Notes under the pieces: model-generated
Told to the model about the DNA's origin: nothing
Databases searched by the model: none
What the model saw: only the letters and a program-made list of their open reading frames with translations
Translations under genes and position numbers: made by a program
Shown here: in pieces, positions 1 to 44,713 of the stretch
Numbering within the stretch: position 1 is the first letter of the stretch
How the letters are laid out: each line of letters starts with the position of its first letter
IMG/VR virus record: IMGVR_UViG_3300023059_000291
Span: 1-44,713 of that record
Length of the DNA stretch: 44,713 nt
Strand: one strand, 5' to 3'
Origin: a virus
Lineage: Duplodnaviria; Caudoviricetes

Positions 1-657
1 ATGTGTGCCAATTATGAACCTATCAGTAAAGATCATGTTCACCTTTTAGATCTCTTTGAACCAACTTTCGATTATAAGAAAGATGTTTATCCAGGTTATG
101 ACTGCCCTCTTATATTTTCTAAAGATGGCCACATTGAATGGCGACAAGTAAAGTTCGGCATGATTCCACCATGGAACCATGATTTAAAGTTTTCAAAGTA
201 TACCTACAATGCCAGAACTGAAACTGTTGATAAAAAACCTAGCTTTCGCCACGCATGGTCTAAAAGCCAATTCGCGCTAATACCTGTAGAAAAAATTTAT
301 GAGCCTAGATATTTGAATGGCAAAGCGGAAAGATGGGGAATATATCGCGAAGACGGCTTACCTTTTACAGTTGCTGCTATTTATGATTCGACTGTGATTG
401 ATGGGCAGCAAGTAAGATCTATGTCGATGCTGACAATTAATGCTGATAATCACCCTTTCATGTCACAGTTTCATAAACCAGAAGATGAGAAAAGATCTAT
501 CATCGTTATTCCTGAAGAGTATCGGGAAGACTGGCTAAACTGCCAAAATGAAGATGCTAATCAATTTTTCTTTGAAATGCCACTTGGTGAATTTGCTGCC
601 AACTATTTTCCTAAACCAAATAAAAAACCGCCTGCCCCAGCAAACGGTTCTAATTAG
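1..657 (+). CDS. yedK: SOS response-associated peptidase (SRAP/YedK/HMCES family), abasic-site protecting protein
   Basis: N-terminal Met-Cys, YNARTET motif, YE and conserved His (FHKP); lies next to umuDC as is typical for SRAP genes. Confidence 0.9.
   Translation: MCANYEPISKDHVHLLDLFEPTFDYKKDVYPGYDCPLIFSKDGHIEWRQVKFGMIPPWNHDLKFSKYTYNARTETVDKKPSFRHAWSKSQFALIPVEKIYEPRYLNGKAERWGIYREDGLPFTVAAIYDSTVIDGQQVRSMSMLTINADNHPFMSQFHKPEDEKRSIIVIPEEYREDWLNCQNEDANQFFFEMPLGEFAANYFPKPNKKPPAPANGSN
622..649 (-). terminator. Intrinsic terminator for the small-peptide transcript
   Basis: Minus strand AACCGTTTGC-TGGG-GCAGGCGGTT followed by a T-run; the stem needs G-U pairs that form only on the minus strand. 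Confidence 0.7.
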
Positions 658-680
658 TCTTAAATTAAAATATTAATACA

Positions 681-764
681 TTAACACATAATAAAATCAG
701 CTACTTGAATTACGTCAGCTATTAAGCTTAGTAATTTCACGCCGAAGATAATTATCTTCGTCAT
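681..764 (-). CDS. 27-aa hydrophobic peptide MTKIIIFGVKLLSLIADVIQVADFIMC, TisB/DinQ-like type I toxin candidate
   Basis: Translated by hand; AAAAGGAG SD (771-778) 6 nt before ATG; single amphipathic helix; downstream terminator; absent from the ORF track. Confidence 0.75.
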   Translation of the reverse strand: MTKIIIFGVKLLSLIADVIQVADFIMC

Positions 765-1120
765 AGCAATCTCCTTTTAAAGAGACATTGCCTTGTGCCA
801 TGTTTTGCGTTTTAATACATCTAATGCATAACGAAAGTCGTCATCGGTAAACGCGTCGTTGGTAGCGTCGCAGTTACACTCGTAAAAGCTGATCGTATCG
901 CAACATCAGTCAGCAGTAGTAAGCATTGTTGGTAGCATTGCTCTCTACTGTAAATGGTATGACACAAGTCAATGCAGGTTTATATTCCTCCCCCAGTCGA
1001 TGTTCCCGGTAAAGAATTTTCGACTGTGTGGGGGTTTCAAAATTCCTTCTCAACTTCCCACTTCTGCTGTCGTGGTTATCTAAAAAGGATAAACACAAGA
1101 AATAAAATCTATCCTTGTGT
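765..1120 (-). ncRNA. Long structured 5' leader of the peptide gene, with possible overlapping + strand antisense RNA
   Basis: Hairpins at about 766-791 (covers SD), 847-877, 913-949, 991-1034 and 1093-1120; two share the loop CTACCAA/TTGGTAG with compensatory stem changes. Confidence 0.6.
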
Positions 1121-1126
1121 GTAATC

Positions 1127-1155
1127 AAGATATGAGATTTCCATCTATATATCAA
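1127..1155 (-). promoter_or_regulatory. Putative sigma70 promoter for the leader/peptide transcript
   Basis: Minus strand TTGATA-N17-TATCTT, inside an inverted repeat TCAAGAT...ATCTTGA (1125-1161). Confidence 0.45.
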
Positions 1156-1240
1156 TCTTGACTTTTTACTTATTTTTCAACTGTATGATTGATAAAGAGA
1201 TAGCATGGCAAAGCTATTAAAAAACATTTATAGATAAGTT

Positions 1241-1435
1241 TGTGGATAACCCTATAATCAAGAACTTAGATACAAATAGTTCTTGAAGTGACTCTTTTTT
1301 TTATAATTTTTTTTGTTACTTTTTTCATTCTCTAACTCCAAGTTTACAATGTAAATGTGTGTATATAGAGAATTATTTTCTGACCAAATGCACAGTAAGA
1401 CACGTCAATTTTTGACTTCTACTTGTTTATCCACA
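1241..1435. promoter_or_regulatory. Two inverted perfect DnaA boxes
   Basis: TGTGGATAA at 1241-1249 and TTATCCACA at 1427-1435 flank an AT-rich spacer. Confidence 0.5.
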
Positions 1436-1474
1436 GATTTTTAAATTTGAAATTAAGCCAAGCTCTAGCATATC

Positions 1475-1499
1475 ATTTGATTCTGTAACGAAATCAAAT
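1475..1499. promoter_or_regulatory. UmuDAb-type DNA-damage operator upstream of umuD
   Basis: ATTTGATT-CTGTAACGA-AATCAAAT palindrome; TTGAT-N11-ATCAA with TGTAAC core resembles the recalled Acinetobacter UmuDAb site TTGAAAATGTAACTTTTTCAA. Confidence 0.75.
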
Positions 1500-1512
1500 C
1501 AAGGGGAATGCT

Positions 1513-2013
1513 ATGAGTGATATTGTACCGTCCATCATTGAGATAAAGCACTATCTCAATCAATCTATTGTTTTAGCTGATGTTATCTCAATTAAGCTCA
1601 TAATTCCTTCCACTCAAATGTTAATTCCTTACGCATTAGAAAAAATTAATGCTGGCTTCCCCTCTCCTGCACAAGACTATATAGACAAAGCGCTCGATAT
1701 GAACGAGCACTTAATAAAAAATGAAACTGCTACGTTTATTGTCAAAGTCGCTTCACTCTCAATGCTCAACGCTGGCATCGATATTGATGACGAGCTCATT
1801 GTTGATCGTAGCTTAGATGCTAAACACGGCGATATTGTCGTGGCACTAATCGATAATGATTTTACTGTTAAGCGCCTAATGATCGATGAAAAAGGCCAAT
1901 GGCTCAAAGCCGAAAACCCAGATTATAAAAATATCTATCTACAAGAAGGCCAGGAACTAATTATCTGGGGCGTTGTTACATGCATTATTAAAATGATAAG
2001 AAATAAGTCATGA
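1513..2013 (+). CDS. umuD: DNA polymerase V subunit UmuD (S24 peptidase)
   Basis: [10 protein letters not shown] cleavage motif, SM catalytic Ser, TVKRL catalytic Lys; overlaps umuC start. Confidence 0.95.
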
Positions 2014-3308
2014 AACATGAGAACAAAGTCTTTTTCTTGATTGACGTCAATAACATGTACGTTTCATGTGAGAGAGTCTTTGATCCCAGTTTGAACAATA
2101 AGCCTGTGATTGTTCTGAGCAACAATGATGGTTGTGCTGTGGCGCGCAGCAATGAATCAAAAGCGTTAGGCATTAAAATGGGTGTGCCGCTTTTCCAAAT
2201 CAAAGATATTGTTAAGCAACACAATGTAATTGTACTTTCAAGCAATTATGCAATGTATGCAGAAATGTCGAGACGTTTTCATAAGATACTTGCTTCCCAT
2301 GTAACAGGTGAAGAAGTTGAGCCCTACTCAATAGATGAATGCTTTGTTGATTTCACAGCTTATGAGAAACACTTTGATTTAGAAAAGGTTGGCCAAGAGA
2401 TGCGCCAACAAATTTGGAAATGGCTGGGCTTACCAGTTTGCGTCGGTATTGGCAGAAGTAAAACGGAATCAAAAATTGCAAATCATATTGCTAAAAAGAA
2501 CCCCGGCTTTAACAGCGTGTGCGATCTAGTATCCATGGATCCGTGCAATAAAGAGTATTACTTTGCTCAAATAGACGCTTCTGAAGTTTGGGGTGTTGGC
2601 CGTAAGCACTCAAAAAAGTTGCAAAGCATGGGAATTAATACAGTGCTTGATTTAGCCTGTGCTGAACCTCGAGAGATGCAAAAGAAATTTTCGATTGTCA
2701 TGGCTCGCACGATCTACGAGCTGCAAGGTATCTCATGCATTGAGATAGAACACACTCCCCCTTCAAAAAAACAAATTGTCGCTTCAAGGTCTTTCGGTGG
2801 TCGCGTAACTGAATTAACAGATCTAAAAGAAGCGATATCAATGTATGCGCAAGATGCATGTAAGCGGTTGAGAGATGAAGAGCTTTTATGTGGATGTATG
2901 ATTGCTTTCGTTCAGTCAAACCCTTTTGACCCAAATGTCCCTTTTTATAATAAGTCGATTACAGGTTCGTTTTCTGAGCCCACAGATTGCGCTATCGATT
3001 TCGTCAAAGCAGCGACAAGAATGTTGAACGATATCTATAAAGAAGGAATTAAATATAAGAAATGCGGTGTTGTGCTGACTTGTCTAGAACCAAAGTCTGG
3101 CCATACTTATGATCTCTTAACCGACTTTGCGCACATAGAGAAAAAGGAATATTTGATGAAAGCTATGGATGGTATCCATAGTAAATTTGGAAAGAAAAAA
3201 ATCAGTGTCGGACCTTGTTTTGTTCCAAATCGGAATTGGTCTATGTCGCGAGATAAGCTTAGTAGAAATCCGTTTAAGTGGGGTGAGTTATTGAAAATAT
3301 ATAATTAA
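2010..3308 (+). CDS. umuC: DNA polymerase V subunit UmuC (Y-family)
   Basis: [29 protein letters not shown] and SRSFG motifs; C-terminal WSM..LS. Confidence 0.97.
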
Positions 3309-3381
3309 TAACTCATTTTTATTTAAAATAAATTTAAATATTTATAATCTATTCTTTAGAACAGATTATATCAAATCTTAT

Positions 3382-3906
3382 CTATAACTTTTTTAAATCA
3401 AACTCCCTCAAAATTGTAGAGGCAAGTAATTGAACAGATAAATAGTCATACTCACTAAGATGAGGGTGAATTTTTGGTTCCCAATATCTACCATGGGCTA
3501 ACCAATTACGATAATCTAATGCCTTTTGAAACTTATCTATTAATGGTTTATTAGCAGGATAAGAAGCTTTCCATGCTTTTAAAATATCATCGACTAAAGA
3601 TGCTTTAGTTCCTTTTTGGTTATAAATTTTTCTTAAGCTTTTAGACAATTCATCCTTTAATTTCTTTTGGCGGCGTATTAAATAATCAATTTTAAAACTT
3701 GCTTCTAATAGAGTTAAAAACTCTAATGAAATCATACGCTCCAAACATCTTAGGTGGTCTTTGCGTTCTTGATGCAACTCAGTCCGTGAATATCCAATAA
3801 AATATCCACTCTTCTCATCAAAGTAATAATTTAAAGATGTAAGACTATGAAAGTAAAATTGTTCTATTTCTTCAATTGTAGAATGTTGATTTGAAAATTT
3901 AATCAT
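3382..3906 (-). CDS. HEPN-domain protein (predicted RNase)
   Basis: Helical protein with Rx4H motif RNWLAH and an upstream conserved Glu (LLEA); AT-rich; 4 nt from upstream gene. Confidence 0.7.
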   Translation of the reverse strand: MIKFSNQHSTIEEIEQFYFHSLTSLNYYFDEKSGYFIGYSRTELHQERKDHLRCLERMISLEFLTLLEASFKIDYLIRRQKKLKDELSKSLRKIYNQKGTKASLVDDILKAWKASYPANKPLIDKFQKALDYRNWLAHGRYWEPKIHPHLSEYDYLSVQLLASTILREFDLKKL

Positions 3907-3910
3907 TTCA

Positions 3911-4444
3911 TTAATTCACTAATCCCATTAACGATGCAAAAAAATTACTTTCATTAAATTCTATAAATTTTACGCCAGAAGCATTTCGATCGATTATTTT
4001 CCACGTCCAATTAACTTTATTTAAAGGTTCATGTTTTTCATTATCAGAAAGAACTTTAAAACTTATATTGAATCCATTTGAATTTATATCGGTTAAAATA
4101 AATTTTACAGAACCTTTTGGTCCGCTTAAGTCAATTCTTCCTTTGGTTCCTATCAACAACGTACCGATTGGATCAAGTGTAAGTGTTGCTCCTGCTAAAG
4201 AAATATCCATTTTATTAACGATATAGGATCCGATATGATCTTCAGTAATATTTTTTTCACTAAGTGAAATAGTTATAGATCCTTGATCAATATAAGGTTT
4301 TAACCATTCTTTTACTTGATTATAAAAAAATTCAATGAATTCTAACCATTCTTGCTTCTGCTTTTCCCAATCAATATCATTTTCTTCTCTGTTATATTTA
4401 TTTGCATTATCCTTCAAAAATTTTTCGAAATCTTTTCTGCTCAT
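3911..4444 (-). CDS. Hypothetical protein, operon partner of HEPN gene
   Basis: 177-aa ORF, N-terminal helix then beta-rich region (LDPIGTLLIGTKGRIDL); tightly coupled to 3382-3906. Confidence 0.7.
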   Translation of the reverse strand: MSRKDFEKFLKDNANKYNREENDIDWEKQKQEWLEFIEFFYNQVKEWLKPYIDQGSITISLSEKNITEDHIGSYIVNKMDISLAGATLTLDPIGTLLIGTKGRIDLSGPKGSVKFILTDINSNGFNISFKVLSDNEKHEPLNKVNWTWKIIDRNASGVKFIEFNESNFFASLMGLVN

Positions 4445-4684
4445 TTCTGTGCTCTATGATTAAAAATAGTTAAAGCATATACTTTATCTTCAAATAAAAC
4501 TAGTTTGTTCAAAGGCATAAAAGTAAACAATGAAAAAATCAGATGATGTTCGGATGTCGAAAATCTTTGTTTTATTCTATATAAATACATTTAATTATCC
4601 CATGTTGCAAATTAAATAATTATAAGGAAAGGCACGAATCTCTGAGCTCAAAATGGTATCTATTTTAGGTGTAGTTGGTGAAAA

Positions 4685-5284
4685 ATGAATAGTAAGAATG
4701 AAAAGTTAGTAGTAGTAGTATTTTGGGGAGTCGTTGCCTACAGCGTGGCACTTCTAACCTACTGTACTTTTAAAAATTTTTATAATTTATCTGCTGATTT
4801 TATATCTGCATTTGGCTCTATACTAGGAGCATGTGCTGCATTTTTTGCAGCCTTTGTAGCTGCATATTTATTTAATGATTGGAAATCTACTGCTAATTAT
4901 GAACAAAACAAAGAAATTATAGATAAATTTGAGAGCACATATATAGATGTTAAAATTATATTAGTCTCACTCAAAGATCGAGCATTGATAGCAAACTCAC
5001 AAAGTCCTACTATAAGAGTAGAACTATTCGATTCTGTTTCCGCATCATTAACTAAACTATACTATCTTCAACAAAAATTAGAAGATCATTTTAAGATAGA
5101 ACAAGAAGATACTCTTTGGACTGAACTTGAACAAATTTTACAAAGGTATATTGAACTATTAGATTTTAATACACCCTTTACTCAAAATTGGATTAAGAAT
5201 GAAACAAAACTAATTTCTGAACTAAACGCCCTCCATCCAAAAATCAATAAGGCTTTAAGAGAATTAAATCCAATTACCGATTGA
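4685..5284 (+). CDS. Inner-membrane moron protein (two N-terminal TM helices plus helical cytoplasmic domain)
   Basis: Two hydrophobic segments ending in AAYLFNDWK; opposite orientation to the late operon. Confidence 0.75.
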   Translation: MNSKNEKLVVVVFWGVVAYSVALLTYCTFKNFYNLSADFISAFGSILGACAAFFAAFVAAYLFNDWKSTANYEQNKEIIDKFESTYIDVKIILVSLKDRALIANSQSPTIRVELFDSVSASLTKLYYLQQKLEDHFKIEQEDTLWTELEQILQRYIELLDFNTPFTQNWIKNETKLISELNALHPKINKALRELNPITD

Positions 5285-5290
5285 AATAAG

Positions 5291-5307
5291 AGCCCTCTTA
5301 GAGGGCT
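5291..5307. terminator. Hairpin between convergent genes
   Basis: AGCCCTC-TTA-GAGGGCT perfect inverted repeat. Confidence 0.5.
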
Positions 5308-5396
5308 ATCACACAAATACTGACACTCACATTACTATTGATCGTATGAGCTGTGCATCCTGATAGCAGAAAGCACAGCAATACTAAAGCTTTCAT
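5298..5396 (-). CDS. 32-aa lipoprotein MKALVLLCFLLSGCTAHTINSNVSVSICVIAL, candidate spanin-like lysis accessory
   Basis: ATGA overlap with endolysin stop; lipobox LSGC; not in ORF track. Confidence 0.7.
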   Translation of the reverse strand: MKALVLLCFLLSGCTAHTINSNVSVSICVIAL

Positions 5397-5971
5397 GACA
5401 TCCAACTTTTAATTTTGGCTAGATTGGCTTTACGTTCAACTAAGCCATTTGTACCGCCATTGATGCGCCGGGTAATAGTTAAAACATCATCACGATCAGA
5501 AAGTTCATTCAATCCATTGTTAACCCAAAACTTACAGGCAACCAGTAAGCCAATACTTGGAATAGCGACAAGTTCAGGATGTGATTCAAAATCAATACCC
5601 AATGCTCGACCATATTTTTGATAGTTTTCACGTCCCGTCAACTGGATGGGACCACGACCTTTATAACGCACTCCATCGCCAGCCATAATATTGCCCAAGT
5701 CTTTACGGCCTTCATAAGCTGCACCACTTGCGATTTCTTCCATATATCGGAAGTTACCCGATTCATGTGTAAGCTGGGCAATGAAGTGAGCAAAGCGTAA
5801 CTCATTGTAGAGAATTGCATAATCTTTAAAGTGTACGTTAGCTGCTAATGCCAGCTCTTCAGCGCGACTTTGATTTGCTCCAAGTTTCTTAAATAAGGCT
5901 GTAAGAGTGCCTCGCCCTATCTTCCCATCAACTGCAACACCGAGTGACTTCTGTAAATTGATAAATTTCAT
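5393..5971 (-). CDS. Endolysin, glycoside hydrolase family 19 with N-terminal peptidoglycan-binding segment
   Basis: FIAQLTHES, YKGRGPIQLTGRENY, TRRINGG motifs; N-terminal LQ..LGVAVDGKIGRGT. Confidence 0.93.
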   Translation of the reverse strand: MKFINLQKSLGVAVDGKIGRGTLTALFKKLGANQSRAEELALAANVHFKDYAILYNELRFAHFIAQLTHESGNFRYMEEIASGAAYEGRKDLGNIMAGDGVRYKGRGPIQLTGRENYQKYGRALGIDFESHPELVAIPSIGLLVACKFWVNNGLNELSDRDDVLTITRRINGGTNGLVERKANLAKIKSWMS

Positions 5972-6013
5972 TTCAGTTTCCTTTAGATGTAAAAAAACCG
6001 CCCGAAGGCGGAA

Positions 6014-6403
6014 TTAACTGTTTTCGATGTCTTTTCTGGCTTTCTTAACTTCCTTGATCACTTCAACAATCGTTTTACCCTCTTGTTTGTCAATAAAGTT
6101 GAAGATCCAACGAACCAAAGCCCAGCCAGGAATCCCACAAATAAAGAAGAAACCACCTAATGCAATCATCCCCCAAACATCAGTTACCCATTCATGAAGG
6201 CCCCACTTAACAATAATGAATGAACCACCTGCAAGGCTTGATACAACTGTACAAATGAGCCCTACTGCCCATTCTTGCGGTGACCTTGGCATACGTGTCA
6301 TTAATACAACTGCTGCAACTAGTGCGACCGCTAAAGTCACCATAATTGCAGCCCCATAAAATTTTAATAGTGCTGTTAAACCGCTTGTGGAAACTGGTTC
6401 CAT
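6014..6403 (-). CDS. Holin (three TM helices)
   Basis: Three hydrophobic segments, charged C-terminus, directly upstream of endolysin. Confidence 0.8.
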   Translation of the reverse strand: MEPVSTSGLTALLKFYGAAIMVTLAVALVAAVVLMTRMPRSPQEWAVGLICTVVSSLAGGSFIIVKWGLHEWVTDVWGMIALGGFFFICGIPGWALVRWIFNFIDKQEGKTIVEVIKEVKKARKDIENS

Positions 6404-6519
6404 TTATATCTCCAGAAATAAAAAAACCGCTAGAAAGCGGTAGTTGTTCGTTGTCCAATCCATCATAGGTGCGACAGAAAAAAGCACCCGAAGTGGGTGC
6501 TCTAAGTACTTTCAAAGTA

Positions 6520-9500
6520 TTAAAGGGTTTGTAGGATTCTACCTCCATTTATCAATTTAGTTGTGAGTGGCGCTATTCCGACAATTGCTGTTCCACCCGC
6601 TCCTGGCTGGCCTTCAGTTGTGCCATGGTAATTCCAGTTCGAAGTACCACTATTTGTCGACTTGGTACCACGTTGCCCCCAGCCACCTCCATCACCAGAT
6701 AAAGGTGATACATAGCGGTCGCTATTTGGAGTTCGGTAGCCTTTCCCTGGCGTAACTGCATCAGCATCAGTGACTTTTACAACCAACAAATAGCCACCGT
6801 TCAAGTACCAGCGCCAATCCTGAGTATCATTGTAAATTGGCTGACCTGTCATAACCCGTCCAAAAGGTGCACCAGCTCCACCAGGTACTCCTTGAACTCC
6901 ATAAGTTAATTCTGTGTAGATACCACTTGGTGTAGCCCCGCCTCCAGAGCCACCTCTAGCTAAAGTGCCTCCGTCAATAATCAGATTCAACTTGCTGTGC
7001 CGGTTCATTAAACCAGGTGCACCTTGGAACCCATCACGGCGAGTTTTGGTAAAGTTGTAATCCGGATCACTAGACCACGCACCGAATGCAAGATGAGGCA
7101 AACCTCCATCGCCTCCCCGCCCAACCACTGAACCTTTAATCGTAAGATTTACAGTAAGACCAGGAGGAAACTCTCCTGTATCAATCGCTGGCAGTTCTTG
7201 GGCGGCAGGTACAATAAACTCCTGTTTTGCTGGACTAGAGTTATAGTCAAACTTATAAACCATTCGTGTTTCTGGTCGAAGTGAACTGGAACTCGAAACC
7301 AAAGCACCAGCTTCGACAATAAAGCTAATTTCACCGGTTGTTGGCAGGTCGCCTCGTTGCATCTGGTATAAGCGAGCCAAATTAATATCTAGCTGGTCAT
7401 AACGAATGTAAATCGGAGAATCATCAACTGGCACATCAATAAAATCTTTATCGTTGAGGTAATACCGAACATCGTAATTTACGGCCGTAATGGTATTAGA
7501 AAACTTATCAACTGGATCTTTCGTTGCTACCAGATAAGGTAATGACCCCTTTGTATCGTCATTAACTACTGTATAAATCGTATTAACGAAATCATCAGGA
7601 CTTAACTTTAATGCCCCATTTGGTAAGCGACCTAAAACAACCTTGTTCTTAGCAGATCCAGCAGTAACAGGAATCAAATCAACACTCCCATCACCCATTT
7701 GTAAATAAATCACGTAGCTCTTACCTGCTATGAAATCAACATCATGGCTCAATGTAAGAATTAAACCTTCTTGCTGAATTACATCACCGCTTTGATGGAT
7801 GCCATTTCGATAATCCGCTACAGCAATACGGTCACGTAAAACCAGTAATTCCGATTCTGGTGCTGCATCAAAGGTAATGGATTTGCGCTGAAAGCGGAGC
7901 TTGTTCCAAAGCCGGTACGCATTAAAACGGGCTTGCCATTTATTGCGCACACCTACCGATTTAACCTCTTTGGGGTTCTTGGCTCCCTTATCCGGCAAAT
8001 AAATATTTATACGGCTATCATCGGCCGGATCCGTATATTCATAGATCAACCCATCATAGTCATCCATCATGCCAAGCGTTAGATCATGCTTATAACTATC
8101 CGGAATGATATTCCTGAAATTAAACAGCAATACCGAGTTATCTGTTGGCCGTTCAAAGTAGATCTTTAGCTTATTGTTCTGTCGATATGCTGTACAAAAC
8201 ACAGCATCACAAAGATTAGTGACCAATTCTTCAAATGAAAGATTGGTGTCGTCAATCGTCGTACAGAACTCGGCTGCTAGAGGTGTACCAAAGTAATCGA
8301 CAATATGGTTATAAGTACGATAGATGTTTTCAATATCAATCTCGTCGATCGTGCGGCGGCCAATCTTGTCATCGAGCGCCATTGAAACCAGTGCATCTGC
8401 AAAGCTTGAAGTTGGAAATAACTCTGTCGTCATTGCTCCATTTTTATAGGTTGGCAACATCCGCTGAAGATCAAAATTGATCTTGCGCGACTTAACAGAT
8501 AAAGCTCCAGTCGTTGCATATGTACGTGCACGGAAAACCGTTTCATGTTCATACATCGTGCTTTGCAATGGAAATGCGCCGTATAGCGCTTGCCACTTCA
8601 CTTCATCAACTACAGTTGTCACTGCTGGGGTTGGTGTTAAACGTCGAGCACGTACACTACAGCGCCCCTGAAATGTGACCATATCGAGCGTTGCACCAAC
8701 AGTTTGCCGTGACTTAGCCGAACCCTTGAGAATGATCTGCTTTAGCATTGGGTTGCCAATAGCTGCACCTGATTCATTCACTGGAGTTACTTCAACTTCA
8801 ATGGTGACATTTACAGCCGCCTGATTACCTCCTGAAGAGACTGTATAAAGCCCATTATTCGCCACAAAGTTAAAGATGACACGACTACGTTCAAGGTTGT
8901 CCAGAATAAATGGACCGATCCACTTTTCACCAATGGATGAGAGTTTTGGAGATAAAGCACCTGTTTGCTGATTAGCGAGTTCTTTTAGCTTTAACCAGTT
9001 CGGATTTACTGCTGCCGGGTTAGATAAGGCCATTCGGTCATCAGCAACGGATAAGACACCGTACGTACCGTTTAAATCGTATGTTTGTCCGTTAAAAGTA
9101 AAAGAAGCATTAGAGATATCAACTCGGTCATTGCTGACAAACTTAGTCGTTAAATCGGTATTATTAGCAGCTGCTCGCAGGATCTCGTTTGGGTATGCAA
9201 ATTGAAGATAATTTGTGCCCTCTAAACTTTGAGTGTCAGCTGGTCGCAAGATCTGGCCATTCACTGAGTTTTGATGCTGAACAGTTAAAGGTGGCGTAGT
9301 AATTTCACTACCAAGCGAAAAATAAGGCTGTCCAGATATGATATCGACACCAGGTCGAAAGACTTCTACCGATGCACCAGCAATATCAACAATATTGGTT
9401 TCACCGTCATAAGCCCCTTTAATGTGATAGTGGCCGCGACCAATACATCCCACAAGATGCTCGACCTCGACGTTGTTTTCATAAACCTTGTAAGGAACTG

Positions 9501-9963
9501 CAATTAAGTCAGGCGTATCCCAAGCAGCCCCATAAATATCAGCAACACGGCCATTCACCCGCATTTTGTTTTCGCGGTTTGAAAGTTCGTTATTTGCAGA
9601 TGAGGATTGGTTGTTATTCTGGGTGGTTTGGGCAATTGATGGCGCGGGCATTAAAAATGCAATCGCCACACTTAAAACAATAGAAACGATAGCCGCAATG
9701 AGCGCTGGCATACCTTTCGGATTTTCAATCACAATGAAAGTGCCAGGTAAGAAATCAAGCTGCTTTAGGTCGTGAGCATTCTTAGGTGTAACTTCATTGG
9801 CAAAAGAGATCTCCGCATGATCCATGTTGCTTGAAGTATGAAAAATACGAACATGCTCAGGTAAGTATTCATATTTTGAAGTAAGCCATTGCCCGATAGT
9901 TTCGGCATGCTCAATTGTCTTCTCTTCAGACAAAGGATCCTGTATATAAATAATCTTAATCAT
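6520..9963 (-). CDS. Tail tip / host specificity protein (gpJ-like)
   Basis: 1147 aa, last tail gene, N-terminal tail-assembly-like segment (RVADIYG), glycine-rich C-terminal domain. Confidence 0.85.
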   Translation of the reverse strand: MIKIIYIQDPLSEEKTIEHAETIGQWLTSKYEYLPEHVRIFHTSSNMDHAEISFANEVTPKNAHDLKQLDFLPGTFIVIENPKGMPALIAAIVSIVLSVAIAFLMPAPSIAQTTQNNNQSSSANNELSNRENKMRVNGRVADIYGAAWDTPDLIAVPYKVYENNVEVEHLVGCIGRGHYHIKGAYDGETNIVDIAGASVEVFRPGVDIISGQPYFSLGSEITTPPLTVQHQNSVNGQILRPADTQSLEGTNYLQFAYPNEILRAAANNTDLTTKFVSNDRVDISNASFTFNGQTYDLNGTYGVLSVADDRMALSNPAAVNPNWLKLKELANQQTGALSPKLSSIGEKWIGPFILDNLERSRVIFNFVANNGLYTVSSGGNQAAVNVTIEVEVTPVNESGAAIGNPMLKQIILKGSAKSRQTVGATLDMVTFQGRCSVRARRLTPTPAVTTVVDEVKWQALYGAFPLQSTMYEHETVFRARTYATTGALSVKSRKINFDLQRMLPTYKNGAMTTELFPTSSFADALVSMALDDKIGRRTIDEIDIENIYRTYNHIVDYFGTPLAAEFCTTIDDTNLSFEELVTNLCDAVFCTAYRQNNKLKIYFERPTDNSVLLFNFRNIIPDSYKHDLTLGMMDDYDGLIYEYTDPADDSRINIYLPDKGAKNPKEVKSVGVRNKWQARFNAYRLWNKLRFQRKSITFDAAPESELLVLRDRIAVADYRNGIHQSGDVIQQEGLILTLSHDVDFIAGKSYVIYLQMGDGSVDLIPVTAGSAKNKVVLGRLPNGALKLSPDDFVNTIYTVVNDDTKGSLPYLVATKDPVDKFSNTITAVNYDVRYYLNDKDFIDVPVDDSPIYIRYDQLDINLARLYQMQRGDLPTTGEISFIVEAGALVSSSSSLRPETRMVYKFDYNSSPAKQEFIVPAAQELPAIDTGEFPPGLTVNLTIKGSVVGRGGDGGLPHLAFGAWSSDPDYNFTKTRRDGFQGAPGLMNRHSKLNLIIDGGTLARGGSGGGATPSGIYTELTYGVQGVPGGAGAPFGRVMTGQPIYNDTQDWRWYLNGGYLLVVKVTDADAVTPGKGYRTPNSDRYVSPLSGDGGGWGQRGTKSTNSGTSNWNYHGTTEGQPGAGGTAIVGIAPLTTKLINGGRILQTL

Positions 9964-10318
9964 AGTAACTGACCCGACTAAACCCCATTGCTTTAATGAC
10001 GTCTTCAGCTAAATAAGTGACTCCACTCTCCATCAGGTGTAAAACCTTCTGCCCACGAAAAAGCCCCACATGCGGGGGCTTATTTCTTTGTCTTGGATGG
10101 AAGGCGACTATGCAGCCTTCCTTGGGCATGGGCAGCGGATTTAAGAGTTTTAATCTTGATGGAAGAAAAGTAATTTTGCCTTTAGGTTGCATGAACAAAT
10201 TCAAAGCTTCACTCCGATCTACTCCATAAAGATCTAGAGCGGCTTCATGTGCAAAGTGAACACAGTTGTAGTGCTCTTCGTCGTATTGCTTATCAAGTAA
10301 ATGATCATGACTTTTCAT
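9956..10318 (-). CDS. Tail assembly protein, NlpC/P60-like
   Basis: YNCVHF catalytic Cys, HVGLF and LH motifs; position before gpJ-like gene. Confidence 0.85.
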   Translation of the reverse strand: MKSHDHLLDKQYDEEHYNCVHFAHEAALDLYGVDRSEALNLFMQPKGKITFLPSRLKLLNPLPMPKEGCIVAFHPRQRNKPPHVGLFRGQKVLHLMESGVTYLAEDVIKAMGFSRVSYYD

Positions 10319-10821
10319 ACAGCCCCCTTCAGTCCACTAAATCGATCTAATGAAAAGATGTCACCAGTTTTGGAGGTATTTAACCGTGGGGATTCAGCCT
10401 TGAATGTCACAGCTTTATGGTTCATTGAAACACCTGCAAGTTGAAGGCCTAGCAAATAATGAATTGGTGTATTCAAGTTATCTGAACTATAAAGACGGTA
10501 ATTAACAGTAGGTTTCACATCCGCAAATTGGCCTTCCAGCACTCGCTCAAACTCATCCGGCAATATATCGCCAAGACCTGAAACTGAGACGGTTAAAGTC
10601 TGGTCCAGATCACCTAACATTCCGGATCTTTGAATCGTTAAAGGTAAATATTCATAGTAGAACTGGCCTGACCCTTCTTTATGTTGTACATAGACCCCTC
10701 GATCATCATTACGAACAACACGATAAGTATTTAGAAAAGATGGATGTGATAACTCAATACATTCCAGTTGATAAATATCAACTTTACGATTGAGAAAGAA
10801 CTTGGCGTATTCGTTATCCAT
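10315..10821 (-). CDS. Minor tail protein (DUF1833-like)
   Basis: LECIELSHP motif, synteny; ATG at 10821 (MDNEY) preferred. Confidence 0.75.
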   Translation of the reverse strand: MDNEYAKFFLNRKVDIYQLECIELSHPSFLNTYRVVRNDDRGVYVQHKEGSGQFYYEYLPLTIQRSGMLGDLDQTLTVSVSGLGDILPDEFERVLEGQFADVKPTVNYRLYSSDNLNTPIHYLLGLQLAGVSMNHKAVTFKAESPRLNTSKTGDIFSLDRFSGLKGAV

Positions 10822-11219
10822 TACACCACCCAATCACTAATAAGTGCCTGATCAGCAGTAGCGTTAGGTTGGTTTTGGATAACCTCTAATTGAGCAGTTA
10901 CCCGGTAAAGGTTTCCATTCACCTCATTAGTTTTGAATGAGTTGGGAATGAAGTTACATTGGTATTGCTGGCGCGTTCCCTGGTCAATCACCAGATCCGC
11001 ATAAAATGATGCTGGCTTGCTTTGGTAAACACGCCAGAAAGCCATCATTTTATTGAAATCGGTTTTACTTAAATTCCAGTTCACATCGACAATATGGCTA
11101 TTCCGCTTCACATCGATGTAATAGCGTCCACGTCCACCATCCATTTGCTGACGCTTTACATCATCACCCGGTGTTACGCCATAGCCATTTGTTTGAGGAT
11201 TTAGTTTTAACTTGTACAT
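10821..11219 (-). CDS. Distal/minor tail protein
   Basis: First gene after tape measure; size and MDGG..R motif typical of this position. Confidence 0.7.
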   Translation of the reverse strand: MYKLKLNPQTNGYGVTPGDDVKRQQMDGGRGRYYIDVKRNSHIVDVNWNLSKTDFNKMMAFWRVYQSKPASFYADLVIDQGTRQQYQCNFIPNSFKTNEVNGNLYRVTAQLEVIQNQPNATADQALISDWVV

Positions 11220-11268
11220 AACTTTCCTTCAGGTAATAAAAAACCACCTCGAAAGGTGGTTTCGTTCA

Positions 11269-14200
11269 TTAACGATTCCGTCTTGTAGTCGTATTCTCAG
11301 TCAAAGACCGGCTAATTAAAGAGTTTGGATTTTTAATATCCTCACTTACTAATTTCGGTACCGCTCTTGGAAGCTGTTTATCCAACTCTTCTTTAACAAT
11401 GATTCGAACAGTTTTCTCATCCAGTTGTTCTGCTTCAACTGTTGCACCACTTACCTGATTCACAACTTCAATTTTGAAATTGATTGTCGGAGAAGCAGGT
11501 TCGATTGAAGGCATAATCTCAGCTTGAGGACGTGAAGTTTGTCCTAAAGTGAAATCCTGCACATCATCAAGATTTGACCTATCCTGAACTAAGCCATTTG
11601 AAGAGAAGTAAACTTTTCCATCATGGAAAAGATCGGAACTTGCTGAAGTAGAAGAATTTGAAATATTCCTTCCGGTATATCCGCCATTAGCAAAGCCTTT
11701 AGTAATAATCTGATTTTCTCGAACAGGTTGATTAAAAATATTCGAGATACTTTGACTATCATTAAAAGCTTTTGAGCTTAAGAAAGAACGATTAAAGACA
11801 TTCTCTGTAGAAGTGTTGTTTTGAGCATGGTTATTGATAAATGCTTCAGGACCTGAGCTCTTGCGCATATTCTCAACCAATCCAACACCACCCCAACGTT
11901 TAATGTCATCCTGAGACCAGACCACCTCGCCTTTGTGTACAGCACCGGCAACCTGATATTTTCCACCAGATCCAGTGTAACCACCGTCAGCAAAGCCTTG
12001 ATCTTTGATTGCCCGGATATTTGCAATAATACTGGCACCTTGTGCAACAGCCCCAGCAATCAAAGGCAAGTTGTAAGGGAAACCAACTTTTGAAGCTGCT
12101 GCGATATTTTGCTGAATGGCAATACCTGCCGCAGCAATTGCATAAGCTTTATCGGCAGCAAACATGAGTTTGTAGGCTTTAGATTGCTCACCAAACATAG
12201 AACCGAACATAGCTGTGACTGAACCCATCATTTGCCCACCAAGAGCAATCTGAGCGTTTAATCTATCTTGTTGATACTTGTCTTCAACGTCCTTAGTGTT
12301 CTGGGCAAATTCGTTGTAAATTTGACTTCTTTGCTCTTGAGCAGCTTGAATGATTGCTGTTTTCTGGTTTTCAAAATCTTGTTGCTGAATTAATCCAGCT
12401 TCCATTTGTGCATTCAAGCCATCCAGACCATTTTGTTCGTCTAAATCAGCTGCTGCATATTGGCTATCAGCTAAGTCATTGGCAGCACCTAAACGGCTGA
12501 ACCGTTCCTGATCCTGTTTATAGAACTCACTGGTACCATTCATGTCAGCCTGAATACCGCCCCAGTTTTGAACAGCGTTATTTACTTTGTCGCGTGTCTC
12601 TTTGTCCTGTGTGGCTTTAGATAATGCGATTAGCTTTTGCCTCTCTTCAATGGAAAGCTTTGTATTCTTAAGAATCTCCTCTCTTTCAAGTCTATATCGT
12701 TCCTGCATGGCTTGAGTTTCGGAAAGCAAAGATAATCGAGCTTGAAATGATCGTTGCTCTTGAGCCAATTTCATAAGCACGTTTTCTTGCTGATATTGCT
12801 GTTCCAGCAATTCCACAGCCTGCTTTTGTTCTGATTTACTTAATTCAATATCATGAGCCGCGTTAAACTTTTTGCGATCAAAATTTTCTTTAAGTAGCTC
12901 AGCCTCGGATTTCTGGAACTCCTTATAGTCCTCTAGCTTACTTCTTACTGCCTGTTTGGCTATAGCAATATCATTATCCGCACGGCGATTTAATTCTGCC
13001 TTGATTTCGGCTGTACGTTCAGGTGTAAAGCCAGCTTTGTCGACCTCCTCTAGCCTTGTCTTTCTGTTATTGTTAATTCGCTCTACTTCGGTGGCCACTT
13101 CATTTTCTAGTGACCGCTGAAGGTCCTGCTGACGATCAATTTGCGATTGAATATCACCTGAAGCTTTATCACTTCCTTTACTTGCCCCACCTTTAACCTT
13201 GCTTTGCATACTTGGTGATTGGTGAAGAAGTTTTAGGGATACACCATCCTCAAATATCACCTCACTGACATAACCACCACCTTTACTATCGTAATGGGTC
13301 TTAATGTCTTTCACCGCAACATTAGTCGTGATTGGTGTGCCTTCAGGCATCGAAAAATCTATACCCTTATGAAATGAAGAAGCCCCTTTGGTAGGGGCTT
13401 TTCGTGGACCATAATTGGAACTGATTTTATAATTGGATAGAGGTTTGCCACCTGCCTGCAAGCGGGCCAGATGTTCATTAGAAACCTTCTGCCCAGACAT
13501 TGAGCCACCATAACGGACATCGAGATGAGGACCTGTACCAATACCAGATTGGCCAGAAACACCAACTAGGCGTTTTGTGATTTTTTCCTGTTTTTCTAGC
13601 TCTCTTGTTCGCTCCTTGTCCTTATTTACAAGTGCTTCAAGCGCACTTTCCTGACCTACAATCCCTTTAATTATTTTGTCTTGCTCAACAGTAACTCCAG
13701 AATAACCTTTTTTCTGGTTTTCTCGATATGTTTGCAATAACAAATCTGCTTCTTCAACTGATCTACCGTATTTTTTGATAAGTGTAGTTTTGAAAGCAGC
13801 ATCCCACTTACGATCAGCTAAAGTTTTATTGATATCTTTAAGCTTGTCGTGGAGTTGATTAACCTCAGTTACAGCATTTTTAGCTCCTTGCCCAACATCG
13901 TTTAAACCTGCTCTAGCATTTGCTCCAGTTGTTCTTACTAAGTTTAACTCAGCATTAGTTTTGTTAACTGCAATAGTGTTTTCATCAACTTTCTTCTTAC
14001 TGTCAACTAACTGATTAATCTGGTCTGAATTAATAAAATCTAATTGATTTAGTCTTTCAAATGCCTGATTTACTCCTATTGTTTCAGTAGTTAATTCTGC
14101 CCAGATGCGATATGCCTCTGTACTCTTTTTATTGCTATCAGCAATAGTTTGCGTCAATGCTAAGAATTCATTCTGTGATTTTTTAAGTTGAGCTGACTGA

Positions 14201-15669
14201 GAGTTTAATTGCTTAGTTAGTTCTCCTTCAGCTGCACGCTTTTGTGCACCATTGAGTTTAGTAAGTTCATCTGCTGCCATTCCAGCATAACGCGTCTGAT
14301 CCTTAAGCATGTCATTGGCTTCATTGCCATTATCACGCATCAACAAATATCCAGCAGCCAAGGTAGCTACTGTTATTCCCATACCTACTGGACCACCCAA
14401 AACACCTAATAAACTACGGCCCGCACCTAACATAGCACCTGTTAGTCCAACTGCTGCTTTCTGAGCCGTTGCATTACGTGTTTGGGCAACTGCTAAAGTA
14501 GTCTCTGCTGCAGCAAGTTCACGTGTTACCTGAGCTTCTATTTTCTTAATCTCTGCCATACGTGTAATAGATTGAGTGCGCCCAACTGAATTGATCTGTG
14601 ATTTTAAGCGTTCCGCCTCTAATGCTTTTTCCGCAGTCAACGCAGTTAAAGTAGCTTGAGTATTTGCGACTTGAGCTTGAGCAGACTTAACAGCAGATGA
14701 GGATTCAGCCAACTCAGCCAATGCTTTTGAACGACTTGCCTGAATGCTTGCAGTAGTTGCAGCTATATCAGCATAGACAGCTAATGATTTGGCAGTAATT
14801 GCTTTCGTGACATATCCAATACCAATTACGAAAGCACCATCCGCAATCAAATCCAAATTCATTGCAAGAATTTGAATAGCTCCAGCTAAAGACTGTGCAG
14901 CGCCCGAACCCTGCCCAGTTTCACCTACAAATTTAGTAATCCCATTACTCAGCATCTCAAGAGATGCGCCAATAGTTTTATTAGTTTTGCCATAAAGCTG
15001 TTCAACACTATCGCCAGCTTTTAATAAGGCTTTAGTAATAACTTCACCAGTGAGTTTTCCATCAAGCATCATTTGACGGAGTTCACCACGAGTTACGCCT
15101 AACCCTTTTGCCATCGCATTTAGAAGTCCACCTGCACCATCAACTAGGCTGTTATATTCTTCCGCACGTAAAATATTCCCATCAAGGCTCTGACCATATT
15201 GAAAGAGTGCAGCTGCAGCTGATTCAGTATTTGAACCACTAATAGCTACAGCTTTCGAAGTAATTTCAGTAAGTTTCGCTGTTTGTTCTTGAGTTAAATT
15301 TAGTGTTTTTGCATTGGACATATATTTTGAGTACACATCATTGACCGCACTCCAAGATGAAGCAGAACGCTGTGCAATTTCAAAAGTATCATCCATTGCC
15401 TGATTTAATTCTTTTTGATTACTAGTCACTAATTTTAATTTGTTATTAATACCAGTGTAGAGGTCCATCTTACTAATAGCAGCCCCTACTGTTACTAGCC
15501 CAGCCATATAACCTGCTAATGTGCGAGTAGCAACAGACATACGGTCCATGGACTTAGAGGCAAAGTCGCCATTCTTTTCAATACTATTGAGCTCATTGCC
15601 TAGATTGCGCGCGTTACGTTCAGCATTTTGCGAATCAATAACAATGACCAGACGGGATTCTTGTGCCAT
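11269..15669 (-). CDS. Tape measure protein with internal M23 peptidase-like domain
   Basis: 1466 aa Ala/Gln-rich; tape-measure N-domain (QYGQSL..LRAEEYNS); GFADGGYTG C-terminal motif; HKGID and GPHLD motifs. Confidence 0.93.
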   Translation of the reverse strand: MAQESRLVIVIDSQNAERNARNLGNELNSIEKNGDFASKSMDRMSVATRTLAGYMAGLVTVGAAISKMDLYTGINNKLKLVTSNQKELNQAMDDTFEIAQRSASSWSAVNDVYSKYMSNAKTLNLTQEQTAKLTEITSKAVAISGSNTESAAAALFQYGQSLDGNILRAEEYNSLVDGAGGLLNAMAKGLGVTRGELRQMMLDGKLTGEVITKALLKAGDSVEQLYGKTNKTIGASLEMLSNGITKFVGETGQGSGAAQSLAGAIQILAMNLDLIADGAFVIGIGYVTKAITAKSLAVYADIAATTASIQASRSKALAELAESSSAVKSAQAQVANTQATLTALTAEKALEAERLKSQINSVGRTQSITRMAEIKKIEAQVTRELAAAETTLAVAQTRNATAQKAAVGLTGAMLGAGRSLLGVLGGPVGMGITVATLAAGYLLMRDNGNEANDMLKDQTRYAGMAADELTKLNGAQKRAAEGELTKQLNSQSAQLKKSQNEFLALTQTIADSNKKSTEAYRIWAELTTETIGVNQAFERLNQLDFINSDQINQLVDSKKKVDENTIAVNKTNAELNLVRTTGANARAGLNDVGQGAKNAVTEVNQLHDKLKDINKTLADRKWDAAFKTTLIKKYGRSVEEADLLLQTYRENQKKGYSGVTVEQDKIIKGIVGQESALEALVNKDKERTRELEKQEKITKRLVGVSGQSGIGTGPHLDVRYGGSMSGQKVSNEHLARLQAGGKPLSNYKISSNYGPRKAPTKGASSFHKGIDFSMPEGTPITTNVAVKDIKTHYDSKGGGYVSEVIFEDGVSLKLLHQSPSMQSKVKGGASKGSDKASGDIQSQIDRQQDLQRSLENEVATEVERINNNRKTRLEEVDKAGFTPERTAEIKAELNRRADNDIAIAKQAVRSKLEDYKEFQKSEAELLKENFDRKKFNAAHDIELSKSEQKQAVELLEQQYQQENVLMKLAQEQRSFQARLSLLSETQAMQERYRLEREEILKNTKLSIEERQKLIALSKATQDKETRDKVNNAVQNWGGIQADMNGTSEFYKQDQERFSRLGAANDLADSQYAAADLDEQNGLDGLNAQMEAGLIQQQDFENQKTAIIQAAQEQRSQIYNEFAQNTKDVEDKYQQDRLNAQIALGGQMMGSVTAMFGSMFGEQSKAYKLMFAADKAYAIAAAGIAIQQNIAAASKVGFPYNLPLIAGAVAQGASIIANIRAIKDQGFADGGYTGSGGKYQVAGAVHKGEVVWSQDDIKRWGGVGLVENMRKSSGPEAFINNHAQNNTSTENVFNRSFLSSKAFNDSQSISNIFNQPVRENQIITKGFANGGYTGRNISNSSTSASSDLFHDGKVYFSSNGLVQDRSNLDDVQDFTLGQTSRPQAEIMPSIEPASPTINFKIEVVNQVSGATVEAEQLDEKTVRIIVKEELDKQLPRAVPKLVSEDIKNPNSLISRSLTENTTTRRNR

Positions 15670-15729
15670 TTTTACTTTTCTCCAGGCAATAAAAAACCCC
15701 GCAAATGCGGGGTTTAAGGTTTGTTAAGA

Positions 15730-16056
15730 CTAAGACAAATTATTAATACAGCTTATGAATTTATTTTTGGAAAATTCATTAATCTCTTCACGTTGTTTTT
15801 CTTTAGTACTATATTGAGGTCGTTCATAAGCATCTAAAATATATTTTTTGCTTAATTTTTTTTGATTCACACTTGCACTAGTCTTTTCTAAAGAATCAAA
15901 CATAACCTTAATAGAAACACCATCTTGCCTGTTAGTCATAACCATTTCAGCATAATCATAGATCCCTCTACAAAAGCTTTCCTTCATATTTTCATTTGCT
16001 GAAACGTAACTCGAACTCAAGATTAAACAACTTACTATGAGAGCAATCCTCTTCAT
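15730..16056 (-). CDS. Small secreted two-Cys helical protein (moron)
   Basis: Sec signal peptide (VSA cleavage), two Cys in mature part, AT-rich. Confidence 0.7.
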   Translation of the reverse strand: MKRIALIVSCLILSSSYVSANENMKESFCRGIYDYAEMVMTNRQDGVSIKVMFDSLEKTSASVNQKKLSKKYILDAYERPQYSTKEKQREEINEFSKNKFISCINNLS

Positions 16057-16595
16057 CTCGTTACACCTTTATCATACATTCTCATACTAGTTCCTAATCC
16101 AGATTGTGTGATTTCTATCAAATAATCCTTACATTTATAATGATATTCATTGACTTCACCGTATCTAGGATCAGTTTCTTGAGTCAAACTCCAACCAACT
16201 TTAGGTAAACCATATAAGGTTATAAGGGCATCTTTAACTTTGGCAACTGGAAAATCATCCATTCTTAGACTTAATCCAAAACTCAAAATTTTATAATTTT
16301 TTGGATCATAGGTTATGAAGTTAAAATCACTAATTGGTTGACTACCTAACCAAATATCATTTGTCCTATTTAAGATAGAAACACGATATTCCTTTGACCC
16401 TTTTTTGTTAAAAACATCATTCTCAAGTTCAAGCCTTCTATAATCCTTTGATGCTAATTCCTTAACTGATTTCCCCAACCCCACATCACCCACAATAATT
16501 TTATCTTTTGAAATCTCACAACTACCGAGGTTTTTATTTTCTGCCCATAAAGACGAAGACAAACAAATTAACCCTAACAAAATAATTTTTTTCAT
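16053..16595 (-). CDS. Secreted hypothetical protein (moron)
   Basis: Signal peptide MKKIILLGLICLSSSLWA; start at 16595 preferred over upstream in-frame starts. Confidence 0.7.
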   Translation of the reverse strand: MKKIILLGLICLSSSLWAENKNLGSCEISKDKIIVGDVGLGKSVKELASKDYRRLELENDVFNKKGSKEYRVSILNRTNDIWLGSQPISDFNFITYDPKNYKILSFGLSLRMDDFPVAKVKDALITLYGLPKVGWSLTQETDPRYGEVNEYHYKCKDYLIEITQSGLGTSMRMYDKGVTR

Positions 16596-16669
16596 TAATT
16601 TTTCCATTATCACAGTAAGTAGTAGAATTTAGTATTTAACAAAATGAACAACTTTAAATTACCGCAATT

Positions 16670-17116
16670 TTAAGATTCTTCTATCAAGTCATCTTTTAAC
16701 ATTTGCGTATTATTCCCAAACTTTGAGTTTTTACATACATAATTAAAAACTGTATCCTCAACCGACCCAGAAACTATATTGTTAGGTCCTATTATCGAAT
16801 CACTAGTTTCAAGTATATTGCCTTGTTTATCATAAGCTATACCTTTAACCGTAGTAGATGTTCTTGAACTGCAAAAATAATAATCTAGTGTCTTATATTC
16901 CGTAACTATCCCACTATCTAACTGTTCTTTTATATTATTTACCTTTGACCAAACACTTACAGAATTATCATTTGAATGATAATTTAATGTTTCAATATCT
17001 AAATATGTACGTACATCATCTGTTGATTCCGCTACTAATTTCCAGTCTGCTGCATAACCTAGATTAGAAGTTATAAATCCTATAATTAAAATAAAAGCTT
17101 TCACGGAATCACCCAT
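16670..17116 (-). CDS. Secreted protein, surface-adhesin E-like family
   Basis: Signal peptide then WKLVAES..YLD..VSVWSK..FC..VC pattern. Confidence 0.6.
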   Translation of the reverse strand: MGDSVKAFILIIGFITSNLGYAADWKLVAESTDDVRTYLDIETLNYHSNDNSVSVWSKVNNIKEQLDSGIVTEYKTLDYYFCSSRTSTTVKGIAYDKQGNILETSDSIIGPNNIVSGSVEDTVFNYVCKNSKFGNNTQMLKDDLIEES

Positions 17117-17203
17117 TTTTAAAAATGTTTTAATTTAACAATCGCATACTTTTAAGGCAATAAAAAATTATAATCTCTAGTATTTTTGATTAATAAATCA
17201 GTT

Positions 17204-17560
17204 TTAACCACAATTAATAACAAATGCTTTTTCATAAAAGCTAATCACGGCCTCAAAATCTCTTAATAAAATTTCCTCTGTGTAATTAGGTGAAAGCTTT
17301 AGTAAAGCTGGCATGTACTGCTTTTTATAGACTTCAGGGTATGTATTGCACAATATCTCCTGCTTCCGTTGAAGTGGTATATCTCGATTATTTAGGTCAC
17401 CGAGCATCTTCCCTATTACTTTATCCGCACTCATAAATTGCGCTTCAACAGAAGGAGGAAGTGCCCTATTTTCCACTTGTTTAGTGCAGCTAACTAAAGC
17501 CACCAAAGAAATAGAGAACCCCAATGTATATAAAAGTTTTACTAACATATTAATTTTCAA
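17204..17560 (-). CDS. Lipoprotein (moron)
   Basis: Lipobox LVSC after a hydrophobic signal; two further Cys. Confidence 0.75.
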   Translation of the reverse strand: MKINMLVKLLYTLGFSISLVALVSCTKQVENRALPPSVEAQFMSADKVIGKMLGDLNNRDIPLQRKQEILCNTYPEVYKKQYMPALLKLSPNYTEEILLRDFEAVISFYEKAFVINCG

Positions 17561-17640
17561 AATAAATTATTGTTAATATTATATATTTTTGTAATTCAAA
17601 ATACATTATCTAAAATAGCCATCACGAAGATAGCTATTCA

Positions 17641-17970
17641 TTACTTTTTGGATTTAGTTGAAATCTTCTTATGAGCCTCTTCAATAAATAGATTATCCAA
17701 AGCAAAAATACAGTCATTGAAGATATGAACATCAACTGGCATATCATTATGCTCAGCATAGACATTGATAGCCTGCTGATCTAAGCATAACGGTACACTT
17801 TGCTCATATCGTCTAGATCTGATGATCGTGTAAAAGGCTGCAAGGATTGAATCTGCTGCATAAGAATATTCTGGAGGATCTGGAATATGTCCACCTAAGA
17901 ACTTGATTTGTTCGATTTCGTGCGGCGTTTTCGACGAATAGGTTTTTCGATATTTGTAGAGTTCGATGAC
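17641..17970 (-). CDS. Tail assembly chaperone C-terminal extension (gpT-like) reached by -1 frameshift
   Basis: 110-codon open -1 frame VIELYKYRK...KKISTKSKK* after slippery GGGAAAG at 17970-17976. Confidence 0.85.
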   Translation of the reverse strand, partial: VIELYKYRKTYSSKTPHEIEQIKFLGGHIPDPPEYSYAADSILAAFYTIIRSRRYEQSVPLCLDQQAINVYAEHNDMPVDVHIFNDCIFALDNLFIEEAHKKISTKSKK

Positions 17971-18404
17971 TTTCCCAAAATCGTTGCCTTGTCCTTATCT
18001 GCATCCTCCTGGATCTTTTGAGCCTGCTCTTTGATAAATGACCAGATTAATAGGCCAATATCACCAAGGTTAAGTAACTTAGATGCATTTTCAGGCGTGT
18101 AAGGTTGATCAATTTCAACTGTTTCACCATCTACCACTTCAGCAAAAACTACGCCCTTCCAGTCTTCAATTAAATGAGCACCTGCAGCATCTAATAAAAG
18201 CTCATGATAAAGCTTTCCGTTTTCGTCTTTTACCATTACATCATAGCCTTTAGATGAAATCTGATTCCCAGCTTTTTCTAACGCTACTTGAAAGGGTTTA
18301 TAACCAATACCACGGATTTTAAATTCTGCCTGCCCAGCTGCGGTTTCAAACGTACACCACTTCGATACTTCCGAGCTTCGAACAATTCCAACTTTTAAAG
18401 ACAT
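17895..18404 (-). CDS. Tail assembly chaperone (gpG-like)
   Basis: Follows tail tube gene; contains G GGA AAG slippery site in frame (Gly-Lys). Confidence 0.85.
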   Translation of the reverse strand: MSLKVGIVRSSEVSKWCTFETAAGQAEFKIRGIGYKPFQVALEKAGNQISSKGYDVMVKDENGKLYHELLLDAAGAHLIEDWKGVVFAEVVDGETVEIDQPYTPENASKLLNLGDIGLLIWSFIKEQAQKIQEDADKDKATILGKSSNSTNIEKPIRRKRRTKSNKSSS

Positions 18405-18475
18405 ACCAACCTCTGAAATTTAGGAAATAAAAAGGCCCATGGCCCTCCATGAGCCTTGATGTTATTTATGTTGAA

Positions 18476-19393
18476 TTACACAAGTGCTCGAACAATAGTT
18501 GGGGTTATACGAACTTGTGCAAAGTTAATGTCTAAAGTGATGATGTCATCACCTCCACCATCCGGGTGATTGGCTTCCATGACTTCCATCTGCGGGAAAT
18601 TAAGCGAGTATTTGCTTCCTTTGCTGTCTTTAATGTCGAAAGTAAGAGTGAATACATCACGGGTTTTGATTGCATCAATCCACGCTGCAGAGGTCGCTGA
18701 GAACATGAATGAAGCATTAGCTTCAATATCCATCATTTTTTCTAAGTAAAACTCTGGTGTGTACTTACCTGAACCGATACAGCGAATCGCTTCCAGATTG
18801 TTGTTAAAACTAAGCGTAAGTGACTGAAGACACGCCTTCCCTTGAATTGATTGTCCATTTACAAGCAGTTTTTCCACGTTCGGCATACTGACGAGAGGTC
18901 GAGTTGAAGCTGCAACGGGATTTACTACTGGGTTTAATTGTTGACGGGTAAATGAACTACCAACCAAACCAAAGTTACCAGTGATCTTCCCTGTGGTCTG
19001 AATGGTGATTTCACCTGTATTGACCTGAACACCACGGTAAATAAAGACCTGTCCAACATCTTCAAATACTTTAACTAAAGTTAGTGATTTACGTACGGTA
19101 CCTCCAAAACTTAGGGAATTTCCAGCCCAGTTGTTAAATGCCAATACATTTAAAAATAGATCAAATGTACCTACTGATAATTCAAACTCTAACTGACCAG
19201 CTACTTCTGCTTCAGTGACTACACCACCTTGACGAAAACGTGAATCCACCACTTCACTGCTTTCTTCAGTAGAAATATTCTCTGATAAACCATCTGTTAC
19301 ACGGCGTACCGCGTACCAGATCGGATTAGCCGGAGTTGTTCCTAATACTGCTTCTTCACAAGCATATAATCGAATTTTTGCGCCTGAACTCAT
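18476..19393 (-). CDS. Major tail tube protein
   Basis: MSSGAK..EE..GTTP N-terminus, beta-rich 305 aa, synteny. Confidence 0.88.
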   Translation of the reverse strand: MSSGAKIRLYACEEAVLGTTPANPIWYAVRRVTDGLSENISTEESSEVVDSRFRQGGVVTEAEVAGQLEFELSVGTFDLFLNVLAFNNWAGNSLSFGGTVRKSLTLVKVFEDVGQVFIYRGVQVNTGEITIQTTGKITGNFGLVGSSFTRQQLNPVVNPVAASTRPLVSMPNVEKLLVNGQSIQGKACLQSLTLSFNNNLEAIRCIGSGKYTPEFYLEKMMDIEANASFMFSATSAAWIDAIKTRDVFTLTFDIKDSKGSKYSLNFPQMEVMEANHPDGGGDDIITLDINFAQVRITPTIVRALV

Positions 19394-19488
19394 TTATGGT
19401 TCTCCAAAATTTAGGCATAAAAAAACCCGCTTCTTCTGCGGGTCGTTTTAAAAATGGGTGTAAAAAAACCCGCTAAATTAGCGGGTCC

Positions 19489-20793
19489 TTATTTAATTTC
19501 ATCTGAATTGGAGACTTCTGGAGATTCGACTCCTGCCATTGCATCTGCTACAGCTTGCGCAAGGTTGGTTGGCTGAAACTCAACTGGGGTTTCACTTAAG
19601 GGCTCTTCAGGTTCTGGCTCAGGTTCTTCATGTAAGCGGATATCGATCCAGCGAGAGAAAGGAATATCCATAGGATTTTCCAGATCAGCAACGATTGCAG
19701 CCAGTTCAATATCAAACTTACGCTTGTAGGTTTTAATGGAAATATCGCCATTCTCTAGCGTTTCATAGACAACTGCGACAACCGTGTTGCCATTCGCATC
19801 TTTTGGCACTTCGACATACCAACCTTCTTGTGCAAAACCAAGTGATCCCTTAATCAGGTAATCACCAATTCCATGCTTTTCGAAAGTAATAGGTTGTTTT
19901 TCAGCATCTGTATTTAGCTCAATATAATCACTGAAAAGTTTGACGACTGGAGACGCTGCTTTAATAAATCCTGATCCATCAACTGTGGTGTTATGTTCAC
20001 CACGTAAGGCGTACCATGGAGAATATTCCCCCTGATAACTGTGTCGTCTAAAACCAAAATAAGCAGAAGAAGTCCCGACACTGATTTGTGCAGCATGTTC
20101 AGTTGCACTGGTAATGTTTAATCCCAAAATATATTGAGCAAAAATACCCGGATAATCGCCTGCAGCAGATGCATTTGCCCCTGTGCTCTGTAACCCGATA
20201 AAACTACCTCGTGCATCTAGAGTTGATAAAGGAGTATTGCTCAATGGAAAGTTAGCAGCAAAACCATTATTTATTAATCGTTGATAATCCGCCGAACTAG
20301 CATCTACCAGACGTTTCCAAGCGGTCCATGTCGCTAAGTCAGCAGTTGAGCGATACCAGATACGACCACTTGAAGCAGAAATATAGATCTGGTTGCGGTA
20401 ATTATTGGAACCAGCAATATTTAATACCAACAATGTCCCAACAACTCCCGCTTCAGGGAAATTTAAGGCTAATGTAGCGCTAGCAAATGTATCGTTACCA
20501 TAGAACCCTACTGTAGTCATGTTGTTGAGGTCTGCACCACCAACATCAGTATTCCGAAGTGGCTTACCTAAACCAAAGTCACCAACTCTAAGCACACGCC
20601 CAACTGTATCATCTAAATATGAGGTTGTAAGTGTTCCTGCTGCTGCAGTGCCGGCACCCTGAACTTGGGAAAGTTGAGGATTCAAATTCGGAATACCAGA
20701 AGCAAAAGGCAGCATAAATTGCCGCTTACCTTCAGCCGCATTATATGGGAACGGTCGATGATCCCAGCTAAACTTAAATAATAGATTTGCCAT
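19489..20793 (-). CDS. Tail fibre-like protein with knob-type repeats
   Basis: GRVLRVGDFGLG motif, two knob-like repeats, NTTVDGSGFIKAASP and WIDIRL C-terminal fibre motifs. Confidence 0.8.
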   Translation of the reverse strand: MANLLFKFSWDHRPFPYNAAEGKRQFMLPFASGIPNLNPQLSQVQGAGTAAAGTLTTSYLDDTVGRVLRVGDFGLGKPLRNTDVGGADLNNMTTVGFYGNDTFASATLALNFPEAGVVGTLLVLNIAGSNNYRNQIYISASSGRIWYRSTADLATWTAWKRLVDASSADYQRLINNGFAANFPLSNTPLSTLDARGSFIGLQSTGANASAAGDYPGIFAQYILGLNITSATEHAAQISVGTSSAYFGFRRHSYQGEYSPWYALRGEHNTTVDGSGFIKAASPVVKLFSDYIELNTDAEKQPITFEKHGIGDYLIKGSLGFAQEGWYVEVPKDANGNTVVAVVYETLENGDISIKTYKRKFDIELAAIVADLENPMDIPFSRWIDIRLHEEPEPEPEEPLSETPVEFQPTNLAQAVADAMAGVESPEVSNSDEIK

Positions 20794-21143
20794 TATGCAG
20801 TCACCCCATCAATCACCTGGAATATCAAAGTTTCAGTGTGCTGTGTTGTCCCGCTTACCACTGCTTTAATATCCATTTGAACCAAACCTAGAGGCCACGC
20901 AGTCGTGCTTGCACCAGATTTCACACTTAACCACCCCTTTTGAGTACTCTGACTTAAAAGGGAACAGTTCAAGGTAGCTACCGCAGTACCTTCAGCAGTT
21001 TTAACTTGAGATGTAAATGTATAACCTGTCAGGTCAATTGCCCGGCGTACATCATCAGCAGGATATTGCAGAGTTTCATCCATATCGACTAGCTGCAAGT
21101 TCAAGTTAAATGTGTCACCACGCTTAAAAACAAAATTGCTCAT
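20793..21143 (-). CDS. Virion structural protein (fibre-associated, BppU-like N-terminus)
   Basis: KRGDTF and IDLTGY..SQVK pattern; ATG at 21143 preferred; coupled to fibre gene. Confidence 0.6.
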   Translation of the reverse strand: MSNFVFKRGDTFNLNLQLVDMDETLQYPADDVRRAIDLTGYTFTSQVKTAEGTAVATLNCSLLSQSTQKGWLSVKSGASTTAWPLGLVQMDIKAVVSGTTQHTETLIFQVIDGVTA

Positions 21144-21237
21144 AAGTGATTCCTGTAAAAATAAAAAAACCACCGATGAGGTGGTAGTAATAAAGACATT
21201 AAAAAACCACCCTTTGGGCGGATCTTATTTCTAAAAT

Positions 21238-21456
21238 TTAAGGCTTGTAATCGAGATCAACACTGACTCCAGTAACGATATTATGTTTTGGGCCATCTAT
21301 GCACTGAACGATTGCTAAACGGATATTCACATCAGAAACACAAAGCTTATTTTCACTTTGCCATTTGCTCAGCTCTACAGACATAACATCCTCAAGATGT
21401 CGTTCCAGTTCTTGCCGTTTAATTTCGATTTCTTCTAAAGTCAGCATACATGACAT
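21238..21456 (-). CDS. Small hypothetical protein
   Basis: 72-aa ORF, helix plus two strands, followed by terminator-like hairpins. Confidence 0.6.
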   Translation of the reverse strand: MSCMLTLEEIEIKRQELERHLEDVMSVELSKWQSENKLCVSDVNIRLAIVQCIDGPKHNIVTGVSVDLDYKP

Positions 21457-21512
21457 ATCAATTCACCTTGTTTTGTTCAAATTATTCACTAAATGCACCA
21501 CTAAACTTATCA

Positions 21513-21878
21513 TTATTGTTGTTTTGGCTCATTTTTAGCTCTCATACATTCCTCCTCCACTTGGCGTGGAAAATTCACCATAGCAAGCATGCTATTTTCA
21601 TCTTTTTCGCTTACTTCAGGAAAATCATAGACCTTATCTACCGCATCACTCACATCATCTCTATAATCGTCACCCAAAAAACTTGTAAATACTAATTTTA
21701 TTGCATCCTTACTAACATTAGCCCACTTGGCGTTAAAAGTAGAAAAAGCAACTTTACCAATGTTCTCACAATATATTCCATTAGATATTTCGGTAGGCGT
21801 AGGTGCAGTTTCTGCAATAGCAAACGCATTGCTCGATAAACATAATAATAGTGCAATAAATAGGCTCTTACTTTTCAT
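21513..21878 (-). CDS. Secreted two-Cys helical protein (moron)
   Basis: Signal peptide (AFA cleavage); Cys spacing similar to 15730-16056. Confidence 0.7.
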   Translation of the reverse strand: MKSKSLFIALLLCLSSNAFAIAETAPTPTEISNGIYCENIGKVAFSTFNAKWANVSKDAIKLVFTSFLGDDYRDDVSDAVDKVYDFPEVSEKDENSMLAMVNFPRQVEEECMRAKNEPKQQ

Positions 21879-21883
21879 GATTT

Positions 21884-22282
21884 TTAATTAACTCTAAATT
21901 GTACTGATACATTGTACTGGATAAACTCGCTATCCTTGCCTGCATTGATGGCTTGCCCCTGCAGACATTCCAGATGATCAATACTGAAATATTCGAAATG
22001 AGCCAGTAATGCATCGCTGAGCTCGGTAATCGCTTTCTCTCCAGTATGTAGTCGATCGAAGCATTGAATCATAATATTGCCTGTTCGCCGTGTACACGGT
22101 TTGTCAGCAATACCCGAGGTAAAGCTCGGACCACCTGCAATTGTTAAACGGCACCATATGCCGTCCTTTGGCACCTTAAAACCCGGAGCATTTGGATACT
22201 GAATTCTGTCTTGGGCAATTCCTGTAAAGCTTTGCATACGGCTGATAATAGCTTGCCTTGTCTGCTCTAAAGTCATTGCCAT
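21884..22282 (-). CDS. Tail terminator-like protein
   Basis: IQYPN, WCRLTI, QYNVSVQF; follows gp10-like gene; ATG at 22282 preferred. Confidence 0.75.
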   Translation of the reverse strand: MAMTLEQTRQAIISRMQSFTGIAQDRIQYPNAPGFKVPKDGIWCRLTIAGGPSFTSGIADKPCTRRTGNIMIQCFDRLHTGEKAITELSDALLAHFEYFSIDHLECLQGQAINAGKDSEFIQYNVSVQFRVN

Positions 22283-22283
22283 T

Positions 22284-22655
22284 CTAGCCACCATACTTTT
22301 GAGAAATATAAGTAAACGTAGTGCTGTAAATACCTTGCGGTGCTTGATCAGACCAGCCATTTTCTAAGCGTTCAGCATATGGCTGGTTGTTTTGTATGTA
22401 GACCAAATTGCCGAGCTTAAACTTCACAGCTTGAATAGCAGCATCCTGAACGGCGTTTGTTTCTGGTCCACGTACACCATAGTCACCAGATTCAATTGAA
22501 ACAATATGAGAAGCTCTATAAGCTCCAGTATCAACTGGACTTGAGACTACTAAAGATTGAACAGCATCCATGGTAATTTTCTTTACCTTATCCTCTGCTG
22601 TTTTAGCCACATCAAAGCTAAAATCAGTCGGCTTTTTCCCCTTCCATCCCATCAT
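22284..22655 (-). CDS. HK97 gp10-like tail completion protein
   Basis: SPVDTGAYRAS and NNQPYAERLENGWS..AP.G motifs. Confidence 0.85.
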   Translation of the reverse strand: MMGWKGKKPTDFSFDVAKTAEDKVKKITMDAVQSLVVSSPVDTGAYRASHIVSIESGDYGVRGPETNAVQDAAIQAVKFKLGNLVYIQNNQPYAERLENGWSDQAPQGIYSTTFTYISQKYGG

Positions 22656-23031
22656 TTACCTCGCTTTCTTCATACATTTTAAAAAGGTCTTGAGCGATTG
22701 CTTGAATTGAGTAAGCTTCAAATTCAGAGCTCGGCTCTTTTTCTCCCATGAGTTTTTTAACCTTCTGCCACACATGAACCGCTTCATGCAAAAGCAGTCC
22801 ATAGACTTCTATGGGCTTTCTTTCAGAAGTTTCACCAAGCTGGACAATTGCATAAGCACCATTGAAATAGTAATCAACTTGAGCGGCTGCGCCTTCTATA
22901 GATAAGAACTGATCTACGTGATTCATATCATCAAAAAGTAGGTCCATATGGATTTGATTTCGAGCCAGCGTGTAATGCACATGTTGAAATGGTGAGATGC
23001 GCCATAAAGGAACGTAATCAGTATTTATCAT
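22624..23031 (-). CDS. Hypothetical phage protein with HExxH motif
   Basis: LLLHEAVHVW and downstream EFEAY. Confidence 0.65.
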   Translation of the reverse strand: MINTDYVPLWRISPFQHVHYTLARNQIHMDLLFDDMNHVDQFLSIEGAAAQVDYYFNGAYAIVQLGETSERKPIEVYGLLLHEAVHVWQKVKKLMGEKEPSSEFEAYSIQAIAQDLFKMYEESEVNDGMEGEKAD

Positions 23032-23129
23032 CTAAACTCCTAAATTTCGCCCATAAAAAAACCCACCGAAGTGGGATTGAGAATTAAAAAATCGATCTAT
23101 TAATCAAGAGGAGGATAAGATAGCAATTA

Positions 23130-23843
23130 TCATTCTTGAAGTTGCTGCAGAATATTTTTAACTAGATTTAATTCAATTTGATTTCGAAGATTTTTATATA
23201 ATTCTAATTCTTTTACTATTTTTTCGAGAAATTGCAAGAATTCAGAATAGGTTTCAACCTCCTCATGGATATTTACAAACTCTTCCAGGGTGCTATCAAT
23301 CCACGATTTCATATCTATTAACTGGTTTGTTACAACTCCAAAATATCTAAAACTTTCAATTAATGTTTGAAATTCTTCTTGGATTAGATGCACTTGTTTA
23401 AAATAACTTAAAATTAAATTTTTATTTTTATGAAAAATTGAATGATCTAAACCTATACGTACTCTATAAGGATCCCCTTTATCTCTAGCTTCTTCAGGTA
23501 ATAAAGAATCAAGTTCTGTATAAATAAAACCTGCCTGATCAATTCCTTTAGAAAATTTTTCAAATTGATTAAAAACCTTTAATCCAAATTCATTCCGAAC
23601 TTGCTTATTATGCTGCTCTCTCCAGTCACTAAAAAGGACAAATGCAGCAACTGGTGCTAAAAAGCCAGCGGCTAGAGTTAAAGTATCTTTTAGAACTTCA
23701 TAAGCATCAGATAAATTAAATTTATGGTGAGTAATTGGGTATGAACTTTTCAGAAAGAATGAGATTACTAAAAAAATAATTATTCCAATAAAAGTCCATT
23801 CCCAGATCCTTCTTATTTTTACTTTTAAATCATTTTTAACCAT
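23130..23843 (-). CDS. Inner-membrane moron protein (two TM plus helical domain)
   Basis: Two hydrophobic segments ending AAFVLFSDWR; AT-rich insertion among neck genes. Confidence 0.75.
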   Translation of the reverse strand: MVKNDLKVKIRRIWEWTFIGIIIFLVISFFLKSSYPITHHKFNLSDAYEVLKDTLTLAAGFLAPVAAFVLFSDWREQHNKQVRNEFGLKVFNQFEKFSKGIDQAGFIYTELDSLLPEEARDKGDPYRVRIGLDHSIFHKNKNLILSYFKQVHLIQEEFQTLIESFRYFGVVTNQLIDMKSWIDSTLEEFVNIHEEVETYSEFLQFLEKIVKELELYKNLRNQIELNLVKNILQQLQE

Positions 23844-23880
23844 ATATCCTCCTATTTTAGAAGGATATTAGAGCAAGTAT

Positions 23881-24249
23881 TTAAACCTTCCTCAACTGAC
23901 ATTTCCAAATAGTAGCTGCTGGGTCTTGTTGAATGTGTTTGACACGAAATGTACCTAAGGGAGTAACCCACTCATCTTCCATTATGGGCACCATGGTCAC
24001 TTCATTTTGCAGCACGGTCGCCTTTTTATCTGTAGCCAGTACTCCAAGAGTTTGGATTTCATATTGTTTGTAAGAGCCAAAAAGAACACCACGACCAGAA
24101 TAGTTTTCCTTAATTTCAATGTAGGTTTCTGTCTTAGGATCCCAATTCGTTTTAGAAATCCGCTCACAGGTAAAGGTATGCACGGCGTCCGCTAAATCTT
24201 CATTTAATGCTTCAGCAATTTCTGCCTGAATTTCGTCACGTAAGCCCAT
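23881..24249 (-). CDS. Head closure / head-tail joining protein
   Basis: WDPKTE and QDPA..WKCQLR motifs; synteny. Confidence 0.75.
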   Translation of the reverse strand: MGLRDEIQAEIAEALNEDLADAVHTFTCERISKTNWDPKTETYIEIKENYSGRGVLFGSYKQYEIQTLGVLATDKKATVLQNEVTMVPIMEDEWVTPLGTFRVKHIQQDPAATIWKCQLRKV

Positions 24250-24629
24250 TAGATTTTCCTGACAAAAAATACTCGTTTGCTTTTGCGATATGGTTTGATC
24301 AAATCAAGAATAAACTGCTCAGTTGCCGTTAGTTTTACCGATCCGTCTTGATATTCTTTTTCCGTCTCAACCGTATCGGCCTTTACTTTCTTGCGCTTTA
24401 ATGCCTGTTCCTGACCTTGGTATAACTCCCCTTTCATAATGCCTTTAATGATCTGATAAGAGGCAGTTTTGAGGGGTTGAGGTACTGTAGCGACATCTTC
24501 ATAAGGCTTAACATTACGTGCTAATAGATAAGCCTCAGACATCTGAAGATAATCAGCTTTATCACTTTCAGATAAAGCATCAAAGCCTACTACTTGTTCA
24601 ATTGCTTCTTGTTCAGTGATAAAGCTCAT
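24249..24629 (-). CDS. Head-tail adaptor protein
   Basis: MSFIT start, KKVKA..ETEKEY, LIKPY; synteny after capsid. Confidence 0.75.
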   Translation of the reverse strand: MSFITEQEAIEQVVGFDALSESDKADYLQMSEAYLLARNVKPYEDVATVPQPLKTASYQIIKGIMKGELYQGQEQALKRKKVKADTVETEKEYQDGSVKLTATEQFILDLIKPYRKSKRVFFVRKI

Positions 24630-24632
24630 TGG

Positions 24633-25007
24633 TTATTCCTTTGGAAGTAGTGCTAACAACTCATCTTTTTTAGCACCAGATTCAAATGCAATACCCTTTT
24701 CAGTTAACACAGCTTTGAGTTCATCAACTTTAAGTCCAGCATAATTAATTAGTTGTACCTGATCATCACCAGCGTTTTGATTACCTTCAGGGTTTTGGTT
24801 GTTTTGAGCTTGCTGATTGTCACCATCTGGTGTTTGTTTTCTTTCACCCAATTCAAGCTCGGCAATACGTGCTTTCATGGCTTCAGGGTTATTCTGGAAA
24901 GCAATAAATTCACCTTTTAAAGTTGCCAGTTGCTCTTCAAGCTCATTAATTCTGTCTTGTGTCATTTGTTGTCTTTCCCGTGCACGGTTAAATGATGAAA
25001 GGCCCAT
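24633..25007 (-). CDS. Phage protein with C-terminal HeH/LEM domain
   Basis: LKVDELKAVLTEKGIAF..AKKDELLALL. Confidence 0.75.
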   Translation of the reverse strand: MGLSSFNRARERQQMTQDRINELEEQLATLKGEFIAFQNNPEAMKARIAELELGERKQTPDGDNQQAQNNQNPEGNQNAGDDQVQLINYAGLKVDELKAVLTEKGIAFESGAKKDELLALLPKE

Positions 25008-25050
25008 CTGAGGATCTCCAAAAAATAAGGCGGTGTTACCCGCCTTTTAG

Positions 25051-26001
25051 TTATTTGATCTTGTGCTTGAATGCCACAATACGAATTTGTTTAGGATCGT
25101 ATACACGTTCCCAGTTAGTTCCTGTTGCAAGCCCAGAGTTTTTAGGTGCAATACCAGTTACTCCCGCCCATTTGATACCACGTGGATGAAGCACAAAGTG
25201 ACGGCGGTTAATTAGAATGTCTGTACCAGCAAGGCTGTCGCGGTCCGTTTCTACGCCGACCGGTGCACCAATATCTTGGAAACCAACTGCACCTTGCCCG
25301 AAGAGGAATGAAGTGAATACATCACCATCCACTGGCATGCCATCATCAACAATTACACGGCGATCCATAAAGGTTTTGTAAAGTAAAACGCCATCAGCAT
25401 CACGAACGGTTTCAATCAAACCCTGCTTAGATAAAGCTGACATAGTGAATGAATGCATTGAAATCGCCGTTAATTTATCGACCGCATCGCCAAGCTTATA
25501 TGACGCATCGACAAAAGAATGACCATCAATAACCGCTGCGGCCCCTACGCCAGCTGAAATATCATGTACGTTACTTGCCATACTTGCAGCACCAAAAACA
25601 CCTTTAAGGGTATTCACGGTAAAGCCCTGAAACTCACGCGCCCAATAATCTGCTACCAGATCACCAACCGCGCCGAGTGGATCGTCGCCAGATAAGGCCT
25701 TAGCTAGATCATTAGCCCCCCAAGCTTTACCACGAGCATGAAGAATTGCTAAATCTTGACCCGATGTGATGTTATTTACAGTTAAAGGATTTTGATCAGT
25801 GAGAACTTCAGATTCACCACTTAAGTCATCCCAGAAAGGAATATTTACTGTAGTACCACCTTTGGTTCCAAAAGCTACATCTACATCCAGATCCCCAACA
25901 ATGCCTGATTGCCATAGTGCAGACTTTTCGGCAGTTTTATTTAAAACGTACGGAGTAAATAACTCAGGTACGATTACATCAGCAATTTTTGTCTCAGCCA
26001 T
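25051..26001 (-). CDS. Major capsid protein
   Basis: TKIADVIVPELF, IPFWDDL, LHPRGIKW, NWERVY motifs; follows scaffold. Confidence 0.92.
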   Translation of the reverse strand: MAETKIADVIVPELFTPYVLNKTAEKSALWQSGIVGDLDVDVAFGTKGGTTVNIPFWDDLSGESEVLTDQNPLTVNNITSGQDLAILHARGKAWGANDLAKALSGDDPLGAVGDLVADYWAREFQGFTVNTLKGVFGAASMASNVHDISAGVGAAAVIDGHSFVDASYKLGDAVDKLTAISMHSFTMSALSKQGLIETVRDADGVLLYKTFMDRRVIVDDGMPVDGDVFTSFLFGQGAVGFQDIGAPVGVETDRDSLAGTDILINRRHFVLHPRGIKWAGVTGIAPKNSGLATGTNWERVYDPKQIRIVAFKHKIK

Positions 26002-26014
26002 TAGGCTTTACTCC

Positions 26015-26812
26015 TTAAAGTTTAATACCGTGTTTCGCAGCTAACTCTTTAGCTAGTTGCGGATTTTCATTTCGTAATTGCGCCAATTTGGTCATGTTTA
26101 CCGTGCCATCTGCTTTTAAGATGTCGGGCTGACCTTTTGAATTGTTACTACCTGGTGCACCCATGCCATTTGGTTTAGGCCAGAAGTACGACTTTTGCTC
26201 GCGCAGAGATTCAACCCACTCTTTTGGCGACAAAGCTGTCTGTCCATCTTTACCAATGATCACTTCGCCGTTTTCATCAACAGCAACTGCTTTGCCGTTT
26301 TCATCTAATGCAAATTTTGTTTTAGCTAAAAACGCAATGTCACCTGTTGCTTCAGGTAATGCTTCAAGCTCTACAGCTGCTTGAACAATTTGCCCCTGAA
26401 TTACCGATTCCTTAAACTTATTTGCATAAGCTTCAGCTTTGTCAGCACGGTCTTTTTCGGCTTTAAGTACCTTTTCATGTTCTTCACGCATCTTCTCAGT
26501 ACGCTTCTGAATCACTTCGGTAATCTTGCCTTCAGCGATTAACTTTGCCTCTTCATCTTGATCAAGTTGAGCAAAGACTCTTTTGACAATTTCAGGGTCA
26601 ATTCCTTCGAACTGATTTTGAAGTTCCTGAAGTTTTCGTTTTGCATCCTTAGCAGCATCGCGCTCGCTTTGAAGTGCAGATTTAAGTCCTTTAGGATCTT
26701 CGTAACCGTCCAAGTCAAGGCGAAACTTCCCGTTTTCCTCAACATATAAAGCACGATGCTCTTCTTTGATGGTATCAAGTGAATCAACAATAAATGGCAA
26801 TGACATTTTCAA
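26015..26812 (-). CDS. Capsid scaffolding protein
   Basis: Highly charged coiled coil, LYVEENGKFRLD, upstream of capsid. Confidence 0.85.
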   Translation of the reverse strand: MKMSLPFIVDSLDTIKEEHRALYVEENGKFRLDLDGYEDPKGLKSALQSERDAAKDAKRKLQELQNQFEGIDPEIVKRVFAQLDQDEEAKLIAEGKITEVIQKRTEKMREEHEKVLKAEKDRADKAEAYANKFKESVIQGQIVQAAVELEALPEATGDIAFLAKTKFALDENGKAVAVDENGEVIIGKDGQTALSPKEWVESLREQKSYFWPKPNGMGAPGSNNSKGQPDILKADGTVNMTKLAQLRNENPQLAKELAAKHGIKL

Positions 26813-26906
26813 ACCTCTCGTTTGATTAAGTTAAGCCTTATCTCAAGGCAATAAAAAAGCCCTATGCGTAATAGGGCTCTGTGATATTTAAAAATTAAAA
26901 TTCTTC

Positions 26907-27440
26907 TTATTTAAATTGTCTAACCGGTCTGGAAAATAAATGCTTTTTCATGCCTACAATTCCTGTAGTGATGACAATACATAAGAAACCATTCCATAGA
27001 AATAAAGGTAAACTTGGCCTATAACCATCAACTAATAAATGTAGGATTGTAAAAGCTATAAGAATACCAGCTGTTAACCTAAAAAGAGCTACAGAAGTAT
27101 CTAAAAGACCATCTGAAACCCCCTTTATCATCTCCTTATTTTTTAGAGAAAATAAATGAAAAAAAACATATAAGACAAGACCAATGATTATACAAATTGA
27201 TATTGTAAATAGATTCGCTCTATCGAATAAATCTCCTAAGGATAAAACTATTTTTTCTACACCCTTAACTCCATTCATCAAATAAGCTATGCTCATAGAT
27301 ATTAAGTTAATAATAAAAACAATCCAAAATTCAGTATAAAAAATTACTTTTAACTTATTAAATCCGTCTTCTTTTAATGAATCACTCACTAATCTTATCT
27401 CTACTAATTCAGAAGATATAAATATAGAGTTCTTATCCAT
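26907..27440 (-). CDS. Four-TM membrane moron protein
   Basis: Four hydrophobic segments, AT-rich, inserted between head genes. Confidence 0.7.
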   Translation of the reverse strand: MDKNSIFISSELVEIRLVSDSLKEDGFNKLKVIFYTEFWIVFIINLISMSIAYLMNGVKGVEKIVLSLGDLFDRANLFTISICIIIGLVLYVFFHLFSLKNKEMIKGVSDGLLDTSVALFRLTAGILIAFTILHLLVDGYRPSLPLFLWNGFLCIVITTGIVGMKKHLFSRPVRQFK

Positions 27441-27444
27441 TAAT

Positions 27445-28551
27445 TCAAGATTCCTTACTTTTTAATAATTTATTATCAAACACCTCCAACTCATTCAAAG
27501 TGTATGTTCTACCCTCAGGATCAAAGAACTTATCAAAATCAAACTTTCCTTCTTTGTATAGATTAAAACGCTTTGGACCTAACCATTCCTTCTGAAAGAA
27601 ATCATCTGTTTTCTTAAAGAACTCTTTGAAAGTCGTGTTTGCATCCAATTGCCCGATTAATTGGCTTCGCTCGGCCTTAGGGATGTCTTTCACTGGCCGC
27701 TCATCCATGACAAACGGACGTTCTCCTACCAGAAGACCATCCTTATCTACAGCAACCAGAATACTGCGGCAGTTTCGATGTAATGGCGGTACTCGTTTGG
27801 CCGGATCATCAATCCTCCATACTGTGCCATCTAATGATGCACAAAGCTTAGTAGTCCTACCATCAAGAACACTGACAAATCGCACATACTCAAAACCAAG
27901 CTGCTTGAAGGTATCTAAGTACGTTTGATTTGCTACATGATTGCGTAACGTTCTTACAGTCTGATCAATGTCTGACTTAGTACTGGTTAATAACCCATCC
28001 TCATAATTGAGGCGCTTGGTACCGCGAATACGTTGAACGATTTCCTGATTCGTTTTACCCGAGCTAATGCCATCACGAATAGCGTACTCAACTTTTAGCC
28101 GGGCACTTTCAGCAATCTTAGATAAAAGGTCATCAACCAGGGCTCCACCCACCAAGGGAACTTTTTTAGCTGCTGAATAAAGCTTTTGGCCATTCGGCTT
28201 TTTAGTCTTGCCGCCGTATAGCTTAACTGTGTAATTTGCCTCATATACAGCCATTGCAGTTGCTGAAACGGCGAATACTTCAGGCAATGCAGTATTTATT
28301 GCCACAAACCATAGAGAAATAAGATCACGAATCTCTTTGAGGTTTGTCGTTGTGTACTGGCCACCAGCAAGCGCTAATTTTTCCGAATCATTTAACTCAT
28401 CTAACAAATCCCTAAGCTTTGTCAGCATTAATGCTGACTCATCGTTAAAGACTGTTAATAATTCATTAACTGATTGAGAAGAGGCTCTATATAAATACGC
28501 CTGGTGTTGAGTGAGAACTTCAATCAGTGATTTTTCAATATCTGAAGCCAT
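27445..28551 (-). CDS. Head morphogenesis / minor capsid protein (SPP1 gp7-like)
   Basis: LDGRTT..CASLDG and PPLHRNCRS motifs. Confidence 0.9.
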   Translation of the reverse strand: MASDIEKSLIEVLTQHQAYLYRASSQSVNELLTVFNDESALMLTKLRDLLDELNDSEKLALAGGQYTTTNLKEIRDLISLWFVAINTALPEVFAVSATAMAVYEANYTVKLYGGKTKKPNGQKLYSAAKKVPLVGGALVDDLLSKIAESARLKVEYAIRDGISSGKTNQEIVQRIRGTKRLNYEDGLLTSTKSDIDQTVRTLRNHVANQTYLDTFKQLGFEYVRFVSVLDGRTTKLCASLDGTVWRIDDPAKRVPPLHRNCRSILVAVDKDGLLVGERPFVMDERPVKDIPKAERSQLIGQLDANTTFKEFFKKTDDFFQKEWLGPKRFNLYKEGKFDFDKFFDPEGRTYTLNELEVFDNKLLKSKES

Positions 28552-28560
28552 TTAACACCT

Positions 28561-29907
28561 CTAAAGCGGCATGCTATCTCGCTCACCTTCAACACGTTTC
28601 AACTCTTCCTTAAAATCATGAGCTGGTAACTTTCCAGTAGCGATATATTCCCAGTACGTCTGGAAAGAGTTCTTGCCAGATATGGCACCTTCATAAAGTT
28701 GTTTAGCGAGATTGATATCGTATTGCTGAACGATAAATTCAGGCTCTACCGTGAATGCATATTTTGAAGAATCTAGCTTTAACCACTGAGCTGCATATTT
28801 AATCGACTGCTCAATAGCAGCAGCTGCACACATCACAATACTGTGTAAGCTTGCATGCTGATCATCCTGACGTGCACGGCGTGCTTCACCTGATTCCTGT
28901 GTATTCGTATCAACAACCTTTGCACCTGCTTCTAATGCGGCGTTCTTTTGCGCATCCATTTCACTCTTGGTAAGTTCGATACCATTACCTGAAATCTCTA
29001 AGTAACCGCATTGAGATTCACCAGGAAGGCTCCAGACTGCCATCACACCTGTAACACTAATATCTGGCTCATCATCATTGTCGATACCATTAATCCAAGG
29101 CTGAGGGTGCGCAGTATGGTGAAGTGACTGAAAGTAATCCGCACTGAGCTGATAACTCTTAAGTGCTGCTTTCGCCATAGTCAAAAGTGGAATAGTTCCA
29201 ACATTAGGGGAATTATCCGTGGTGCCGCAGAATACAAATGGTGTGAATGAAAGCTGATTCCCCCCAAGATCCGGAGTCTTATCTTCGTCATTAGAGCCAT
29301 CAAACAAACGGACAGTTAAAGCTCCTTCATGCATAGCTAAAACACGGTGGACCGTTTTAGTATCATGTCCGAATTCATCTTCGCTATTATCAAATTGCTC
29401 CTCGAGCACCAATAGCTTCAGATCCTTACGACCACCAATACTGTTTTCCTTCCAGTTGATGATAGATAACGCATTGTATAAGGCGAAATATGGAACGCCT
29501 TTAGAATCGACATCGACCAGTAAACCACAGCGACCATATTCCAATAACTCTAAGCAAATACGAATAAAGAGCTGTTTTAAGCCAAACCCATCATTAGTAG
29601 CATTCTCTACCAAGCTCTTTAGTAAATTGCTTTCAATGATGATGTTTGGTTCAAGCTTTGAAACTAAACCAATCATCGTTCGAAGTGAATCCTGAACCCA
29701 TAATGGATACTGAGCACGACTGAGATAAGCTTTATAAATCTCTCCAGTCTTATCTCCCTGCTTTTCTGCCTCAATCATGCCCGCCGATTTAGCAAGATAC
29801 TTGGTTTGTTCCTGTTTGATCTGCTCTTCGCCAGCAACGGCATCACGCATAATTTGCCAGCTTTTTTGTGCAGCAATATACTGCGGATGTTTATCAGTAA
29901 CTGCCAT
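28561..29907 (-). CDS. Portal protein (DUF4055-like)
   Basis: HPQY..WQIMRD, YLSRA, GRCGLLVD, LSADY; follows terminase. Confidence 0.9.
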   Translation of the reverse strand: MAVTDKHPQYIAAQKSWQIMRDAVAGEEQIKQEQTKYLAKSAGMIEAEKQGDKTGEIYKAYLSRAQYPLWVQDSLRTMIGLVSKLEPNIIIESNLLKSLVENATNDGFGLKQLFIRICLELLEYGRCGLLVDVDSKGVPYFALYNALSIINWKENSIGGRKDLKLLVLEEQFDNSEDEFGHDTKTVHRVLAMHEGALTVRLFDGSNDEDKTPDLGGNQLSFTPFVFCGTTDNSPNVGTIPLLTMAKAALKSYQLSADYFQSLHHTAHPQPWINGIDNDDEPDISVTGVMAVWSLPGESQCGYLEISGNGIELTKSEMDAQKNAALEAGAKVVDTNTQESGEARRARQDDQHASLHSIVMCAAAAIEQSIKYAAQWLKLDSSKYAFTVEPEFIVQQYDINLAKQLYEGAISGKNSFQTYWEYIATGKLPAHDFKEELKRVEGERDSMPL

Positions 29908-29946
29908 AAAAACACCAATAAAAAAGCACCTGAAAAGGTGCGTTGT

Positions 29947-31263
29947 TTAAGACATCCCTCGTATCCTTCGCATTCCCATTGATTTTTTATCAATCGGAAA
30001 TAGATAAGCGATTGGATAGGTTCCTGCATCATTCATGTGGTCAAATCCTGACTTTTTATCAGGCTGCCCATAATCATCATAAATTTGACGCTCTAAGCAT
30101 TTAGCGAAGTGAGGGCATTTTGTTACGTTCACAAAGAGTCTGCGCTCAGATAAGGTATTACAGAGCCTGCTGTTCATTGAGTTGATACGGTCTTTAACCG
30201 CAGGGTTTCTACTGTTCACAAGGACTTTAAATCCTGCTTTTCTGAGTAAAGCTAGATCCGTTTCACTTGCATTACTTGACTTTCGATTCTCACCTGAAGC
30301 ATCGGGATAAATAGCAATTTCATGATCAGGATATCGTTCCTGAATGGCCTCAATCATTGCTGGTGTATCAAAAAGATTTACGAACTCATCAACAGCATGC
30401 ATTTGTTCCCCACGGCGAACATATACAACAGCAGCCATTTTGGTAACGTTAAAGTCCATCCCGATATGAAGTACATCATTTACTTGAACTGTTTCAGTAG
30501 ATGCACTTAGTAAGCGATTAAAGCAATAGAAGATAACCCCCTGGTAACTCTCAAAGCTTGCCTCATATTCCTGGCTAAATGTCTTCGGATCCATCTTGCG
30601 CTTAGCAACAATGATCTCAGACTCAGGAATATTTCCGCCTTGCAATGATGTATAAGAAAAACTCTTACAGTCTGGTTCATGCCCCGGCTGACCATCCATG
30701 AAAGTGTCATAACAATGGTTGAAACCTTTGGGTGTTCCAATCCTTAAAACATGGCCCCCGACTCGCTGTACGCCGTTGACTATGTATTTACAAGTTGAAA
30801 GCATTGGGCGAAGTACTTCTTCCCATGCCGCCCATTTACAGTCTGCCCATTCATCAATAATTAAGAAAAATAAGCCAGATCCACGCAGATCGTCATAATT
30901 GTCCAAACCTACAACACGAATGACATGCCCACTTCTTAAAGTGATTGAACATTCGGTCTCATTCGGTTTTCCTGCTCGCCATGATGCAGGAATAGCCTGT
31001 TTTAATCGCTTCCAGAAAACCCGCTTTGCTTGCTTAAATGTAGGTGCTGCATACCAAATCTCATCCTCGACAGAAACATTCCATTTAGCTGCTAATCTTG
31101 CAGCTCTACGCATTTCCGCCTTGGCTAAGAAAGTCTTACCAAAACGTCGACCGCAAACAGCATCACGAAATCGGGCTTCAACCTGCCAGCCCCATAAATA
31201 AATATTTGCCTGCTTTGGCGTTAATTGAACTGAACCTTCAGGAGGATTAAAGAATTGGCTCAT
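29947..31263 (-). CDS. Terminase large subunit
   Basis: Walker A CGRRFGKT, Walker B IIDE, GTPKG, nuclease GMDFN and DHMND; ATG at 31263 preferred. Confidence 0.95.
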   Translation of the reverse strand: MSQFFNPPEGSVQLTPKQANIYLWGWQVEARFRDAVCGRRFGKTFLAKAEMRRAARLAAKWNVSVEDEIWYAAPTFKQAKRVFWKRLKQAIPASWRAGKPNETECSITLRSGHVIRVVGLDNYDDLRGSGLFFLIIDEWADCKWAAWEEVLRPMLSTCKYIVNGVQRVGGHVLRIGTPKGFNHCYDTFMDGQPGHEPDCKSFSYTSLQGGNIPESEIIVAKRKMDPKTFSQEYEASFESYQGVIFYCFNRLLSASTETVQVNDVLHIGMDFNVTKMAAVVYVRRGEQMHAVDEFVNLFDTPAMIEAIQERYPDHEIAIYPDASGENRKSSNASETDLALLRKAGFKVLVNSRNPAVKDRINSMNSRLCNTLSERRLFVNVTKCPHFAKCLERQIYDDYGQPDKKSGFDHMNDAGTYPIAYLFPIDKKSMGMRRIRGMS

Positions 31264-31804
31264 TAGGTATCTCCTCATCAGGATTCAGCACAAGCTTGTA
31301 ATCCTCTTCAGGTGGACGATACTCTGGTGGATTCACTTCACGTTGTAACTTCTGAAGTTCAAGCTTTTTAATCTCAAGCTCTACTTCAGCTTTTGTTTGA
31401 GCTTCATCAGGATTTTTACCTTTATTTCCCTGCTCAGCTTTCTTGTCATAAAAACCTTTTGTGATCTTTTGCATTTGATCCACAATTTGGATTGTCATCC
31501 TCACATTATTCTTTTTAGACCACAGCAGATCATTCAGGATTTTCAACTGGACAATGTCATTCACCCCACTGATTTTATTAAGTGGTTGACTTAGATAATC
31601 ATCACGAGTTTTTTCAAATACATCTTTAAATTCCTTACTTAAATCCCTACCAGCAACTTTAGTTGGATCATAAGATTCAACTTGTTGACGAGAGACATTG
31701 ATATCAAATTCTTCCTTGACGAGTATCACTGTTTCTTGAGGTGTATTAAAAACAGCAAGTGACTGCACAATAAAGAGTTTTTGCTTTTTATTTAAAGTCG
31801 CCAT
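31247..31804 (-). CDS. Terminase small subunit (DUF2280-like)
   Basis: FIVQSLAVFNTP..SRQQVESYDPTK; overlaps terminase large start. Confidence 0.85.
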   Translation of the reverse strand: MATLNKKQKLFIVQSLAVFNTPQETVILVKEEFDINVSRQQVESYDPTKVAGRDLSKEFKDVFEKTRDDYLSQPLNKISGVNDIVQLKILNDLLWSKKNNVRMTIQIVDQMQKITKGFYDKKAEQGNKGKNPDEAQTKAEVELEIKKLELQKLQREVNPPEYRPPEEDYKLVLNPDEEIPNEPIL

Positions 31805-31863
31805 TTCTCTCTATCCGTCAAGGTACGTCAAGGAAACATGGCAAAAAAAATGAGCCAAAAGGC

Positions 31864-32505
31864 TCAACTTATTAAACATGTCCCGCAGCACTTGGAAATA
31901 TTTACATCTGATACAAACGGCGATTGCTTCGCCACTTCTAGTAGGCGCTTTACGCTTTCATCCGCTCCCCATCTTTTTACTACGCCAACAAATTCTTCAA
32001 CATCGTGACCTGCCAAATAATGTTTTGGTAAGCCAGTCATATCACTGTAAAGAGGCTCGCCATCTTGATCGCGCTCAACTCCGATATGATAAAGCTCGTG
32101 TTCAATTAAAGCGCAAAAGTCTCGGTCCGTAGCTTGTTCACAGAAACTTGCATCAATAGTAATAAGATAAGTTGGCACATAGCCAAACCAATCACGCATT
32201 TGCTGCTCTTGACGAGCTTTCTTCCATCCACCTTGATTGAACATTACCTTTTCGCATTGACCTAGAACCATACGCTTTTTAGCAACACATGCAGATGATG
32301 CCCATGCACAAGCTAGAAAAGCTTCGTTGTCGTGAAGTAGCTCAGCAATATGATCGTGATCAGGGTTATGTAGTGGTCCACCAATAGTTAAAAAGTTTGT
32401 GATCATCCAATTCATTAAGTCTGGTGCGGGAGCCAATCTAATTGCCTCATCCTCTTCAGCTTTATCAATCAAGTCCTGAGGCGGGAATGGTCTAATCTGA
32501 TCCAT
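31864..32505 (-). CDS. Putative phage metallopeptidase
   Basis: LIEHELYH (HExxH) and HDVEEF motifs. Confidence 0.8.
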   Translation of the reverse strand: MDQIRPFPPQDLIDKAEEDEAIRLAPAPDLMNWMITNFLTIGGPLHNPDHDHIAELLHDNEAFLACAWASSACVAKKRMVLGQCEKVMFNQGGWKKARQEQQMRDWFGYVPTYLITIDASFCEQATDRDFCALIEHELYHIGVERDQDGEPLYSDMTGLPKHYLAGHDVEEFVGVVKRWGADESVKRLLEVAKQSPFVSDVNISKCCGTCLIS

Positions 32506-32902
32506 TTTCTATTCTCGCTAATTCGCTCATAATCCAGTTAATTGCATAACCTGATTCAATTTGATGAGGTTCAAGACGCTCAAGTTTAAAACCCTTATCT
32601 AAAGCAAGATTATATTTGCCCAAGGCATTTGCTATCTTTCTACCACCACGCCCCACTGCCCAAGGACTACCAGCGATTTCTATAAGAAGACCTAACTTCA
32701 CAATATAAAAATCAAATCGCCAATTTTTGGTTGATTCAAATTGAAATTCTCGGCGGTATCCAATTCGATGTTCTTCTAGTTCTTGAAATAATGTTTCTTC
32801 AGCCTCTAGATATTTTTGAGTAGCTTTAGGCAATGGTCGGCTTTTAGTTTTAGATTTGGGCTCTTTTTTTCTTGTAAGCCAAAAGTATTCTTTAACTTCC
32901 AT
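32492..32902 (-). CDS. DUF559/Vsr-like endonuclease homologue
   Basis: REFQF..WRFDF..LLIEI pattern; paralogous to 37631-38023. Confidence 0.7.
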   Translation of the reverse strand: MEVKEYFWLTRKKEPKSKTKSRPLPKATQKYLEAEETLFQELEEHRIGYRREFQFESTKNWRFDFYIVKLGLLIEIAGSPWAVGRGGRKIANALGKYNLALDKGFKLERLEPHQIESGYAINWIMSELARIENGSD

Positions 32903-33067
32903 CTAATACCCTCAAAATAAATATATTATCTATTTACATTTAAAGATTAAGTTACAACATAATTATATATATTCTTTAATGCTTAATAATTTTCTATTAT
33001 AAAAAATTTACCAAATGGTAAAAATATCCATTCGGTATTTATAAAATTAACTAAATGAGTATATAAC

Positions 33068-33325
33068 ATGAAGAAAAAACTAATTTTTTTAGTAACAATA
33101 ACCCTCGCAACATTATCCCTCGGGACAACTGCTAGTGAGGAAAAACAACAACCCAAAAGTCTTTTAGAGATACTTCAACCAGCAGCTGGTGATTATGAAT
33201 ACTGCCGCTTACAGTATGAAAATTGCCGAAATGGCGTAGGTGCTTTCCAAGGCCTTCAAGAAACTTGGAAATGTCAAACTGCTTTTGATCGTTGCCGTAC
33301 TTCAGGTATTTTTTCATTACCATAA
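33068..33325 (+). CDS. Small secreted four-Cys protein (moron)
   Basis: Signal peptide; CX6C-X15-CX6C. Confidence 0.7.
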   Translation: MKKKLIFLVTITLATLSLGTTASEEKQQPKSLLEILQPAAGDYEYCRLQYENCRNGVGAFQGLQETWKCQTAFDRCRTSGIFSLP

Positions 33326-33395
33326 TTCCATAGACCTTCAAGATTTTGTACTGGAAACTTTCAGTACAAAATCTTTCATAAATGCGAGATAAGAA

Positions 33396-33731
33396 ATGAA
33401 ACAACAACCATCTGCAAATGATTTAAATGTCATAAATGAAAAACTTAAAAATCTTGATGATTCAATAAAAGAATTATTAGAGTCAACTTATGAGTATTTT
33501 GATAATGATCAATATTACAGTATTGAATCCGCATTTTTACTTGATCATGCTCTAAATATTAAAATGCATTTTTATAAGTCATATCCTGAATTGGCACCAG
33601 AGCATCTAAAAGATGTTGAGTATGACCGGATTGTTCATATCGAAAATACTCAAGTATCTCATATTCGTGAAAAGAATCCAGAAGATAGTTTGGATCAGAT
33701 ACAGCCACAATATTCCCAAAATGAGAGTTAA
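33396..33731 (+). CDS. Hypothetical acidic protein (moron)
   Basis: 111-aa ORF followed by hairpin terminator at 33752-33789. Confidence 0.6.
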   Translation: MKQQPSANDLNVINEKLKNLDDSIKELLESTYEYFDNDQYYSIESAFLLDHALNIKMHFYKSYPELAPEHLKDVEYDRIVHIENTQVSHIREKNPEDSLDQIQPQYSQNES

Positions 33732-33751
33732 CTTACCTAACTATTAATAGT

Positions 33752-33811
33752 AAAAAGCCCCGCCAATAATCGATATTTAGCGGGGCTTTATATGCCGTAA
33801 TACGTCCGGCA
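33752..33811. terminator. Bidirectional terminator with adjacent GC-rich hairpin
   Basis: AAAGCCCCGC...GCGGGGCTTT stem plus TGCCG-TAATACGTC-CGGCA hairpin. Confidence 0.65.
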
Positions 33812-33821
33812 AACGATAAAA

Positions 33822-34040
33822 CTAACTTTTAGCTGAGCGAAGAATTTCTAAAACTTCATTTGATAGCTTATGTAGATCAATTCCATGAGGATGCCAGAAC
33901 TGATACATAACATTGTCACGATTATAAATTTGAAGGTAATAAGTTGATGTGTAGCTTGGGTCAATTTCTGAAGCTTTAAGTAGCTTTCCTTCTTTTTCTA
34001 TAAAATGCCCATCCAATTCACCACCAACACAAAGTGTCAT
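33822..34040 (-). CDS. Small hypothetical protein (N-terminal GGxxDG family)
   Basis: MTLCVGGELDG; similar to 35174-35491. Confidence 0.65.
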   Translation of the reverse strand: MTLCVGGELDGHFIEKEGKLLKASEIDPSYTSTYYLQIYNRDNVMYQFWHPHGIDLHKLSNEVLEILRSAKS

Positions 34041-34140
34041 TCTATTTACCAGCTTTTAATTAGAATGGACTATAGCACAAAACAAAAAAGCCCATCAGAT
34101 GATGAGCTGTTAATAAATATAGTTTAGTTATCTTTAATCT

Positions 34141-34195
34141 AATCGGTGAACTGCTGCTTAGAATGGGATGCTCTATCCTACTGATCTATAGAGCA
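34141..34195 (-). pseudogene. Decayed tRNA-Arg(UCU) remnant
   Basis: Minus strand TA-GATC-AGTAGGATA-GAGC-A-TCCC-ATTCTAA-GC matches D-arm and anticodon loop of tRNA-Arg(UCU); T-arm and acceptor stem are broken. Confidence 0.6.
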
Positions 34196-34209
34196 AAGCT
34201 GCAATCAAA

Positions 34210-34728
34210 CTATTTTCTGTATAATGCAATCTCTAATAAAATTCTTTTATATGCATAATTATTCGTTATCAAAGCATGAATATATTTAGAAGCTAATGGT
34301 TTCGATTCATTAACATCTATTCCCGTGGTTATTTCTTGCGAAAATATCCTGAGCTTTGATAAAGTTGATTCAAATTCATAATCTAGTTGCACGAAATAAC
34401 GTTCTAATGGTATATCCTTTTTAGCATCACAAATAAACAAGGCTGAATAAAATATTTCTAACCTTTTTTTATCTAATTCATCTATTTTATCATTAAATTT
34501 TTTGTGCATTTCTCTAGTTGGATAAGTATTAATCGTAGCTTGTATTAATTGTTCTAGCTCACTCGTCATAGTGCTCATTGCATTTAGTAAAGCTATTGTG
34601 TTCTTAGCCTCAGTGGCGATTACCTCTTTTTCTTTTTGCTTATGCCAAATTAAGTAAACAATTAACGCAAGAATAAAAGGTGTTAGTACCTTAAAAATCT
34701 CTAAAGCAATTTTTAAATAAGAATCCAA
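34210..34728 (-). CDS. Single-TM membrane moron protein
   Basis: TM ending LIVYLIWHKQK then helical domain; TTG start. Confidence 0.7.
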   Translation of the reverse strand: MDSYLKIALEIFKVLTPFILALIVYLIWHKQKEKEVIATEAKNTIALLNAMSTMTSELEQLIQATINTYPTREMHKKFNDKIDELDKKRLEIFYSALFICDAKKDIPLERYFVQLDYEFESTLSKLRIFSQEITTGIDVNESKPLASKYIHALITNNYAYKRILLEIALYRK

Positions 34729-34822
34729 ATCTCAAAAGCCCCATAATTTTACTTGTTAGTTAAATTATATCAGATTGTTATTTTGGTTAATAAAAAAGCT
34801 CGCATATAGGTGAGCTCAAATG

Positions 34823-35014
34823 TCAAAAATTGATATCGATGTTATCAAAAACTGATGATGCAAAATCGGCTATATCTTTTCCAATTTCAACAATTAGGTC
34901 TGTCACATCGACAGGATCCGGATTCACAGAATTAAGCACCGAGTTTTCCTGCTTTTGCTCATTATCGACATCTAATTGCCCTAAGTTATTAATTGGGTCA
35001 TTTTGATTTTGCAT
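34823..35014 (-). CDS. Small acidic hypothetical protein
   Basis: 63-aa ORF followed by terminator hairpin 34792-34816. Confidence 0.55.
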   Translation of the reverse strand: MQNQNDPINNLGQLDVDNEQKQENSVLNSVNPDPVDVTDLIVEIGKDIADFASSVFDNIDINF

Positions 35015-35173
35015 TAATTTAAATCAATAAAGCTCAGTTAAGGTTACTTTATCTGAATCAAGTCTGATTTTAAATAAAAATACATTCTGGGCGCATTTGG
35101 TGAACAGAAAATGAAAGCCAACTTCATTTTTCATACATATCAACCAATAAAAAACCCTCCGAAGAGGGCTTTT

Positions 35174-35491
35174 TTAATCAAAATCATATCCAAATACATC
35201 TGATAAATTCCAATTTTCTGCAGAAAGATTTTGGATTTCTGGTCTATCAAGTTCATTAAATATATAGAAATATTTGAAAGTTCTATTCCGTCTCAACATC
35301 ATCAGAATATATTTTTCTTCAACTTTAATTTCATCAATAGATTTACCTTGCTTAATTAACTCATGTTGTTTCCAATGCGTCTTCTCTTTATTTTCAACTT
35401 TGTAAATTTGAGGTAAGTTTTTTTGATCCCCTTCAAATTCAAAATCGTTATAAATGCCATCCCAAAGACCACCAATAAAACAAACTTTCAT
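35174..35491 (-). CDS. Hypothetical protein (N-terminal GGxxDG family)
   Basis: MKVCFIGGLWDG; SD upstream; terminator 35148-35175. Confidence 0.65.
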   Translation of the reverse strand: MKVCFIGGLWDGIYNDFEFEGDQKNLPQIYKVENKEKTHWKQHELIKQGKSIDEIKVEEKYILMMLRRNRTFKYFYIFNELDRPEIQNLSAENWNLSDVFGYDFD

Positions 35492-35619
35492 ATACTCTTT
35501 CCTATCATTTTCTCAGAAATTCCAATATTGAGAATAATGCATAAAGTTTTTATTGAGGAAAAAATAAATAAAAAAACCTCGCCAATAATCGATGTTTAAC
35601 ATGAAAGCATGAGTAAATT

Positions 35620-36894
35620 TTAACCTGCCTCATTGTTTTTATTATCAAAGTCTTGATGTTCTGAAGCCAATTTAATTTTATTGCTAATTATAGACTTTAA
35701 AATTCCATCAATTTCATGAGCCTTATAAATGTAATTTTCGAGTTCACTATGTTCAAATTCCTCAATATGAATTAACTGATTTCTATAATATCTAAGCTCT
35801 TGCAAAGAATAATACAACTTACGATCAATAATACCACTGTCTATTAAAGGTCTTAATAATCTAGAAGAACTTAGAGTAATTCTATGATCTATATTATTAT
35901 TAGGATCAATCATTCTTATAATTTTAAGAATCGAACTTTCAATTCCTTTCCATAATAGTAGAAATTCTCCATATTTTTCATTTATATTTATATTTACACT
36001 ATCCAGAATATCATTTTTTTCTTCTTCTTTGACTTCAATATCACTTAATTTCTCCAAAGCAGCCATAATAATTTCTTGAACTTTTTTAGATTTAGTCAAC
36101 AAATTATCATATTGTTCTTTTGTTAAGAAGTTATTATGAGCGACAGTACATCTTATTTTATATAATTCTTCCCAACTAGTCTTAAGTTCCTCAGAAGAAC
36201 AATTAATTATTGGTTGAAAATACCTATCCCAATTTGACATTGGAAGTTTATTTTTTAAATTCTTTAAATCATCTAAGGAAATCTCTTCGGATTGACGTAT
36301 AAAACTAAAGATACTATTGGATTTATCAGTAGAAACTTCTCTAAAAAGAAAGTTAGATAATTGTATAAAATCAGTCTTATATAGTATATTTTGACTCTCT
36401 ACTTTTTTTATTTCGCTCCTTAAAGAGTCTAGAACCTCTAAGGGAGAATTATATGTAATTGAGTTTTTCCCAACTTTAGTTATCATAAATTTGGTAATTA
36501 ATTTACGCATTGAATTTTCTAATTCATGGATTATGGGGTATGCCTTTATTGCATAATCACTTCTAATATCATCCCTTAAAACTAATGGTTCTTTTTCATT
36601 TGATACTTTAGCTAAAATTGTTCTTACTGCTTTCAGTAATTCATCAAAACTATCTCGATCTTCATCATTGGAATTTGTAAATATTAAATGATAAAAATTA
36701 CTATTAGCGTCTCCTGAAATTGCGCCTTTGGATACATCAAAACCGAATACTTTTTCTTTCCATAAAATATTGTGCCTTGCAAAAGAAATATACTCAGATG
36801 CACTTAATAGTGACTTAAAGTTTGTAACTGAGCTACAAATACCTAAATTTGAGTCAAATGTACATAAATATTCAACAGTCTTTAATGATTTCAT
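35620..36894 (-). CDS. Tandem HEPN-domain protein (Swt1-like HEPN plus second HEPN)
   Basis: LENSMR..DFIQL..RCTVAH and IE..RNQLIH Rx4H motifs; very AT-rich. Confidence 0.75.
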   Translation of the reverse strand: MKSLKTVEYLCTFDSNLGICSSVTNFKSLLSASEYISFARHNILWKEKVFGFDVSKGAISGDANSNFYHLIFTNSNDEDRDSFDELLKAVRTILAKVSNEKEPLVLRDDIRSDYAIKAYPIIHELENSMRKLITKFMITKVGKNSITYNSPLEVLDSLRSEIKKVESQNILYKTDFIQLSNFLFREVSTDKSNSIFSFIRQSEEISLDDLKNLKNKLPMSNWDRYFQPIINCSSEELKTSWEELYKIRCTVAHNNFLTKEQYDNLLTKSKKVQEIIMAALEKLSDIEVKEEEKNDILDSVNININEKYGEFLLLWKGIESSILKIIRMIDPNNNIDHRITLSSSRLLRPLIDSGIIDRKLYYSLQELRYYRNQLIHIEEFEHSELENYIYKAHEIDGILKSIISNKIKLASEHQDFDNKNNEAG

Positions 36895-37022
36895 TATATT
36901 TTACAAATTCCAATATTCTTGCAATTTACCACTAAAATTTAGTTATTAAAACTTCAAAATATTGAATATTTTAAATAATTATTACTCTATCTTGATCTTT
37001 GAACCATTAAAAAATCTAAAAG

Positions 37023-37050
37023 AAAAAAAGCCCACCAAATGATGAGCTTT
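37023..37050 (-). terminator. Terminator downstream of Q-like gene (tR'-like)
   Basis: Minus strand AAAGCTCATC-ATTT-GGTGGGCTTTTTTT. Confidence 0.7.
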
Positions 37051-37115
37051 AATACCAGTGTTTTAAATACACTTCGAACACTGTAACACGAATATGCCAC
37101 ACCCTGTATTTACAG

Positions 37116-37634
37116 TCAAGAAGATTGATTTTCCACTACTACTATCTTAATAAACTTTTCAATTTGAAAATGCGGATAACGTGACTTAATAAAAGCTAAG
37201 CCACATTTAATGTCCTGTTGAATTTGTGACCCGTAAGTTTCATTACTTTTTGCAATATCACGAATCGATTCGCCCATCACATAATGCCACCAGATTGCCC
37301 CGATCCATTCCTGAAGAACCTCATCATCTATAGATTGAAGATCAAGTATCACTCTATGGATTGCACGTGCTTCATTATCGTTTAACTGACAACAAGTGCC
37401 TTTACGGCGAATACACAAGCGATCTTTCAAAGTTTCATCACTCATGTACATAGCCATAAGCTTTTCACGTTGTTTTTGAGTGATGCGTTTTGTCGGCATG
37501 GTTTTAACAATTTTGACCATTGTTTCAGTATCGCCATTTAGCCAAGCTCCAAGCTGGCGGCACCATTCTTCAAAACTATATTTAGACCAATCGACCGCTT
37601 GTAAAATGTGTTGTACTGGCATATTCATATTCAT
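37116..37634 (-). CDS. Late-gene antitermination protein Q-like
   Basis: LGAW N-terminal motif, C-terminal HTH (SIRDIAK); last early-right gene before late region. Confidence 0.75.
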   Translation of the reverse strand: MNMNMPVQHILQAVDWSKYSFEEWCRQLGAWLNGDTETMVKIVKTMPTKRITQKQREKLMAMYMSDETLKDRLCIRRKGTCCQLNDNEARAIHRVILDLQSIDDEVLQEWIGAIWWHYVMGESIRDIAKSNETYGSQIQQDIKCGLAFIKSRYPHFQIEKFIKIVVVENQSS

Positions 37635-38023
37635 CCCACCAATTGCTCAATTTGTTTAATCGCCAAGCCTGCTTTAACTTGCTCTGTACTGAACCTTAAA
37701 ACTGTAAATCCCATCATTGCCGCTTCGTTGTATTTCTCCATATCCCCTAGATAACCTTTACCTCTTGTGTGACGTCCACCACTCCAGATCCCGCCTTCGA
37801 CTTCAACCAAAATCTTTGTACCCGTAATTAAAAAATCCGCCCGCCACTTTCGTTTCGGGTGGAACTTGTATTCCTGCTCAAAATTAATCTTGCAGGCTTT
37901 AAGATGTGTTGCTAATAGAACCTCCCCCATACTTGGTTCACGTGTTTGCTTTGCTGAACGGCGCTTTTTATTTTTCTGAATAGGAAATAACTCACGATAT
38001 TCAGCAAGGCTCATTGATGTCAT
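37631..38023 (-). CDS. DUF559-like endonuclease (nin region)
   Basis: EYKFHPKRKWRADF..VEVEGG..RH..DMEKYN. Confidence 0.85.
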   Translation of the reverse strand: MTSMSLAEYRELFPIQKNKKRRSAKQTREPSMGEVLLATHLKACKINFEQEYKFHPKRKWRADFLITGTKILVEVEGGIWSGGRHTRGKGYLGDMEKYNEAAMMGFTVLRFSTEQVKAGLAIKQIEQLVG

Positions 38024-38970
38024 GCAGCCCCCTTTCGATTGAAACCAACTTGAATGAGGTAAGGCATCAATTTTTGCTGTTGCTCAAGATCAGCAAGCTT
38101 TACGGCGATGCGTGCAGCAAGTTGCTCATAACTTTCGTTTCCTTCCGCATACTTGCTAGCGAATTCAGGAAGTACAGAAAGTTTTTGAGCGAAGGAGTAA
38201 ATTTGTTTTGAACTCAGCGTATTTGACTCTCCCTGCGGGACTCGAACCTGTGTTCCATTGTTTTTAGCATGTTCACGTGATTTGTATTTTCCACATGCAT
38301 TGATTAACCAATCTGCAAAGTGGTAATTCATGAGTTCATCACAAAGATTCTTCTCGGCGTTGTAGAGTTCAAATGCTCGTAACTCCCGATCGAACCAAGC
38401 CGCATTTTTGATCTGCTCGTAAGTTTCCTGATCAGTTGCCAAACGAATTTCTTCACCAAGTTTTTTTAAACTCAACCATGTTTTTTTATTTTTAGATTCT
38501 TCTGAAAGATTCTTTAAAAGATTCCGTGTCCCAACGTTGGGACCCTTTACCGGAATTGTTGGTACTCTTTCATGGAATTGTTGGAACTGTTCCACTGTTG
38601 GGACTGTTCCACTGTTGGTACTCTTTCCATCTAAATTTTCACCTTCTAACGGTCCCATTGTTGGGACTATATCTTCACGGCCCATTACACCGTTCAAGCG
38701 GTAAACGACCACCTGTTTTGTCTGACCTTTGCGCTCCCCAGTATCAGTAATTAATCCATCATCGGAGAGTTCAGCAAGAATCTTCATCACAGTTTTTCTG
38801 TCAATTTTACAGTCCGCTGCTAAGCGTTTAGCACTTGGATAACAGGTATGATCCTCACTTGCGCGATCAGCCATAGATAGCAAAACAACTAGTTTTAAGG
38901 CAGGTAATGAGCCGCCTTTCTTAGTCGGGATATGAACTTTCCAAGCCCAATTAGTGGCATCTAGACTCAT
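38020..38970 (-). CDS. Replication initiator protein (N-terminal HTH, O-like)
   Basis: KLVVLLSMADRA..CYPS..LA..DRKTV; internal iterons; ATG at 38970 overlaps upstream stop. Confidence 0.85.
   Translation of the reverse strand: MSLDATNWAWKVHIPTKKGGSLPALKLVVLLSMADRASEDHTCYPSAKRLAADCKIDRKTVMKILAELSDDGLITDTGERKGQTKQVVVYRLNGVMGREDIVPTMGPLEGENLDGKSTNSGTVPTVEQFQQFHERVPTIPVKGPNVGTRNLLKNLSEESKNKKTWLSLKKLGEEIRLATDQETYEQIKNAAWFDRELRAFELYNAEKNLCDELMNYHFADWLINACGKYKSREHAKNNGTQVRVPQGESNTLSSKQIYSFAQKLSVLPEFASKYAEGNESYEQLAARIAVKLADLEQQQKLMPYLIQVGFNRKGAA
38528..38667. repeat. Iterons of phage replication origin
   Basis: Six GTTGGNAC copies at 38536, 38558, 38580, 38597, 38614, 38660; palindrome GTCCCAACGTTGGGAC; AT-rich tract at about 38460-38520. 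Confidence 0.8.
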
Positions 38971-39620
38971 ACCCGATCTCCTATCTGCCCACAGTGAGAG
39001 CAAGACTCAAAATCATAGGGGTTGTATTGCCAAACGATCTTTCCACAGCTTGGACAGTTAAACCGTGATTGCGGTTCTTTTACTCTACGTTTTGCTTTCT
39101 TTAGATGTTCAGGCATCTTTAGACCTGCACCCTGTGTCATTGTGCGAGGGTTATATTTACTGAAATCAAAAGTTCTTCTTTTTGCTTTATCAGCCAAGTG
39201 ATAAGGGATGGCAATATATCGTTGACCTAACTCACTAATTTCTTCTAGAGAAAAATAAGAAGCCATTTCAAAATCTGTGGAGCTTTCAAATGATTTTTTA
39301 TTCAGCCAGAAAACATCATTGCCATTGAATTGCCTTTTTACAAAAACTGCATATCCAATAACTCCATCTATGATCTGTGTTTGATTAGGTATGTACTGAT
39401 GATCAACTTTCCATATAGCTAACTCATCAACATGGTCTGCAGATATTGGGCAGTCATATTCACGGGCATGATCAAAATGGTATTGGGTCTCTTCCAATGT
39501 GCAAACATGCGCTTGATCAATATCAGTGTGGTAGCCGCGAAACTCATGACGCTGGAGGCTAACATTTGAACCAACGTTGTCGCGGAAACATGCAAGATAG
39601 AATCTATTTTTCATATTCAA
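38967..39620 (-). CDS. Hypothetical phage protein with C-terminal zinc ribbon
   Basis: CPSCG...CSHCG; internal GSNV/GNDV repeat. Confidence 0.75.
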   Translation of the reverse strand: MNMKNRFYLACFRDNVGSNVSLQRHEFRGYHTDIDQAHVCTLEETQYHFDHAREYDCPISADHVDELAIWKVDHQYIPNQTQIIDGVIGYAVFVKRQFNGNDVFWLNKKSFESSTDFEMASYFSLEEISELGQRYIAIPYHLADKAKRRTFDFSKYNPRTMTQGAGLKMPEHLKKAKRRVKEPQSRFNCPSCGKIVWQYNPYDFESCSHCGQIGDRV

Positions 39621-39726
39621 CTACCTTTAACCAATTGAAATAAACTTGATTTACCTGCAGTAAAGCCTCTTGCAAGGCACTTTGAAGCGTTGTAAATTGC
39701 TCTTGAATAACAAGGAAATAATTAAA

Positions 39727-39942
39727 ATGGCTCTTATACGAAAACAAAATGAAATAGATGTTTATAGTGATAAAGACAATAACTGCATAACGATTTGTGA
39801 AACTGAAGGTCACTTCGATGAATATCATGGCAAGCACGTAGATGTTTATATCAATATTGATATTGCTCACATTGATAGTCTTATCGCAGCTCTTCAAAAG
39901 TGCAAAAAAGAAATCCAAGGTGATGAGCTTAGAAACGGCTAA
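39727..39942 (+). CDS. Small counter-oriented hypothetical protein
   Basis: AAGGA upstream of ATG 39727 (MALIRKQ...); fills the gap between two minus-strand genes. Confidence 0.6.
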   Translation: MALIRKQNEIDVYSDKDNNCITICETEGHFDEYHGKHVDVYINIDIAHIDSLIAALQKCKKEIQGDELRNG

Positions 39943-39950
39943 ATAACTAC

Positions 39951-40226
39951 TCATGACACCTCCGCCCGTGCTAATTCTTCTGCACTCAATCGACGTTTTG
40001 CTTCTAACTCAGCAATTGATGCCGATCTAAAGAATTGAACTGGTAAAGCTAACTGCTTCCCGCACGCTGACTTAACAAAAAGTCGTTTAGAGGTGCTGTA
40101 GTAAAATCCCAACACTTCAAAAATTTCGTTATGTTCCAGTTCATTAGCAACTACCATGTCGCCTACTACAAATTCTTGTGAGTTGAGTTCGATTGGTTGT
40201 TCTGATAAATTAGTTTGCATATTCAT
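39951..40226 (-). CDS. Hypothetical early protein
   Basis: FVVGDMVV...FRSASIAELEAKRR pattern; follows cII. Confidence 0.7.
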   Translation of the reverse strand: MNMQTNLSEQPIELNSQEFVVGDMVVANELEHNEIFEVLGFYYSTSKRLFVKSACGKQLALPVQFFRSASIAELEAKRRLSAEELARAEVS

Positions 40227-40280
40227 GGGTTCCTAGATTTGTGAATTGAAACCACTCCTGTTACAGCAGGAAGTGGTTTT

Positions 40281-40637
40281 TTAATATCCAAGTTTTTCTT
40301 TTTGACCACTGATTTCGTCATGGAAAAGGTCATCCACCGTTTCAATACGGTTCATCCAGCTTTTAGACATCACTAAAAGAGCTGCTACCCGCTCTTTATC
40401 AATACTTTGATAATCTTTAGGTACAACCTTTAATCCAAGCAGACTCAATAGCTCGCAAAATATTTCAATTTCATTCAAGCCATTGTTTTTCTTATCTGTT
40501 TTAAGCCGTGTAATAGTGCTTGGATCAACCTTTAATTGTTCAGCAATCTCTTTCTGATTGCCTGAATCAAGACCATGCAATATGCGAGATGCATCATTTC
40601 TGGCGCTTGCAGAGAGTTCAATTGATAATTTGCTCAT
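40281..40637 (-). CDS. cII: CII-like transcriptional activator
   Basis: HTH QKEIAEQLKVDPSTITR and LGLKVVP motif; after cro. Confidence 0.85.
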   Translation of the reverse strand: MSKLSIELSASARNDASRILHGLDSGNQKEIAEQLKVDPSTITRLKTDKKNNGLNEIEIFCELLSLLGLKVVPKDYQSIDKERVAALLVMSKSWMNRIETVDDLFHDEISGQKEKLGY

Positions 40638-40645
40638 AGTGGTTC

Positions 40646-40834
40646 CTAAGCGTTAAGTGCTTGCAGGTCTGCTTTAAGCTGACCTCCTGTTAAAACCTCA
40701 AAAGTGGCTTGAGTTCTTGGGGGAATCCCTTCTTTTTCCCACTTTGTTAGCACTGAACGTACTTTTTTTATTTTTTTTGCTAATTGAGAGTTATTTTCGA
40801 CACCGTAATAATTTCTTAATTGCTGAACATTCAT
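40646..40834 (-). CDS. cro: Cro-like repressor
   Basis: Small HTH (SQLAKKI..VLTKW..GIP..Q..LTGGQLKAD), divergent from cI; ATG 40834 preferred. Confidence 0.85.
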   Translation of the reverse strand: MNVQQLRNYYGVENNSQLAKKIKKVRSVLTKWEKEGIPPRTQATFEVLTGGQLKADLQALNA

Positions 40835-40918
40835 ATTCAAAATCCTGAACAAATATATTCTATTAATTGAACAATATGTTCAGGTAATTGTCAAACTTAT
40901 TGTTCATAATTTTGAACA
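40834..40918. promoter_or_regulatory. OR-like operator array
   Basis: T(G/A)TTCA-N6-TGAACA-type 18-mers at 40834, 40856, 40877 (imperfect) and 40901 (perfect arms). Confidence 0.8.
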
Positions 40919-40939
40919 TTACTAAATAGGGATTTGGCC

Positions 40940-41626
40940 ATGGCACAATCTGTTTCTGATAGGATTCAAATGCGCATGAAAGAATTAGGTCTTTCTCAAG
41001 CCGATATAATGCGCGCAACCCATGCGGCTAGAGGTACCGTTTCTGGTTGGGTAAATGGAAGCAATAGTCCTAGTGCAAAACATATTGAATCATTGGCAGA
41101 TTGTTTAAATACAAGTAGTACATGGCTTTTAACAGGCAAACAAACTTCCACCCACCCTAATAAAAATATTACTGATTCAAGTAATGTTAGAAAAATCGAG
41201 AAAGAATTAAGAAGTATTCCTATTTTTGATTATGTTCAAGCAGGGTTATTTCACGAGGTTGGCTATGATGGTATTAATCCAATAGATACTACTTGGACTA
41301 CTTATGAAAACTATAAGCCAGAATGCATTTTTGCTCTAAAAGTTGAAGGCTTGAGTATGGCTCCTGATTTTATGCCAGGTGACGAGATTGTAATTGATGC
41401 ATGTTTAGAGGCTAAACCTGGATCATTTGTGATCGCTCAAGAGGTACAACATGGTATAGCGCGAACCACATTTAAAAAGTATCGCGTAGTTGGTGTTAAT
41501 GAGTTTGGTGTTGATATTATTGAACTTGTTCCTTTAAATCCTGACTACCCAACTTACAACTCTACTCAAATTGAAATATCAATTATAGGTGTGGTTGTTA
41601 GACACAACAGAGAATTTAAGTATTAA
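40940..41626 (+). CDS. cI: CI-like repressor (HTH plus S24 peptidase)
   Basis: N-terminal HTH, VQAG cleavage site, GLSM Ser, TFKK Lys; ATG 40940 or TTG 40934-region start. Confidence 0.95.
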   Translation: MAQSVSDRIQMRMKELGLSQADIMRATHAARGTVSGWVNGSNSPSAKHIESLADCLNTSSTWLLTGKQTSTHPNKNITDSSNVRKIEKELRSIPIFDYVQAGLFHEVGYDGINPIDTTWTTYENYKPECIFALKVEGLSMAPDFMPGDEIVIDACLEAKPGSFVIAQEVQHGIARTTFKKYRVVGVNEFGVDIIELVPLNPDYPTYNSTQIEISIIGVVVRHNREFKY

Positions 41627-41673
41627 TTTTTAAGACCAATATTTTGTTTTATAAATATTTAAATGGATTATTC

Positions 41674-42492
41674 ATGATAATAGAAGAATTTATAAATGAA
41701 AACTTGTTATATGGTAGAGCTTTGATTGATCTACAAATTAGCAATAAAGGTTCAAACCCGTTATGGACGGGATTTGTTTCCACAAATCAGGGGGAATTTC
41801 CAGCCTACATTAAAAAATGCAGACAAGCGGATGGTTTATGTATTGAAATAATTAGCTCATTATTAGGGTTAATGCTCAATATTCCTATCCCAAAGCCTAT
41901 TCTTGTATTGGTTGAGCCGGGTCATCCACAAATTGCAGTTGATAAACCAACATTTCTATTTGGTTCCCAAATGTATGACATGCCTTCTTTTGAAAGATTC
42001 TTAATGGATCATGAGCTTAGCGAAGAGTGTTTACTTGATTACTCTGGATTACCTTCAATAGTAGCGTTTGATGAACTAATTGCCAATCCAGATAGAAATA
42101 ATACAAATATTCTTTATGATGGTGACTCATTTAGATTTATTGATCACGAGAAAGCTTTTTCTATTTCACAAGATCCAAGATTGCCAATCAATGAGATGAC
42201 TAAAGTTGGTAATATTTCAGATATTGTGCAGCACTATAAAGGTGAGAATGAAGTATACATTCACAAATTAATGTCAAAAATTAAGAAGTTGATTATTGAT
42301 GAAATGTCTGCGACAAATTGCGACTCACTTACTAAAAAAGCCAAAGAAAACATAATACTTAATGAATATAATGCAATTATTGAAAGAGTGAATGGCTTTT
42401 TAACTGCTAGACATAGTCTATTGGCAGTATTAATTGAAAATGCTATAACGCCACCACAACACCCTCAGCAATTGGATTTAATAGGAGGTTAA
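41674..42492 (+). CDS. HipA-like Ser/Thr kinase
   Basis: AYIKK Lys, IEI Glu, catalytic FDELIANPDRNNTNIL and IDHEKAF; ATG 41674 preferred. Confidence 0.85.
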   Translation: MIIEEFINENLLYGRALIDLQISNKGSNPLWTGFVSTNQGEFPAYIKKCRQADGLCIEIISSLLGLMLNIPIPKPILVLVEPGHPQIAVDKPTFLFGSQMYDMPSFERFLMDHELSEECLLDYSGLPSIVAFDELIANPDRNNTNILYDGDSFRFIDHEKAFSISQDPRLPINEMTKVGNISDIVQHYKGENEVYIHKLMSKIKKLIIDEMSATNCDSLTKKAKENIILNEYNAIIERVNGFLTARHSLLAVLIENAITPPQHPQQLDLIGG

Positions 42493-42493
42493 G

Positions 42494-43327
42494 ATGTTTG
42501 ATAAAATTTCATTCCCTTCTGCACCAAGTTTTTTTGCTGAATGGAGAACTGTATATTTTGAACCTATTCCAAATAGTGGTGAACGTATTGCTATTTTGGT
42601 AACAATCAAAGATTTGAATGGAAAAATTGAAATTTTTGATGCGTTACATCCTACAGTTATTGATAGCTTATATGGAACAAAAGCATCTTCATTTAATGGT
42701 TACATCAAATTAATAAAAGCAAATATTTTAAAGAATAATGGTGAATCAACCCTTGATGGCGTAATCATTGGTGATTGGCATGCTTCACAATCAGAAAATA
42801 TTTACGGGATAGTTCGCCAAGCACTCTATAAAACGGCTAGCTTAGGTTCAGTAGCTTTAAAGGGTTTGTTTGAGCAAGAAGATAGCCCGATTGAAAATGA
42901 ACAAGTTGATAGCCGCTGGTCAAAGCGCATTAAAAATGCGGTATTAGAAATTGATCCATCGTATGAACATGCTTTTGACATAAAAATCCCTATAGGGAAA
43001 GATGTAAAAATTCCTTGTGGATTTCATACTGCGCGGTACTCTGCAAAATTTAATGTATGTACATCTCAAACAATTACTAGAATGAAATCAAATTTGATGG
43101 ATTTACAAATATTTGATTCTCATAATATTTCCAGCAATTATGATTTGATTATACAAATGCCAACAGATGAGAACCTTCAGGTCTCATTAAAAACACTATC
43201 TCGAATGAGAGAAAACATTGAGCTTTTAAAAGAAGAAGTTGCATCAAAATCTCACATTCAAATATATACATGTAGTTCTGAAAAAGAAGGTGCAACAAGA
43301 ATTTTCGAAATGCTTAAAGCAAGTTAG
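42494..43327 (+). CDS. DUF3037-like protein, kinase partner
   Basis: WRTVYFEPIPNSGERIAILV N-terminal motif; GGAGG SD, 1 nt after kinase stop. Confidence 0.65.
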   Translation: MFDKISFPSAPSFFAEWRTVYFEPIPNSGERIAILVTIKDLNGKIEIFDALHPTVIDSLYGTKASSFNGYIKLIKANILKNNGESTLDGVIIGDWHASQSENIYGIVRQALYKTASLGSVALKGLFEQEDSPIENEQVDSRWSKRIKNAVLEIDPSYEHAFDIKIPIGKDVKIPCGFHTARYSAKFNVCTSQTITRMKSNLMDLQIFDSHNISSNYDLIIQMPTDENLQVSLKTLSRMRENIELLKEEVASKSHIQIYTCSSEKEGATRIFEMLKAS

Positions 43328-43348
43328 AGTTTTTTAAATTAGTTAATC

Positions 43349-43373
43349 AACCCACCTTAGGTGGGTTTTTTTT
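43349..43373 (+). terminator. Terminator of cI-kinase operon
   Basis: AACCCACC-TTA-GGTGGGTT plus T-run. Confidence 0.85.
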
Positions 43374-43388
43374 ATCTTAATAAATTCT

Positions 43389-43462
43389 TGTTCATTAAAT
43401 TGAATTTTTATTATTTAATAAATTGAACAAATTGTTGACATATTCGTTCAATTAGTTGAACA
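43389..43462. promoter_or_regulatory. OL-like operator array / early-left promoter
   Basis: Related 18-mers at 43389, 43412 and 43445; TTGACA at 43435-43440. Confidence 0.75.
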
Positions 43463-43533
43463 TAATAATCATAAACAACAAAAAGCCCCGAAACTTTGGA
43501 CGGAGACGGGGCTTTGCATAACGCGAGGTAAGT

Positions 43534-43722
43534 ATGAAACAAAACCCTATTCCTAGTCAAACTACATCACGCCTATATCAACACCCTACTGTTGAAGAAC
43601 AGCGCCCTTCTCGTTTCGCCACCATTAAAGCGAATGTAATCGACTTTCTAATATTCATTGCCCTTTCATTCGTTCTTTGGGTGATTGCCGTAGCAGCTGC
43701 ATCTTGGATGATGGGAGGCTAA
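43534..43722 (+). CDS. Small membrane protein (early left)
   Basis: GAGG SD; C-terminal TM helix. Confidence 0.7.
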   Translation: MKQNPIPSQTTSRLYQHPTVEEQRPSRFATIKANVIDFLIFIALSFVLWVIAVAAASWMMGG

Positions 43723-43724
43723 TC

Positions 43725-44054
43725 ATGAATGCTCAATTCAAACCACATCCAGACGGCATAAAAGCCTATATGGGCCATGACCGCTTAACTGGTCTCTACT
43801 CTGTACGTATTGGCTGGACCGTTTATGCAGCCAATGCAAACGGCAGTGTGCTGTACACCGTTAAAGGTGAAGTGAAGACTCCTTTAAATGTTGAAGAGTT
43901 TAAGGCGAAGCGCCCTAAGGTTTATGCAACCTTAATGAATGAGATTAGCTTCCAACGCAAAAAAGCATTAGCAGTTGCCCTGCAACCTAGCAACATCCCT
44001 TCATATGACCGCAAAGCTTATAAGAACAAGCGCGGCTTTACGGGTTCAAGATAA
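43725..44054 (+). CDS. Hypothetical early protein
   Basis: GGAGG SD before ATG 43725 (MNAQFK); basic C-terminus. Confidence 0.7.
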   Translation: MNAQFKPHPDGIKAYMGHDRLTGLYSVRIGWTVYAANANGSVLYTVKGEVKTPLNVEEFKAKRPKVYATLMNEISFQRKKALAVALQPSNIPSYDRKAYKNKRGFTGSR

Positions 44055-44065
44055 GGATAAGAAAA

Positions 44066-44713
44066 ATGAATGCAGCAATTAATCCAGCAGTTTTAAGCAA
44101 TGAAAGTACTAACCACTTTGAACAGTTAGCAGCGATTAGCGTATCTGGACATATCGAAAAGAAAAACAATATGTCATATCTGTCTTGGGCTTGGGCCGTG
44201 GACAAACTCATGCGCATAGATCCACAAGCAAACTGGGCTTTCCGAGATCCAATGACTTTTCCGGATGGATCTATGATGGTTCATTGTGATGTCACCGTAT
44301 TCGGTAAAACCATGTACATGTTCCTACCTGTAATGGACTATCGCAATAAAGCGATTGCTAAACCGAATGCCTTTGATATCAACAAGGCCATGATGCGTTG
44401 TCTGGTTAAAGGCATTGCCGTACACGGTTTAGGTTTATATATCTATGCTGGTGAAGACTTACCTGAGGAAGAAAAGACTCAGCAAGCGGCAGCTCAACCT
44501 CAACAGCAACAAACACCACAGAACCAGCAGCAACAGCCTAATGCAGCACAACAACTTACAGCTGATTTCCAGCAAGCACTACAAGCGATTCAACATACAC
44601 AAAATGAGGCTGACCTCGGCACAATCTATAAACGCTTCAAAGGCACCAGTTTTGAAAGCCAGATTGTGAAGGCATGCAAGGCAAAAAAGGACATGGAGGG
44701 ATGGAGCGCTTAA
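44066..44713 (+). CDS. Sak (DUF1071, Rad52-like) single-strand annealing recombinase
   Basis: YLSWAWA, LPVMDYRNK, DINKAMMRCLVK, GLGLYIYAGEDLP. Confidence 0.9.
   Translation: MNAAINPAVLSNESTNHFEQLAAISVSGHIEKKNNMSYLSWAWAVDKLMRIDPQANWAFRDPMTFPDGSMMVHCDVTVFGKTMYMFLPVMDYRNKAIAKPNAFDINKAMMRCLVKGIAVHGLGLYIYAGEDLPEEEKTQQAAAQPQQQQTPQNQQQQPNAAQQLTADFQQALQAIQHTQNEADLGTIYKRFKGTSFESQIVKACKAKKDMEGWSA

Follow-up and report, generated by a model that had tools for sequence, protein, structure and literature searches.

The window analysed here, a provirus record of 44,713 nt (IMG/VR IMGVR_UViG_3300023059_000291; Duplodnaviria, Caudoviricetes), carries between its SRAP (yedK) and umuDC genes a minus-strand unit that encodes a 27-residue peptide of a real, unnamed family. 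We regard the unit as probably a type I toxin-antitoxin system and, provided that it is one, judge coupling of its expression to stress to be probable as well. The fuller proposal, that this type I toxin-antitoxin family is new and responds to the state of replication with no LexA involved, we consider evenly balanced. The unit and its surroundings comprise the following features.

1–657, plus strand: SRAP (yedK) gene (PF02586, E 1e-24); its last codons overlap the terminator of the peptide unit
622–651, minus strand: intrinsic terminator of the peptide mRNA (stem 624–651 plus U tail)
681–764, minus strand: peptide ORF of 27 aa, a predicted membrane toxin (conservation, coding signature, helix prediction)
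762–795, minus strand: predicted hairpin sequestering the Shine-Dalgarno sequence (SD), which lies at 771–778 (folding)
782–801, minus strand: anti-SD strand, which doubles as 3′ strand of P2, a predicted long-range helix (folding)
788–816, plus strand: conserved antisense promoter (−35 at 788–793, 17 nt, −10 at 811–816); predicted start near 823
823–1040, plus strand, 3′ end tentative: predicted cis-antisense RNA, the candidate antitoxin
959–975, minus strand: anti-anti-SD strand, the 5′ strand of helix P2 (folding)
959–986, plus strand: second antisense promoter candidate, poorly conserved (similar site in L004, L066 and L130 only)
990–1034, minus strand: hairpin P1, which has a CopA/CopT-like relative in phage early operons
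1093–1138, minus strand: decayed NrdR box remnants, with C4 lost in both and a 14-nt linker (box rules as excerpted from PMC13584703)
1127–1155, minus strand: sense promoter TTGATA-17-TATCTT, homologous to the nrdA −35/−10; predicted start near 1120
1126–1250, minus strand: block sharing about 80% identity with the promoter region of host nrdA (sequence comparison)
1229–1249, minus strand: DnaA box pair, laid out as in E. coli and Acinetobacter nrdA promoters
1403–1497, plus strand: umuDC control region, outside the insert (DdaA-like box 1403–1417, DnaA box 1427–1435, UmuDAb-like inverted repeat 1477–1497)
1513–3308, plus strand: umuD (1513–2013) and umuC (2010–3308) (Pfam)

The SRAP, umuD and umuC assignments were confirmed with Pfam. 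Upstream of umuDC (window 1403–1497), the DdaA-like box, a canonical DnaA box and the UmuDAb-like inverted repeat stand in series; for the inverted repeat we assumed an 11-nt spacer.

Peptide ORF and genomic setting

A sequence-only reading of this DNA had described a complete minus-strand unit with promoter, leader, SD hairpin, 27-aa ORF and terminator, and each of these parts was recovered in its place. The terminator is the only one found (0.3 expected; fold z −4.35), with its stem at 624–651, and a hairpin plus U tract lies 3′ of the peptide ORF in 26/26 units. Folding of the whole unit (615–1120, z −5.3) upheld the long structured leader and type I toxin anatomy, and a candidate antitoxin was found besides; across the family, leaders are structured and 220–360 nt long. 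The claim that the SD is held in a stem fared less evenly: a local hairpin is predicted (z −2.3), but AAAA lies in its loop and GGAG is only partly paired.

Relatives were fetched by the SRAP protein, hence without bias towards the peptide, and comprised the best 80 of 107 viral loci plus 17 genome loci. We analysed 26 units, leaving out L074 (a duplicate of L072), L123/L124, L154 and later finds. Entropy by codon position was 0.94/0.16/0.96 over 12 distinct cores from this peptide-independent search. The peptide frame is open in 21/21 distinct 23-codon cores, with stops in 15–21 of the 21 in the other five frames, and pN/pS is 0.51 over the 21 cores and 0.32 for the last 12 codons. By these codon statistics the 27-codon ORF is under coding constraint. 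Its conservation across Acinetobacter, which had been named as a check, was borne out in that the ORF keeps its coding signature and is intact in 15/15 SRAP-found relatives with the nrdA-like block (14 viral loci and L085). A near-invariant second codon position beside a varying third, and the lack of any downstream gene to attenuate, argue against a reading in which what matters is the RNA (as a phage sRNA) or the DNA sites (by titrating DnaA), with the ORF either incidental or encoding a leader peptide; despite strong structure throughout, first codons included, and two canonical DnaA boxes in 200 bp, we give that reading very little credence.

Family peptides have 27–30 residues, a GRAVY of 1.15–1.76, a net charge of −2 to +2 and a near-invariant A-D-x-x-Q-x-A-D core. 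As expected of the type I class, the ORF is conserved, coding and shorter than 60 aa, and a hydrophobic or amphipathic single helix is predicted. The amphipathic character claimed earlier agrees with a family-wide hydrophobic periodicity that peaks at 110 degrees, but for the window peptide by itself the hydrophobic moment is borderline (0.29, p 0.06). Among the polar residues said to fall on one helix face, K3, K10, D17 and Q20 do so, at 200–100 degrees, but D23 sits at the edge, at 40 degrees, giving an arc of 160. AlphaFold predicted one helix for a 30-aa family member (pLDDT 94), a value that is little informative at such short length.

The unit is present in 16/80 related prophage loci (best 80 of 107), in 8/247 Acinetobacter genomes and in two named plasmid records. 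The SRAP–umuD spacer is empty, at about 170 nt, in 53/80 viral loci and holds an insert in 27/80: 14 inserts are the unit with the same promoter block, two (L068 and L076) carry the peptide behind another promoter and 11 are other genes. Among seven scanned cargo proteins, taken from viral as well as genome loci, were two AbiH, two PIN_8, one PADLOC caspase match and one PdaC. By this comparison of loci, the unit occupies a swappable cargo slot common to AbiH, PIN and caspase-like genes, and it also resides on plasmids. Because the slot is swappable, the link of the unit to umuDC is not fixed. The earlier picture of a module with Pol V and SRAP is thus only partly right: it does not extend to the empty spacers, the other cargo or the plasmid-type copies without umuDC.

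Across L004–L088, cargo at this site includes AbiH (L071, L088), PIN_8 (L078, L080; look-alikes in L083 and L087) and a caspase-like protein (L069; look-alike in L073), while that of L023, L042, L054, L064 and L082 has no assignment. The spacer is a variable hotspot worth mining for defence genes. The genome copies L126, L127 and L129 lie among plasmid-type genes, with umuDC absent within the 3 kb covered, and from this we infer a plasmid origin. Plasmid-type copies adjoin replication, resolvase and type II toxin-antitoxin genes, and the two named plasmid records have no annotation at the peptide match. The A. lwoffii plasmid copy (L154 4160–5191) is truncated at its 5′ end by an IS982 element; IS disruption is common among toxin genes.

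Pattern and profile searches added five viral loci, 8/247 genus genomes (one being L085), two plasmid records and 4/120 metagenome loci (L195, L211, L212 and L249), the remaining 116/120 being rejected for long ORFs or no start. When 1.84 billion representatives were searched with a profile, eight matches came back; six were examined, and one was named, as a ‘hypothetical protein’ of A. dispersus. A wider family search of 401 sampled genomes yielded nothing new beyond the genus search besides two rejected matches. We also rejected L131–L152 as weak matches (E above 0.009; L131 and L133, on inspection, are antisense to other genes), L178 as antisense to a long ORF and without a start, L179 as a further weak match, and Vibrio phage matches at E 1–7. 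In L194 (6–202), the unit of a 42-nt tandem repeat matches the peptide core pattern by chance.

Pfam gave no name for the window peptide or 12 members, and NCBIfam and PHROGs gave no named family for 17 members, with one unnamed PHROG in 2/17 (E 8e-4). The peptide family had no match among PDB sequences, and its best ESM Atlas value, 0.76, is at chance level. Rfam named no RNA in window 400–1600; a MicF match (E 1.5) was set aside as covering merely the terminator. The earlier remark that no description of such a locus in Acinetobacter was known agrees with the paper titles and abstracts searched, and no described type I toxin-antitoxin family in the genus was found in the literature searched. 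The available portions of PMC11264685 and PMC8167048 make no mention of Acinetobacter.

Derivation of the sense promoter

The proposed TTGATA-N17-TATCTT promoter is weak by itself (10 promoter-like sites versus 4.3 ± 2.2 by chance), yet its −35/17/−10 register is kept in homologues and in host nrdA promoters. Window 1126–1250 matches A. baumannii chromosomes at 81%, directly upstream of a 944-aa ORF that we identified as NrdA from its sequence and its divergent response-regulator neighbour. By the position of the DnaA box (−129, −141 or −186), host nrdA promoters can be sorted into three types, and the window promoter matches the −129 type. Our survey of Acinetobacter nrdA promoters covered L003, L117–L121 and L181–L190; in L003 and L118, genes for a response regulator and a sensor kinase, which we take to be BfmRS, lie divergently to nrdA.

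In 8/8 units with a host genome, the nrdA type of that host gives the best match, weakly so for L129; L123 was represented here by L007, a near-identical copy. Identity to the host type reaches 88% over 131 nt in L128 and 70% over 200 nt in L127. In the closest units the DnaA box pair, upstream tract, −35 and −10 are 75–88% identical to the host type, and what sets the copies apart is that the NrdR pair is lost and that they drive a peptide gene on a mobile element. The promoters of the window and L056 are 72% alike, and their leaders are no more alike than shuffles.

An NrdR box pair with a 15–16-nt linker is present in 16/16 nrdA promoters versus 0/26 units, as scored by the rules excerpted from PMC13584703. 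A canonical DnaA box is kept upstream in 23/26 units (missing in L125, L129 and L130), and the E. coli nrdA DnaA box pair has the same layout as that of the window. With strict patterns, UmuDAb and DdaA boxes were each found at 0/26 unit promoters, and a LexA-like pattern at 1/26, which is not the window promoter. DdaA was set aside as regulator of the unit, given the 26 promoters without its box and the fact that nrdA is not marked DdaA-regulated in the available part of PMC12392091; blastn of the unit promoter against E. coli returned a chance match only. These comparisons indicate that the unit promoter derives from the nrdA promoter of the host lineage, usually keeping the DnaA boxes and without the NrdR pair. 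We infer repeated capture or gene conversion of nrdA promoters, to which long co-divergence of unit and nrdA promoters is an alternative.

Acinetobacter is described as being without lexA in the available text of PMC3978071, which also gives a 7-fold induction of nrdA by mitomycin C in A. baylyi that requires neither recA nor umuDAb (see also PMC4807011 and PMC7273328). DnaA controls nrdAB in E. coli, where damage induces these genes independently of SOS (PMC8203912; bioRxiv 2021.05.20.444958). Should nrdA induction proceed via NrdR release, loss of the NrdR boxes would leave the promoter always on.

The third subfamily (L068, L076 and L249) has a different sense promoter and keeps the first codons of host ssb, including a 21-nt exact run in L249; ssb, too, is induced without recA or umuDAb (PMC3978071). 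A host donor for this promoter was sought and only short matches came up. The same three loci carry a half-site common to gyrA upstream regions, and their control is possibly of the DdaA type.

These promoters bear on whether the unit serves plain addiction, that is, maintenance from a promoter that is not stress-responsive. Such a reading draws on the plasmid-type copies beside replication, resolvase and type II toxin-antitoxin genes, on the absence of DnaA boxes in 3/26 units and on the loss of NrdR boxes, which could remove the inducible part. It leaves unexplained why the nrdA-type promoter follows three host lineages, and it makes an odd coincidence of two damage-induced donors, nrdA and, in the third subfamily, ssb. 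With the prophage slot otherwise holding defence-like cargo, we consider plain addiction unlikely and retain the stress-coupled toxin-antitoxin reading.

Antisense promoter and leader folding

We scored the opposite strand of each leader against an approximate sigma-70 matrix. An antisense promoter 51–69 nt ahead of the start codon ranks first of 198–337 positions in 17/26 units, and the site again ranks first in 3/3 later-found loci; by eye, L068 and L076 show it too. Its hexamers stand 17 nt apart, gap-free, while the spacer sequences differ between lineages. In subfamily 2 (8 units) the best candidate ranks only 4–5, and the peak of L107 lies elsewhere. The −10 (TTTAAT) is without the usual A2 and recurs as AATAAT in the third subfamily. 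By this ranking and register, a promoter on the opposite strand, directly before the ribosome-binding site (RBS), is conserved, and the window antisense RNA is predicted to start near 823 and to cover the leader up to hairpin P1. No clear conserved antisense terminator was seen among the units. P1 was rejected in that capacity, its U tract being absent in most units, and the 959–986 site was rejected as the main antisense promoter for want of conservation.

The −35 of the antisense promoter shares positions with the anti-SD strand and could thus owe its conservation to RNA pairing. This overlap, the weak signal in subfamily 2 and the missing conserved terminator would suit a toxin mRNA whose control needs nothing beyond its own folding or processing, or comes from an RNA acting in trans, with the antisense promoter as a by-product of conserved RNA structure. 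A −10 exactly 17 nt away, gap-free across unrelated spacers, and its AATAAT form in the third subfamily speak against such a by-product, which we hold to be quite improbable. We keep the cis-antisense RNA as candidate antitoxin.

In helix P2, the strand directly 3′ of P1 pairs with the strand before the SD over 7–12 bp, with differing sequences. Folding predicts that P2 competes with the SD hairpin, in the manner given for timP in the available text of PMC13000454. A simple helix finder placed P2 in overlap with the SD helix in only 13/26 loci. Blocking the P2 5′ strand raises the RBS opening cost by 0.8–4.7 kcal/mol, and this is the top 14-nt tile in 7/10 loci; the antisense footprint raises the cost in 24/26. 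In the ON state, the P2 strand would pair with the anti-SD strand and weaken the SD hairpin, and in the OFF state the antisense RNA would cover the P2 5′ strand and let the SD hairpin close, both by folding prediction. Predicted opening costs range from 3 to 16 kcal/mol, and the RBS is free at 0.16–0.58 in the ensemble and partly paired even in the ON fold. Since it is partly paired in free mRNA, translation may further depend on processing or a standby site.

Relatives of P1 occur in phage early operons, with an A tract before and a strong opposite-strand promoter after. On the antisense strand, CopA (CopA/CopT, RF00042) is the best Rfam match of an early-operon relative; the likeness stops at 22.6 bits (E 0.068, L159) and 14.8 bits against a cut-off of 60, and the setting is not replication control. 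The window P1 itself has no CopA match in Rfam. The P1 loop is inverted in L126 and probably in L129, which fits loop-loop recognition by a cis-antisense RNA; a U-turn logic lies behind recognition of this kind. At window 43480–43580 and in L159, L160, L162, L163, L171 and L172, an A-tract hairpin precedes an early-operon gene and an opposite-strand promoter lies over the start codon; CopA is again the best Rfam match. This hairpin is likely an undescribed CopA-like antisense RNA of Acinetobacter prophages.

Relation to known toxins and possible role

Membership in a TisB/DinQ-like family, as first proposed, did not hold: the peptide resembles both in size and hydropathy, but neither scores better against the family profile than when shuffled (TisB, 3.0 bits, p 0.22; DinQ, 5.0 bits, p 0.11). 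ShoB reached 6.4 bits with a shuffle p of 0.04, one of three tests, which falls short of homology. For Zor, TimP, Ibs, Hok and Ldr, library scans with Pfam, NCBIfam and PHROGs brought up no named family. The Q-x-x-D spacing attributed to TisB can be found, in that Q19, D22 and K26 of TisB align gap-free to the family Q, D and C-terminal R, but the alignment is not significant.

With tisB/istR-1 and dinQ/agrB the unit shares a short hydrophobic peptide (27–29 aa and GRAVY 1.6–1.9 there, 1.15–1.76 here), a long leader and, putatively, a tie to DNA damage. It differs in having no significant profile match and no LexA control and in residing on mobile elements. The tisB and dinQ antitoxin genes are separate and divergent, whereas here the predicted antitoxin overlaps the leader in cis; the region upstream of the unit is variable and AT-rich. 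The cis-antisense type I systems hok/sok and ldr/rdl likewise have an antisense promoter within the toxin leader, and plasmid and mobile carriage. They are set apart by the absence here of a Pfam or Rfam match, by our shorter peptide, by the nrdA-derived promoter and by their overlapping leader ORF, of which we saw no counterpart in the unit. The likeness to timP/timR is one of predicted leader layout: the SD lies in a hairpin, is freed by a competing long-range interaction, and the antitoxin binds the leader (PMC13000454). TimR, however, is divergent (PMC8167048), and timP requires a pseudoknot.

The near-invariant A-D-x-x-Q-x-A-D core suggests a specific contact surface and, with a net charge of −2 to +2 and no significant match to known toxins, could speak for a small membrane regulator in place of a depolarising toxin. 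Caulobacter SidA, for example, is a damage-induced division inhibitor. AciT is another such inhibitor (PMC13010146). A 220–360-nt structured leader, an RBS hairpin and a conserved antisense promoter usually mark genes that have to be kept silent (PMC13000454), however, and plasmid carriage fits a regulator less well. We thus regard a regulator as improbable and proceed with a toxin.

Under the type I toxin-antitoxin reading, stalled forks, or an incoming phage that disturbs host replication or transcription, would let the mRNA outrun the antisense RNA. The peptide would then enter the inner membrane and depolarise it, and the cell would turn dormant or abort the infection, to the benefit of the element. 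Defence and plasmid maintenance are both known roles of type I systems; the cargo slot suggests the former and the plasmid context the latter. We advance, as somewhat less likely than not, a broader idea, in which mobile elements of this LexA-less genus repeatedly capture stress-responsive promoters, drop dNTP-feedback sites and arm an antisense-controlled toxin as a DnaA-read tripwire. If true, the tripwire would fire once host replication is stalled by a lytic phage or by DNA damage; functionally it would be the equivalent of TisB, with another sensor, and the nrdA promoter would have been captured in three host lineages, with ssb perhaps in a fourth branch.

In Acinetobacter, without LexA, TisB-like damage-induced dormancy had no obvious route, and the unit is a candidate for one with its parts mapped. 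It would also exemplify how phages and plasmids take over a core host promoter in a lineage-matched way, the sites of one regulator being kept and those of another lost. A reporter on the unit promoter could help to tell the part of DnaA from that of NrdR in the damage response that the genus mounts without RecA or UmuDAb. There may further be a bearing on phage therapy, through abortive infection, and on the antibiotic tolerance of lysogens.

Two other gene pairs of the window deserve mention. At 3382–4444, two genes (174 and 177 aa) run convergent with umuC; neither has a Pfam match above cut-off or a PADLOC match. At 41644–43327, directly after the repressor gene, lie a HipA-like kinase (PF20613; PADLOC PDC-M66A, E 1e-14) and a 277-aa partner, which we put forward as a candidate phage defence pair.

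What the first reader, a model, noticed from the sequence alone, without database searches (positions are those of the whole stretch)
847..949. Twin covarying hairpins with identical TTGGTAG/CTACCAA loops exactly 70 nt apart
Seen: GCG-T-CG-[TTGGTAG]-CG-T-CGC (853-871) and GCA-T-TG-[TTGGTAG]-CA-T-TGC (923-941). They share the loop and the internal mismatch, and differ by two compensatory base-pair changes; outer stems extend both (GTAA/TTAC, CAGTAG/CTACTG). This is direct evidence of selection on RNA or ssDNA structure. Known: UUGGUAG/CUACCAA are kissing-loop sequences of ColE1 RNA I/RNA II and UUGG fits the YUNR U-turn. Inference: a + strand antisense RNA (roughly 820-1037, ending at the 991-1034 stem plus TTT) recognises the toxin leader by loop-loop kissing, or the loops are tandem protein-binding sites.
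Basis: partly seen in the sequence, partly recalled or inferred. Interest (0 to 1): 0.8.

Follow-up and report, generated by a model that had tools for sequence, protein, structure and literature searches.

The report
ColE1-like twin-loop antitoxin, Acinetobacter prophage
Two hairpins with the same seven-base loop sit in the long leader of a small unannotated prophage gene, and are likely the recognition loops of an antisense RNA that would keep a predicted membrane-toxic peptide switched off, which would be a new type I toxin-antitoxin family in Acinetobacter prophages.

Summary
The twin hairpins are real (853-871, 923-941, 70 nt apart; 2 of 100 shuffles give any such twin). They lie in a module between SRAP and umuD, present in 16 of 80 related prophage loci. 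Its minus strand has a promoter-like site, a ~355-nt structured leader, a sequestered Shine-Dalgarno, a conserved 27-30 aa amphipathic ORF (764-681) and a terminator. Both stems covary across 13 homologues. The loops vary: identical twins in 4 of 13, one of which changed both loops together (TTGGAAG twice). ColE1 RNA I carries the same twin G-UUGGUAG-C loops, with no wider homology. A plus-strand promoter-like site (788-816) is conserved in 15 of 22 homologues, and RNA-library contigs from four soil metatranscriptomes cover about 832-1043 (strand unknown, weak evidence). Best reading (0.6): a type I toxin-antitoxin pair whose ~220-nt cis-antisense RNA binds the leader loop-to-loop and removes an upstream strand that loosens the Shine-Dalgarno hairpin, as described for dinQ/agrB. 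Toxicity, RNA strand and kissing are untested. No Rfam family and no curated protein family matched; look-ups of this scan's earlier findings showed nothing on this element.

The parts
847..877 (+). Hairpin H1, loop TTGGTAG at 859-865 (CUACCAA on the mRNA strand)
   Evidence: 4 of 9 pairs with two-sided change in 13 homologues
914..950 (+). Hairpin H2, loop TTGGTAG at 929-935; 7-nt loop kept in 13 of 13 leader homologues with varied sequence
990..1037 (+). Hairpin H3, a long stem at this position in all 22 homologues folded; likely 3' end of the antisense RNA, without a canonical U-run
   Evidence: not called as terminator
823..1043 (+). Putative cis-antisense RNA (antitoxin), ~220 nt, closed by helix 827-831 with 970-974; ends and strand inferred
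   Evidence: promoter-like site, plus-strand G-U wobbles in the closing helix and H3, RNA-library contigs within 832-1043 (strand not shown)
788..816 (+). Sigma70-like site TTGCCT-17-TTTAAT, predicted antisense promoter; lacks the -11 A
   Evidence: best plus-strand site at the same offset in 15 of 22 homologues, TTGCCA-17-AATAAT in the distant L222/L223 group
1127..1155 (-). Sigma70-like site TTGATA-17-TATCTT, predicted mRNA promoter (start near 1121); no UmuDAb box
   Evidence: flanking block CAATCTTGACTT conserved in the alignment except in L186/L194; it is the top-scoring minus-strand site in only 5 of 22
958..975 (-). Upstream 'activator' strand of the mRNA leader, predicted to pair with 801-785 and compete with the outer Shine-Dalgarno stem
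   Evidence: 11-bp consensus helix with G-U wobbles valid only on the minus strand; folding
766..801 (-). Anti-SD arm and hairpin that sequesters the AGGAG Shine-Dalgarno
   Evidence: SD core unpaired with probability at most 0.08 in all 9 transcript models; opening cost 5.7-12.3 kcal/mol in 22 full-length homologues
681..764 (-). 27-aa amphipathic hydrophobic ORF (predicted type I toxin), family motif D-x-x-Q-x-A-D, 27-30 aa
   Evidence: pN/pS 0.42 over 16 distinct cores
624..651 (-). Intrinsic-terminator-like hairpin ending the predicted mRNA
1..657 (+). Context: SRAP gene, left flank of the insertion slot
   Evidence: PF02586 E 1.2e-24
1477..1497 (+). Context: UmuDAb operator TTGA-N4-GTAAC-N4-TCAA in front of umuD (1513-2013)
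   Evidence: consensus from PMC11332147 passages

Best explanation
The hairpins lie in the long leader of a conserved 27-codon prophage gene and are likely the loop-loop recognition elements of a type I toxin-antitoxin pair, in which a predicted ~220-nt antisense RNA from the opposite strand would block translation of a predicted membrane-toxic peptide. Steps. (1) Shown by sequence and homologues: a minus-strand unit of promoter-like site, structured leader, sequestered Shine-Dalgarno, amphipathic ORF and terminator, inserted between SRAP and umuD. (2) Shown by covariation: H1, H2 and H3 stems are kept while loops drift. (3) Inferred: a plus-strand RNA 823-1043 is made and presents UUGGUAG loops to the CUACCAA loops of the mRNA, as RNA I does to RNA II. 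(4) Inferred from folding: duplex formation removes the upstream strand 975-958 from the anti-SD arm, so the Shine-Dalgarno hairpin closes further; RNase III cleavage of the long duplex may follow (established for other pairs, untested here). (5) Inferred: loop sequence gives specificity between related prophages; loss of the antisense RNA releases the peptide, serving prophage maintenance or abortive defence.
For: Module in 16 of 80 SRAP loci found without using the peptide; all 16 keep an intact ORF (15 ATG, 1 GTG). Peptide size, hydrophobicity (GRAVY 1.15-1.71) and helical moment (0.40-0.56) match TisB (1.62, 0.50) and DinQ (1.87, 0.42). Plus-strand structure: 11 of 36 pairs with two-sided change, covariation score reached by 0 of 500 shuffles, slid controls 29-44% paired against 97.6%. 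G-U wobbles favour the plus strand in the closing helix and outer H3 and the minus strand in the activator helix, as expected if both strands are RNAs. L240, 75% identical over the region (168 of 224), changed both loops to TTGGAAG; the distant L222/L223 pair shows the same TTGGAAG/TTGGTAG toggle in a single hairpin; cognate 7-nt loop duplexes are -7.4 and -7.2 kcal/mol against -2.7 and -2.9 across these two types. ColE1 RNA I has the same twin loops. Antisense promoter-like site in 15 of 22. RNA-library contigs identical to the window at 854-1043, 832-1006 and 850-1006 in 3 of 4 runs laid, and a variant allele with unchanged loops in 2 of 4. Blocking the antisense footprint raises the cost of opening the ribosome site in 17 of 22 full-length models. 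The same slot holds AbiH, PIN-like and caspase-like genes in other prophages.
Against: No experiment on toxicity, translation, strand or binding. Identical twin loops in only 4 of 13 leader homologues; three have H1 reduced to an AAAA loop and L217 carries the H2 loop inverted. The 13 sequences are about three or four lineages, so covariation counts are inflated by kinship. The antisense -10 lacks the -11 A, its -35 overlaps the anti-SD arm (so it is conserved for a second reason), and 7 of 22 homologues have no site at that offset. H3 has no U-run. Contigs cannot show strand, ends or level; two of them stop at 1006, the runs were picked for holding 600-1300, may be one campaign, and no silent-region or DNA control was obtained. 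The footprint effect is reversed or nil in 5 of 22, and blocking the activator alone raises the cost in only 9 of the 13 leader homologues. In the window's full-length mRNA the activator helix has probability only 0.1-0.3. Similarity to TisB is marginal (74 of 2000 shuffles score as high; DinQ 171 of 2000). pN/pS is biased down for loci found by a peptide-derived pattern.
Confidence: 0.6

Rival explanations
1. The module is a leader-controlled small gene without an antisense RNA: the abundant RNA is a processed piece of the minus-strand leader, and the twin loops are tandem binding sites for a host or phage RNA-binding protein (or another ligand) that flips the Shine-Dalgarno switch.
For: Tandem identical loops suit a dimeric protein; both loops changed together in L240; weak antisense promoter and no U-tail; contigs give no strand; H1 and H2 also fold on the minus strand.
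Against: Loop sequence drifts across the family and is inverted in L217 while stems and 7-nt size stay, which a fixed host protein would not allow; plus-strand-only G-U wobbles in the closing helix and H3; contig cover does not match the span closed by the mRNA's own long helix (975-785).
Confidence: 0.14
2. The antisense RNA and loops work as in the best reading, but the peptide is not a toxin (for instance a superinfection-exclusion or membrane-modulating peptide), or the plus-strand RNA acts mainly in trans on other phage or host mRNAs, as C4-type RNAs do.
For: No curated toxin family matches; marginal TisB/DinQ similarity; A. baumannii has many C4-like RNAs with variable loops (PMC5320573 passages).
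Against: No C4 or other Rfam match in the window or 9 homologous loci; the permanently sequestered SD and ~300-355 nt leader are the usual safeguards of toxic peptides; the complementary heptamer occurs elsewhere in the window only at 9308, 18957, 29607 and 13388 (not examined further).
Confidence: 0.16
3. The stems matter but the identity of the two loops is incidental, from a local duplication or conversion event with no function.
For: 9 of 13 homologues lack identical twins; the concerted change in L240 is a single event that conversion between the repeats could produce.
Against: Stems of H1 and H2 differ by two compensated pairs while the loops are identical; same twin in ColE1 RNA I; partial twins (TCAG in both loops) in L228, L232, L251.
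Confidence: 0.08
4. The hairpins act in single-stranded DNA (priming, packaging or damage-response signal next to SRAP and umuDC).
For: Neighbourhood of ssDNA-acting genes.
Against: G-U type variation on both strands, fixed position in the leader of a conserved ORF, RNA-library contigs over the element, absence from 64 of 80 related loci.
Confidence: 0.02

Closest known systems
dinQ/agrB and dql family (E. coli; PMC5066626, abstract and sections 7 and 9 read)
   Same: 27-aa amphipathic peptide; long structured 5' UTR; mutually exclusive pairings open or close the SD hairpin; antisense binding far upstream closes it; SOS neighbourhood.
   Different: agrB is encoded upstream and does not overlap the mRNA (PMC8594479 passage), here the predicted antisense lies inside the leader; no detectable sequence family link; no UmuDAb box at the peptide promoter, whereas dinQ is LexA-controlled (recalled).
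Hok/Sok and Ldr/Rdl (organisation from PMC8594479 passage)
   Same: Antisense RNA fully inside the mRNA and 5' of the ORF.
   Different: Antisense predicted ~220 nt with three stem-loops (Sok and Rdl are about 65 nt, recalled); no conserved mok/ldrX-like overlapping leader ORF (801-715 is kept in L184 only among the 18 loci); 3' trimming does not open the ribosome site in the models; no Pfam, NCBIfam or Rfam match.
ColE1 RNA I / RNA II (Rfam RF00106; PMC9458437 and PMC4555960 passages)
   Same: Two stem-loops with the identical G-UUGGUAG-C loop on the antisense strand; loop changes set compatibility in ColE1.
   Different: No homology beyond an 11-nt match (14 of 1000 shuffles reach it); no RNAI hit; loops 70 nt apart against 33; target is a peptide mRNA leader, not a replication primer; no origin or Rop noticed nearby.
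tisB/istR and timP/timR (PMC13000454 abstract)
   Same: TisB-like peptide physico-chemistry and a Q-x-x-D pattern; in timP a long-range pairing destabilises the SD stem.
   Different: Their antitoxins are encoded outside the mRNA; pseudoknots were not tested here.

Membership tests
Type I toxin-antitoxin system (class) | Small (20-60 aa) hydrophobic ORF under selection | tested here: met
Type I toxin-antitoxin system (class) | mRNA with sequestered ribosome binding site, own promoter and terminator | tested here: met
   in silico only:
Type I toxin-antitoxin system (class) | Antisense RNA is transcribed | tested here: inconclusive
   promoter-like site in 15 of 22; RNA-library contigs without strand
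Type I toxin-antitoxin system (class) | Peptide is toxic and the antisense RNA neutralises it | not testable with these tools
   needs expression and rescue assays
DinQ/AgrB, TisB/IstR families | Peptide and RNA match the family models | tested here: not met
   no Pfam/NCBIfam hit up to E 5 for these families; no Rfam hit; model R1 finds nothing in the E. coli tisB and dinQ loci
DinQ/AgrB, TisB/IstR families | Antitoxin encoded upstream, not overlapping the mRNA | tested here: inconclusive
   candidate antisense overlaps the leader; an additional upstream RNA was not excluded (one low-depth contig at 1081-1231 in X2)
DinQ/AgrB, TisB/IstR families | SOS operator at the toxin promoter | tested here: not met
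   UmuDAb box or half-box found only 570-785 nt from the ORF anchor, at the umuD promoter, in 21 of 22; EppR and other damage regulators not tested
Hok/Sok, Ldr/Rdl families | Antisense inside the leader, 5' of the ORF | tested here: met
   by position of the predicted RNA, 823-1043 against ORF 764-681
Hok/Sok, Ldr/Rdl families | Family peptide, Sok/Rdl RNA, conserved overlapping leader ORF | tested here: not met
ColE1 RNA I (RF00106) | Score above the Rfam threshold; overlap with a replication primer | tested here: not met
ColE1 RNA I (RF00106) | Works by loop-loop kissing of 7-nt loops | not testable with these tools
   loops identical to RNA I and largely unpaired on the mRNA strand (0.64-1.0); binding kinetics needed
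C4 antisense RNA system | C4 cloverleaf RNA and a/b target sites | tested here: not met
   no C4 or c4-a1b1 match in the window or 9 loci; host chromosome not available

The most novel reading that the evidence does not exclude
The antitoxin has converged on the ColE1 RNA I loop code, and its UGGN loops double as a sensor: uncharged tRNA 3' ends (NCCA), or the antisense RNA or leader of a rival prophage, titrate the loops and release the toxin. The UUGGUAG/UUGGAAG toggle, seen independently in two distant subfamilies and in both loops at once, falls on the base that would read the tRNA discriminator (pairing logic recalled from T-box riboswitches; tRNA interference with RNA I/II is described in PMC4555960 passages). 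[quoted passage not shown] Against: 9 of 13 leader homologues lack UGG in these loops.
Probability: 0.07. Interest if true: 0.88.

Novelty: new variant of a known kind. Interest (0 to 1): 0.58.

Why it matters
I found no type I toxin-antitoxin family described for Acinetobacter in the searches run; the 2010 survey lists 0 type I loci of known families for A. baumannii ACICU. This module gives a compact, testable candidate in a variable cargo slot of prophages that elsewhere holds abortive-infection-type genes. It joins a dinQ-like SD switch, a Hok/Ldr-like gene layout and RNA I-like twin loops, and natural loop alleles (UUGGUAG, UUGGAAG, UUGUCAG, an inverted loop) provide ready-made specificity tests for how kissing loops evolve.

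Tried and rejected
Rfam: no relevant family in 1-3000, the whole window or 9 homologous loci (MicF at E 3.7 is a terminator-driven chance hit). blastn of 640-1180 against plasmids and annotated phages: no match. Twin-loop pattern scan of viral contigs gave 120 loci, of which blastn tied only 2 (L078, L079) to this element; the rest were not examined. Metagenome pattern scan: 8 of 14 hits were the module, 6 chance. Promoter-pattern scan added no new module copies that model R1 recognised (6 of its 12 loci were already-known contigs). Hok-like 3' fold-back activation: the window's full-length fold pairs 976-968 with 685-677, but this overlaps the stop codon, is not in the consensus fold and trimming to the stop does not lower the opening cost consistently: rejected as a family mechanism. 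mok-like ORF 801-715 and ORFs 967-821, 1040-969, 1155-910, 972-1124: not conserved or without Pfam match. SOS control by UmuDAb: no box at the peptide promoter. L229 and L235 were dropped from counts as duplicates of L228 over the region; L141, L160, L200 carry unrelated inserts. No structure or complex prediction was run.

Full report
Setting. The window is an IMG/VR provirus record. Its SRAP protein is 93% identical to those of Acinetobacter phage records, so the host is taken to be Acinetobacter. The finding lies between SRAP (1-657) and umuD/umuC (1513-3308).

Observation. The two hairpins, their identical TTGGTAG loops, the shared T-T mismatch, the two compensated pairs, the 70-nt spacing and the outer stems are all present. 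A blind twin-hairpin scan finds 2 such pairs in the window (this one and an AT-rich one) and any pair in 2 of 100 shuffles.

The slot. Of 80 viral loci with a close SRAP relative, most have about 190 nt between SRAP and umuD, and 16 carry a relative of this module. Other loci carry unrelated genes there, among them an AbiH protein, two PIN_8 proteins and a caspase-like protein (4 of 7 tested had a Pfam or PADLOC hit). All 20 viral and 8 metagenomic copies found by a peptide-derived DNA pattern lie between SRAP and umuD. The module is thus exchangeable cargo in a slot that also takes defence-type genes (inference).

The minus-strand unit. A promoter-like site (1155-1127), a leader of about 355 nt, an AGGAG Shine-Dalgarno, a 27-codon ORF (764-681) and a terminator (651-624) follow each other. 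The ORF is intact in all 16 copies found through SRAP alone, has invariant D-x-x-Q-x-A-D residues, pooled pN/pS of 0.42 (part of the set was found through the peptide, which biases this), and hydrophobicity and helical moment like TisB and DinQ fetched from E. coli K-12. Sequence similarity to either is marginal (74 and 171 of 2000 shuffles). Pfam and NCBIfam give no relevant family; PHROGs gives one unannotated family (phrog_37266) for 2 of 11 members; 2 of 6 peptides are in the protein collection, unnamed. The SD core is paired in all 9 transcript models. An upstream strand (975-959) can pair with the anti-SD arm (801-785); the consensus fold of 13 homologues keeps 11 such pairs with G-U wobbles that work only on the minus strand. 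In the window this helix dominates in 3'-short transcripts (0.7-0.98) and is minor in the full-length one (0.1-0.3). The UmuDAb operator (consensus from passages of PMC11332147) is found at the umuD promoter, not at the peptide promoter.

The hairpins in homologues. On the plus strand, 13 leader-homologous sequences share a closing helix, H1, H2 and H3; 11 of 36 pairs show two-sided changes, 97.6% of cells pair, and slid controls pair 29-44%. These sequences are only three or four lineages, so this is good but not overwhelming. The loops behave differently: TTGGTAG twice in the window, L224, L225; TTGGAAG twice in L240 (75% identical over the region, from the same metagenome as a copy of the window); related but unequal loops in L228, L232, L251, L221, L123; H1 cut to AAAA in three; H2 inverted in L217. 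The distant pair L222/L223 has one hairpin with TTGGAAG or TTGGTAG. Seven further homologues have a shorter, AT-rich leader that keeps H3 but not recognisable H1/H2. Conserved stems with drifting, sometimes inverted 7-nt loops are what sense-antisense recognition predicts, since both partners change with one mutation (inference).

ColE1 parallel. The RNA I gene of ColE1 matches RF00106 and holds GTTGGTAGC in two loops. The likeness ends at 11 nt and Rfam gives no RNAI hit here, so this is convergence or a shared loop optimum, not membership. Passages of PMC9458437 state that RNA I loop changes alter compatibility, and passages of PMC4555960 that uncharged tRNA can interfere with RNA I/II pairing.

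Is there an antisense RNA? TTGCCT-17-TTTAAT (788-816) is the best plus-strand site at the same offset in 13 of 13 leader homologues and, as TTGCCA-17-AATAAT, in L222/L223; 7 of 22 lack it. It lacks the -11 A and its -35 doubles as anti-SD sequence. Seven RNA runs held part of 600-1300; four were laid on 1-2100. Contigs with no difference from the window cover 854-1043 (X1, depth 77), 832-1006 (X3) and 850-1006 (X4); a variant allele with 14-16 differences and unchanged loops covers 840-977 (X2) and 840-1004 (X3). X2 also has low-depth pieces elsewhere. Contigs show neither strand, ends nor level, the runs were chosen for holding this stretch and may be one campaign, and a silent-region control is lacking, so this is a weak hint that fits a 823-1043 RNA. 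H3 is not a canonical terminator.

Mechanism. Forcing the antisense footprint out of the mRNA fold raises the cost of opening the ribosome site in 17 of 22 homologues (window 12.3 to 15.0 kcal/mol) and lowers or leaves it in 5. This matches the published dinQ/agrB logic, where antisense binding upstream closes the SD hairpin (PMC5066626, abstract and sections 7, 9), and the long-range SD-opening pairing of timP (PMC13000454 abstract). The gene layout, antisense inside the leader and 5' of the ORF, is that of Hok/Sok and Ldr/Rdl (PMC8594479 passage). A hok-like 3' trimming step was tested and not supported. How the still-closed site is translated (standby site, processing) is open. I put the cis-antisense type I reading with loop-loop recognition at 0.6; rivals are a non-toxic peptide or trans-acting RNA (0.16), protein-binding loops on a processed leader (0.14), incidental loop identity (0.08) and ssDNA structure (0.02).

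Novelty. Ten literature searches (listings only unless named) showed no description of this module. Term look-ups in the two Acinetobacter sRNA surveys found no 'toxin' in their main text (PMC5320573, PMC6182133; supplements not read). T1TAdb's main text does not mention Acinetobacter (database not seen). In the supplements of PMC2887945, ACICU has 0 type I loci of known families, the peptide motifs searched do not occur in an Acinetobacter row, and the 8 Acinetobacter candidate rows I saw (32 of 54 term places) are 39-69 aa genes without SRAP or umu neighbours; one file was not searchable. PMC11951105, PMC12242105 and PMC2943612 were seen as passages. Earlier findings of this scan: nothing by sequence; four notes by words or place concern other elements. 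Verdict: a real, structured, probably transcribed element; a new variant of the type I toxin-antitoxin kind; interest 0.58.

Noticed in passing
window 657-1513 and loci L187, L189, L191, L196, L198, L201, L172, L182: The SRAP-umuD gap of Acinetobacter prophages is a cargo hotspot: about 190 nt in most, but AbiH, PIN_8, caspase-like and unknown genes in others.
   Followed up: partly
window 1477-1497: Exact UmuDAb operator in front of umuD; a full or half box is present in 21 of 22 homologues.
   Followed up: yes
window 1153-1179: Conserved block CAATCTTGACTTTT...TTTT(C/T)A overlapping the -35 of the peptide promoter in 20 of 22 homologues by eye; in the window it reads TTGA-N15-TCAA and could be an operator or a divergent promoter (TTGACT ... 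TATGAT).
   Followed up: no
L217 (= L126), H2: The H2 loop and inner stem are inverted relative to L240: a 25-nt stretch is identical on opposite strands, a natural hairpin micro-inversion.
   Followed up: partly
window 1038-1053 and homologues: A purine-rich AGGAG/GAAGG motif precedes H3 on the mRNA strand in all subfamilies (CCUCC/UUCC tail on the plus strand); followed by an ATG only in L222/L223. Possible standby or anti-SD element.
   Followed up: no
L225, L230, L221, L123, L232, L240: Leader type and peptide N-terminus are shuffled independently (same leader with different peptides and the reverse), pointing to recombination at the conserved anti-SD block.
   Followed up: no
window 3382-5284: Three low-GC genes of no known family (174, 177, 199 aa) between umuC and the endolysin; no Pfam or PADLOC match of note.
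   Followed up: partly
window 4778-4804: A second pair of hairpins with identical TTTTATA loops 20 nt apart inside an AT-rich gene; probably chance.
   Followed up: no
run contigs, window 840-1004: A second allele of the element (14-16 differences, both loops unchanged) is present in two RNA runs and is not among the DNA loci fetched.
   Followed up: partly
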